Shown here in pieces: positions 1 to 64,000 of a stretch of 64,000 bases of DNA (its first letter is position 1; every line of letters starts with the position of its first letter). A model generated the notes under the pieces. That model was not told where the DNA came from. It saw only the letters and a program-made list of their open reading frames with translations, and made no database searches. This DNA is from Takakia lepidozioides (Eukaryota > Plantae > Bryophyta): the NCBI GenBank assembly GCA_030704615.1, contig CM060732.1, forward strand, positions 82,956,001 to 83,020,000. Reading direction: 5' to 3'. The translations under genes were made by a program, and so were the position numbers.

Positions 1-502
1 GTCCACCTCTATGAGAAAGCAAATAAGCTACCTTTCGACAAAAAGAGGCTCCAAAACAATGGAGAAGTCTAGCCGTCATCCACTGACAGTTTGGGTGACT
101 TGGACAAGACCACGAGTTTCCAAACCACTTCATAAGTAGACTGCACGGGACCTCCGGAAGGAACAGGGGGCAAAAGGACAAAACTGACCCTGACTTCACC
201 TAGGTGCAAATCAGAATGTTTGTGCACATGATATGGTGGGTGACCAACCACAATTTTACTAACCCCTTTTCAGCAGAGCGGAGACTCTAATTTGCGGGTC
301 ACTCATGCACCCTGATTGAACAAAGATCATAAGGCTGTAGATGAGCCAACCAAAGAACAAGGGATTGTTGGGAACATAGGATGCAGGAATTCTGAGTTTT
401 GTTTTCAATTGTCCATAATTGAGTCAATGTATAGAGCTGCAGAGACATGGCACAATCAATAATAGTTTGAAGTAAGGTAAAAATGTGGCTTACAGTACAA
501 AC

Positions 503-3500
503 CTCTGATCCATAAATGGGCTCAGGTCCAGCCACTCCTGGAATGCTACATGGCCGCTCAGCTTGCTCAACCGCCCACGCATGTCCTGTGCAAACCTCTT
601 CAAATGCACAGTCAGTATTGGTGGCGCTTTACTAATGAGAAACCTCTTTGTGGCATCCCGTTTCACCGTGACTTTTGAGGGTTCCTCACCCCCTTTCCGG
701 CTTCGGGATCTCTCTGCCTTCTGAGATTTTGAGCGCGCACCATTTGCGGTGGTGAAATCTCCTGAAAGAAAGGGCACCCCCCCTCTTGGATGCAGATTCG
801 TTCTCTCCAATTGGTCCACATTGTTTGGTATACTGGGAACCACTGCATCTGTGTCTGACTTCAGAGTGTTTTCCAGCCTAATACCATTTGAAATTGACTC
901 AACAGTGGGAGCTGTAAGAGTGGGAACCATGGCCAGAGAAGTTGCTTTCTCTGAATGCTTCTCCCGTTCAGTTAACTCTGATGAATTTCTCACTGCTCGC
1001 CCAACCTGTGTAGGCATGCCATTGTTTTCATCTTTCAGCAACAGCTCCCTTTTGCTGGCTCTCTCCTGCCGATATCCTAGAACTAGCCCAATCGCATCAT
1101 CAGCAGCCTTTTTCACTTTTGATTTTTCGTCATCCGGTTGGACTAAGCAACAACCCTCTCTCGCATCTTCAGCAGATGCATTTTCTGAGGTCAACGGAAC
1201 CTCCACCAGTTCCCAAGAATCATGCACCTGCTCACCCGCTCCACCATTTCTAGAACCAATCCCATCTCCCCTGTTTTTCACTCCTGTTGCCTCTGCCTCA
1301 CAATCAGGGAGGATTTCTTCTGCTGGAGGTTGACAGCCAGTTGTTTGTCCACTGTCAATGAGTGATGTGGCCGAACTATTCCTGACTGTAACCCCATCTG
1401 CTAAGTCCTCCCAATCATTTGTGACAGCTTTGCACAAGGCATTCTCCTTACGTCCATTTCCCTTCGACTTGCTAGACCCAGCCTTTGCATCCCCCCGTGG
1501 CTTCCCATCCTTCCCTCCAGCACTGACTGTTGCCTGACTAGGAGTTGAGCAACTTGCTATCTCTCCTTTGGAAGACTTTCTTCTTGAGCATTCATTGGCT
1601 TTCCCATCTGAAATATCTTCACCCAGATTCCGAGTTGACAAATTCATCCCGCTTCCAAATGCTTTTTCCAGTCCTATCGCACTATTACAAGGCCACATGC
1701 CACCACTGATCTCTGGCAACTTCTCCATTACAATTTGCATATCACCCTTATGATGATCAAGTACTTCTGATGTCACAATCAGATCAGCCCCACCGCTCTC
1801 ATCAGCAAGGCTTTTATTTGTAGGTTGATGTTGTGCATTTAACACAGATTCTTGACTTGTAGAATCCACACCCAGGAGAAGGAGGTCTGCTTGATTTGAA
1901 CCTGCCATCTTATCTTGCAACTGACGAGAGCATTTCTCACATTCCCAACCATTGTCCCCTGACAGAAGCTCTGCTCCTGTGAAGTCTAACAGACATCCCT
2001 CCAGTGACATGGTGGAGAACATTCCCTCTTCCCCATCATCTTCCTCCCTCAAACCTAGCCCCCCACCGTTGCTAGTGAAAATAAACTCTTCTCTTTTCCC
2101 CCTGTTGCTTGCAGATGTCTTAAGCTCCAAATAATTATCAGAACCATCCATGTGCATCAAGGAGCCGCTTGCTTCCCGTCTCATGCCCCCTACTTCCCTT
2201 GCAGTAAACACACTTGCCTCTTTTCCTTCAGCAGAGCTACCCTCCTCAAACAGATCGCCAATTCCAAAATCAGGTAGATTATTTTCAGACTTCACACTCG
2301 TTGCCGATTTATCTTTAGGATTGATATTTCTCCCAATTCCGCTACTAGTACCATCTGAATGCAACTCCTTGGCAGACACATCTCCCTCCAAGCACTTGCC
2401 TCTGATGCTTGCACCATTCAGCCCTTTCTCCATCACTGGGAGCTTATCATAGCCTCTCAAGTCCCCTAATAACAACGACGAGGGCCTTGAAGTCATTGTA
2501 TGATGTTGATCTTCCTCTCCCTCTCTAATCCAGATATTGGTCTCATTTGTAGGGCAGGGGCTAGGCCCATATACAACCTCCTCTTCTGCGACACTTGCCC
2601 AACTTTCAGTGCCATTTAGACCGCAACCTTCTCCAGCTGACCCATATGACTCTGCAAGCATGGAGTAGTCAATACCTTGGAAATTGCCTACTGTTTGCTC
2701 CATGTTTGGTTCAATTTCTACTACTGTTAAACCATTCTTACTGCAATCAATGCTCTGTGCTTCAGTTGGCTCAGCCTCAGCAATGGGACTTGAAAGGCTT
2801 GTCACAGGGCAGGTTTCACCAGGGGAGGAAGATAACCCTCCAAGCACTAGCAACTCAGTAGGCTCATCAGAACCCAACTCTGCATTAGAGTCAATGAAAT
2901 CCATCCATGATCCTTCGGCTTCATCTACAGGCTGAAGGTCGTCCTCCTGCACATTCGAGGAGTTCCTGTTGCTATCGGCAGTGACACATATCACACTTGA
3001 GAGGGATGCTTGAGATGTATGATCCTCTGTGCCATTTCCACTCCCTGACTTGGAGGGAGCTGGATCTATGGTATGTGCCTTTATCCAGCCATTGTCATCA
3101 CTGTCATCATTATGCTCATAAGAGGAGTTGGCTATCCTGTCCATTGGACCATATGGAAGACAAATCACTGCTGGACTCGGGTACTGAGTCTCTTCACCAC
3201 CAGAACCCCACGAATTCAAAGTATCTGTCACTCCATTGACTGTCTTTACCTTTTCGGGTGCGTCCAGACCCTTTGCTCCCTTTCCTAGTGCCTGCCCTCT
3301 TTGACTCCGCATTGCAGAAACTGATAATGGCACCTGTTCCCTGCGTGAAATGCCTTTCTTGCCTGGCTGCTTTGAAGGAATTGGCAGGGATAAGTCAAGA
3401 AAGGGCTCGTAGACAACAGATGAATGTTCGCACTCACAGGAACTCACAGTACTTGCAAGCTGCCCACCGAAGACCTGCTCAACAAATGTTTCAGGTTTCT

Positions 3501-4950
3501 TTTTCTCAATTTCCACTCCTGCTTTGTCCTTGAGGCCATCTTGTAAATTCCCACCTGCTTTGTCTCTGAGAAGTGCATCTGGCTCCCCAACCATTGCCAA
3601 CTGACTCAACCCGCCACTTCTTCCAGAACTAGTCCCCTTCCGCAAGCTTTCTTCTTCTGTGTGCAAGCCATCCAGCAAACACCTCAGCAGCTCATGGCTG
3701 TCTTGTTGCTGGAAACCTTTGAAACGTGGAGCCTTCATGGAGATTGCACCAAACAGACCTCTGGGAGTGTATGCACTTCCTATATTGCCGCCAAACGACC
3801 GTGACCTGGTGCTCCTTCTTAACCCACTCAAGACTGTGGGGTCATGGGCAGCTTGGCCAGCGCTGTCAGCAAGTTCATCACTCTTGTCCAGAGGCAAGGG
3901 ATCAATCTCCTGATAGAACTTTCTGAGTGCGGCTGTCAGGGGACCTTCTCGTACGGGGGCCTCCACACTGAAATGCTCCCGAAGTAGATCCACACCCAGC
4001 AAATTTTGCATCACAGAGTTGAAAAAACAGGTGTTGCCCAGGTTCATCAACCCTCTAATCACTCGTCTACTTTTCACGGGCTCAAACGCCACTTCGGCAG
4101 CTAAAGTACTACTCATGTCCGTGGTTTCATCAGGTTTAGATTCAGATGCCCCCTCACCAACAGAGGCCTCCGTCTTAAAATTCCCAGTTTCAGCAGATAA
4201 CTTTTCTTGCACCAGATTTGCTACTTGTTGCAGCAATTGCAGTTTCGAGGGTGTGGCCTCCCCTGCCTCTGACGGAACTGTCCCATCAGTCTCATGCGAG
4301 TTTTCCTCTCGACCATTAGCACTGTAACTGACAGCGACCTTGCAAACCAAGCAACAACAGGCCAGATTGTCCCCGCACTGCATTACCAGGGGATGATCCC
4401 ATTGCCGCGAGTGCTGCCACGCATGTGACACACCAATCCGCTTGATTGAAGGGGCCTCCATCTTCTCGCCGTCGTCCTTGTCATCGGATTGCTGGGACAA
4501 TTGGTTGGCACAAAGGATCGCCCCACAACCAATCTGACCACAAAACAGACAAACCCACAGTTTGTGACCTGACCCCTCGGGCGGAGACTGGCATCCACCC
4601 TTCTTCTTCACAACTTTGCCCTTCCCTTTCTTCTCCTTCTGAATTGGAGAACGAACTTTCCCAACACAGTCATGGCACTGCGAGAGTGCTCCTTTGGAAA
4701 GCTGAACACGCACTTTGTCTACGTTTATCCAATTCTGCAAATGCTTACAACCTGCGTAGTCACTGCTAGGCCTCACCGCTCCGATCCCTGCCTCATCTTC
4801 ATCTCCACCCTCAGGCATCCCCCCTCCATTTAAAGTGGCCAATTGATTCGACAGCATATTCAAAGGCATGGTCACACCAGCGCTTGCCGCCGTTTTCTGC
4901 AGCACACTCGGTAACCCTACGCTGCGTTTTCTCTTCCCCTTTTTGCCCAT
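503..4950 (-). CDS. UBP2: Ubiquitin-specific protease, UBP1/UBP2 (USP16/45-like) with N-terminal ZnF-UBP; first giant exon only, gene continues beyond window start
   Basis: 1519-codon ORF; likely ATG at 4950 (MGKKGKRKR; the ORF track start at 5049 is GTG). ZnF-UBP (CKH..LWVCLFCGQIGCG..SHAWQH), Cys box GLMNLGNTCFFNSVMQNL, QQDSHELLRCLLD, EPFLDLSLPIP, WECEKC, PPILTVHLKRF. Donor AG|GT at 503/502; His box not in window. Confidence 0.92.
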
Positions 4951-6943
4951 CGCTTGTCCCCTATCCCAATGCTGCCCTCCAAAGCAGATCAGTACTCTCT
5001 CAGATTTCTGTGAAATCTGAAATGTGATCAGATTTTGAAGAGAGGGCACGGAAACGATGCAGCTCGCTATGGCCCTAGTGATCCTTCGCAGTGGCCCAAG
5101 CCCTCGGCAGAAGGGAGACGCCGGAAAGCGGTGGGTTGGCAGCCTCTTCTCTCTCCCTACTGCACCGCGCGGCTAACCGTGCGGCGCCATCCCGACCTCC
5201 GCGGAATGTCCTTCAACCGCGCAGTCGACTTCGCGGTTGGTACAGTGATCTGCATGGATCAATGTCTGCCTGCGTGGCAAATTCACCGCACGTGGTACCT
5301 TGAAAATTACTAATAAAAAATGATTAAAGACAGTGTTTTGTTTTTCAAATTTGGAAAATAACAGGAGTGGCTACTGAGTTTTGCAGGAAATAGCCATATT
5401 TTCAGTTCATCCACTTAAGTTTGGACAGAATCATCCTCATCTGTACTTTCATCCATGTATATCATCCACTCTAGGCGAATTCATCCTCAGTTTTTTTTTT
5501 TTTTGGAGATTTCATCCATGAGAAAATAGGGAATTTACGAATTTACGACAGATGCGATTTGTTTTTGTTGTTTTTCTTAAAAACTTTCGCCAGAAATAAA
5601 GAACAATTTAGAAGATCGTACGTCGGCCTCGTAGTTATTCTCATCGCACAGACCGCATTGCAGTCTCTTTCTCGCATTCTCGAAACGTGAACAACTGTGT
5701 CATCTGCCCTAATCTGACAGGCAGGAGATTTGTGCTGCAGGGCCATGCACGCGTGGCGATGGTGCCACCGATGAGGCTGTCACGCTAACTTTGCGGAAGA
5801 AGGACTTGTACTAGAGTTACGGCACTTTTAAGTGGAAATTTCTGATTTTCTCATGCAATTCCGCGGAGAGGAAGCTGCTGACTGGCTATTGATAGTTATG
5901 AGGAGGTTGTCAGTGTAGAAGGTTGCATTTGGCTACAGATCCGATGGAAGCGCATTGGGAGCGATCTTGGAGTTTCTTGCTGGAAGCTGCCCGTTTGTCG
6001 TTGAAGATCAGCGTTAGTTAGTAGCTTGCCTGTTCTTTTCACGTTGAAGCGGGCCGGGGCCTTTGTCTCTGGATATCGGAGTATATTGTAATCTGTAGCT
6101 TGTTATATTCGAATCTGGAATAATTGAAAACCGCAGTTCCGTGTTTGTTTGGTTAATGTCAGTAGCCGCCGTATGTAATTGAAGATTCTTGTCCTGAAAT
6201 TGATTGAACCCGTACATGTACGAAGAGTTGTGGAGTCGTGGGGAAGAATTGACGTGCCGCAAGCAATCGAGCTACAGTTTTTAGCTAGATTCCTCACTTT
6301 GTGTCAAGCAACTGTGCACTCGAAGTTTCTGTGAGAGAATGTGGGAATGCTACATACGAGCTTGTAAGATTTAAGGTCTGATTGTAGGCTACCTTTTATT
6401 TCTTGAAGTGGAGCCTAGATCTGCACATTTATGTATTGTTGGAAGCGAGGTCAGTTCCTTGTTTCTAGGTGGCCTGAATTCAGAGTATGATCCATTTCCG
6501 GTGTGAGATGAAGTTGCAAATACGTTTCTTGTTGGTCGTTTTGCAATTGTAGGAACTCTTTGCTTCTCATGACCAAGCAAGCTGCTTGAAACTGTACTAA
6601 AGTACGCTCGTGAGAAGGTGGCTTCCAAATTTGAAATTCAATCGTCCTGTCACTGTGAGCAAAATTAAATTCTGTGTGTTGCTGAGCGACACTTCATCGA
6701 ACATCTCCTTGTAATAGCTTCAGGATGTTTCAAGGAACATGAGTGAAAGCTTTAAGGTAAGACACCTTTCAGAAAGAGAGGGACATTGAGAAAGAACGAA
6801 ACCGTATAACGTCCACGGGCCCCGAGGGTTCAGGTGAAAAACTAGAGAGAGAGACAGAGGTTCTTCAGCTTGCTGCTTTTGTAAGGGAGGGAGGGCGGCA
6901 CGTTGCAAAGTGTTTCTTGAAAACGAGCTCAGAATTGAGAGCG

Positions 6944-9900
6944 ATGGGAACTTGGAAACTGCATTGTTTTCTGCTTGCTCTGGTGTACGCTTGGTTGCGA
7001 GTGGTGCCGACGCAAGCACAGACAGTTGCTCTCAATGTGGATGGAAGTCATCCTGGTCGCCAGCTTCCGCCCTCACTTTTTGGAATATTTTTCGAGGTAA
7101 TACGAAATTTGCACATTTGTCGTGAGATTGAAGCTGGGGGTTCACTTTTTGCAGAAGTGGGGTTGCTGCGAGAAGTGTGCAATCTGCGAAGATAACCATG
7201 TATGACTTATTTCTAAGGTGTCTTCGTCTTTTGTTGTCCTTGGATCAATCTGACGTAGTCTTATTCTAAAGTAGCTAAGAGGGTTGGAGCTGCATGTTTT
7301 CTGAGCCTTTGGAAGAGCAAGGCATTGCTCTGTGGGGTCTAGTGTAGAAATCATGTGATTGGGGAATTGACAGGAAAAAATACAGCATTCACAGAGACGA
7401 GCTGAAATGCTCATGTGTTGCAGACCGACTAGACTGGATAATGACAGCCATGTTTGCACCAGAGTAGCAGATTAACCATATTCCTCCTCAAGTCCGTGGT
7501 ACCTGTGGAGCCAGAACTTGAGTTGATTACTGATTGGAATCCCTTAATGTCATATCTGCACAGGAGATCAATCATGCAGGAAATGGTGGCATCTGGGCAG
7601 AGCTTGTACAAAACCGCGGTAGTTTCTTTTTCACCCTCTTAACTTCAAATGCATTGTAGCAGCCAAAATGCAAGCTCTAGCTGATTATGCATTGATCAGG
7701 TAGAGGTTTGTTTTGGTTGTTTTACTCGCTGGGATTCTTCAGCGGTGAAGCTTTTCTAGTAAAGGAGTATCTTGTGTCTCTACAATGTGCACTGTCTTAC
7801 ACTAGTAAAATGTTTCAGGATTTGAGGCTGGGGGCCAAAATACTCCTTCAAACATAGCCCCATGGTACCCAGTGGGTAATGAAGCACAAGTTTGGCTTGA
7901 GACAGACCGATCATCCTGTTTTGACTGCAACCCAATTGCATTGCGAGTGGAAATCCTTTGTGAGACCAATGATGAAAACAAGTGTCCAGATGGAGGCGTT
8001 GGTGTGTCAAACCCTGGCTTCTGGGGAATGGTAATTTTTTTTGAAGTGTTTTGCATTTACACTTTGCGATGTATTCAAGGAGAAAGTGAGACCAACATGG
8101 CACTAAAATGCGGGTTTGCTGGTTATCAAGCTCTTTATAGAAGAAAGTTTGGCTACCTGTGATTGTGTACTGGGTATTTGAGAGAGCCCCATTGTACCCA
8201 TACGGAGTTCTTGTGCTTCAATGTCAACTCTACTGGGAATAAGTTATGTTAGTTTTTGCTTCAGTTTGTTCAGTACTAAGTTGGGAATGTAACATGGATG
8301 TGCGCAGGCTATTGTTCAGAAACATTACATGCAGTGAATTTGATTTGTTGTGCCTAGCCCGTATCCTTTGAAATTTGCTGCAAAAGATTTCCTTCCTGCG
8401 GAGGGAGTGTCAGTTTTGTGTCTTCCTCAGGATGTCCATAATTGCACATTGTTTTGTTGTTGAAATCATCCATCTGCAACTTCATCCCACCATAAAATTG
8501 TGATCATGTCTCTGTTATTGTGATCTGAAGGACATTCGTGCTTGGGAGACGTACCACGTGGAGTTTTGGTTGCGGTCTACAGGCTCAGTAAATCTTTCTA
8601 TTGCTTTCACATCTGCAGACAGCCTCCGAGTTTTAGCACAAAAGTATTTAACGTGAGTCTTCATTCAGATCTATTCATATTCTGATTTAAAGTGTCTGTG
8701 TACAATTGGTCTGGTTTCCTCTAGGCAATCACTTCTGAGAGGAACTGATGGAAAAAGGACACTGGTGAAGGAGGTTACCAGAAAGCGATAGTGAAGTTGA
8801 TCTTATTGTGGTTGCTTGGCAAGTACCTTGCTTCCTGATCTCTGAAAAATAGTGGACAACGGTGATTGCTAGTGTGGAGGCAGCAATGGGCCAGAGCTGG
8901 CAGAAGCAGGAGCTTGTGCTGGAAGCTACAGCCACTGATCACCAAGCTAGGCTTACCCTAACAAGTAGCAACAATGGCGTGTTTTGGTTGGATCAGGTTT
9001 CAGCCATGCCTACAGATACTTTCAAGGTAAGTATGACCATGTGTAGGCATTGATATACTGTAAATGAGCATCCTCATTCTTTGTGAGTTCTTATGTATGT
9101 TATATTGATTTCGGAAAATCGTTGTCCATTGATTGATACCCGCAAGGCTGAAAACAAAAGATGTAACCACTTTGGCAAACTTGACATGCCCTGGTCAAAG
9201 ATAGTGGCCTGATACACTGTGCATGGGTTCTAAAGGCAATAATGGACCATAGAAACCAATTGTAGACTGAGGGGATGGACTGTTCAATATTGCACTGATG
9301 GATAGAAGGAAGCCAATTTATTGAAGGAAGAGAGATCCTTTGGTAGCTAAATTTCCCTCTTATTTTACAATATGTTTTTGTGATTTTATCTAGGGTCATG
9401 GATTTCGCAAGGAGCTTGCACTCATGCTTGATGAACTGAAACCTGGTTTCATACGCTTTCCAGGTACCAATGCTGAGATATGCAAGTATCAAAGTAGTTG
9501 GTCAATGTATGATGGTTCAGGCACCTCGTGTTTCCACCAAAACTATGTTGGAGAGCTTAAGATTACATGCAAATTTTTGACCACAAATGCTAGCAGGACC
9601 CACAGAGCATTTTCCTTTCTACATGATGATCCAACTATTGTCGAATTCTGTACCTAATAGTCATCCAGACTCTCTTCAGGTTGGTTGATAAGCAGATACC
9701 AACTCTGTTATGGAGCAGGCAGATTGGTCTGGGTAATATGGGCAGCATGAACTCATGAAGTTATCTTGATGGAACCTGTTTTGTTGGGGATTTTACTGTC
9801 ATGTAATGGCCTTGAGGCTTTGAGAGGGCACTGGTGCACTCTTGCTGATGTGCAAAGAGGAGTTTTAGGGTCTCCAAATGAAACTGTATGACCATTATCC

Positions 9901-12900
9901 ATTCAAGGGGACTGGAGGTTCAGAGGCTGGGGGGATCTCAAAGGGAATGCTATTAGCCTCCCTCCAGTTTACAGCAACATTGATACTTCCACTGCTAAAG
10001 CCCATACTTGAAGAATGGCTTGAGGCTCACTTAAACATTTTGGGAACTTCTTTCTATCTCCTGAACAACCCCTTGTGTGTGGCTACCTGTTGGCTTCCTT
10101 AGAGACTGCATCCAAGGGACTGTTCCTTATGTGGCCAAAGTGATAGATTCTGTGCTCCAATCCTCTGAAACGGGTGGACCAAACACCAGGAAAATAGCTT
10201 GGAAGAAGGACTCAGTTGCTTTTCATGTCCCCCTAAAGGTGGGTGTTACGTGGAGGGGGAGCGGCTAACAAATGCTTGGCGCTGGCGCCAATCTGTTGGC
10301 CCATATGAGGAACGCCCAGGACATTATGGTGATGTGTGGAACTACTGGTCGGATGATGGATTTGGCTACTTTGAGGGCCTTCAGGTCTTGGTTACTTTCC
10401 ATTGCCTGCCATGCCTGCCCTTTCAAGTTCTTATTTTCAGAATTTTCTTCTGTCTTCGTTTCAGTTTTTCCGTTTTCCATAATCATATCATGCAGTCAAC
10501 TAGTTTGTTTGTATGTTGCCAGGTGCTGTCCATCCACTGCATCTGTAACTATTGTCCAATCCTATCCAACAAACCCCACCATTGCCTCCCCCTTTTTTAA
10601 TTTTTTTCCCTGTTTACTGTCTCTCTTCAATCTTGATACATCAACGGACTGTGAGCTTGGAAATGTGTAGCTGGCGGAGGACCTGGGAGCGTTGCCAGTG
10701 TGGGTCTTCAACAATGGTATGATAAGCTTTTCCTTCTCTTTGGCTGGATCTTCTTATTGATTCAAAACAGCCCTGATGAACTGGAGTATATTTCAATGGC
10801 TTATAATGCTCCCATTAGTTCTTCTGAGATTGTGGAAGCAATTGAACATTTAAATGGATATAAAGCTGGTGGACCTGATGGTATTGTCAACGAGCTTATC
10901 AAGCACGGTGGCGATCCCATGATAGAGGCCCTAGTTCTCCTCTTTAACCTTATCTGGAAGACTGAAATGATCCCCTCTCCCAAAGATCAAAGTATCTCTT
11001 CGCGCAATCAATCAACTCCTGGAGATTGGTTGGAGTCTCCCCTATGCCTGCGAAGTCATCCGCAAACATAAGGGCTGGTATGGTGGTATCACCCACCCTT
11101 AACCCAAATCCCTCACTTTCCACATCCTCGAGGAGTTGATTGATGAAAACATTGAAGAGCAGAGGGTAAAGCCAGCTTGGCCTTCGTGGAAACAACCTCT
11201 AGACTCCAGATCAACCTCGAGACGAGTACTTATAACTCTGCAGAATGTCTTGCCAACAGCATTGAGGAGCGTGATGCCACGGTAGTTCCCCGGTTCTTCT
11301 CTGTCACCCTTCTTGTATAGATTGACAATGACCCCCTGTCGCCACAACAGATGTGTGCCTAATTTGTTTGGACACATGTTTGGATGGTCCATAGCATGCA
11401 GATCCATTCTACACATTTACAGTAAAGTTACCAAGTAGTATGGTTTCCAGTCCCCTTCCTGCCCCCTCCCCCCATGACATGGATAGATCACATTACTTTT
11501 TGCCTGTGAATGCATTGGTGACTAGGAGGGCCAAGTTCACTAGAAGAGCCCACATTATAGAAAAGGATGCTTCTTATTATACCACGTTGTTCTTGTTTCT
11601 ATTCTGTGCCGAGTAAATTTTTCAGTGTCTGAAAAACCAAGAGAGAAGAAAAATTAAGGTTGTACCAGCTTTCAGTGATCTGCCCTGTTCCCTCTACCAT
11701 CTTCCCTCTTTCATTCCATGTTGACAGCGAAAATAGCATTTTTCTAATATGCTCCATACTGTAGTATTGTAGTAATATCTCATATGAATGCTCCAGCTTG
11801 GTGGGACCAGTAAAAACAACCAATATTGATTTGGGTCTAGTCAAATCCATCTATTATCCTGACCATAAATATGGGGGAATACATGCAGGCATCAGTCACA
11901 CAGAGTCAGTGTCACCAGCCTTGATAGGACCCTACGTTAAGGTACTTGCGACTGCTGCTCTATTAAAAAGATGTGTAAGACTCTATTGATCTTGTTGATC
12001 ATGGTATTGTTTTGACCCCATTGCAAATGTCTTCCACCAAACCAGAATCAAATTCCTAACCATCTCAACCTTTGGTAGACATTACTGCATATGACAAGGA
12101 TTTCGGTTTTGTTTCAGGATGTTCTGGATGGTATCGAATTTGCACGGGGGCCTGTGTCATCAACTTGGGGTGCGCTACGTGCACAGATGGGCCACCCGGA
12201 CCCCTTCCAGCTGCATTACATAGCAATCGGGAACGAAGATTGCTGGAAACCAAATTACCGAGGTGAGGCCCGTCCAGTTGTCACTGGCCAAGTCACTTCT
12301 GCTACTACATCACCATCTAAACTTGAAGTGCCTTCCCTGTGTGCTAGGTAATTATTTGAAGTTCTACACAGCGATTAAATCAAACTATCCTGATATCCAG
12401 CTTATCTCCAATTGCGATGGTTCGAACTCACCCCTTGATCATCCGGCTGACTTGTACGACTACCATGTAAGCTCCATCTCTATTATTATGTTGCTGATAG
12501 ATTGAAGGATATTAATGGCAGCAATTCAAATATACCACATTTTTGATGTTTTACCCATTGGAATCTGCACCTTCATATTGAGGGACATGACTTGAACTTA
12601 TCTCTTGTCTGTTTCTTAGGATATACTTGAGGACATGATCAATAGTGCATTCCTGCTTGCAAGGGTATTGAGTAGATCTTTGAAATGGTGACAGGTTTAT
12701 ACATCAGCCAACAACCTCTTTGCCATGAGACGTCAATTTGACTACACATCAAGGGTTGGTCCCAAGGTACTGTTACTGAGTTCACCAGATGGGTTCTCCA
12801 TCTGGTTATGAAAAGTTATAGCTCCACACAGAAATGAAATGGTGCTTTATAACGTCCGCGGAAAGCTCATAGAGCTTATGGGACAAAATGGAAGAAAACA

Positions 12901-15774
12901 TGAGAGAGGAAACAAAAACCAGAGCCAGAGATAAAAACTATTGTTTGAGTGATTGTCTAAGGGTGAGTGCCTCGTGCAGGTAAGCTGCCTTTCTCTACAG
13001 AGGAAGGAAAGGAAAGGCAAGGAAGTTCAATATCCAGTGGTTTACAGAGCAGACTGGTCTACAGACAGAAAGAGAGAGAAATGAAATGAAATGAAATGGT
13101 GCTTTATAACGTCCGCGGAAAGCTCATAGAGCTTATGGGACAAAATGGAAGGAAGAACATGAGAGAAAATAGGAAAACCAGAGTCAGAGAAAAGAACTAT
13201 TCGAGTGATTGTCTAAGGGTGAATGCCTAAGGGTGAGAGAGAGAAGAAATATATAGAGATTTATTACATCCATGGGTCCCTGAGGGCCTATGGAACAATT
13301 GTACTCATAAGACGTTGTTTGCCGTAGCCTTGTGGCCATTGACCCCGCGCCCAGTTTGAGCGGGAACAAAAGGGACAGAACCTACCTCTGTCAGGGGCTG
13401 ACGTTGGTAGTGTGACTTACCATCATATATAGAATTAATCCGGGTTTTCCAGATATCCTCTAGAAATCCCTTCACACAAGCATCAATCTGCTGTGTGTGA
13501 TTTGCCCAAAAACTAGGCCTCAGGAGGGCCTGGGCTTTTGGCTCAGCCTCGAGACTTTCAAAGTTGTTAAACAGGGGTACAGGCACAATTCCCTTGATAG
13601 AATTGAAGAGAGCGTCTCTTTGGTGAGAGACAGTGTATCAGAAAGTGAATACTGTCTTCAGATTGCCCACACAGCGGGCAATTGCACTCTCCCTTTCCTC
13701 TCTGCTTCTGTTTGCTGTTCAAAGGTAGGCTTCCTGCCCTGAGTTTAAATTTCAGTCTAGTGCCGAGAGTGGGTAGACCCTTGAGGTCATCCAAGATGTC
13801 CTCCCCCATGTCACTGACTGGAAACAAGTTCAGGGATTTATGGAACAATGTGCAATAACAAGGAAATCGACATCAAAAGACTTAGATTTCCCCAAAGAGG
13901 ACCTTCATGCTGTTTTCGAAAAGCTAAAGTAGCTGCTGGGATGACGAATGAAACCAACCAACTCCCACCACAAACGAGAGAGTATGAGGGGTTCCATGTC
14001 GATCTGATGATGTCTTTTGTTGACCAAGTCAAGAAAGAACTTTATGAAGCCCAGGGAAGCTCAAAGGGCTTATGGGACAACGAAAGAATGTAACTTTATC
14101 ATGACCACAGGGAGCCCCAAATGACCATGCATGAGATGATATGTTGCAGGCGTTTGTAAGTGAGTATGCAGTGACAGGGTCTGATTCTGGAAGGGGCACC
14201 TTATTGGCAGCGTTAGCAGAAGGCGCATTCCTCATTGGCCTAGAGATCAACAGGTCTGTCATAAGACCATGGCTATGAGGGCCTAGCACTTTTACAATGT
14301 CAAGTTCTAGATGTGTGAGGTTAGTTTGCAAATAATGTTCCTGTTCTACCAGGAAAGAACACTTTGATATAGTGTGGTGGTGGTGTGACCAGTGATGTCG
14401 TGGAGATGGCAAGCTATGCACCTCTCTTTGTGAATGATAATGACCAAAAGTAAAGCCTCCAACCCGATTGAAGATTCACAGTTTGCTCTTAGCTGGTTGA
14501 CCTTCAGGTGCAGTTTGTGCGCAGAAGTCATATTGTTGTTTTCTATCTTCATTCATCTTGCATAAGAATTGCTGAAGTAATAGACTTGGGTGGACCACAG
14601 CTATGTAAAGCTGGGGGATATGCCCTTGTCTAATTTAAACAGTTTGTTTCAGACCTAACAAAGAAATGTTATTCACAGCAAATACTGTGCTTTGAACAAC
14701 AGATGGAATCCCGACGCAATTGTATTCAACTCTTGGCAACAGTATGGGACGCCCAGTTACTGGGTTCAGCAAGTCTTCAAACATTCCAATGGCGCCGACC
14801 TCTTACCCTTCTCAGTTCAGGCTGAAAATGGCACAAGTACCTCAGAACTGGCACTATCAGTCATCCGCAGACATAATCAGTCCAATGACTTGGACTTCTT
14901 GGTCATAAAGGTTGGCTGTCTTTGTTGGCCTTTCTATTTTGTTGTGCTTTGCCACTTTCCACCACTGAAATCTTATGTTGTCGGTTGGACCAGCCAGAGG
15001 ATGCCGTTGGTTCTGAGAGCACAAAGCAGGGTCCCTTCTAAGAGTGGTGCATATGGGGGGCTGTGATCCAGGCAGTGAATTATGGAAAGGACTCACTTCG
15101 TCTGCGTCTCACAGTAGATGGGGTGCCCTCTGATAGCTTTCAGGTGTCAGACTCAACTATTCTAACACTAACCTCCGACCATCTGTTGGACGAAAACTCC
15201 TTCGACATCCCTGAGAAGGTAACAATCTAACAATGCAACATTTTGACATACAGGGTTAAATTCGTGACCAGAATCTGAGGGGCTCTCTATTCTCTCCTTT
15301 GTCAGCCAGTATAGTGTGACCGTTCATAGAATCCTGGTTAGTTTGTGGGCCAACTGAAATACATGTAGCTTGGGTAGATATGATATTTGATTCAATGAGG
15401 CCAAAAGAAAATGATATCTCTGATCAAAACTAATAGCTGTTGTGTACCACAGCAGAGCTGCTGCAATAATCATTACATCAGTTTTGAGTAACTTGAATGT
15501 CTCTTTAATGCCACAAATCTAGCACTCCCACATGTTGGCTAAGGCTATTGGTATTGGGAAAACTGGAAATAGTGCTGAGCTATACATGTTCTGAAGAGTC
15601 TAGCACAGAAAAGAATGTTACATAAGACAAAGTTCTCATTCTTTGTCTGCATTTCAGGTGGTGCCCAAGAACAGCGTGCTTGCCAATCCAGGAACAGATA
15701 TGGTGATAGTACTACCTGCCTTCTCTATTGTCGCTGTAGAACTGGGGCTGATTGTGGGTCGTGCAGTTATGTAA
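6944..15774 (+). CDS. ASD1: Alpha-L-arabinofuranosidase, GH51, secreted; 17 exons
   Basis: Exons 6944-7096, 7564-7618, 7819-8030, 8531-8652, 8873-9026, 9394-9463, 10239-10384, 10671-10716, 11889-11941, 12118-12262, 12348-12466, 12695-12766, 14150-14253, 14393-14449, 14703-14910, 15072-15218, 15658-15774; all GT-AG and phase-consistent. Signal peptide, FGIFFEEINHAG, RFPGGCYVEG, IAIGNED (acid/base), AFVSEYA (nucleophile), MASYAPLF. Confidence 0.95.
10762..11347. mobile_element. LINE reverse-transcriptase fragment, internally inverted and deleted, in intron 8 of the GH51 gene
   Basis: + strand 10762-10978: ISSSEIVEAIEHLNGYKAGGPDGIVNELIKHGG..LFNLIWKTEMIP. - strand 11347-10979: WRQGVIVNLYKKGDREEPGNYRGITLLN..QAGF / PLLFNVFIN..LMFADD. 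Confidence 0.9.
12831..12972 (-). mobile_element. Short LINE 3'-end copy with (ATTTC)n tail
   Basis: First ~63 bp are identical to 13089-13151 (GAAATGAAATGGTGCTTTATAACGTCCGCGGAAAGCTCATAGAGCTTATGGGACAAAATGGAA); similarity continues to GTCTAAGGGTGA. Confidence 0.8.
13078..13836 (-). mobile_element. 5'-truncated LINE (ORF2 C-terminus with CxxC..E..H..C finger, 3' UTR, (ATTTC)4 tail) in intron 12 of the GH51 gene
   Basis: KFKLRAGSLPLNSKQKQRGKGECNCPLCGQSEDSIHFLIHC...VKGFLEDIWKTR; highly similar copy at 26810-27292. Confidence 0.88.
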
Positions 15775-16053
15775 TGTGTGTAAACGATTATGATCCTCCT
15801 GACTTCTATGAGTGCCCAATCAGCAGGCACACACTTACATACCTTGACTTGGTTCATTGAACTACATCCATGCATATCTTTATGGCACTTCTTATGGTGG
15901 CTACTGCATCATTTATAGCAATTTATGTTTTAACTAGGATGTGGAGTATCCTGTCACAATTCTGAAATCTTTCTTTGCAGGAAACTGCTGCCAAAGTATC
16001 TTGCATGGTTTTTGTGTACTATTGCTAGTGGCTCGTATCCACGGAAGTAAGCA

Positions 16054-16393
16054 ATGGAGGATGAGGCCAACACAACGTTGTCCAAAGGGGGGAAAGTCAG
16101 CAGGCTTTCCACCATATTGTTATTGCTTAATTTGCAAACCAGGTTTGGCATAAGCAATGTTGGTATGTCTGCAATCATGCGTACTATTGGAGATTACATC
16201 CTCGCCCCCCATTTTAGAGTAAAAAATGTCACGCTCTTGTCTTGCCTCAATGAGGATCGATTACAAAATTATCCATGCATGTCCTTGTGATTGGACCTTG
16301 TACTATGGAGACCATGAGCGTGCTACCACATGTCCCCGGTGCAAACAATCTAGATACTGAGATGATGTTCAAGGAAAGAATATCCCACAAAAG
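16054..16393 (+). mobile_element. Degenerate CACTA/En-Spm transposase fragment
   Basis: KVSRLSTILLLLNLQTRFGISN..ILAP, then after a frameshift MRIDYKIIHACPCDWTLYYGDHERATTCPRCKQSRY*DDVQGKNIPQK, matching the IHACP..C..Y..CPxC..RY motif of CACTA TnpD. Confidence 0.8.
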
Positions 16394-17051
16394 GTAAATT
16401 ATCTAATTTCCATTGTATAACTTGGATGGAGGAGTTACGATAGCATTTCTTTAACACATCACCTGTGGCTGAGTGGAGGAAAAGGTTATCTTCAATGATT
16501 CATCTGTAAGAAGTACATAGCTTACAAACATGAAGACTCCACCCTGTCCAGCATTGGCTGGACTCAAAAGTGGACGTATTGAAACACACTTACATTGACT
16601 AAAACTATACATATGCTACGAGATTGCCAGCAAGCAAATCATGACATGATAACATTTGCCCTGTTATTACACTCTGTCTGACCAAAGAGCTTCCTTTAGT
16701 CAGCCAGACGAGACGATTGACTACCCCGCAATCGTGGCACCTGTTGACTCGGGAAAAAGTCAAAAGGCCTAAATGTACACAAACTGGGTGGGAGCCAGAT
16801 AAGCTTTGCTTTCGAAGTGTAAGCAACAATCTGGACATATAGATACAAAAGATTGCTCTATTTCAATTCCAAATAAACACGCCTGCGCCCGAAAAGACCG
16901 TCCAAGATTGCCGAGGCTCCATCTCAATGCCTCCATCAGGATCGGAGCAGCGTGGCCATGCCAGAAAACAAAATGGGAGGGGCTGCAACCAACCAAGAGA
17001 ATGGCAGCATTCTGGAGCCCAAGGATGGAGAAAGAGAAGAACAAAGAGCTG

Positions 17052-20000
17052 TCACTTCTTCCAAGGCTGTATGGCCAGGACAATGATAGCTACGATGATT
17101 AGTAGTAGGATCATGGCAATGCACATGCATTTACGAGTTCCCCGCTGCAGCGTTTTAGCCCTCTGTAGCGCTGTTGTGCCCGAAGAAACATGCTCCACCG
17201 CTTTATTTACCTGTCCCCCCATAGTCTAGATATTAATCACTGTCCTATTCAATTTCCAGCAAATCATGGAAGCATTTTGACGTACTAGGCTTGCTGTCTG
17301 CATACACCATGAGGAAAGCTGTTGTAGTGAAGGTGGGGAACACCTGTTCTACTATTACCCTCCTTCATTGAAAGACGTCAAGGTGATTGTAGGTGACAAC
17401 TGAATATACAGGTGAGAGCACATGCATGCGTTTGAACCCACCTGGCTATATACTGATTGTAAAGTCTACTCTACTGAGGTGGACAGCAGTGGTGCTTTGA
17501 GGCAGTGGACAATGCATGAAGAAGTGAGAGCTCCATGCCTCACATTCCTCACATTTTCTCCCCACTCTTTATCCTTTGAACTGATCATGAATAGTATTTG
17601 GTGACTTAACATCTTGGACCCCAGAGTAAAGGCTAACCCCTTGAACTTAAGCAGCTTAAAGGTTGTGCTAGTCAAGCCAAAATGTTCCTGCGATTACATC
17701 AGCAATCAGCACAAGCCATGCGAATGGATGCTGCTACTCATACAGGATAGAGCTAATATCAATGTTGCAGTATCATCGGAGTACACAGCCACTGCCCGCC
17801 TGGGCGGTCCGGTTATCACTCTTTCAGCTTCAACTGCCTAGCTACCTTTGACATGTCCTCCCCCTCATAGGCCACCCTCCCGAAACCCCTCTGTCATTAC
17901 ATTGTACTTTCTTCTACGACTTCCCTGACAGAGCCTGTGGCAACTACAACACAGCACTATTTCTGACCAACTAGCTTTTTGCTATCAAGACAGTCACACA
18001 CCTTCCTTTCCCATGGTTGAGCTTCCTGCCCAGAAACACTCTTTTGACACTACGGTAAGACCGGGTGCAAATCATCCCCAACCAGGCTCTGGAAACACTG
18101 GTGGAAATGAGCACAAATGTCTTGTGTAAGCCTGGTCAGGAACTTTCAGTATGAAAGCAAGCAGGACAATAGCCATGATTTGGCATGGATAGATGTCTTA
18201 ATTGTGGATGCGAAAATTCCTTAACATGCATTAGAAGTCGACAGTATTTTTCCTGCTGGAAAGCCCAACAAAGATACACAGGCATGACTCCATCCGGGAA
18301 AGAAGCTTGCAAACCAAAATAATGGTCCACTGAAGTACTCGCATTCGTTTAAAAACCCACCCAGAAGAACGCAGAAAAGCAAGGGACCAACCAACCTGGG
18401 TTTCAATATTGTCAAGAAGCTCTCCTTGCGCCTCAACCAGCACCGCCATGTCCAAAAATATCTAATGCATGTCATCCCCACTATCCATCATCAATTATGC
18501 TGTCATTCCCAAGGGAGAATAAATGACAAGCAGTGGCCAAGCACCAAACATGTATTAGATGTCTTAAGAAATTTTGGTTTCTATGCAGACCCATACCCTA
18601 CACCCACCAACTTCAGCATTTTTACCACACAATACTGAAATGCTCCTGACACATGGGTTACCATTTCCAGCTGCACTCCAAGACAAGATAGGCAATAGAG
18701 TGAAACACAAAGAGACCTGATGGAGTTCCATAAGCTTTTTCTCGATGTCCCTCACAGCATCATGCCGCTCTTGGATCTCAGCAATAGTGTCCAATATCTG
18801 CAACTCCAAACAATCCAGGCCGAATCTTCATATTGCTGCTAGGAATGAACAATTCATTATGGTCTCTAGTTCCAGCAGACATGTCGCACAACAAACTTCT
18901 CCATCACATATCGACTTCTACAGTGATTCCTGCTGGCCTCATTCACAGATTGGAAATTTCTGTTTGTAATCAGAAGTATTTCACAGAAAATAGTTTAACA
19001 ATGGTAAATTTGATTTGGAATGGAGTGAATATACACACCTGGCCTCGCCCCTGCTCCTGAATTGCCTTTTGGAAGATTTGTTCACTGTCCCCTGTCTCTA
19101 TCAATTGCTCTATCACCTGCAACGAAACACCATCCAGCTTTGGTCACCCTCTCTTGTGCACTCGAGCATGGGCTCCCTGTGCGTAACCTGGGTTCTACCT
19201 CCCAATAAAGACACATCTGTCAAGTGGCCCCTCCAGGTGTAGAGCTGTGTAAAAGTGAAAGTTAAAATCTTCTTTTTTTCTCATCAACGGAGATAAAGGC
19301 ACTTATCAGAAAACATGTATTCAATCAATAGCTTTGGACAGGTTACATACCGCTTCATCGGCTTTCTGCCCCGTTACTGTTATTGCACACCCAACCCCAC
19401 AGGAAATAGACAAACTTAGTGCATAACATGTGTATTGTCAAAGCCACTTGAGGAGTGAATAGTGAAATAGGGCGCTCGAAAGACTCCTGTACAATGTGCA
19501 CACAAACAGGAATATGGAAGATATCTTTTTATCAGTGCGGAAAATGAATGCATAATCTCTATTATAAAAGTGTGCAACCGGGAGAAAAACATATTAGGTG
19601 CAAGGCAAGCACAAAGCAAGGCCAGGTCAATTTCACCTGTGAAAACACGTCTTTCAACCACTTCTCTGTACTCCTCTTGAAACCTCTGCCTCAAAGCCTG
19701 CAGACAGCACATTCTTTTCAGTTGCACACCTTTGAGAGCACAGTCATGGTGCTACGGTGCTCAATATATCAGCCAAGTCTCGACCAATTTGGCCTCGGTA
19801 CTAAAAGGAGCTTTTACAACACATTCAGGGGTATTTGGTTGCGCTAGTGTACCTGGAAGTCGATCATAAGCTCCTTCAGCTTCTTTTTCAATGTCCTGCA
19901 ATACAATAAAGCGAGCTGTAATCTGTCCATGTCAAATGCCCTAAGAAAAAGGTTCATCTATGTAGGTACAGTAACAACTCCATACAGACATTAACAGGTA

Positions 20001-22927
20001 GACCGTCAACAACGGTCCAAGTTCAAATTTAAACTAGCACATCATAGGGAGTGCAGTAGTAATATTGTGTTGTCAATCACGAAGTCTCGGACTTCCACTT
20101 CATAGTGACAAGCTGCCACCACTCCCCACTGACTTTATCCGCTCACGACAGTGGGTGTAGATCACATATAATGTTATGCTCACATTGATGGGCTTACCAT
20201 TATAAAATTTTCTTACTAAATTTTGCCACTTCTCCGGAAGTAACAGGAAAACTCAGCCATGATGTCAGACAGCACTCACAGGTAAAAAGGAGCTAAAAGA
20301 GGAATGCTTTATCATATTCTCTCTCTCATGCATTGTACAGTTATGGTCTGGAGCCATATGCACAAACAGTGGCAATTTATTGGACAAAAGAGGGAATACC
20401 ATGTGATTGGGTCAGAAGAACCCAAAAATTATACAAAATTCAGGAAAATACCACATTTTAATGAATGGTAAGGGCACAAAGAAACAACGCTTACGCAGTG
20501 ATTGCCATTCTTGTGCGGTCTGTGCTAGAGCCTTCATGACAACCTTTGTTTTTGCGATTAGAAATGTTCTGCAGAACAAGGTCAACAACCACAGTGAATG
20601 AAGAACATTTTTTAGTCTGTAGAACTACGTGCCCAATCAATAGGCAGCTGTAATGATCAAGGGCACTTGGGCACAATGTGTAAGGACAGTATCGTAACAT
20701 GTCAGGACAATACATACAGCTCTGTCAAGGGCCTCCACTTTAGCTTTTATGCCTTGTGCGACTTTGCTGACATCATCAATGTCCCGCTCCATTCGTTCCT
20801 TCAGCCCTGCACACCCAGCATCAGTTTATATTTTCACCCACTCTGCTGAAAGTGAGTTCTGAGAGACTTCCTGCAATAGAACACATCTCTTGGCTGTCAA
20901 AACCAGTTGGCCAATCAAATGGGCAGTTGCGTGTGGCAGATTAGATATACCTTTCATAGCTGCAGCTCTGGTCACAGTTTTGCTCTCCTCATTTGAATCC
21001 TGGACAGAACAAAGGCATTAAGTTTCAAATATGTACCAAAGCCAATTATAACAGCTTGATCGCAGACTAACTTGGTGTCCTGTCCAGTATCGCCTAGTAA
21101 AGATCTTCAATGCCTTCATCAATATATTACTAAGTTCACTGTCAAGAGGTTAAGAAGATCTGACAGTATCCCATTTTGCACTGGCAAGAATCTACATGAT
21201 TGGAAACAACTTGCAACAACTTAAATTGTAACATGAGTTGATGTGAGACAGAATGAGTATTCCCTTACAACCTCCTCACAAAACATTGAGGATTCAACTG
21301 CAAAGAGCAAAACAGACCTGGAGCTTCTGAAACTTCTTGCGAATATCTGCCATGGCATTCTTGATGTCATTAACCTGCATGGCCAAGCAGACCAACCTCA
21401 ACCTGGATTAACATAAGCTTTGTTGCAGTCACATGGCTCCCTAGTGTCCCATGCCAGAAACAATCTCGTTTCCAGAGGCCACTCCAATCAGTGATTCATG
21501 AAGAATCTCCCACTCTTGCTCTCTCACTCTTGCTCTCCATCCACCCAGTTTGGGTGGAGGGTCTATGGCCACTAGGCTACGGCAAACAATGTCTTATGAG
21601 TACATCTCTCTCTCCATCCGAAAGGTTCATTGATTCTCCCATTTCCTGAGGACTATTAAATCCATGTTTTTTCTTTCATTTCACTCATTCCCTGTCTCTC
21701 TTTCGAATGGAAACAACCTCTTGGAAAAACTGGGACATATCTTGCCCTGCATCAACACCACCCGAGGACCCAGCTTCAACGTCCCTGCCATTGGGGGTAT
21801 CCTCCCCCCTTTCCTGGATTCGCCCACCAAAATGCAAGACAATAACCAGCTTTAGCATGAATATAATATGAAGAAATAAAATTGCAAAAATCTTCAGAGT
21901 ATATGAGCTTCCATTATTTGTGGCACACCACTGCACTAGATTTCAGATCATGAGCAATGCATACTAAAATACCTTACTCAAGCAAACCAATGCCAATTCG
22001 GAATTCCAGGCATTCAGAATTCCACAAAACTTCTTAGATGTCAGACCAGTCAGTTCAGGTGCCAACTCAAAGTGGAGAATTTGTATAATGCTGATCAGTA
22101 GATCAAGATATAACTTGTTCAAGATGCAAAAAACTGCAGGAATATCAATTCTTACTGGGTGAGGCACTCTTGCACGTTTTCTCAACTATTGAACTGCTTC
22201 AATCAAGAGTAGACCACTTTCATGTAAGTGTAGGACCAGGCACTTGTCTGCCTGATCTACATGACGAATAAACCTCACTGCTGTATCCAAGGGTCAGTAC
22301 TTTGGGTAACATACAGGGTTTTCCTAACATCACTGTAAGAACACATCGACTTAATAGCACCAGCAGGTGCTGCATCCAGTAGTACTTGAAGGTGAGGGTT
22401 ACTAAGCATCTCTGCGAGTACTATTGGACCAACATTGCATCTCAAAGCCATCCAGTAACTGAAAAATTCAACCCTAGCTTCTGCCTCAACAACAGTGAGC
22501 TTTATCTTATATCTTACTTCCTTAAACTTCAGACAAAATTCTCAAGGTCCTCCTTAAGACAACAATCCCCACTCATACAGTTAAGCCATTCGGTCAATAA
22601 AGATTTCAAGTTGAAGATCTGGGATAGCAAATGGCGAGATCATAGATCAACGAGAATGAATGAAGACCACTCTTCATTAAGTTTGTTGCCTCTAAGAAAA
22701 AACGGCACTTGAGATCCCATTGATAAAAGAACCCTCTCCCCAGCTCCCTCTCTCTCCGAGAAATAACCGAAAGAATCCTGCCTTTAGATCAACAGACTAA
22801 TGACAATATCTATTCCCTTTCCCTACCCTCCCATTCTCAAAGGGCAAACACAGTTGCTGTTATCAATGCGTCGAGTTTGACATGAAAAAAAGGTCGGGAA
22901 ACAACATACCGCTAAAAGATCGTTCAT
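17052..22927 (-). CDS. SYP132: Plasma-membrane Qa-SNARE syntaxin, SYP13 family
   Basis: Exons (approx.) 22927-22910 (MNDLLA), 21813-21718, 21374-21318, 20999-20951, 20806-20718, 20568-20495, 19895-19853, 19697-19637, 19376-19351, 19116-19039, 18798-18718, 18461-18396, 17210-17052. [45 protein letters not shown]-terminal TM ending IQPWKK*. Confidence 0.95.
21545..21605 (+). mobile_element. LINE 3' remnant in a syntaxin intron
   Basis: ATGGCCACTAGGCTACGGCAAACAATGTCTTATGAGTACA matches the reverse complement of 13301-13340; flanked by CT-rich tracts. Confidence 0.75.
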
Positions 22928-23949
22928 TTTGAGTCGAAAGCCTCACAAAGCAAGCCCAGTCTGAGATGTTTCAATGTAGTCTAGAAACCGCGAGCTCGAT
23001 TAAATCGGGATGCTGCGGCATCCCCCGCTCCCCTTCTGCGCGTACAAGAAACCCTAGCCAGTAATTCTTTATGCAGTGCCTGTTTCCTGTTTACTAAGCC
23101 GCGGCTCACTGCACCACGAGATGATCTGTGCTCCTATCGTAGCTGCAAGCAAATCAACCCGTAACCCATCTCCGAATGCTTGTCTGCCTCACCTTTCCGG
23201 GCCTTCCTCCCCGTGGCGTACAAATCTGCTTCTTTCTACTGAAGATTTCGTTTGCTACCTTAAATCTCTTCCGCCCCCTCCTCTCTCTCTCTCACCAAAG
23301 ACTGCACTTTTCTTGCAACATCACCTCTCCTCCCTCTCAGTCTGCGTCACTCATAGCCTCGGGGCTTCAGATCTGTGTCAGGATTGTGGCAGGCTGCGAG
23401 CAGCGCAGCTCATAAAATCCAAGCGCAACAACAGGTGGGCAAACCCAACACCAGTGGAGGCTCACACTGCCCGTTCCCCTGGTCGTGGTTTTGCACTGCC
23501 CTCTGCCCGAGAAGAAACAAAAAGGAAAGAAAACCCCAGTGTGATGTGGGTCGTCAAGTGACTCACTCATTTTAGATATCACAGATGGATTGCCAACAGA
23601 TCCACCCAAAAACTCCAGACCCAACAAGGAACAAAGTGGGCTAAATATATCTAGTGGTCTGCCTTTGTTACTAAGTATCTTCCTTGACATAACTGTCTCA
23701 CTGTTATCATGTAACTTGATTGCTAGTTCTTCAGCTATATGTATAAGTGCAAATGCCAGCCTCATATATAACAGCCTAGCAGCATCATGAAGCGAGCAGG
23801 ATGCCTGAATCCTAGGAACTTTTGCAGCCCACTTCAAAACTTCATCGCTGGATTTTCAGATCTTTGGACCCAGAAGATAAGAATCAGGCATCTTCTACCC
23901 ACTTTCATGAGCTTATTTCCGTGATGGTAGGTAGTACTTTGAATTAGCC

Positions 23950-24720
23950 ATGTGCTTCACAGATAGGAATGTCTTGCAAGTGATTTTTAATCATATCAAT
24001 GAGTCCTGAGATTTTAAGAGAAACTCATGATTCGAATACTAGTAAGTTGCTGGAATATGTAAAGCTCTGAGGGTCCCAGATTCTTCGAGGAACAAAATGC
24101 ATGTCTTTGGTCATCTCCTTCGTTACAGGCCGTTGCTTCTTATTGCAAGCATGGCTGCAAATAGGCCCAGTCTAATGATGGCATGGCAAAACCAGGAGCA
24201 AAACGTTTTGGCCTTTTGTATTCCAGTGGGCATACATTGAGCAAGTAGACGCTTGACATTGCCAACACATGAGCAACGGACCAAAGTGCAAGAGTCATGG
24301 CGTTCTTGCTGGACCCCCAAGCTGCCGAGCTATTTCTCATCGTGCAGGGTAACCCCACAACAGTTGTCCGCCGACTAGAAACTTTTGTATTGGGCAGAGG
24401 ACCACTGGGGGCAAAGCTTACAAACATATCATCACCCCACACGGTGTTCCAAGCTATGAGATCTCAGATACGACCTCAATGTACGCGTAGAATAGGTGGG
24501 CCCGCAGTTAGGCATTTTGCAACTCCCTGTGATGCTTGCCTGGAAATGTTGCTAGGAACGCGTCCTCCTGCACTGGGCCGAATTGGAAACAACGAGACGA
24601 CCCAGTACTTCTACCATCTATCGACTCCTAGTCAAACCAGTTAACCAAAGTAAATGATTTCAATAAAAGTTGAACATCAATCTGGAAACTGCAGGGCATC
24701 CAGTGGATTGACGTATAGCA
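23950..24720 (+). pseudogene. Possible highly degenerate F-box gene
   Basis: RNVLQVIFNHI..VAGICKALR (F-box-like), LFLIVQGNPTT and SIWKLQGIQWIDV resemble plant F-box motifs; many stops. Weak. Confidence 0.25.
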
Positions 24721-26139
24721 TTATCACCTTCCAAGCACCTTCTGTGGCCGGAGACTGATGTGTACACAGATATACAGCCTGACTATCACATGCACCGCTG
24801 CTGCGCTGAGATGGGCAAAGGACACAATAAGTAGAGTAAATCGTGTTTGGATGACCCATCTTCCTGACAAGCAAGCTATATGGCCATGTTACTGAGATGG
24901 AATCCATGGCTTCCTTTGATACTGGACGTCTTTCCTTTGCATTTGAGTCCGGGTCAACAGGAATGTTTATTTCGGAAAAAGGCATTCATGCGGTGGTGAG
25001 ATAAGCGAGTAGCCTATCTTGGGCTCTGACCCGGAAGGCGTTGCACGGATTGATCTGAGAATTTCATTTCTCTATCTTCCAATTCTATCCGGCCAATCCA
25101 CACTATGTCGTACCTAGAATATTGTCCACTTTTAAGACACACGCAAAATATGCCTGTAACAGCTGAGATTCTAGGTTGTGGTGTTTGAGCTGGGATTGGA
25201 CCCCACACATAACAGCATTCATGAGTATTAAAATGAAAGTGTTCCTTACATCATCAGAACAACATGGGATCCTGCCAAACCCAAGTACACATGGAACAGG
25301 GTCCACATGGACATGCAACTGCAAGTGTTTCCTGAGGAAATGGGATTTTTTTACACTCCTAGGGGATCAGCTTAGGATCACAAAGTGAATGCCACCATTT
25401 GTGGTGACAAACATGTCTTGGAGGGTGATTGCATCATAAGCAGGTCACATTCCTGTAATTCATTTTGCACTGTCAGCATCTAAGTCTGCTAGTTCAACTA
25501 TTAGCCTCAATTCAAACGTAGAAAGTTTACAGTTTATGTTGGAAATCTTATACATATATGCAAGTGAATTCTCAAGGATACCCTCAGTACAAATACATAA
25601 TAGTCAAACTGTGTTTCCATAATTTACAAACACTGTGAAAGCTAGTTACTTATGAGCCTGCAGTTCTCCTCTTTGAAAACTGGACTAGATGGTGGTAACA
25701 ACAGAGCAGGTGCTAAGCCTCATGCTCATCATAAAGATTTATGGTTAAACAGTCATGACAGTTTGTTATGTAGTAGGAGTATTTAATATTCCAGAGGCAC
25801 TGGGAAGCTAGAAGAGCAGATGCAAGAAACGACTTTGGCACCAAATTGTCTCTGCCTTTCCAAGATTCATTTCTAAGATATTCCACAAACCAGAGGCGTT
25901 TGAGTATACCCTCTAGACAATCACCACTAGTAAGACACCATGCTTCCATAATAACGTCTTGAGAAGAGAGGTGCTACCTATACGCATATGTGCATGAAAC
26001 CTGAAATGGCAAATGGCACATCTAAACCTAGTAACTTCAGCTCCCAAACCCTCATGTCCAGAATTACCCCATGGTTGAATGGAGCAAGAATAAACTACAT
26101 ATAATCAGCTCAATCAAGGATAGGTCAAACCCAGCTCCT

Positions 26140-29100
26140 CTATTTGTTTTGTGCCTCCTTCAGTCTATCTTTAAGCGTGGCAAGCCTTCCAGAACTGGGG
26201 AGGTTGAGTGCCATCAATGCTCTCCGCACTGCCTGAACATCCATTTCTTCAATTTGCTCCGCCGACAGGGCCCCTGATAATGACTTGGGCAGTGGGGGGG
26301 GTGCAGGCTCTGAGCCCCCGAGAATCCGGGGTGGTGCTTTCCAAGGTATCCTCTTCCTTGCCTGCAAAACCCCATCATGTAACTTCTCTGTCATGTGCAA
26401 CTCATTTGGCCACTAGCAGGGAGAATCTCGTTTGCACCAAAAATTTGATCAACTAACTTCATGAAGCCGACACGGGTTACCTCACTGACGAGTTGTTCCA
26501 ACTCTTTATAGGAGGGCTGTGCCCCAAGAACTCCAATCACTTCGCTTGTCCCATCCCATGCCATTAGGTGCACCTGTGTCCAACCATCCACACCACAACC
26601 CTTGATCCTTCATGAGTTCCTGGTCACCCACATGCACTTGAAAACATCCAACTGCAAGTCTCACGCGCCAGCGCATAGAATACATGCTGTCATTCATCCA
26701 ACGATTTGTGCCAGGCTTCAGCAGCAACGTTTCCTCTGTAACCTTACTGAGCTGCGCCTCCATTTTCTTAGTCTCTCAAGGACGTCTGAGAGAGAGAGGG
26801 GGAGAGAATGTACTCATGACCTCTGTAACCTACCTTTGTCAGGGGCTGACGCCGGTAGTAAGACTTACCTTGGAACAAACAATTGATCCAGGTTTTCCAG
26901 ATATCCTGTAGAAATCCCTTTACACAAGCATCAACCTGCTGTGTGTGGTTTGCCCAATAACTAGGCCCCAAAAGGGCCTGGGCTTTTGGCTCAGCCTCGA
27001 GACTTTCAAAGTTGGTAAACAGAGGTACAGGCACAATGCCCTTGATAGATTTGACGAGAGCGTCTCTCTGGTGAGAGAACCCCGGACAATGAATCCGAAA
27101 ATTAACATTGTGTTCAGGTTGCCCACACAACGGGCAATTGCACTCTCCCTTTCCTCTCTGCTTCTGTTTGCTGTTCAAAGGTAGGCTTCCCGCCCTGAGG
27201 TTAAATTTCAGTCTAGTGCCGCGAGTGGGTAGACCCTTGAGGTCATCCATGATGTCCTCCCCCATGTCACAGACTGGAAACAAGTTCAGGGAAGTTTTCT
27301 GCCTAACTTCATGAGAGAGGGAGAGAAAGAGGGAGAGAGGGGTCTAGATAGCCGAACTTGCAGGTACACTGGAGAATGATTTGCCTTCTGATAAGCATAC
27401 TTACTTGCCAGTCACTAGGGTAGCATTTCAAAATTCGCACAACCCCACCAGAGCTAGAGGTGACATTGGAAGCTTCCCCCACCCGCTGCTCTATGAGTGT
27501 GTAGGTGTTTTCAAATGTGTCCAAGAACTCCTCAGCCTGTCTGCCACCACAACAGCTATTACAAAGTGCTATTTGATACAGTGAGGACAGCAATACGATC
27601 CTTTGCTCACTATCACGGTCCAAATCAGGGAGAAGTCCTACATGATGTCTTGGAGGACAGTAAAAACCAGTGCCCACCTTTGTTGCCCATGTGTGGAAGT
27701 GGTTCTTTCCTAAAATGCCAAAATGAAAGTTGTGGCCAGAATGATGGTAATGCAGGAGACATGCAACAAAAGTGCAAAGTGCAAACCCTCAAGTTATTAC
27801 CTTTTCCAAGGACCAAAGCCGAAATCTGACACAATTTGGCCTGCTGACCGCCACTGCGGGTTGACTATCAGCAATGGTCTGCTCTCGTCACTGCTTGCTA
27901 GTGACCTCACCTGCCTCAAGCCAGGACAACCACAATTCAGCATGGCAACATGTAAAGAAATGGGAAGCATTTGAGGAGCGAGGGAAAGGGCAGAATGGAT
28001 GGACCTGCACAAGGGGCCAGGGAGAGGGAGGAAAAGAGTCTGCCACCAAATGGACGTGGTTGCACAGGCAGAAGAACTTTTCCTTCAAACTATGTAGCCA
28101 TGGGGGAAAGTGACTTCTCTAAGACTGAAATGTTTTGCTGTTACCTGGTTCAGCGTCTCTGAAATGGGGAACACAATAGCAGCTATGCTCTTGTCTGCAG
28201 GATAGAGGAGGCCTACTGGATCCATCTCGTTATCCTTTTCCCCAATCCGCCGGGTTACGACTTCAGTTTTCTCTTCTGTGGATCCCATATCCTTGAATAT
28301 ACCAGCCACCATCTTTGCACATGCTGCATACTCTTCCCTTATTCCACAGGGATAATCCCTGCATTGAGAAAGAAAACCAAAGGAGTGGAAGCCTCAAACA
28401 TAAGGTCACTGGTTTTAGCGGAAACCGCTTTTCAAGGGACCCTCTAGGATGGTCTCAAGTGTTGCTTGGGAGGGACAATTAGTTGAGAGCTTTACATGGG
28501 GTTGCAGAAATGAGCCTAACTAGTCTGAATGTGACACAGAGCAGTTGAAGTGTCAATATATCATGACTGAATCAAAGTAGCATTACAGCTGCTGGCCTTG
28601 ATAGACTACATTGCCACCCCTTGCAGTCAAAGGAAAAATTCTTACAGACAAGATTGGACCTGGGTTCAGTATCAAGGTAGTTGAATTGTCGTTGATCAAC
28701 TGGTAGCAAAAGCTGCAGCCGTTGCCGCTTCTTGCCATCTGCCAGTGCTCTTTGTACAGCAGCCCTTGACTATGAATACAACACCATTTAATTTAGATGG
28801 GGTGTAGATTTGACCACAGCATAAAGAAAATCCAAGCATGGACAGATGACCTTAATGACCACACAAAAGGGTAGGCTGATGGTGTGGAAGACAAACAATA
28901 AAAGAACTCGGCAGGCCCTCCGAACTTGGTTTGCAATGGCCAAGTATCAAATATGTCTCCAACCGGTGTTCCCCTATGAACAATTTTGTCGCTCCAGAGT
29001 TTTGATTGTGCACATGCCGAAAGCCCTCAGGGGTTCCAGGGACAGGGCAAATCTAGTGCAAGAAGCAATCAAACTTCTCATATTTAGGCAAGCCGGGCCA

Positions 29101-29517
29101 TACCATTGACCTAGTGTACACGAGTTTCAACTCCAGTTCATGTCCTTATCCAGAAACCACAGAAAGCTAATCCATTCTAACCTGATCTATTGCTTCTTCC
29201 ATGGTCTGAGGATTAGGCCACTGCTGTGTATCTGCCACCAATGTATTCGCCCCCTCTCCCTTCACAGCCACAACTTCTGACTCCCACTTTACAAGCTTCA
29301 TTTGAGATAATATTTGCCAGGCCACCACTTTCTGGCCCTTCAAGTGATGGAAGCCTTGCCTCCAACAAACTCCGCGCCTTGGATTAAGAGAGCTCAAAGC
29401 ACTTGTCGAGACTCCTGTGATTGCACAGGGCATGAATAGTGACTCACTATGGGTGAGTGAAGATTCTGTCCATGTGCATGAGATTGATGTACCAGCCACG
29501 CCCAAAGCTGCTGCCAT
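26140..29517 (-). CDS. DUF1995-family (LPA3-like) protein with putative plastid transit peptide and C-terminal SAP-like domain; 7 exons, 406 aa
   Basis: Exons 29517-29182, 28769-28660, 28358-28145, 27910-27801, 27540-27405, 26573-26481, 26361-26140 (1221 nt, all GT-AG, in phase, no internal stops). PQTMEEAIDQSRAAVQRALADGKKR, RPLLIVNPQW, RILKCYPSDWQVH, PSYKELE; C-terminal MDVQAVRRALMALNLPSSGRLATLKDRL. Confidence 0.85.
26810..27292 (-). mobile_element. 5'-truncated LINE ORF2 C-terminus in intron 5 of the DUF1995 gene
   Basis: 171-aa ORF highly similar to the 13305-13848 ORFs; GA-rich tracts on both flanks. Confidence 0.88.
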
Positions 29518-31322
29518 CGCTCAGTACTTGCTAGTTTCACTCTAACGAAGAGCACCAGTAACCAACCTGACACCAACCAAAGCTGAGATCAGGGAGCATA
29601 ATTGCCTCATAAGGAGAAACTTATGAGGAAAATGCCTTTGCGCACACCAAAGCAGGCGGTCATAGAAGTTGATATTCAAAGCCGAACATGTGATTCAAGT
29701 TCACTGGTTGTAACACCCACAAAAATGGGTCGCGCAATCCAGAGGAGATTCTTGCCTGACCAGCAAGTCGAAATACTGCAGGAGTAGGAAAGCTAAATTC
29801 TAAAGTGCTTTGGGCTCTCATTTCGTAATCTCAAAATATCTCCACTGCAAGCAGAAACCCAAATCTAGATTGGCGAACCAATCAAACTCGGGAAGGAGCA
29901 GTGGATTGCAAGGATATACATGGCTGCAGTACTATCAATCCACTTTCCAACGCCAATGAAAAAATGTCCAATTCTAAAGAGTCAAATGGAAAACACCCGC
30001 ACGGTACCTGAAGAACAGAATGCAGCTGTTTATGTGTCAAGTCTTACATGCAGCCACGCTGAAGCAACCGCACCACTACAAACACTGCATTCCTCCATAA
30101 GCCCTACTTTCGCCTACAACACCGTACACATCTATGTTGGTGAACTACAGATGAAAATTTCCCAGATATTCGAAAGAGAGATGGATGTCTCACACCAAGC
30201 TTCAGCTGTGGTTGAGCTATGGCGTTTGAAGGAGAAGCGAGAGAATATGCACTATGGATCCCCTGGAAAAACAATGGATGAGATGGGGAGGACAAGAATA
30301 GTTGCCATGTGTAGTGCAGTGGCTGGCTGTCAAGATACTTGCAATTCCCTTGCAGCAATGTGGGGTAATAAGTAATAGGAGGGCAGCAGATGAATCCGCA
30401 ATACAGTCACAAATGAGCAACACTTTCCATATGTTCCTTTTTTGCGGTTGTGTGATTAGCATTGCATTATGTGAAGGCTGCTTAACTTAACTCTAGTGGC
30501 CTCATTGGTTTCACTTCAACACAAAGTTTTCAATTGACTCTCAACGGAATCCAAAGCTGCACCATGTAGCATCTACTGAAGATCTTGTGCTCTACCACAT
30601 GGCATGTCCTGTATCAAAACCTAACAGGTTTTAACGATCATCTCACAATGTAAATCAGAAATTTCCACAGTTAGCAGTAAAGAAAAGCTTGTCATCACAG
30701 TGGTGCAATTTGTGTAGATGAACCCCTGACGAGGTGTTTTAAGATGCCGGGGTTCTTGAGATAAGAATTTTCTTAGCAACAAAAAGAATCTACAAGCGGG
30801 AAATCGCTTTCCCACCAACTAGACTCTAAATATATCCTACAACTGATCACCATGAGAGCACCATGCCCAAAGTGCAGGTTAAGCTACAAATATGAGCCTG
30901 AATAAGCTGGACAACTTAAAAGGAGTGATTATCCCCTCTGAATAATAAACAAGCCATGGGTAGGCCCAGCCTTCAGCAGAGTTCTACCAGTGGCTGCTGG
31001 CATAATGGCAGAGGTGTGCTAGTTTCTGTTCTCAGTTGAAGGATGGTAAATCTCTTCTGTGAATGCAGTGTATGAAATGGTAGAGAAAGAGCACGGACAT
31101 ACTGGGCTAGCAGTGTGGTTTCTTGCTCCTCTACGGCCACTTTGCTTTCAGACAAGATGACACCACCATCGGCAGTTGCCTGTGGAGACTGTTATGAACT
31201 GCTAGGTGGCAGGCTGGGCATACATGAAATAAAATCATGTAAAAACTTTGACAAACATCCCTCTGAGCATATATGCTAACTTGATTCGTTAATCATGGAG
31301 CAGGAAGGAGCTGCTGAAAGAC

Positions 31323-31787
31323 ATCGGCTGAATATGCTATGCCCAACACCAGGCTGACAGTAAGAGCCCAAAGCAATGGTCAGAGAATCCTAGAGAAAGG
31401 CTCTGCAGCCAACACACAGATCTCATATCAGGAAATCCAACGAACCGAGCCCCTGAACGGTCTATCATCGGGGTAGAAAAGGAGTGCCAAGAAAGGGGAC
31501 AAGATTGGCTATATATAATAGTGAGGACCCTGAACAATACTGCTAACTACCTCCAATGCTCGGCCAGGGCAATTAATCTTCACAACGTTAAATGGGCCCC
31601 ATAGATTAACTGCTGGAAGGTCTTCAGTCGCAGATTAACATTTCAAGCCTCAATAAGCAGCTATCTGATACACAAATTGGAAAGGCATGGTTGATGACTG
31701 TACCAAGGCAGCAGAAATGGCCACCAATGCTATCCCAATGGCTAAAGAATATTCACCCGAAGCTAATGGAAGATATGGCTTGTTCAC
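31323..31787 (-). pseudogene. Two-exon fragment of homogentisate phytyltransferase (HPT/VTE2-like, UbiA family)
   Basis: Exon 31787-31704 = VNKPYLPLASGEYSLAIGIALVAISAAL; exon 31402-31323 = SLSLGF/PLLWALTVSLVLGIAYSAD with a frameshifting deletion (80 nt); both have AG/GT borders; no other HPT exons found. Confidence 0.8.
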
Positions 31788-32118
31788 CTGCATATTGCGG
31801 TACTTGAACAAGCTACATACAAAGGAAGTGGAAAATCAACATCTGCATATCAAATGTGAGACCCTAGTAAACTCTGATTACTATATTAGACTAAATTAAA
31901 CTATGTCATTCTGGTCACCAACTGGAAGGACAGCACCAGAATACTATGGAGAGTTAGAAACAAGAAATGGACTTGATTTTGTCCACAGAGGGCCACAAGG
32001 GCCCATGGCATGTCGCCAGGGTGTGCTCAGCACTTAGAGATGCAGACTTTTGGGCATTCAGCAAATGTACCATCACAAGGCCTACTCGTCATAGGCATTC
32101 CAGCTGAATACACAGCAT

Positions 32119-32860
32119 TTACAGAGATGAGCGTAAAAGGCACACACAATAGGCCTCCCTTACACTCCCACATTTGGCATACATGTTAACAAGGGCAGTC
32201 TCCCAATTAATACATGGTGGAATTCCAGCTTTCATAATGTCAGCATGGATCTCTTTGCCCTTCTCCAGGGCCACCATGCTGGCACAAGCAAGAACACAAA
32301 TGAATGTGACCGTGTCGGGCACCAACCTTCATGTTGGATTCTATGATAGATTTTAATGGCCTCTGTGCCACAACCTTGCTGGGCATATCATGCTATCATG
32401 ACGTTCCAGGAAACCACATCCCGTTCAGCCATTTTGTCAAATACTTTCAGTGCATCCTTCATGCTCCCACATTTGGCATACATTTCGACAAGGGCAGTCT
32501 CCAGAAAGACAGTCTTGCAAAAATCCAGTTTTGATGATGTGAGCATGGGCCTCTTCGCCCTTTTCCGGGCCCCTAGCCTACCACACGCATTGAGCACACA
32601 TGTAAACGTGACCCTGTCGGGTATCACCCATTCCAGTATCATTTGCTCATAGATCTCCAGAGCCTCCCTACCATACCCAGGCTGAGCATATCCGTGATCA
32701 TGGCGTTCCAAGAGACCACATCTTGTTGAGTCATATTGTCAAACACTTTCCGCGCTTCCTTAACGCTTCTACATTTAGCATACATGACAGTAAGGGCTGT
32801 CTCCAGTGATATCTGACCCAATTCCAGCTTTGATGATGTTTGCATGTGTGCCCTTTCCAA
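32119..32860 (-). pseudogene. PLS-class PPR gene fragment, frameshifted
   Basis: ETALVEMYAKCGSMKDALKVFDKMAERDVVSWNVMIA, PDRVTFTCVLNAC, LEKGKEIHADIMKAG spread over several frames; no start and no E/DYW end. Confidence 0.88.
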
Positions 32861-32934
32861 GAGCTTGGAGTGCTCAGAAGCTCAAGAAGTTATTTTTGGT
32901 TTTTTCGGGCAGTCCGGGCACGTTCCAAAAAACA

Positions 32935-33030
32935 TGACGACGACGACGTGGCGTGACGATGATGAAGTGGCTAAGATGACGTGGCTATGGTGACGTGTCT
33001 ATGATGACATGGTGATGATGACGTGGCACT
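32935..33030 (+). repeat. Cluster of GA(C/A)GTG(G/T)C motifs
   Basis: GACGTGGC x3, GACGTGTC and GAAGTGGC within ~95 bp, separated by GAT/GAC triplets. Confidence 0.65.
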
Positions 33031-33642
33031 ATGGCACCCTATTCCTGCTCAATGCTAAACTAGTCTCTGACCTTCGGTTGTCGCTAGAATTCCAATTTTT
33101 ACTAAAAAGTCATGAATCATATCTCTATAGCCGCCGCGTGCAATACTTCATGCTATCCATGCTTACTATGTTAGTAGGTTCGGATTGTAAATAATAATAA
33201 TAATAATAATCCTATATGTTATTTGATATGTAGGTCAGCGTGCCTGGGTTCAAATCCTGCTACCTTGTCTATAATCTTCTCCCCCGGGCGTGATTTGTGA
33301 GTGAACCGTTTGTTGGAGGATGATAAATAATAAATAATTAAAAACGACTAGATGGGATATAGGTAGTGCATGACTCGGGAACACATTAGACATAGGATGG
33401 GAGTTGAACACGTGCGTGGGAGCCTACCTACCAGCACGGTCACCGGAGCTCGTCAAAGGACTGTCCTCCGGCATATCCCACTACAAGATTCCCACCCATG
33501 GGGGCTATGGAATCTTGAATCGCGTACCTAATACATAATTTACGTGTAGGCATCACCCTGCGTAGAGAAACAGCAAGGATTTGATGGCCGAGATTTCCTT
33601 CATCGGGCGACTCGCTGATGTTCATGACATTGTGGTTTAATC

Positions 33643-34113
33643 CAGTGTTGGTATGGTGTCAGGTTTTTAACATACCTGGTGCCAACCCAATCACAAAACT
33701 TTCATACCAGTCTGGTCTATATGATGGTGGATGTACTTTTCTCCAGATACTGGTATGAGTATAATATCATGACCACAATACCAGCTGGTATGGGATATCA
33801 ACTGGTATCATTCAAAAGCCAGTTGCCTTGCAAGTTTATCAAATATCAAGTAAAAACAAGTACAATAAACATAAAATAAATATAAGTAAATATATGTATG
33901 TCCACATAAACTAGCATAATACACATACCAGAGTAAATGAGGAAGACGGCAGGGGGTATTGGTATTGTGGCTGGTATGAGAATATGGATACCAGCCTGGT
34001 TTGGTATATGACCTGGTATTGTAGAACTTAAGACCAGGCTGGTCTGGTCTGTGATACCAGGGTTGATACCAGCGTTGATACTCAGGTCTGATACCCATAC
34101 CAGACCAACACTG
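33643..34113. mobile_element. Non-autonomous hAT-type element (older)
   Basis: TIR CAGTGTTGGTATGGT vs reverse complement of right end CAGTGTTGGTCTGGT (14/15); flanks GTTTAATC / GTTCAATA (6/8 TSD); many ATACCAG/CTGGTAT subterminal motifs. Confidence 0.78.
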
Positions 34114-34412
34114 GTTCAATAATCTAGTACCAACCCAACAAATGTGCAAAACCCTTGTTCTTAAGGCATCTTGGGAGTATGTAAAATATTCCCATGTGCT
34201 CATGTGCTACCCAACCTCAAGAGCCAACGCAACCTGAATCCAACAAAAATATCGTCAAACTGCATGCATGTCAAGTTCTTACAATGTTCCTACATCTGTT
34301 TTCAATCAAACAAAACATTGTTCTCAAAAGTCGTGACTAGAGTGCGGAGCAACGCGTAGCCCTAGTAGAGTAGACGCAGCATTTGCCCTACACTAGAATA
34401 TGGCTGCAATGG

Positions 34413-34490
34413 ACAACCAAGATGTAGCCCAATGGTAATCGGCACCTACCACCTCGAAGGTGGTTGTGGACTCAATCCACCAACTGTTGT
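34413..34490 (+). mobile_element. tRNA-like Pol III head (possible SINE relic)
   Basis: A-box TAGCCCAATGG, stem ACCACC/GGTGGT, T-arm-like GTGG-ACTCAAT-CCAC; B-box degenerate, not a functional tRNA. Confidence 0.3.
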
Positions 34491-34726
34491 AAAAAATGTG
34501 TCTACCTGCCGGAAGAAAATAGCCCAAAAAAAAACAATAGCCCAAAAAATATCATGCATTTAATAGAGCAAGGTGAGGTGGCTCTTAGTCATGCCGGCTA
34601 TGGCCGGAGTCCTCTCTCCCTTCCTCTCTCATGTATACATGACCATCCGTCCTTCTTTTTGTTCTTAGCGGCCTCTGCGTCACATGATACGGTTGTGATG
34701 TCGATAAATTCTGTGTGGTTTAGTTT

Positions 34727-37700
34727 CTAACGTAAGCAAGAGGCAGGTATCATGATGCTATCGATACTATGCGAGCCAAACGCATTCCAGCAAACTGATT
34801 CTGCATTGCTTGAGCCATAGGAAATGTCGATGGCGGACAGCTGAATATTGGTACATGCAACAGAGTCACTGCATTGAAACTTCAAAGCAACCTTATCCGC
34901 CGATGTTCCAGAAATATGGGAGTATGTAATATCCTTTACTTGAACTGCCTGAGACTGCATTACGACAAAAAATTTAAATTAAATAATAGATACATACCAA
35001 GTAGTTGGAGGTACCGCATAAAAGATAGTACTAGGTAAGTGTATGACGTCCTAAGACTTTTTATAATCGTAATGGCTATTTTTGTTTCGTTGAGTATAAT
35101 TGGACTATACAAAGATTTGCTATCTTAGTACAGACATGAGTATTTGTCTTTTTCCTCCCCCGAATTGTATGAAAATAACCGAATTGTATGAAAATAATTA
35201 TTTAGTTGTAGATGTGTAAATTCAAACATCATGGGAATCATGAGATCACAACTTACTAACCTTTACCCATCTGAACTAATTTAGATTTTGATTACAGTTG
35301 AGTGTTGGCTATATGTTTCTACCACAATAAAAAAAATGAAACATGATATTTGAATGCATAGTACATACACTATTGCCACAATTGTGTGCACCGTTGCAGT
35401 AGTATTGGTCAATAATAACAGGATTCGCAGCGGTGTCCAAATGAATGTTTTGGAATGATATTCCTAACACCGTTCCATCTCCTCCCTGAACAAAACAACA
35501 CCCTCACATGAGTCAAGCTCCATCATAAAATCTTCAATCATATGGTAAGCCAAGTTTGTCTAACAAAACTGAATACACCCCTGCTCCAATCTTGTAATAT
35601 CTAATAACAACTCGCAGATCCATCACATCTAGAGAGAATAATTGAAGCTATGAGATGTGAAGTAAGCTCAAGCATATAACCTTAATAACTTACCTGCCAA
35701 GTCTTAATGCGTACGCCATTTTGTGTGTTTTGAAATGTGACAGTATTCACACGGACGTCAGAAACACTTGCAAATGAATGGTCCTTCCCAAGGCCTCCTA
35801 TACTGCAATATCAACGCATAATATCACAGTCTTAACATTTGGACCTTATATTTGGCACAAGTTTTTTTTTTAAACAAAACTTTTATTAAAGGGAAACACC
35901 TGGGAGCGACAGCTCACAAATCAGGCCCCTTAGTAGTGAGAGGAAAAAATAACATCTTTCAGAGCAACCCCAAGTTAGGAAACGCACATTTTTAATTTGG
36001 TATGAAGTCATTTCGTATTGCTACAGTAAAATTTCAAATTATTTAATTTCACAATTTAATTTGGTTTTTGAAATGGAAGTAGAACTTAGCCCTTGTTAAA
36101 TCCACATGAAAATCCATTACAAAAAGCTATTAGGTGAAAATAATATCTACAATAAAACGTGTGAAAAAAAAACAAATACCTGATCCCATGTCTGGGCCCG
36201 CATTGAATATCATGAATGTTGAGATGAGCGGAGCAACGTCCGGGGAGAACCGGCAGCCAGTTACATGCTAGCCGACTGAATTCCAGAATTTCCGAATGAA
36301 ATATGAAACCTCAGGAAATGGATCCGAGGGAAAAAATGGCCGAAGTGGAAATCAACCGGGTGCCCTACTTTTAGGAAGGATATTTGCCTTTCCATTTCAT
36401 TACAGACAGGAAATCTGCCTTAGTTGGCAAGGCCTGGACGGATTCCGGCCCTTCTTATATTACAAAAAATGGAAATGGCCGTCTAAGTCCGCCACATGGC
36501 AGAAATCCAACGTGCCAGGCCGGGTTACATCCAAGGAAGGGCGTTTAGGTGAAAAAATATTGAACTCAAAGAGGGCGGGCCCGCGGGCAAACCCTACTAA
36601 GTCTGGACGTTGCTCTGGCAGCCCCAGCCCCCTGCTTGCACTCGCTGCCTGCTATCACAGCTCACCTGTCCACGCGGGTTCAATTCTTGGCCTCCATGTG
36701 GTTTGAAGGCATTGACAGGTCCAACTTCTATAAGGATACAATGTTCTTCACTTGTTTGAATTGCTTAAAACTGGTTGTGATTATTTATTATTATTATTAT
36801 TTACTTATTGTTGTGCATTTGACACTTGTGTTGTCAACCGGTTGATATTTATAAGGGCCGGATTTATAGCTGAACACAAAATAAATCATTAGGAATATTA
36901 CCGGTTGTAAAGAAATTATCTCGGAAATTGACCGGGTATAGTTACCACTAAGGGGCAGCAACCGACTGCCCAACCCACTTAGCCGATTGCTGCTGGGACT
37001 GAGCGGCTACTGGCTGGTTCAACTGAAATTATTTCCCGGACGCTGGAGCGGAGCCACTTTGAATAGAGATGCAGTCACCTTCGAAGACTCAAACAAGGTT
37101 GTACAACACTTTTAGCTAGTGGTTGAAATAAAGCTTGACAAGAGAAATTTTAAAAAATAAAAAGAAATAACTTAATAATTGTATTCCGGTGTAGAGATTC
37201 TCCTATATAACCCTCAAGTTCCCAAGCGACCTGAATCGGGTCACTTTGAATTTGCAGTTCGACCTAATTTTTGCAGATCTAATCTGATGGGGCCCACTCC
37301 TGAAGCTTTAATGACCAAGGATTTGTCTCGAGTATGATGCAAAAGAAAAAAAAAAAAAACTACGACCTGCAAAAAATATCTTAGATCTCTCATTTACGTT
37401 TTGGGGGCCTGAAAAGGGCTTGTTGATCGCTGACGTGGCAGTAAACAAGCCCAAAACAGATTGCACTCCGAAGGCCATTTTTGACAGAAAATTAGCAATC
37501 TTGGAAAAAACACTTCACGTTGTGGTGTGTGAGCATTACATACACACATCCACCATTGGCTTTTAAAAAATTTATAGAAAAAAAAAACTTCATTTGGAGA
37601 CACATTATCTGTTGTCAATTTTGAGATTTCAACCCCCATGTAATTGCATGCATAGCAAGCATAGGTGAAAAAATCAGTTGGACATGCAATTTAGTGGGGT

Positions 37701-40104
37701 CATAGCCACTCCACTATTGATTTGGAAATGATGGGTCTTGGGGCAAGCAAAATTGGATAAAGCTAGGTTTTGATTTGGTCAAACCTATTTCTTTCTCACT
37801 TTTTCTTTGAGACCTGATATTTGAGGTCCGGGCCAACGCTATAATCTCACAATTTCCATGGTGGACTTGGCTCATTTTTTGGTATGTCATGCATAAATGA
37901 GCTGGGCCCATTTCTATAAGGCTGGAATCTCTGGATGATTTTTGGTAGGTTTCTAGGAGCAATTTACTGCAGCTGGGTACCCAAAATTGGTAAAAAGTCA
38001 AAAAAAGGCTTGGGAACTTAAGGGATAAATTTAGTAGCTTTCTAATTGCTATCATTTCATAAATTAACTAAGATTACATAGCAATAACTAACTAAATAAA
38101 TCAATCAATGATATGGAGCTTTAGAGTGGATAGTACTGTAGTACCAACCTGTTGCAATAGTTGAGGGTCCCAACCCAACGTTTTGAGTTTTTGACACACT
38201 TATTCCATCTGTGTTGGGACTAGAACCGGGAGCTGTAATTTTGACGTCTTGCACATTGACTCCATTGCATGTGTCGAACTTGAGATGTATTTGGGGACTA
38301 TTTTTGAAGCTAATCCCATGGACTGATATTGAGTTGCTTTGCCGAAATCTCATCAACTGTGAATGATCATAGAGAATACAATGACTCCTTATTATAAACT
38401 CTTTCAGACTCAATGATTAAATGCAAGACTACCTAGTTTCCCATATATATTTTAATGGCTTAATAAGTATTAATATTTTAATTATTAAGTAATAAAAATA
38501 AATATGAAAAATATTGTGAGGCAAAATATTTCTTCTTAAATATCATTATTTTCATGCTAATATTTTCAATGTTTTCATCATTCAGATCTATGTTGCCCAT
38601 GATGTATTGTGTTTATATGAGATCAAGGCATTGATGTATTCTAGATCGGCCTTTGAATAAATATAAAAGGTGATCCATATACTGTTCCAATTTTAAACAA
38701 CTATGTAGTGAACCTTCATTGTGTAAACTCACAGTGGGTTTGTTGCCCGACTGCGACTTGGACCACCAACTTCCACCCTTTTCCATAAAATGAACCCGCT
38801 CCTTGGACAGAAACTGAAACTTGATCGAAAAGTATCCAATCAAGCGTCATATGACTCCTGGATTTTGGTGGTGCCACTACATTTCCATCAACCTGTATCA
38901 AGTCAATAAGCACAAATTTAGCTTCAACTTGATATGTGTGTGTGCGTGTTTTGTTTTTTTCTGTTTGTTTTTCTGGCGGGTCCTCTTGAAATCAAATTAT
39001 GTGAAAAATTAATCGTAATATACACACCGAAGGATCCAACTTTTCTAATATTAAAGGACAAAGTTTAACACCTCATGGCCAAGTTACTACAACACTACTA
39101 TGGAAGAGGCTATTTTCTCATCTCATTGTAATTAAGGGGTAAGCGGCTAAGTCCTGGGTGTTTGCCTTTAGAAAAAAGAAAATAGAGAAATTATGCGTTA
39201 TTCAAAGTTATACATATTTTGAAATTTGATCTTCCACATCATTTCGTAATAATGCAGGCAGTAATGATTGAAAAATTTGTAACTATGAAATGTAAATGTA
39301 AGGTTAGAAAAATGCAAATAATGTGAGTCAGTGATTTTTTAAGAAAACAAAATTTGGTGTTAAGCAATAAATTGTTTTCAATGTTTTGCGGTTTGTAGAT
39401 TTGAGCATACCTGAAGGATAAGACTGAGGAGCAAGGACCTTGGAATGTAATTGCATCTACAAGATACGTAGAGCCTGCGGAAACCTCCATGGTGGAACCA
39501 GCCTTACATGCAGCAATCCATGTTCGCTTGAAAGCCTACAATATACAGTAAACCCAAATTGAGCCCAAACTCTCCCTCGGTTTATATAAGCTGAAAACCA
39601 TGACCAATTTGTGCAGTGACATATCATTACATAGATACAACTTAAAAATCATCTACGCAAGATTAACAAGGTGGATATGGACACTTTGAGTTTTTCAAAG
39701 TCTGATTTAGGAACCCAACATACTCACATTCTTAACGTTATTGAAATGAATGTACTGGGAGTGTACCTCTGTATCATCAGTTGAGCCACCGCCTACAGCT
39801 CCATAGTCTCTAACATTGAATGTCATTTCCACCTTGGAGTCCGGTCGTCGAAACAAATGCATCCATGAACCCGTATTTACTTTGAATCTAGTCTTGTAAA
39901 GATCCATGGGAAAAAAGAAGACCTATCAACAATATCTGATGAAAGTGGTTGATTGCTGTTGACATTTACTAGAACATCTGCTTCATTAGTACGCTCTTAT
40001 GATGATACGGTGTCTGCATATAACCGAATGCAGGTAGTGGTATGAGCTAGAGATAACAATAGCAGAAAGCTTAAGGAGACGGCCAAAGAAAAGCACGACT
40101 TCAT
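34727..40104 (-). pseudogene. Polygalacturonase (GH28) pseudogene
   Basis: Exons approx. 40104-39767, 39535-39411, 38892-38733, 38356-38149, 37078-36180 (split by a TE), 35802-35694, 35485-35369, 34954-34727. FNVRDYGAVG, SPNTDG, GVRIKTWQ. Premature TAA and frameshift in exon 1, frameshifts in exons 2 and 3, GDDC reads GDC, CGPGHG reads CGPRHG. Confidence 0.92.
36234..37045. mobile_element. Non-autonomous hAT-type element inserted in a polygalacturonase exon
   Basis: Perfect 8-bp TSD GAGCGGAG (36226-36233 and 37046-37053); TIR CAACGTCCGGG vs reverse complement of right end CAGCGTCCGGG; no transposase ORF. Confidence 0.92.
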
Positions 40105-40714
40105 CTTTGCATGTCACAGATAGCTGCCTAAAAGGTCGGTAGTGTTTTTCATCAACAACTAAAACTCAATTCAATACTCTTACAGTGAAGCTTCAAATCA
40201 TTGAATTCATTAGAATAGATAAACTGAATGTAGTAGATAGCATACTAGATCCCCTTCAAAGTAAGCACACAGAAGCCAATAAGAAATACAAAAACTTATA
40301 AGTATCCCATGGGAAAGTGACAAACTTATAATCTTCTAAGGGAAATCATCAAGTACAAATACCTCTACAGGCAGACCAGGCCGATATGTATGTGGACTAA
40401 AGATGGGGCTAGAATTTGGGTATTGACGATAGTGAAGGATTGCATTGAGCAAGTAGTGAGATGAGGCCACCACACAGGCCAGTTTGTGACATATGCCGGC
40501 GTTGTCCATCTAGCAGAGATTTGCCCAGTGCCTGCACCGCCACCTTCCCAACCTAATTATAATTTTGTCTATTTTATGAAATGTTTTTTCTACACTGCCC
40601 ATAGTAGCAGACGAACACAAATAAAATATTTCGGTGGATCTTATTTGACAAGAAACTTTTCCATCCAGGCCCGAGCTGGAATTCGAAGTGCCCGGATCTG
40701 GCTTGGGTTCGAAG

Positions 40715-41423
40715 GATAATGCCTAGATGACAAAATAGATTATTCCACATATTTAGAGATGAATGGATGTACTCTAAGAAGTGGCTCATCTTATTCATGC
40801 TTGGCTTTGGTTTAAAGTTACCGTAATGTGACCAAATGGATTATTTTACATATTTAGATGATGATGGATGACACTTTAAGTTCTCTCTGACTTGGGATTG
40901 AACGATAATGCCTAGATGACAAAATAGATCATATTGAATATTTAGAAATGGATGGATGATACTCTAAGTTCTCACTCTTATTTAGGCTCGCTTGGGATTG
41001 AACGATGCCTAGATGAAAAAATAGATTATCTTACATATTTAGATGATGATGGATGATACTTTAAGTTCTCACTCTTATTAAGGCTCGCTTGGATTGAACG
41101 ATGCCTAGATGAAATAATAGATTATTCTACATATTTAGAAATGGATGGATGATACTTTAAGTTCTCACTCTTATTTAGGGATTGAATGCCTCGATGAAAA
41201 AATAGATCATTTTACATATTAGAGATGGATGATAATTTAAGGTCTCACTCTTATTCAGGCTCGCTTGGGATTGAACGATGCCTAGATGAAAAACAGATCA
41301 TTTTACATATTAGAAATGGATGGATGATAATTTAAGGTCTCATTGAATGATGCCTAGATGGAAAAACAGATCATTTTACATATTAGAAATGGATGGATGA
41401 TACTTTAAGTTCTCACTCTTATT
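40715..41423. repeat. Tandem repeat, ~97-bp unit, about 8 imperfect copies
   Basis: Unit approx. GATGCCTAGATGAAAAAATAGATYATTTTACATATTTAGAAATGGATGGATGATACTTTAAGTTCTCACTCTTATTTAGGCTCGCTTGGGATTGAAC; CCTAGATG at ~40722, 40911, 41008, 41104, 41281, 41353. Confidence 0.9.
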
Positions 41424-42021
41424 TGAGGTGGTGGCAAGGGATATAGTGCAGAAGTTGGAACATGATTGATGGTCTTGACGTTGTGTAGATCTTAGTTCAG
41501 TTTCACTAATGGATATGAAGGTGGTGAAGTATGCAGATGGGAAATACTGTAGGCTTCTAGGGGTTAAGAGTTAGGAGTCTTGCAGTTTTCAAGCAGCATC
41601 TCAAGTCAATTATATCCTTTCAATATTTGTAGGCACTCTGCCTACTCCATCCATTCTTTGGTTAGAATCAAGGTGTCTGGAAGAGACTGGAGAAGACACC
41701 TACAGTTCACCATGACAGTTAACATCACCGTTTTCCATTTTGTTCTTAAAAAATTCCACTTTGCAAATAACCCAACGGGAAAAACTGTAAAACTGCATAC
41801 GTTATCAGAAACCAGGAGAAACAATTCAGTCAGTCAGCAAGTAATTACAGGGCTTACAATGCTCAAAGAGTAGGTACACTCAGCCCTCACCAACATCTTC
41901 AGGGCAGTCCAAAACTTACTAGAAAGTCTACTGAATTGCATTGAAGGCATGCTAGAGATATTCTGGGCAGGCTAGGCATTAAATAGGAGTGCTGCTGCTT
42001 CTGTTCTCACCACACTTCCAC

Positions 42022-45000
42022 TCAACCTGCAAGACAGGCATTGTGTGGGTCAGAAGTCAGAACCACTCAAGCAACACTTTTAATCCAACGCTACTTATGA
42101 GTCTACCATTCCATATTTCAATAATGGTGAAGATGCCTGACGACTGACGAGAAATTTTGTTACAGGTAAAGCGTCAAGCAGTGGCCCCCGTATGGAAAAG
42201 AAACAAACAATTAACAAAGCAAGCAACTGCACCTGAAGCCTATACAGAATCAAACCTCGACAATGGCACACCTGATTGATCAATTGAAAAGGATTTCCAG
42301 TTCATATCTCACCAGGGATCCCTGATTGCATCAATGCCACCCTCATTACTGAAGCTTTCTACTTGGTAGAAAAGCTGTAAGCACAGAACCATAAAAGATG
42401 AAATCTCATGAGTTGCTGTTATGAACAATTTGGCTATGCTTACCCGAATCCCGTACTCCGGCTACATTCCCTTTCCACGCCCACTCTTGTGCCGATAACA
42501 TTGCCTGCACATCAGTTCAAAAATTCCACAGTTAGGTCAAGTCTCTGGAGTGGTTTCCTCATTAAGGATTCCATATGGATGGTACCATCACAGCTGCAGA
42601 CCAGGGTCAAGGTTTCTCTCAAAATGGCGAGACCCCTTTGCACTAGTGGACCCTAACCACTTCGGCTGTGGTCCTTCAGGAAAATAGGAGACGAAATGAT
42701 TACCAAACAGGCAAGGGTATCTTTCAGGGTCTTGTCTGTGGAGTCATCAATGAATGTAACAAACTTGTTGCCACCAGGGGTCCTTGCATAGACATTTCCT
42801 TTGTGCCAAGTGATTCAACTGAAACCACTGGAACTCACTCCTCAACAGATTACATGAACTCGACCTTTCTCCTACAGGCACAAGGGCAGAGAAGAACAGT
42901 TGATTGTTGCAGCTGCACCCATTCAGGAGCTCTGGTGTACCCACAGAAAGCTGGGCACCTCAAGAACTAGACCAGCGAACAAATGCAGTTGAATAATCAG
43001 GGAAGACTACTTTAGTTCCCAAAGCTTTCTGCTGCCCACGTACACATGGGAGACTCACACTCTTCCGTCAACTTGGTCCTCAAAGCTGAAAGCCTCTGCA
43101 AAAGATTGGGAGTCTCTATCAACCTCGAATCTCACAGGTACCCACACATTCAAGTAAACAGTTGACCGGGACCAATTTTATACCTGTTCAAACGTTGTTT
43201 GACACTTATAGCCTCTTCAAGCCTTGTTGGTCACCTTCGTTCAATGGGCCCTTGGGTGGGACTGTGTACACATAAAAAGGTTCCATTCTTTCTTTCTTTA
43301 CAACAAAACATTTCATTTCGTTTCATTTCACTTCACTTCATTTCTTTACAACAAAACTGCAGTTCTATTGGGAGACATTCTTGGTCCGTGCAGATAGATT
43401 CTCGCGGCCCAATCACCTGTCAGCAGCTCTGTCTCCCTCTCTTCTAAGGGCATTGGGGAGGTTTAGAGTCTACGGATAGAGACTGTATGTGGGACAACCT
43501 GCAACGTGAGGACAGCGCCAATGCCCTGCTCGCACTGGGAACAACAGGGAAATTGAAGGTGATGAACATTTCTCTTATCACTGCACTTTCGACTATGAGA
43601 TCCAATTGTCTATTCCATGATACCCAATCTCTTACAGGGGTCTTCCATTCTGAAGATCGGAAATGCTTGGCACATTACCTGCATGGGGCATCAACTCTTA
43701 CACAATCCCTTGAGCAATAGTTGCTTTTGGGCTGCTTGTGGAGGGCCCCTCCCTCTTCAAGGTTCATTCTTGCTTGTCCCAGAAGCAATTTGAGCTTTCT
43801 GTGGACATTACAAAGTACCAATTCATTTCTTTAGGGTTCCTGGAGAGAGAGAGAGGGGGGGGGGGGAAGGGGGAGGATGCCAGCCACTATACCCACAAAG
43901 GGCAAGAGGCAATCAATTATCCACAGTAGTTTTTGAGCCTTTACAGTATCACTCCTCAAAAGTACTTCTCCTTAGCTTACAAAATAGTGACTGGTACTTT
44001 AAGGCTCCTTTCCTTTCTGGCATCTTTTCCCCTCTTGTAACAATCCTGTATCCTATCATTCTTGACAATAGGTGAAGTACGGGCATAGTCAACTCATTAA
44101 ACCCATATTACTCTGACAACATCCAGATGTCGGTTGAAAAAGTTGTGATCATGTGATGATGACCATTTTAAGTCTTTTGTATTACTTCTACAATGTAGTA
44201 TCCGAAGAAAACTCAAACAAACAACGAGCAACCCTGGAAAGAATCAGATCAAGAGTTTTGCATGTACCTGTTGAGTAAGCTGCTCAACTGACCCATTAAT
44301 TGATTGAGGCTGTCCATAACTTAGGCCCTACAAAAACAATGGCACCCACACAGGTTGGAGCAAGTAGCTACATTAGCACTACAACACAATCAAATCGCTG
44401 AAAGAGTTCCACAGAATTTGTCCAACCTGAATAAGATCCTTCAGAAAGCAAGGTGGGAGTGTCACAGAATACTACTGTGTGGTGAAGAAACAAAGAGAAA
44501 CTACTGCAAAACTATGACAAAAACTCATGCAGAAAGAAAACTAGATTGAGGCTGCTGATGGTCAGAAAGCTGTCAATCAAGGAGTCCACCATACTTAATC
44601 CACCTCATGAGCCTTCTTTTTCAGTATGTACTACTTACAAAATTATAAACCCACCACTAAAAAAACTCAACATGTGGCCTTCTAAAAGCTGCCAAACCAG
44701 GTATCTGCAATGGCTCTAGAGATCTGGGCACATTGGAAGAATAACTCAAAGTGGATGACTAGACAGCGCTGGCTAATAATACTCATAAAACTGTTGAAAA
44801 GAGGTTTCAAGGAAGTTCAGCCACAAAAATTTACCTGGGTTGGATACTGTGCGATGATCGCAGCACCTGGGTATTGCTACAATCAGGTGACAGAGGCACC
44901 AGTTTTAAATTCTGTCAGATAATTCTAGCCACTGGGCTTGGAATCGAAACATAAACCAGAACCTGTACATAGTAACCTCACGAAGTTTTGGAACACACAC

Positions 45001-48000
45001 AAGTTTCTTGAAATATGGGTTTATAATTTCCTAGATGTGAGACGACACCCAGAGACACTGCTCTAGCTTAGGAAATTATGTCAAGAGCATACTCTGAAAT
45101 AGACACGCTCAACACTGTGTTTGCCCCCGCGTACTTACCACTGACATGTGTCATTAAATAGAGACATTCATGAAGAGGAGGTATATGACCTACACCTACC
45201 ATTTTCATGAAGGCAACTACTTACAGGAGTTGTCATCAGTGAAGTTTGTGCCTGTTGCTGTTGTTGCTCATAAGCATTAAGCTCCTGTGGCTTCTCCCAC
45301 TGCCATATCCCATGAAAAAAGCCTTAGGCTAACAAACCATCCTTTCGAGCAGAATTCTCAGTGCCCTCATAGGAAAAGACAGGAAGGGGCAAGAGAGAGA
45401 TATACTTTGCTCTCTCCAGTGCAGCTGTTGTAGTAGTATTTGTAACCCTCGGGAGATGTGTGTTCTGTCCAGTCACAGGTTACTGGTGGCTGGGGTGGCG
45501 GAGGAGTAACTGCTGATACTGCTGTCTGTGGCTGCTGCACTGGGAATATCCAGGTTGGCTGCAAGATTAGGTTGAAAACACATTATTCCTATCATCCATA
45601 TACATTTTCGCTTTGGACCACAGGTACTTCATTCAGCACGTGCCCTCAAGCTGCTCTATATGTTCAGGTTTTCCAGCCTGATGGAAAAGCCTACAATATG
45701 GTAAATGACTGCAATCCTCGATGCGCAAGACAATATCAGATGTGTTCAGAAAGGCCATGGCTAAACACTAATTGCAACCTCCAGTCAATGACCAAGAACC
45801 ACAACAGGTGCGTTGCAAGAGAGTAGAACCTGTTGTTGTTGTTGAACAGGTTGTGCCACAGGGACCTGGTAATACATCTGCAGAGGAACACTAAATACAA
45901 TTAAATGAGTGTAGAGTTACCACTGACTTACACCTCCGACGTGAAGTCCATGCCAACTTAACATTGGCCCATCTGCAACATACTAAGAGTAGTAAAACAT
46001 TGAAGAGACACCATAGTTTTTACTGGCTTCAGCAGAAGTCCACCCCGTTATTTCCCTCCTGATTGTTTGACAAATGTGCTCCGAGGAGAGCAAATTAATT
46101 CCTACAGTAATCACCAACGGAGTTGATATTTCTTCTGGAATTGAACCTCTCTCCTGCTCCTCTTTCTCCCTCCATCTCCCACCCTCACAGGACAGGCACT
46201 AGCAAGTAAAAAAAGGCACTGAGAGTAAGAACATTGGGAAATAATTGCACAAAGCAGGTGACAAGATATGACCGGCTGTGGTTGTGACTGCTGCATTGGT
46301 TGAGGCTGCAGCTGGCTGGGCAAAGATTGCCTCTGTGGCTTCTGTTGGGACACCTGTGGTGACGGTAGCTGCTGGTGTTGCTGCCCCTGCATTGTGATGT
46401 GCTGCTGCTGTTGTGATTGCACTTGGGGTCGCAGAGAAGGGATCTAAAACAGACATCAACATCTCACTCAATCAATCCTTCTTCCACCATTCTTCTATTT
46501 TAATGGTGTACCGGTTTTTGTCCCTTATACCAAGTGCAAGATACTATACAAAAGAACTAATAGGATTGCTTACCAAACTGACAAAGTCCACTTGCCAGGG
46601 AAACACATGAAAACTGCGGATGCTTGAGAAAAATGGGATAAACCAACATAACACTTGCAGAACATAGTACGTAGTACAATATATTGAGTATAAAACACAT
46701 TGATATCCACAAGAGGAGGCAAGTGGGCAAACCTGCTGTTGGCCATAAGCCTGTGGTTGCTGCTGAGAGAGGGACAACTGTCCGTAATGCTGCTGCTGCA
46801 GTAGCTGAACTGCATATGGTGGTTGCTGCCGTTGTGGGGGCGGCTGGTAGTACCCTTGATTTGTCTACAGACCAAGAACAAGCGTGTAGACTTGTCAAAT
46901 CTATCCTGGTTAGAGGAGGGCACAAAGGATTCTAAGCAAAAGATGTCTACTCTTGAAGGATGTAAGGTGCCTCCACTCCTCATTGCATATTGTACTTCTC
47001 ATCCAATAAAAATCAAGGGAACAATTGGAAAAATCATCGAGTAATAGGAGGTCAACTTACCTGTTGCAGCTGTGGCTGTGATAACATCCCTGGACCAGCA
47101 ATTTGGCCTTGGAGAGTTATGGGTGCTTGAGGCTGGCCACTCATCATTACACCTTGTCCATGTCCTCCCACCATACCACCCTCCATTCAACAAATACAAC
47201 ATGTAGGAGTGTCAAAATGAGTTAAAAACTATCTGAAGAAAGAACCTGTCATCTCCAAAAAAGCATTTTGCAGTTCATTTGCAGTTTAATGTTCCTTTTA
47301 TGCATGAATTTAAAAAACCAGCATCTTCTTCAATTGGTGGCCAAAGATTTCTTGAGGGATTCTTAAGCAAATTTTGTTAATGAAATAGCCCACTAGCAGA
47401 TGTGGAAGAGTACAAATAAACCAAACAAGAGGATTGCAGCACCTCAGTAAGGGGCATTTCTCTTAGTTTCACTTTAGATGCTCTCTTGCACTAGCCAAGT
47501 AGGTCACAGTGCCAGTCAGGAAAGCTGGGAAAGTAAAGGGTGAACCTATCATGGAGTTTAGCATCTTACCATTTGTGGGACACCAGCAATAGGTGCCCCT
47601 CTTGCACCCATAGGCGCCCCATGTGGTGTTGGACCACCCACTTGAGGGGCAGGCCCTGTACCTGTTCCTCCTAAGGGTCTCCATCCAAGGGGCGGACCAC
47701 GAACAGCCACGTGTCCCATCTGGGCCTGCCTTGGTCTGGAAAACCCCATCAGACATGTGAGCACAAAATGGAAGCTAAATTGATCATCATTTAGCAGCTT
47801 GTATTTAGGAAAGTCATGCCAAATCTTCACTCAGGACCTGAAGGAGGGTTGGACAAATGACAGGCACTTGACCCATAAATTCAATGCCAAAAAAGTTGAA
47901 AAACAAGAAACATCCAAACCAAAAAATGAAGTCCATTGACAATCTAATATATACCTGGGTCCGATTGATTGTCCGGGTCGTGGAGTAAATCCAGGCCCCC

Positions 48001-51000
48001 CAAAACCAGGCCCACCAAACCTGCCATCATAACTCACCCCAACATATTCAACACAAAGTATTTGCGTAGAAAGACAACACATGAAGCATAATACAATAAG
48101 AGTGACCTCTTGCTCATCATGAATATTATGCGAAATTTAGACCCCATGCCTAGTGGTACCGCACTTGTGCCATAGACATCACGCATCAGGAGCTCTTGGA
48201 CGAAGGTGCTGCTAAAAATTCTCACCTTGCTTCATTAGAAAAAAGCTGTTGGACAAGGTTTGCCAAGGGAGCATATCCTGCCCGCTAAATGCAGGCCTTT
48301 TGTAGGATTTCCAGGGTGTTCCCCTAGAAGACAGACATTCTCAGCTGTTGCAGCGAGACATTTTTGGCATCTAACGACCTATGCTAGGAAAATTTGATTA
48401 CATCACAAATTATACTAAAACCTCTTGTCCAACAGATATAAATGACGAGTATGGGTATTACAGTAATGTTGACCTTTTGTAATGCAGATTAATGGGCAAA
48501 AACGGGCAAACAGTTCCTCCAGGACTCTCTGCCAACCGTATGGGAACACTCTTGCATCTATAAACTCCTTGCCCTCGACAGAAAACATCTGTACATAACT
48601 AAAAGCCATCTTCAAACAACAATCTGACCTCTGAGAGTTTTCCTGGGATAAAAAGAGAGGGAAAATTAAAAAGGGACAGACCTGGCATCAACCCCCTTAG
48701 GTCTCTTAGGGTCTGCGAACCGTACGGCCAATGGTTGATCACAACCCTGCATAAGTTCAAGCATGACGACATCAAATTATAATGCTCAATCGAATCTGCA
48801 AAACTTGTGGAAAAGGACTGTTTCTTTGCCATTTCCAACCAACCGGAGCCAGCAAAAACTAAGAGCCTCTTTTAAACAAAGAATTGGCAGCCTCCAATTA
48901 CTGAGGTGAATCTTAAAAAAGAAACTGAGACTGTGTCACCTATTCTGTAAGATTGCTCCTAGATGCAATATATAGAAGAACAAACTTGGAATTGAACATT
49001 ACTGAAGAAGTGATTGAACATGCAGCCCAGAATGTAATAGTGAGCATGTTAACAAAAGGTACTCACAGGCATGATGTAGATGGCATTTAAGGCATTGATT
49101 GCTGCTTGTGCCAGTTCTCTTGAGGGATACTTGATGAATGCACAACCTACATCATCTCAAAACAAGTCAGAAGCTGAGACCTAGAGCTATACAAGGACTC
49201 GTCCAGATCCTTGGCTAAGTTACGACATATGTTATTCCTGCTTCAACATACACACTGCATAGGTACATCTATGTGCACCTTTATCTTATTTCAGAATACT
49301 CTTGCTCCAAACCAGCAGTCTAGACTTTCAGCAAGTAAGCAAAAGGACCAGCCAACCAAGGACATGCCTTTAAAAACCTTGTTTCTAATCTGAGACCATG
49401 ACTTAATCCAAACCATGGAGGTCTAGCACCCTTGTTTCTTTCAGCAATGCCAAAAATGAAAACTTTGACCATACCTCTGCTCTGTTTCTGCTCGTCACGC
49501 ATAATGTATACATCATCAACTCTGCCATATGGGGTGAAGAGCTGCACCCAGAGTAAAAAGGTTTGCTTCAGAAACCGGAGCAGAAAAAGATCGCAACACA
49601 GACACAACCAGAAAGCATGTGATTCCTTTCAACTACAGGAGCTCTTATTGTCCCAGATTCATGCTCTGGACCCTCTCGACGTGAGAGAGAAGAGAGTAGT
49701 AAGTTCTGCAGCTGCTTCTTCCCAAATGCAGAAGTGCAATACTGAGCACCATGTCTCCTTTAAACTGTGAGAACAACTGATCTATGGCAACAAATCTATC
49801 TACTCTCTAGCTCTTCTTGTAAATACTACTGCATCCTCCACCATTCTGAACCTTAGCCAGATACAGTCATAATAGTTTCAATTCCATTTGTCATTACAAG
49901 AACTATGCCTTTCATGCATTGCTAGAGATTTAACGACATCACATCTTCTATCTCCTTCTCGGATGCTTGCTTGTTAAGGGAACCAACGAACAACTTATGC
50001 TCCACGGCACCTACATACAATTGCACAAAACCACCATACACCACACATCAACAAAATTTTCTTCCTACATGCAATAACAGGACAGCTTACATGTAGTCCA
50101 ACTCCACAATCAAAGCTCACCATTGATTTGCAAATTCCGCAGTTCGGCCTTAACAGATTACAACCAGTTCACATTGAATGAGAAAGAGGGCATGCATGAA
50201 GACCATTTTTAAAGCAATGGCATTACATACTGTTTTCACCCCTCTCCCTATATCTATAAATATGCTTGAAGCCGAAGTCGAGACCTTGTGATTACTCATG
50301 ACAACAATTTGAAAAAAACCAGTCTTACAGAACGGCAATGCAGGACCACTACCAAGGCGCTCACGCTCTCCATCGGCATAGCGAACTTGCACTGGAGCTG
50401 TGCCCTGGTACGAAGCATTGCAATTAAAACAATACTCAGAACTCCAGCCACTCAGAGTCCCACTCTGATGAAAGAAGACAGAATAAATGGAGCACAGGTA
50501 AGGACGGTGTCAAACTGTAATAACTGCTTATAAATTCACATACAACACTGAAGGCAATACCCCTGGTAGAGTGCGTTGATTGTTAAGTGCCCTTATTGCC
50601 CTCTCTGCCTCTTCACCTGTGGAGTACTTGATGAAACAACAGCCTGCACAGAATCAACCCACAGACTACCATTCATAACCAAGAGTTTACATCATAACAA
50701 CCAGGCTAGATATTTCCAAGACACTCCTATTGGCATATATACTCTCATGTGCGATGAGGACTCTTCCAATATCTCCCTCTCTTTCTGACTCATAAAGGTT
50801 CTTTCTTTGTTTAGTGATTATCTTTGAAGGTTAGTCCCAAAACTGGAGAGTGAGAGGTAGTGTTTGTTCCAAACTGGGACACGGGTCTATAGGCACAAGG
50901 CTATGTCAAACGCCTCATGAGTACATTCTACTGGTTATATTTCTTCTCTCCCTCAAGGTAATGAATGAGGAAAACTTTAACTTTAATCAATTTCAAAAAT

Positions 51001-52521
51001 TCATAGGTAGGTCTTAACAGAATGATTTCAAGGCAGCTTGTTGTCAGCAGAGTTTCGCATTTAAGTCGATCAAGAACAAAAGACAATGTGCCGTCTATGA
51101 GTTTGATAAAGAAGCAGACTAATAAAATACATTGCCTGACAATACAGATGATAACATTGACAACATGTATCCCCGTCAAAAACATCCTATGCGGAATAAT
51201 ATCAGATGAACAGCTGTGCACCTACAACATCAGGAAGGCACATAAGTGGCAAGGTGAATCATTTCCAAAGTCAATCTCCAGGGAGGACACAACATTTAAC
51301 TCAGAAGTCCGATATTCAATCAACTGAGACACTGCAACACAACTAAAAGTCTAACAAAATTGAATCGTCCACATCAAAATCATCCTATGTGAGAAGCAAT
51401 GTCCTCTCAGCTCTGACATGTTCAGCTTATAGCGATGTGGATAAACTCTCAGATTCAATATCATGTCCAAGATAGTAGCATTCCACTTGGAAGAACCATG
51501 TGAGATCGTGCACACAATGGTGCCACATAAGACACACAAGCAATACTCACTCACAGGAGCTTTTGTTGCCTGGTGTGTATGATGAGGCACGCCACCTGGC
51601 ACCTTTCATAAATCCGAGCCCAGGGCCACGTCCGCATAGTGACATCTTGCAAATCGTACCTTGTCCATGTGGTGTGAACCTCCTACCAAGTCAAATGGAA
51701 GGCTAAAGTCTAGGCTGGAGCAATCGCTGCGGGTCTTGGCCGAGCAGTGATCTGTGAACAAATCGGTTGAGCGAGCATAGACCCCCTCAATTAGCATGGC
51801 TGATTAGTAGCATGGCTAAAGCATTGCCATCCATAGTGACACTGTATAGCCATAGGGGAATGTTTCACCACCAAGCATAGGATACATGCCATCCACACTT
51901 TTTCATGTGCAACATCATGAGAAGGAGATGGACCCTTATTATGCATTTCAGGATGCTTCACTATGATGCAAGAATAACACTGGTTTGCCATCATTCACAT
52001 TGCTCTGAATAACAATATCCAAACAAGCCCCCCAAAAAATGATCCGGACACATTGGTCAAGTAAGGAGAACCACACAGTCTCCTGGCTGGATTCAATGGT
52101 CAGAGTCCGATAATAAGACAATTCTTAAAGAGAAAAATGCAAAAGATTCATCCTGGTAGGAGGTCAAGGTTGCGAATTCCAGAAGCTGACCTAAACTACC
52201 TTCGAGCTTGAATGCCATTCCAAACCCTTCCACTCCCCCCCCTCACTCTCTCAACAGTCTGACAGAAATTAAAGCAGTCACATTTGTGGCATCAATTGAG
52301 GAGCAGTTCTCATCACAGCCTCATGCTCTGTGCTTGGATGTCAAATATAGAACATAGACTAGTTGTAACTAGATTTCTGTGCTGTTTTCTAGGGATATGT
52401 CATATTTTAGGCTGAGTATCATGCTGGTGGTTGACACTCGGGGACCTGCTCGGACTAGGCCCAAAAGCACTCATCTTAGCCAGTGTTTGCAGTGATGAGT
52501 CATCCCTCTCTCTCTTCTCTC

Positions 52522-52554
<33 letters not shown>

Positions 52555-54120
52555 TTCACACACACACACACACACATTACAAGCAGATCTTTCAATGACC
52601 TTCCCTTAAGTGTGCATAAAAAAGGCAAGGAGTAGCATAAAGTGTTGCTACCTTAGTGTTGCTTTGAGATTGAGTCAATCAAATCTAAGCAAGCGTTAGA
52701 AGCAGAATGCATGGATTGACTCTTCCATCAAGTAGCGAGAGATGCACCTTGTTGGTTTCCTGTCTTTTTGTCCCTGATAAGAGCTACTTCAAGCACATTT
52801 CCATGCTCTGCGAACAAGGGCCGCACCTGTAACACATCAAAAATGATTCACAGATGGAGTAGGTACTTCCAATAATTCCTTGATGAGACAAACAAGTACT
52901 GGACATGCTTGCGAACCACTACAATATCTTCACAGGATTCCACTACCACCATATTGACCTTGTGGAAGGAGGCCAAACAGTCTCCAACCAATTCCCAACC
53001 AAATACACCGGGTAACTTCCAATCCTTTTCTGTTAGATTGAGAGGCTTTGCAAGTTCTGTCCTTAGAGACCACTGTGAATCCTTTAGCCAGTCCTTTGGA
53101 AAGACATGACACAAACTTCTACCTTCCTCGCACCTAAGCTAATGAATCTACTGTGATATCACCCCTGATATTTCCATGATGCATAGTCATTCCCTCACAT
53201 TGTAGTTGAAGAGATAGATGTTTTACCTCCTCTTCTGTGATGGTCCTTGGTACAGACCCCACAAAGAGTTTAACAAAGTTTCCTCCATCTGTCACCTCTG
53301 CAAAAGCAATGTCAGCCAATCACTTGCATAGTGTGTTAAGTGGGCATTGGAGAATGTAAACATATTTGTAAATGGAACCCCTGTTACCAATGTATCACTA
53401 CCAATGTATCTCAAAACTAGGGGTTTAGAAGAGATTTGATCTATTCCCCAGTGCTGAGGTTTAATTTAATCTGGTCAGTCCTGTGGTGAGTGTACCACAT
53501 AGTATAGCTGAAGGGTGGTATGTGCATGAGATTCACTGCCTAAGGGGAAAAAATGTAGCGAAAATTCGTTTCTCTTCCACTAAGTTTCTCTTCTTAGTGG
53601 AAGAGAAACTTCCTCCAGACTCCACAAAGAGACTTGGAACATACAAAACTGCCTTGCAAAAGTAATTCTACCCATGCAAGCTGGAGAGACTAGGTTTCAT
53701 GGAGTCCAGCACATTGTCGTGCAGAACCCTGACCTTCTGCTGATTGTAGGACATTACTGAGACATTCTGAAACATCACAAGACAGTGACGTTGGTCAGCA
53801 CTCACGAAAGCATTGACACACTCCCACAAGAACACATTTGGTGACCGTCAACACAGGCCACAGGCTGAGGCAATACCTTGTGAGGACTCATTCAAAAGAA
53901 CCCCCGAACTGTCTCGTTTCTGTCCTATCAAGGCATGTGCGGTATTGGCAAACGTGTTGCCATGAGGTTGCGCGATGGGCGGCCCATGATTGACGTACTG
54001 GGTTTGCTGATGTTGCCCATGCAGCGGTTGTTGCTGCTGCTGCTGCTGAGGGTGGAGCTGAGAATTCATCAATGAAATGGGATATGGATGTTGCAGCGGC
54101 ATAGGAGATGCTAATTCCAT
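42022..54120 (-). CDS. FCA: FCA-like RNA-binding protein (2 RRM, Q-rich region, WW domain); ~21 exons
   Basis: Exons 54120-53877, 53297-53227 (KLFVGSVPRTITEEE), 52826-52748, 50643-50561, 50404-50353 (VQVRYADGERERL), ~50010-49943 (KLFVGSLNKQ), ~49541-49474, ~49146-49067, ~48747-48682, further G/P/Q-rich exons, WW domain WTEHTSPEGYKYYYNSCTGESK|WEKP (~45480-45290), AQEWAWK exon (~42504-42444), stop TGA at 42024-42022. Q-rich exon borders approximate. Confidence 0.93.
43293..43357 (+). mobile_element. Tail-only retro-insertion, (ATTTC)n between 17-bp direct repeats
   Basis: TTTCTTTACAACAAAAC at 43293-43309 and 43341-43357 flanks 31 bp of ATTTC/ACTTC units. Confidence 0.75.
50860..50926 (+). mobile_element. 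LINE 3' remnant in FCA intron 3
   Basis: CAAACTGGGACACGGGTCTATAGGCACAAGGCTATGTCAAACGCCTCATGAGTACA resembles the shared LINE motif. Confidence 0.65.
52506..52576. repeat. Compound (CT)n(CA)10 microsatellite in FCA intron 3
   Basis: Directly visible in the sequence. Confidence 0.95.
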
Positions 54121-56445
54121 TCTCTGTCTCCCTCTTGTGCCCTCTGCCAGACTTTCCCCTTCCCCCAATGTCTCTCAACCCACCCAACACTCTCCACACA
54201 ACAGCGCGATCTCCGATCTTCAAAAGAGAAAAACCTCCACACTCTATTCGCCTCAAACCAGTAAAACCCAAATCTCCAATATCATCCCCCAAGCACTCTG
54301 TTCTCGATCTAACTACAATACCAGTCTATTCTCTTCCGCCCACGATCAAACCAGAGCAGTTTTGTCTATAGCTGTTCAAAGAAAAAGGTACTGCACGACT
54401 CGACAGACTTAAGGTCCGTGCAAAGAGACTAAAAATTTGACCTAAGAGATGTGAAGAAAGTCACAAATCTTTAACGGACGTTTCTTTTTTGTGTTGAAGT
54501 ATGAGGAAAGGTTAGGCGTCTCGCGAATTGCTTACGGTTCCGGCAATCGTCTGCGAAACGTTCATGCCTCAGTAGTGATTGCAACGATACAGCAGTTCTG
54601 TTTCTGATTTCATGGTGTGCACGAACCAGCTCACAAGAGAGATTTGCATGTGTGGATATTTTCGTTGGAAGCAGTATGTGTGAAGAGGGTTATTAGAAGT
54701 TGGAATGATTGGGGAATTGTGGGACTGGAAGCAGAGAGGTCCAGAATTCTCGGGAAGAAATGCAATAAGGATGTCAAAGCTAAGGCTTTAGACAAGCTTG
54801 GGTGTACAAGCTTGATTGCCGTCGTAAGCCATATTGCGGGTGAATCAGTTATGTTGGGTCTCCTTCCCCCATGGAAAGTTGCTGCTGTCTAGCCAGAACC
54901 AGAGCTGGATCGACAGTTCGCTTCACAATGAATGTCTTCAGGGGAGGCTGAAGCATAATGTTATCTTCTCCTGTACACAAAACAAGGCAAGCTGTACAGA
55001 GATTATTTTTTTTTAGAGAGGGGGGCGGGGGTGGTGGGGGGTGATATTCTCAAAGAAATGTCCGTGACTGGAAGAAGACAACAAAAAAGCACAGTTTCAT
55101 GGGCCCAAACAACCGAAGTCCGCCATTCTTTCACAGCCACATTCTCACTACTTCAAGTCAATCTCAATGCTGTTTCGGGAGAAGTCGAGGAGCTCCACTA
55201 CGCAGAAATCGATTAGCAGCTGGGATGCACACGGACTGCCGCATCGCTTGTTCAATAACCGGATTCTATGCTGAAGCATACCAAGCTCATTTCACTGGCA
55301 AGCTGCGAGTACGTAGTTCACCGAGCTCCAGAATATTTCCCACAAAACATCGCTCGAGAATGAGTTGGTCCATCGGCAAAGGATTCCACCAAGATCTGAC
55401 ACTCACTATCTAAAATCTGCTGGGGAAAACAACTGCCAACCCAGCTAACATGGTTGGCAGCGCACATGTGGGATGAGATGGATGCTGGAATGGACAATGG
55501 ACCTCATTGCCTGAACCTCCAAGCTCCTGCCGCTGCGTCATGGATCTAATGGTGGGCTCCGCCACAACGTGCAACGCATGGCAGCCGTCCCACGGTGGAT
55601 CCCAACGTCATGGCTGATTCTGTTTCCTCCTATCTGTCTCTTCCTCAACATACCATGGCCATCAAAGTGGGGGGAATCGCAACCTCATCAAGAAGAAGCA
55701 ACCTACCCATATCCAAGGTAGCAAGTCCGAGGACACGAACGATCTCTAAAGTTAGAAGAAATCCTCGGGAGTTGACTTGCAAATGAGAATAGTTATTGAG
55801 GAGCACTGGCACTGTCAAAGCCACGCAACGGAGGGTCAAGCTGTGTTCCCACTTTGCAGGGGCGATACACACGCTTGCCAATGACATGAGGCGGTGCATA
55901 CGGTAGTACCATGATGATCCTGCATTCTGCCAACTTCGACAGGTTTGAAATGTGTTTCCAATCACATTACTTATTCAACTGGAATGGGTGAGTGCGTGAG
56001 CTTTCTAAAGTACACATTTTGAATTTCTGTACTGCTCCAGCTTTGCTCATATAAAGACTGCGAGTCTGTAAGCACTGACAGACTCCATGCTTGCATGCCA
56101 ACTCAGATTCTTTATCTCTTCACACTTGGGGAGCTGACCGGATTTTGTAAACAAAGACACAGAAAAGAATGTGATTCGACTTTGCACAGTTCTGTCGTAA
56201 GCATCTTCCCCACATTTCCTACAGCTACCAACTCATTCAAGCTCTCTATTTGCGGCTCCTCACCGAAAACTTGGCAACCCTCCTCAAGTTGTAATGAGCA
56301 AAGCAGCCTGCTAGTTTCATTGATAGAGTTGCAGACATGTGCCCACAAGTTACCACACTGCAATCTGCTTGTCCTAACCACAACCCACCTGACTTCCTTT
56401 ACAACAACTCTCATTACTGCCAGCATCCGGTTGGTAAGTAGGTAC

Positions 56446-57248
56446 CAGTGTTGGGCGGTTACCCGCCTGGGCCCCGGGTAACCGCAGGTTCCGGTTCCGG
56501 TTATGTGGAACCGGACCGGAACCGGACCCGCCTGTGCAGAACCGGAACCGGAACCGCTCATTGGGGATTGTGTGCGAACCGGAACCGGCGGTTCCAGCTA
56601 CGACCACATGTGTGGGATCCGGCGGTTCCAGCTCCAAAGCGGTTCCGGTTCCGGTTCCGGTTCCGGTCCAAATTTATGTATTTTTTTTAGTTGTGCTTTT
56701 GCTGCACCATAAAAGGTAACCATAGAATTACACATGTTTAATTTGTTTTGTATTTTGAATTAAGATCCTTATGTAGTTAGTTTGTTTTAGTTGTTCTTTG
56801 CTACACTGTACGACAACTTATAAAATCTCTGGTTTTCCGTTTTTAATGGAGACCATGCGTATATAACTAGTTATATATACCATAAAAGACAATCACAAAA
56901 AACATATAAGTTTATTTACTTCTGTTTTACTAATAAATTCCCTGGTTTTAGTTGAAAATTCTCAGTATGACCAATCAGATCAGTTCATCTAATTTTCCAG
57001 AAGAATAAAAAATTAAAAGAATTTAATATATTTTTAAAAAAGAACCGGAACCTAACCGGAACCGGTGTTTTTTTTCCAGCAACTAACCGGTAACCGGAAC
57101 TGCCCCCATGTTAAAAAGTCGGAACCTGAACCGGACCGGAACCGCCTTAATAAAAAATAACCGGATCCGGATCCGGAACCGTCTCTTCAAAAATTTGTGG
57201 AACCGGAACCGAAGGTTCCTTCACAAAGGCAAGAACCGCCCAACACTG
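56446..57248. mobile_element. Young non-autonomous hAT element
   Basis: Perfect 15-bp TIR CAGTGTTGGGCGGTT / AACCGCCCAACACTG; perfect 8-bp TSD GTAGGTAC (56438-56445 and 57249-57256); dense GGAACC/GGTTCC subterminal repeats; AT-rich core. Confidence 0.95.
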
Positions 57249-57343
57249 GTAGGTACCATCACTGTCCTGAAAACCTGATCCCACCCCCCTATATTCCAGG
57301 GCATGTCAACCCAACTCCCTATATCAAGGCACTTTCTTTGCTA

Positions 57344-57680
57344 TAAAAATTGTATATACATAATCGGCCGGGCTTAGTACTTAGTAAGGGATTGTCCTAT
57401 GCAACATTTGTCAAAATAGTTGTAACTGTTGCTTCAATGGATCTGATCCAATGTTTTCTCCTGTCCGCGGCAATACTATTTGTTCCCAGATCCTGGTACC
57501 TATGCTAGTTGTGCTTCACAATCTTAGCTCTAAAATTGTATATACTTACTCGCATGGCCTTATTAATACAAATGGATTGGCTTATGTAACATTTGTGGAA
57601 ATAGTTGTAGCTCATTTATTGGATCCGGTCCCATTTTTCTTGTGTCGTCCGCAACACAACACTAATTGTTCCCAGTATCA
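57344..57680. repeat. Diverged ~190-bp tandem duplication
   Basis: AAAATTGTATATAC..AACATTTGT..AAATAGTTGTA..TGGATC..TTGTTCCCAG occurs at ~57345-57490 and ~57532-57675. Confidence 0.65.
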
Positions 57681-59596
57681 AAATCTAGTACATACGCTCG
57701 TTCTGCTTTGCAATCGTTCAATTCTAACCTTCTTTTCTGTTATTGTCTGGTCTACTTCAAGGAGTTGGCGATGCTATATTGGTTTTCATTTGTGTTTTTT
57801 ATATTTCCCTTTGTTGGCTCTCTTGTAAGAGAGAGACAGTGCAACATGTTGAAGTCAATGGAGAAAATGTGGTCAAAGGACCTTACACCTTGTCAAGACT
57901 CCGATGGGTGTGTTGTGCTGAGTCATGCTCCTTACTCTCGCCTTCCTATTATGTTTTGCCAAAGCAAGAGAGCCCATCGCTATTGTAGGCTTGTCTGTAG
58001 GGTTTTACTTCTCCGCATGGACACATGCACTTGTGGGTCTTCTATAATATCTGATCCATGTGTCCTATCCGGACATGGGCATGCTCAATGCGGAATAGTG
58101 AACAATGCTGGAACCTTTGCTTTCCCTTCCATACTTTTCTTGGGTGCAAAGATTCATTCCGTGAATGTTCCGGCGCATACCCTCTGGGGAATCATGCCGG
58201 AACAAGCACGTAGTCTACAATGTGGTGATCTCGAACGAACAATCACGTGGAATTGAGGAATCCACACATCTTATGAACATATTGCCAAATGCCCAGTCAA
58301 GATTACACCTGACTATAGGGTCAACCACGACCCAATATATTCATGGACGAAAGAAACGGCCAAATTGGAAAAGAAAATGGGGTCAACTACGACCCAATAT
58401 ACAAGATGAACGAACTAAGAACCGGCCAATTCGGAGAAAAATTTAGTGTAGAACCTAGAATCCGTTGCGCTTTTTTTTTTTCCATTGAGCTACTGTTCAA
58501 CATAGCCCACAATTATGGTGAAAATGGTGACTTGGCATTACTGTGGGTGACTGTGGGTTCCAATCCTGAAAGAGGAGCAATTTCTGTAAGGAAGGAGATG
58601 GAGGAGAAGAGCAGTTGAAGGAAGGATGGAAGAGAGATGACCGTGGGTGACGGTCAAGTGCTGGGATGTGCCCTGCCATGGATGCCACGCCGTCTCAAAC
58701 ACCCCTTCCCCTCCCCTTCCTCCTTAGGCACTAGCTGCTCATCACCCTCGCTCTTGGGATGTTGGCCACACACAGCCGGATTGCTGCCTCACTGTTGCAT
58801 TTTGTCTGCATGTAGGCAGGGGATTTGTTGGTAGGGAGATGTTTTGAGGTGGGTTCAATTTTTTTGGTTTGTCAGGTGCTGATCTCGCCTGCCAGTTAGT
58901 CCTCTGCATACTAAATTACTTGCTTCCGAAGTTTTGAGGGTAGGGGCTTCAAAGGTTGCGTAATTGAGTGGAAGTTTTGTGTTTATGTCTGCATCCGTCG
59001 ATGCCGCCACCTCATCTTCGCATTTTGTTGCAATCGTGTTCATGACAGAGTTGGGTTCCTGACGTCGATGGTGCTCGATGCCGGTGCACTGCTGTGTGAG
59101 ATTTGCTAGGGGTCAGGCAGATCACGGGGGCAAGGCTCACGTTTTTAGCGGAATTGGGGTGCTTATGTACTCATTTGTGCTTCAACTGCCGATGGGAGAT
59201 GCCTGCAACTGATGCTGCGACTGTAATCTTCGTTCAACAGCTTGCACTCAGTGGAATATCTAGAAATCTGCGGCCGGAAGGACGTGAACATGATTCTGTA
59301 GTATCTTCGACTTAATCTTGGTGAAGGTATCGCTTAAGCGTGTGCTCTAGAGACGCTGGCCATGCGTAAAGGAACGGCAGTCTCGGGTACCGGAGTCGAC
59401 CGTTCTTACATGATGCAGACCTGAACTCTACTATCCTAGGGAATGTGGAAACGCGCAACTTAGTGGCCCTGTGTTTAGCCGGCAACCTGACGTTCGGAAT
59501 GCTTAGGGGAAGTGACTTTGTCTCGAAAGATGCAACGGCATGCCTAGAGGCGTGTAAGCAGTAGGCAACGTGCAAAGGTGTCAGGTGGGATCAAAC

Positions 59597-62500
59597 ATGG
59601 GCAATTCTTTCGGATGCTCTGCATCAGGGGAGAGATTGGTATCTGCTGCTCGTGATGGAGACCTGCAAGAGGCCCAGGCACTGCTGGATTGCAACCCACG
59701 GCTTGCCAAGTATTCCACTTTCGGTGTCCGCAATTCGCCCCTCCATTTTTCAGCAATGCAGGGCCACAACGAGGTACCCTACGTCTAATTATACATAGAA
59801 CTCCCTTACCTCAGATGAGGCTCTGCAGATGACAGTATTAGCTGTGATAAAATGGGAACAGGTTGGTGTCAATCAAGGTACTCGATGTGTCTCATGTGTA
59901 TATGACTGTCACCTGCACAATAACCATGGGAATTGATACATAATAAACAAGTGGCACTTGTGTTAAATTTTTGTTGAAAGTATTTGGGAGAAGCTAAAGT
60001 ATGAATCTCACTTTTTGTATCCGCAAGTCCCAAGGTTCTGTCTCTGCTGCCCTTACTTGCTAGTTAGCATGGAAAACATGGGGTGGCAGGACCACCGTCC
60101 AATTCTCCTTCGGTGTCATCACGTTTTCAATGGTATCTTTACCTGGTTTGGCATTCAAGAAGCAACCTTTTCAGATACGACATGGAGATTCCCTGCAAAC
60201 AGAATCCTCCTACCAATTATGTAATCCTGAAGGTGCTGTGCAATATTTTGTGGACTAACTGTGATGGCAGCTGCGATTGTTTGATAATTTTAGACATTGT
60301 CTTCACTTTTAACCACAAAACTGTACACTGCCATGTCTTGCCTTTCAGATTGTCACACTGCTGCTCGAGTGTGGAGTTGAAGTCAATACCCGAAATTACT
60401 GTGGACAGGTACTTCTTAACAGGCTTACAGCTCATCACTCTTCATGTAGAAAGTAAAAAACTGTCAATGGTGTGTTTGGCCACCTGGGATAGGGTGGGAC
60501 CTGTGCGGGAGGGTCATGAAAGAAATAGGTCTCCAAAGACCCCTATTATTGGATAATGTTGGGAAGAACTCCAGATGTCCTTTAAGGAATCCACTGAGCC
60601 TGAATAACTGGGACAAAAACTTCCCATTCCTCAAGGCTGGTTGGGCACCAGGTCTCTTAGTATGTCACCGCAGGCCAGGTGCATATGAAAGGTTTCAAAT
60701 GAGTGGGAGAGAGATATTGACTCGAGGGTGTTGAGTGCATTAGTGCCTGGGAGGCACATGCTGTTGGACCCAGTGTGTAATGCGTGAGAGCCAGGGATAA
60801 ATTTGGAGAGTGGTTCCAGCTTAGCTCTCTCCCAATTTTAAGCTTTCTGAAGTACCAAGAGGTGTTTCTATGACCATTTGCCAGTACTTTCTCTAATTTA
60901 AAAAAACGCCCTAATGGGAGGTTGCATTCAAGTGGCATAAAGTTCTCTCTTTCCTTGTTACCTCAGAATACACATCTGCTGTGTAGGAGGGCAACTCCAA
61001 CCATGCTAAAACTCTAGATTTCATTCAGCTTTTGGTGCCCAGACGGAGCATGACAGCATGATCTAGAACAGCTAACGCAGCTGTTCGGGTGAGTTTGGCA
61101 TACCACCCCTGAGTTCTCGACACAATGAGTTCAAGGTCAGATGGTACGGTCAGTTGGATCACATAGTCCCGGCACCTCTGTCCACCAACTTCCAAAATCT
61201 CAAGGCTGAGCTTACAGCCTTGGCCCTGTTGGGGTCTAATTGCTGGGTAGCTCACACACTTCAGATTAATGCTTGTGTGCAGGGATTTCTAGAGGAAATG
61301 TGGAAGCCCAAACCCATTGTTTATACCATATGTAACCCCCCCAACTACACTAGCCCCTCAAAAAGGTAGTGTCTGTTCCCTCTTGTTCTGCCCAAACTGA
61401 GTTGGGATCTATGGCCACAAGGCTATGGTAAACAATGTCTCATGAGTACATCCCCCCCCCCAAACCCCCGCGCCGTCCCCACTTCCTTACCAGAGGCCCT
61501 AAGGTATGAGGCCCCAATTGCTACAAGCATACCTACATGAGGTTTTTGTCCTTCCAAGTAACTTTTGGAAACTTCTGATACGCCCTGTTGGTTCTCTTGT
61601 TTTTGGGCCCTCTGGGCTCCCATGGACATATAGATCTTGATTCTACCCTCTTGAATTTCTTTTTCTATTTTCCTTTCCCCCTCTCTCTCCGTTTCTGTCA
61701 TGTGTGTGCTTGGCTCTGGGCATATGAGGCTTCTGCTGAAAGCCCTGTTTTGGAACATGCAGACAGCTTTGATGCAGGCGTGTCGATACGGACATTGGGA
61801 GGTGGTTCAGACGCTGTTACTATACAAGGCAAATGTAAGCAAGTTTCTCCAAAATCCCCAACGGCAACTTCTATGACTCACCTCAACAAAATTTGAACAC
61901 TATATGCAAGGTTTTCTGAGGTCTCCTACTGGGATCTCCAAAGATGCAATCATCTGAAACCTTTGACTTTATTCGGGCACTTTTCAGCTTGCAGGGGGGC
62001 AGATGAGTTCTTGATTTAGAAGGGTTGTTTCTGTTATTAGATGTCTTGCATTCACATGAGTAGCAAATGCTTGTGCTTCAGATTGTGGAGAGGTTGTCAT
62101 TAATTGGGAGAGTTGCAGACCTATGCTCTAAGCACCTCTAAAGTTGGGATGGGCATTTAACAGAGGAACACCCTATGATAGCTGCATCCATCAAGCATCC
62201 TTTGCTTCTTTCCCAAAGGGACCTGATCAGCAGGCGCCTGTAATTAAGCCGGTGGTGCGGTTTCTGTATCAGGACTATGTTAGAAAACCACACGGGACTT
62301 CTCGCTGGCTTTTGTTATAATTGCCACAGGCTTCTGGCCTGACAGCGATGCGGTGAAGTTCCCCAGGGGCTTCTAATTATAGATTCTAATGCAGATACTG
62401 TTCACCTGGCGCCTGACGGCTTTGCAGCGCTACCTGATTTGGGAGTTTTCCAAATAGCATTCAGGTACTGTGGGTTGTTCTAGGATATCTATATCCACAA

Positions 62501-62879
62501 CATATTTTCAAGGTTGCACAAGTTTCCCTTGGAAATCCCTATGTTAACTTTTCTAATGCAACAGCACTCTGAGCTGATTGCCTATTCTAACGAAGATGGA
62601 TGCTCCCCTACATGTCTTTAATCCATAATTGTTAGCAACTGCCTCACTTGTTGCATAGTTGGATTGGTTCATATCAACAATATTTGCCTTTTTGCAGGTC
62701 AACAGAGCTGACTATCTGAATGGCCGCACAGCACTCCATTTTGCAGCAGTGAGTGGGCATGCGCGCTGCGTACGCCTGATTGTTGCAGACTATGTACCCA
62801 GTGTGCCCTACTTGTGGAATACATTGCAACCAGCCAACCAAGATGAGACACCATCCATGAAGAGCTATCTAGATCGAAG
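59597..62879 (+). CDS. XBAT33: XBAT32/XBAT33-type ankyrin-repeat (RING) E3 ligase, first four exons; continues beyond the window
   Basis: Exons 59597-59773, 60349-60408, 61763-61834, 62698-62879: [71 protein letters not shown] domain not in window. Confidence 0.93.
61150..61640 (+). mobile_element. Diverged LINE 3' portion in XBAT intron 2
   Basis: [30 protein letters not shown], then GGCCACAAGGCTATGGTAAACAATGTCTCATGAGTACA and GGGCCCTC..CCCATGGA as in the 13078-13836 copy. Confidence 0.8.
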
Positions 62880-64000
62880 GTTGGCCTCCTTGTTCAAAAA
62901 TGGGGATGGGTATCCACTTCATGGGAAGCTGTTTTATGGATATCCTATATGTAGACCTAAGTAAAATGTTGTCAGAATGATTACCAGTTCAAGAAAGTAC
63001 GTCCCAAGTCGCATAGGGAATAGACAACCCCAGCACCTGGTGTTCAGTTCTTACTTAGCTGTCCTCAAGATTGAGAAGGGCATCCTTAATATGGGCTACT
63101 TGGATGTCAAAACACCTGCGCTGGTGCTCTCTCTTGCTCACTCTGTTCTTTGTTGGATACTCTGTCTCTCTCACTCTCTCTCTCACACAAATAATTGATT
63201 CAGCACTTATGAAGTAGGACATCAAAGCCTGAGAACGTGAGTTTCTGAGTCACATGTTGGGAAGGTCAGAGAAGGTTAAGTTGGGAAGCAAACAAGCTGA
63301 AGCTGGTAAGAAAGACTTGAGCTTCTTCTCAACCTTGAATAAAATAGGCTGACAAAAGAATTGCTGTGGGGGTGGCAACGGCATGGGTTTGACCCACTGC
63401 ATAGGAGGATCATCAGTTCACCAAGTTGGGCAAGAAAGAGGGCCTATGTGGCTATGTTTGTCTATTAATGTCAGGAAAGGGTCTACAGTTGGGTGTGGTG
63501 CGCTTTGTTACTTTCTGAGGTAGAATTGTCCTATTTTATCACTTAAAGAGGGCTCTTGATACACTTCTTCCGGTCAGTTTTGTGATACTGGAGGCCACAG
63601 TAGAAAACCAGGGCTCTCCTGGGGTCTGAAACCCAGGTAAGCTTTCCAGACAATGACCTGCTCTGGTGGTAGGCTTTTGGGGGATGGGGATACTAGATGT
63701 TACCCACATTCAAATATTAGTTCCACCACAGGGTCAGGCCTTGAGAGCTGTAATGCCCCTTGGTCTTTCGTTTTGGGCTCCTCTCTCTCTCGTCCTTCTG
63801 TTCCTTCATTATTCAGCACGGGTTTTGGTCTAGATGGCCTCAAGGTATGTAATACCTTGCTGGAATGGTACTCTAGCCTTGAGCATTCTAGCCCCCTTGG
63901 CTCTCTCCTTCTGGTCCTTCACGTCTGCACACGGGTTTCAGAATGCTATAATAATGGCAACGTAATGAACTTTCTCTCAGCCTTTTTTCTGTCATGTTAT

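Follow-up and report, generated by a model that had tools for sequence, protein, structure and literature searches.

The window, i.e., the entire 64,000-nucleotide stretch of Takakia lepidozioides DNA that was analyzed, harbors on its minus strand (29517-26140) a gene with seven coding exons, which sum up to 1218 nt or 406 codons. A model of this kind had been proposed in the earlier note, and it is borne out by the exon sum, by GT..AG borders in all six introns of the coding part and by spliced joints in public runs. All peptides quoted at that time were found in the exon translations. The two runs, called X1 and X2 below, stem from different studies and are listed merely as 'RNA?'. The following features were assigned:

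30008..30276 (upper end approximate), minus strand: non-coding 5′ exon; a 658-letter X1 contig, aligned to 29182-29570, continues as window 30012 onward
29567..30007, minus strand: 5′UTR intron, GT..AG, 441 nt
29182..29566, minus strand: start-codon exon, CDS 29517-29182, 112 codons; joint 28769|29182 in X1
28660..28769, minus strand: coding exon 2, 36 codons plus 2 nt; joint 28358|28660 in X1 and X2
28145..28358, minus strand: coding exon 3, 1 nt plus 71 codons; joint 27910|28145 in X1 and X2
27801..27910, minus strand: coding exon 4 with the NPQW...SDFGFGPW signature; joint 27540|27801 in X1 and X2
27405..27540, minus strand: coding exon 5; joint 26573|27405 in X1 and X2
26481..26573, minus strand: coding exon 6, in which the DUF1995 core ends; joint 26361|26481 in X1 and X2
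26140..26361, minus strand: coding exon 7, 73 codons (26361-26143) plus stop TAG (26142-26140); the 3′UTR extends below 26140
26269..26361, minus strand: proline-rich tail (ARKRIPWKAPPRILGGSEPAPPPLPKSLSGA) within exon 7
26146..26268, minus strand: SAP (helix-extended loop-helix) domain, exon 7 tail
26744..27363, strand not given: dispersed repeat in intron 5, outside the protein; contig depth in thousands

Transcription and splicing

Spliced contigs of X1 cover all six joints of the coding part and those of X2 five of the six, including the one between exons 6 and 7, which confirms the earlier assumption that the last exon is spliced to exon 6. These contigs, together with a higher depth on exons than on introns, argue that the runs represent RNA plus some unspliced material. 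The locus is an expressed, spliced nuclear moss gene. Given the vague listing of both runs and the unspliced contigs also present in their data, it might be suspected that the fusion is an artefact, with the SAP exon taken from another transcript or the spliced contigs derived from a processed DNA copy. This is extremely improbable in view of the exon depth, of the exon 6-7 joint recurring in two studies, of the Sphagnum annotation, in which all seven coding exons recur and the last one has an identical boundary, and of about 70 fetched relatives in which core and SAP are joined in one protein.

The non-coding 5′ exon, which was absent from the earlier model, ends with ...TCAG followed by GTACCG and is joined to the start-codon exon via the 5′UTR intron. 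As the four letters TCAG occur at both sides of this intron and are thus ambiguous, the X1 contig aligned up to 29570. A TGA lies in frame two codons before the ATG. At the other end of the gene, an X1 contig spans 26000-26363 and extends past 26000.

Intron 2 has a weak donor (CAG|GTCCAA at 28660/28659), but this site is used in both X1 and X2, and the intron interrupts the identical codon in Sphagnum and Klebsormidium. Other splice sites were considered for this intron and rejected. The better-looking GTAAG at 28645, which follows 14 nt further downstream, would disrupt the reading frame, and GTGGCA at 28617 and other exon 3 acceptors lead to a stop or a wrong frame; the RNA joints are at 28660|28358.

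The DUF1995 core

Pfam scans and sequence searches were run exon by exon, with the Sphagnum orthologue P0022 serving as stand-in for the full-length fold. Matches to DUF1995 (PF09353) were obtained for exon 2 (profile positions 12-34, 18.2 bits), exon 4 (100-131, 17.4 bits) and exon 5 (136-170, 26.2 bits at a cut-off of 26). These matches are colinear along the profile, and P0022 matches positions 1-196 of 197 with 114.7 bits, which substantiates the DUF1995-like core described in the earlier note. Exon 4 encodes LLIVNPQW and VSDFGFGPW, and the signature residues Q, W, S, D, F, and G are unchanged across 59 relatives. Exon 3 contributes a subfamily-specific part of the core, for which phmmer found 19 relatives with top identities of 72-73%, and exon 6 is 74% identical to residues 290-320 of P0022. 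Attempts to assign a fold to the core with Foldseek and VIA-align yielded scattered weak alpha/beta matches, none of them convincing, among these acetyl-CoA carboxylase central domains and P-loop/RecA-like ATPases (Z 4.3-5.5). Inspection of the sequences by eye revealed no P-loop motif.

SAP domain and proline-rich stretch in the last exon

The Pfam SAP profile (PF02037) matched residues 40-70 of exon 7 with 15.9 bits (E 0.01), a weak score below the gathering cut-off of 23.9 bits. The Klebsormidium tail reached 23.3 bits, and the orthologues P0071 (26.8 bits), P0097 (24.5 bits), and P0108 (24.7 bits), whose tails align in register, scored above the cut-off; altogether, 12 of 20 members matched at E≤0.1. 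A phmmer search of exon 7 against PDB sequences gave no match, even at E 10, and a family profile of the tails against PDB sequences ranked the SAP domains of MKL1 and ERI1/3′hExo first. The AF2 model of the tail comprises helices 42-51 and 60-72 and the loop LNLPSSGR (pLDDT ~85). Its best fold matches were mostly of the SAP-type helix-extended-helix class (SAP/LEM/Rho-N), with statistics that are weak for a domain of this small size (E≥0.6, Z≤6.8), and included 3′hExo, MKL1, E1B-AP5, DEK, Hcc-1, Tho1, and Ku70 as well as PIAS1, SLX4, SF3B2, and Rho-N. Rho-N was the top VIA match (Z 6.8, rmsd 1.1 over 42 residues); Pfam reports SAP and not Rho_N for this tail. Among the orthologue tails R46, L49, P55, G58, and R66 are invariant, and exon 7 shares 92% identity with the Sphagnum tail. 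Since orthologues pass the cut-off and both the profile search against PDB sequences and the fold searches lead to SAP domains, the SAP identity proposed in the earlier note can be regarded as secured. As judged from profiles and predicted structures, the last exon carries a genuine SAP-type helix-extended-helix domain. Its helix-loop-helix has a net charge of +5, with values of +3 to +6 in 22 of 22 members; an acidic helix precedes it, and with this helix included the 43-residue module has a net charge of only about +1.

The proline-rich stretch in front of the SAP domain has a low pLDDT. It showed a mean pairwise identity of 81% among 16 embryophytes, as compared to 67% in the DUF1995 core and 64% in the SAP domain. 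Its SEPxPPP motif was found in embryophytes and in one transcriptome sequence (P0038), and an acidic linker takes its place in chlorophyte members. A role of the stretch in docking a partner is probable.

These observations also bear on an alternative reading, in which protein and location are the same, and SAP domain and proline-rich stretch are both protein-docking modules that do not contact nucleic acid. Candidate partners would include chaperones, assembly factors, and protease adaptors; alternatively, the tail would fold back onto the DUF1995 core as a means of regulation. That the proline-rich stretch is the most conserved part is what a linear docking motif would show, and the fold matches comprise protein-binding SAPs (PIAS1 p53-binding domain, SLX4-MUS81, MANF/CDNF-BiP). 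Likewise, the acidic helix offsets much of the SAP charge, and the rise of the SAP pLDDT from ~85 for the tail alone to ~90 in the full-length model of P0022 may reflect packing. However, the helix-loop-helix is basic throughout the family, the invariant R46 and R66 are typical of DNA/RNA-binding SAPs, and the plastid SAP/HeH proteins tested to date bind DNA or RNA (PMC4758235, PMC3458557). Docking in place of nucleic acid binding is a serious, though rather unlikely, alternative.

Distribution and age of the domain layout

The relatives with DUF1995 core and SAP domain in one protein belong to chlorophytes, Klebsormidium, bryophytes, lycophytes, ferns, and gymnosperms, with no angiosperm sequence of any kind among the matches of the homologue searches. 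Over the seven exons, Sphagnum is the nearest among the fetched sequences (~72% identity). The orthologues from Sphagnum jensenii (P0022), Ceratodon purpureus (KC19_5G050400), and Marchantia polymorpha (AXG93_2035s1710) likewise consist of presequence, DUF1995, tail, and SAP, and the same layout is found in those from Klebsormidium nitens (KFL_001640220), Cryptomeria japonica (SUGI_0563590), and Chlorella vulgaris (D9Q98_009774). All of them are catalogued and unstudied, and nothing essential distinguishes them from the Takakia protein. In the tree, they group together and apart from SAP-less DUF1995 paralogues (Closterium, Bryopsis BSKO_02146, Ostreobium, and Elliptochloris), which have the core with NPQW...SDFG in common and form a clade of their own with 100% support. 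Two Ostreobium models contain N-terminal CCHC zinc knuckles instead of SAP.

No match of the homologue searches was named as Chlamydomonas or Volvox; as many matches lack a species name, this does not prove absence. A link to the Chlamydomonas mutant genes Cre06.g281800 (= LSAR4) and Cre08.g369000 was considered and not retained, with no match so named and no domain detail in the supplements. A pattern scan confirmed no bacterial or archaeal relatives, which says little, because the pattern was subfamily-specific.

The presence of SAP in chlorophyte and streptophyte members alike implies that the fusion is older than the split between these lineages and does not support a recent gain by exon shuffling. 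The intron at the exon 6-7 boundary, present in Sphagnum and Klebsormidium, is moreover absent in Chlorella vulgaris, and the exon-shuffling gain put forward in the earlier note is not supported as a traceable event. The sequence comparison indicates that the subfamily is an old one, occurring in green algae and non-angiosperm land plants, and that all its members have the same layout. The further statement of the earlier note, that no characterised DUF1995 and SAP layout is known, holds for the literature, in which neither a study of such a protein nor a paper combining the terms 'DUF1995' and 'SAP domain' was found. It does not hold in the sense of a new architecture, since the layout occurs widely across Viridiplantae and has already received automatic labels: UniRef entries from Marchantia, Klebsormidium, Riccia, and Chlorella vulgaris are named 'SAP domain-containing protein', and the combination of PF02037 and PF09353 exists in precomputed domain annotation.

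Presequence and predicted location

The start-codon exon encodes a Ser/Thr-rich presequence (S+T = 16, D+E = 2 in residues 1-70), after which the DUF1995 part starts with NPQTMEEAIDQ. This putative presequence would import the protein into the plastid. It is disordered in the structure model and only 19% identical among orthologues, and its nature is deduced from composition alone; in addition, SAP domains are mainly nuclear. One might thus suppose that the N-terminus is no transit peptide and that SAP directs the protein to the nucleus or mitochondria, exclusively or in part. Against this stands the fact that the DUF1995 proteins described so far are plastidial: LPA3 and AT5G27560 are annotated as chloroplast proteins (PMC8448359, PMC12062884), and those of diatoms are targeted to the chloroplast (PMC7596299). 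Furthermore, in every full-length orthologue the core is preceded by an N-terminal extension that is variable and disordered, and the extensions of chlorophyte members are Ala/Arg-rich, as is typical of algal transit peptides. A location other than the plastid appears quite improbable.

Comparison with known systems and possible function

LPA3 (At1g73060/Cre03.g184550), a photosystem II assembly factor and plastid protein, has DUF1995 in common with the Takakia protein. The likeness shown here is that of a shared Pfam family, and a SAP domain is not described for LPA3 in the cited papers. Chlamydomonas LPA3 mutants are devoid of photosystem II function (PMC8448359), and Fv/Fm is about zero in both lpa3 and Cre06.g281800 mutants (PMC8448359; PMC9110296).

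For the SAP domain, pTAC3/PAP3 and CreCNS, which is identical to the Chlamydomonas PEP subunit PEPS1 (bioRxiv 10.64898/2026.06.23.732312), are plastid proteins of the nucleoids and the plastid RNA polymerase that use SAP domains of the eukaryote type. Their SAP regions bind DNA without sequence preference and are sufficient for nucleoid localisation (PMC4758235; 10.64898/2026.06.23.732312); the four SAP domains of CreCNS bind DNA and suffice for nucleoid localisation (PMC4758235). However, both proteins lack DUF1995, the likeness is confined to the SAP fold, and CreCNS is a 280 kDa protein with four N-terminal SAPs, whereas the Takakia protein has a single C-terminal one. The homologue searches returned no pTAC3 or CNS relatives among their matches. 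The Takakia protein may work like pTAC3/CreCNS, yet it is not a member of their family. The plastid protein RHON1 (At1g06190) has a C-terminal helix-extended-helix (Rho-N) motif, comparable to the tail described here, which binds specific plastid RNAs (PMC3458557), but it contains no DUF1995 and is described as vascular-plant-specific. With pTAC3, CreCNS/PEPS1, and RHON1 as precedents, tethering to plastid DNA or RNA via the SAP domain is plausible by analogy.

Combining these comparisons, we favor, with a probability of roughly 45%, a four-part plastid protein whose DUF1995 core would act in biogenesis or assembly and whose basic SAP domain would sit on plastid nucleic acid. The core might fulfil a task like that of its presumed paralogue LPA3 in the case of photosystem II. 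SAP could tether the protein either to the DNA of the nucleoid and its transcription apparatus or to RNA, and the core would thereby act where plastid-encoded subunits are made. A more far-reaching version is speculative and, in our estimation, unlikely. It assumes that DUF1995-SAP forms a physical link between the expression of plastid genes and the biogenesis of photosystems or thylakoids, with SAP on nucleoid DNA, on the plastid RNA polymerase or on a specific plastid RNA, the core handling the nascent product and the invariant PPPLP stretch recruiting a third partner. If such a coupling existed, its loss in angiosperms would mark a rewiring, alongside other plastid functions that were given up.

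DUF1995 proteins are needed for photosystem II in Chlamydomonas, as known from LPA3 and Cre06.g281800. The DUF1995-SAP subfamily provides a testable handle on where this domain works and is to be seen as a source of hypotheses rather than a novel type of system. A survey of plastid SAP proteins listed only pTAC3 for Klebsormidium and Marchantia (PMC4758235), which suggests that DUF1995-SAP was overlooked there as a second SAP protein. The lack of studies would be explained by there being no angiosperm member found and no match named Chlamydomonas; members do occur in transformable Marchantia and mosses.

Finally, the repeat in intron 5 contains a 171-aa open reading frame (26768-27283) without a Pfam match. 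Further copies of the repeat are located in the window at 13379-13836 (89%) and 61162-61305 (77%).

Gene structure and splicing

Reading of the minus strand gave the following coding exons for the DUF1995-SAP gene:

29517-29182, minus strand, coding exon 1
28769-28660, minus strand, coding exon 2
28358-28145, minus strand, coding exon 3
27910-27801, minus strand, coding exon 4
27540-27405, minus strand, coding exon 5
26573-26481, minus strand, coding exon 6
26361-26143, minus strand, coding exon 7, followed by the stop codon TAG at 26142-26140

These seven exons total 1218 nt (406 codons), all six coding introns have GT..AG ends, and an in-frame TGA lies two codons upstream of the ATG. The locus is covered by contigs from two public sequencing runs of separate studies (X1 and X2), both recorded merely as "RNA?". 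Since the contigs are spliced and exons are covered more deeply than introns, the data argue for both runs being RNA plus some unspliced material. Over 26000-29700, the contig joints coincide exactly with the six predicted introns (six of six in X1, five of six in X2). The splicing of exon 7 to exon 6, assumed in the earlier note, is seen in the contigs of both runs, and an artefactual fusion of the two domains is practically excluded. The donor of intron 2 is weak (CAG/GTCCAA); the position of this intron is identical in Sphagnum and Klebsormidium. A consensus-like GTAAG 14 nt downstream of the donor breaks the frame and is unused in the contigs.

One X1 contig extends upstream past 29570, its added letters matching the window from 30012 on. 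Together with the flanking sequence, this match delimits a GT..AG intron at 29567-30007 with a non-coding first exon beyond it. Therefore, the seven-exon, 406-aa model proposed previously, while correct in its coding exons and codon count, covers just the coding portion of the gene, which comprises eight exons or more. On the plus strand, a 151-aa ATG ORF (29920-30375) lies opposite the non-coding 5′ exon. A single low-depth X1 contig links 26649 and 28666 with 32 foreign letters in between and non-canonical AA..GT ends; it is probably a chimera and not an alternative splice form. At two intronic positions, both runs disagree with the assembly (27055, C in the assembly and G in the runs; 28943, A and C, respectively), which probably reflects strain differences.

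Domain assignment

The domain assignment of the earlier note proved correct, and its observation as a whole was confirmed. An exon-by-exon Pfam scan yielded colinear DUF1995 matches on exons 2 (profile positions 12-34), 4 (100-131) and 5 (136-170), the score of exon 5 sitting at the Pfam cut-off. A phmmer search with exon 3 against 1.84 billion representatives returned just 19 relatives, three of which span the full length and end in the same tail, i.e., the proline-rich stretch and SAP helix-loop-helix encoded by exon 7. The full-length model of the Sphagnum orthologue (pLDDT 80, core >90) comprises a disordered presequence, an alpha/beta core (residues 93-324) and the tail; fold searches with the DUF1995 core gave no convincing match among solved structures.

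Exon 7 itself matches Pfam SAP with 15.9 bits (E 0.01), below the cut-off of 23.9 bits. Among relatives, three algal members reach the Pfam SAP cut-off and Klebsormidium falls just short of it, the profile matches 12 of the 20 members of alignment A1, and a local HMM found the tail in 70 of 89 fetched proteins of at least 270 residues. When a profile built from 22 tails was compared with PDB sequences, the SAP domains of MKL1 and ERI1/3′hExo ranked first. AlphaFold2 predicted, for exon 7 with the 22-tail alignment, a helix (42-51), a loop and a second helix (60-72) at a pLDDT of ~85, and the top Foldseek matches of this model were mostly SAP domains (3′hExo, MKL1, E1B-AP5, DEK, Hcc-1, Tho1, Ku70), with E values of at least 0.6. 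An independent all-against-all structure alignment matched residues 350-393 of the Sphagnum model to Rho-N, E1B-AP5, PIAS1, Hcc-1, DEK, SLX4, Ku70, MKL1, SF3B2 and LEM (Z 5.0-6.8). In exon 7, residues R46, L49, P55, G58 and R66 show no variation. The SAP helix-loop-helix has a net charge of +3 to +6 in every member and is preceded by an acidic helix. With Pfam matches in orthologues, PDB profile search, predicted fold and structure matches in agreement, the SAP identity of the tail is established family-wide and, via that family, for the copy in the window.

Distribution and age of the fusion

Word-indexed searches with one full-length relative and the alignments A1 and A4 as queries identified orthologues in mosses (Sphagnum, Ceratodon), liverworts (Marchantia, Calypogeia, Riccia), lycophytes (Selaginella, Diphasiastrum), ferns (Ceratopteris, Adiantum), gymnosperms (Cryptomeria, Ginkgo), the streptophyte alga Klebsormidium and chlorophytes (Chlorella, Micractinium, Myrmecia, Botryococcus, Chromochloris, Bryopsis, Tetraselmis, Picocystis). 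The nearest relative is that of Sphagnum (~72% across seven exons). The architecture, for which the earlier note knew of no characterized case, is old, widespread in green plants and already catalogued by automatic annotation. The matches of these searches included no angiosperm protein and none named Chlamydomonas or Volvox. Moss and gymnosperm members share ~60% identity, and the searched database is rich in angiosperm proteomes. Loss of the subfamily in angiosperms is likely and not proven, because the prefilter requires shared 5-residue words and scored 8000 candidates.

In a tree built from the cores with the SAP removed, 12 SAP-less proteins, originating from Closterium, one Bryopsis paralogue, Ostreobium, Elliptochloris and several metagenome or transcriptome entries, form one clade with 100% support. 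Outside this clade, all chlorophyte and streptophyte proteins carry the SAP except seven scattered rows. Of these, two are clearly faulty models, truncated in one case and frameshifted in the other, and several more sit on very long branches. The tree is most simply read as a single ancient fusion. The Sphagnum orthologue has a seven-exon structure identical to that of the window gene, and the intron between core and tail lies at the same position in Sphagnum and Klebsormidium, the latter with its tail interrupted by two additional introns; the last exon of Chlorella vulgaris begins ~10 residues earlier. The proposed gain by exon shuffling is neither shown nor excluded; in any case, it was no recent event. 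Two paralogous models of the SAP-less clade from Ostreobium quekettii (P0093, P0094) bear CCHC zinc knuckles at the N-terminus as well as basic repeats; provided that these models are correct, DUF1995 would have been combined with a nucleic-acid-binding module a second time, independently.

Possible function

Despite the automatic annotation, the literature library searched contained no paper with both "DUF1995" and "SAP domain". In Chlamydomonas, photosystem II function requires the DUF1995 proteins LPA3 and Cre06.g281800 (LSAR4) (PMC8448359, PMC9110296), and the chloroplast DUF1995 protein AT5G27560 is unstudied (PMC12062884). DNA binding is a property of plastid SAP proteins, pTAC3 of Klebsormidium included, and the four SAP domains of CreCNS are enough for nucleoid localization (PMC4758235); CreCNS is PEPS1, a subunit of the plastid RNA polymerase in Chlamydomonas (10.64898/2026.06.23.732312). 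A C-terminal helix-extended-helix motif lets RHON1 bind plastid RNAs (PMC3458557). On analogy with these proteins, the best reading, at a probability of roughly 0.45, is that the window protein may be a plastid DUF1995 factor with the SAP as a tether to nucleic acid, and the suggested link to the plastid nucleoid would be a reasonable hypothesis. A location outside the plastid appears improbable.

In a comparison of 16 embryophytes, mean pairwise identity was 19% for the presequence, 67% for the DUF1995 core, 64% for the SAP and 81%, the highest of the four regions, for the proline-rich stretch. This so-called linker (PWKAPPR.LGGSEPAPPPLPKSLS, 26269-26361) is limited to embryophytes and one transcriptome sequence; chlorophyte members have an acidic linker in its place. 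By its sequence, the PPPLP within it looks like a docking motif. The main rival to nucleic-acid tethering, namely that SAP and proline motif together serve protein docking, is the less likely of the two.

Intron 5 repeat and ubiquitin-specific protease ORF

Intron 5 contains a dispersed repeat (26744-27363), with further copies at 13379-13836 and 61162-61305 and a contig depth in the thousands in X1 and X2 alike. Its 171-aa ORF (26768-27283, minus strand) had no match in Pfam and shows a CxxC...H...C pattern resembling the zinc-binding tail found in non-LTR reverse transcriptases of plants. At 490-5049, the minus strand holds one 1519-aa ORF with ubiquitin carboxyl-terminal hydrolase (UCH) and zf-UBP domains, which is a long intron-less part of a ubiquitin-specific protease gene.
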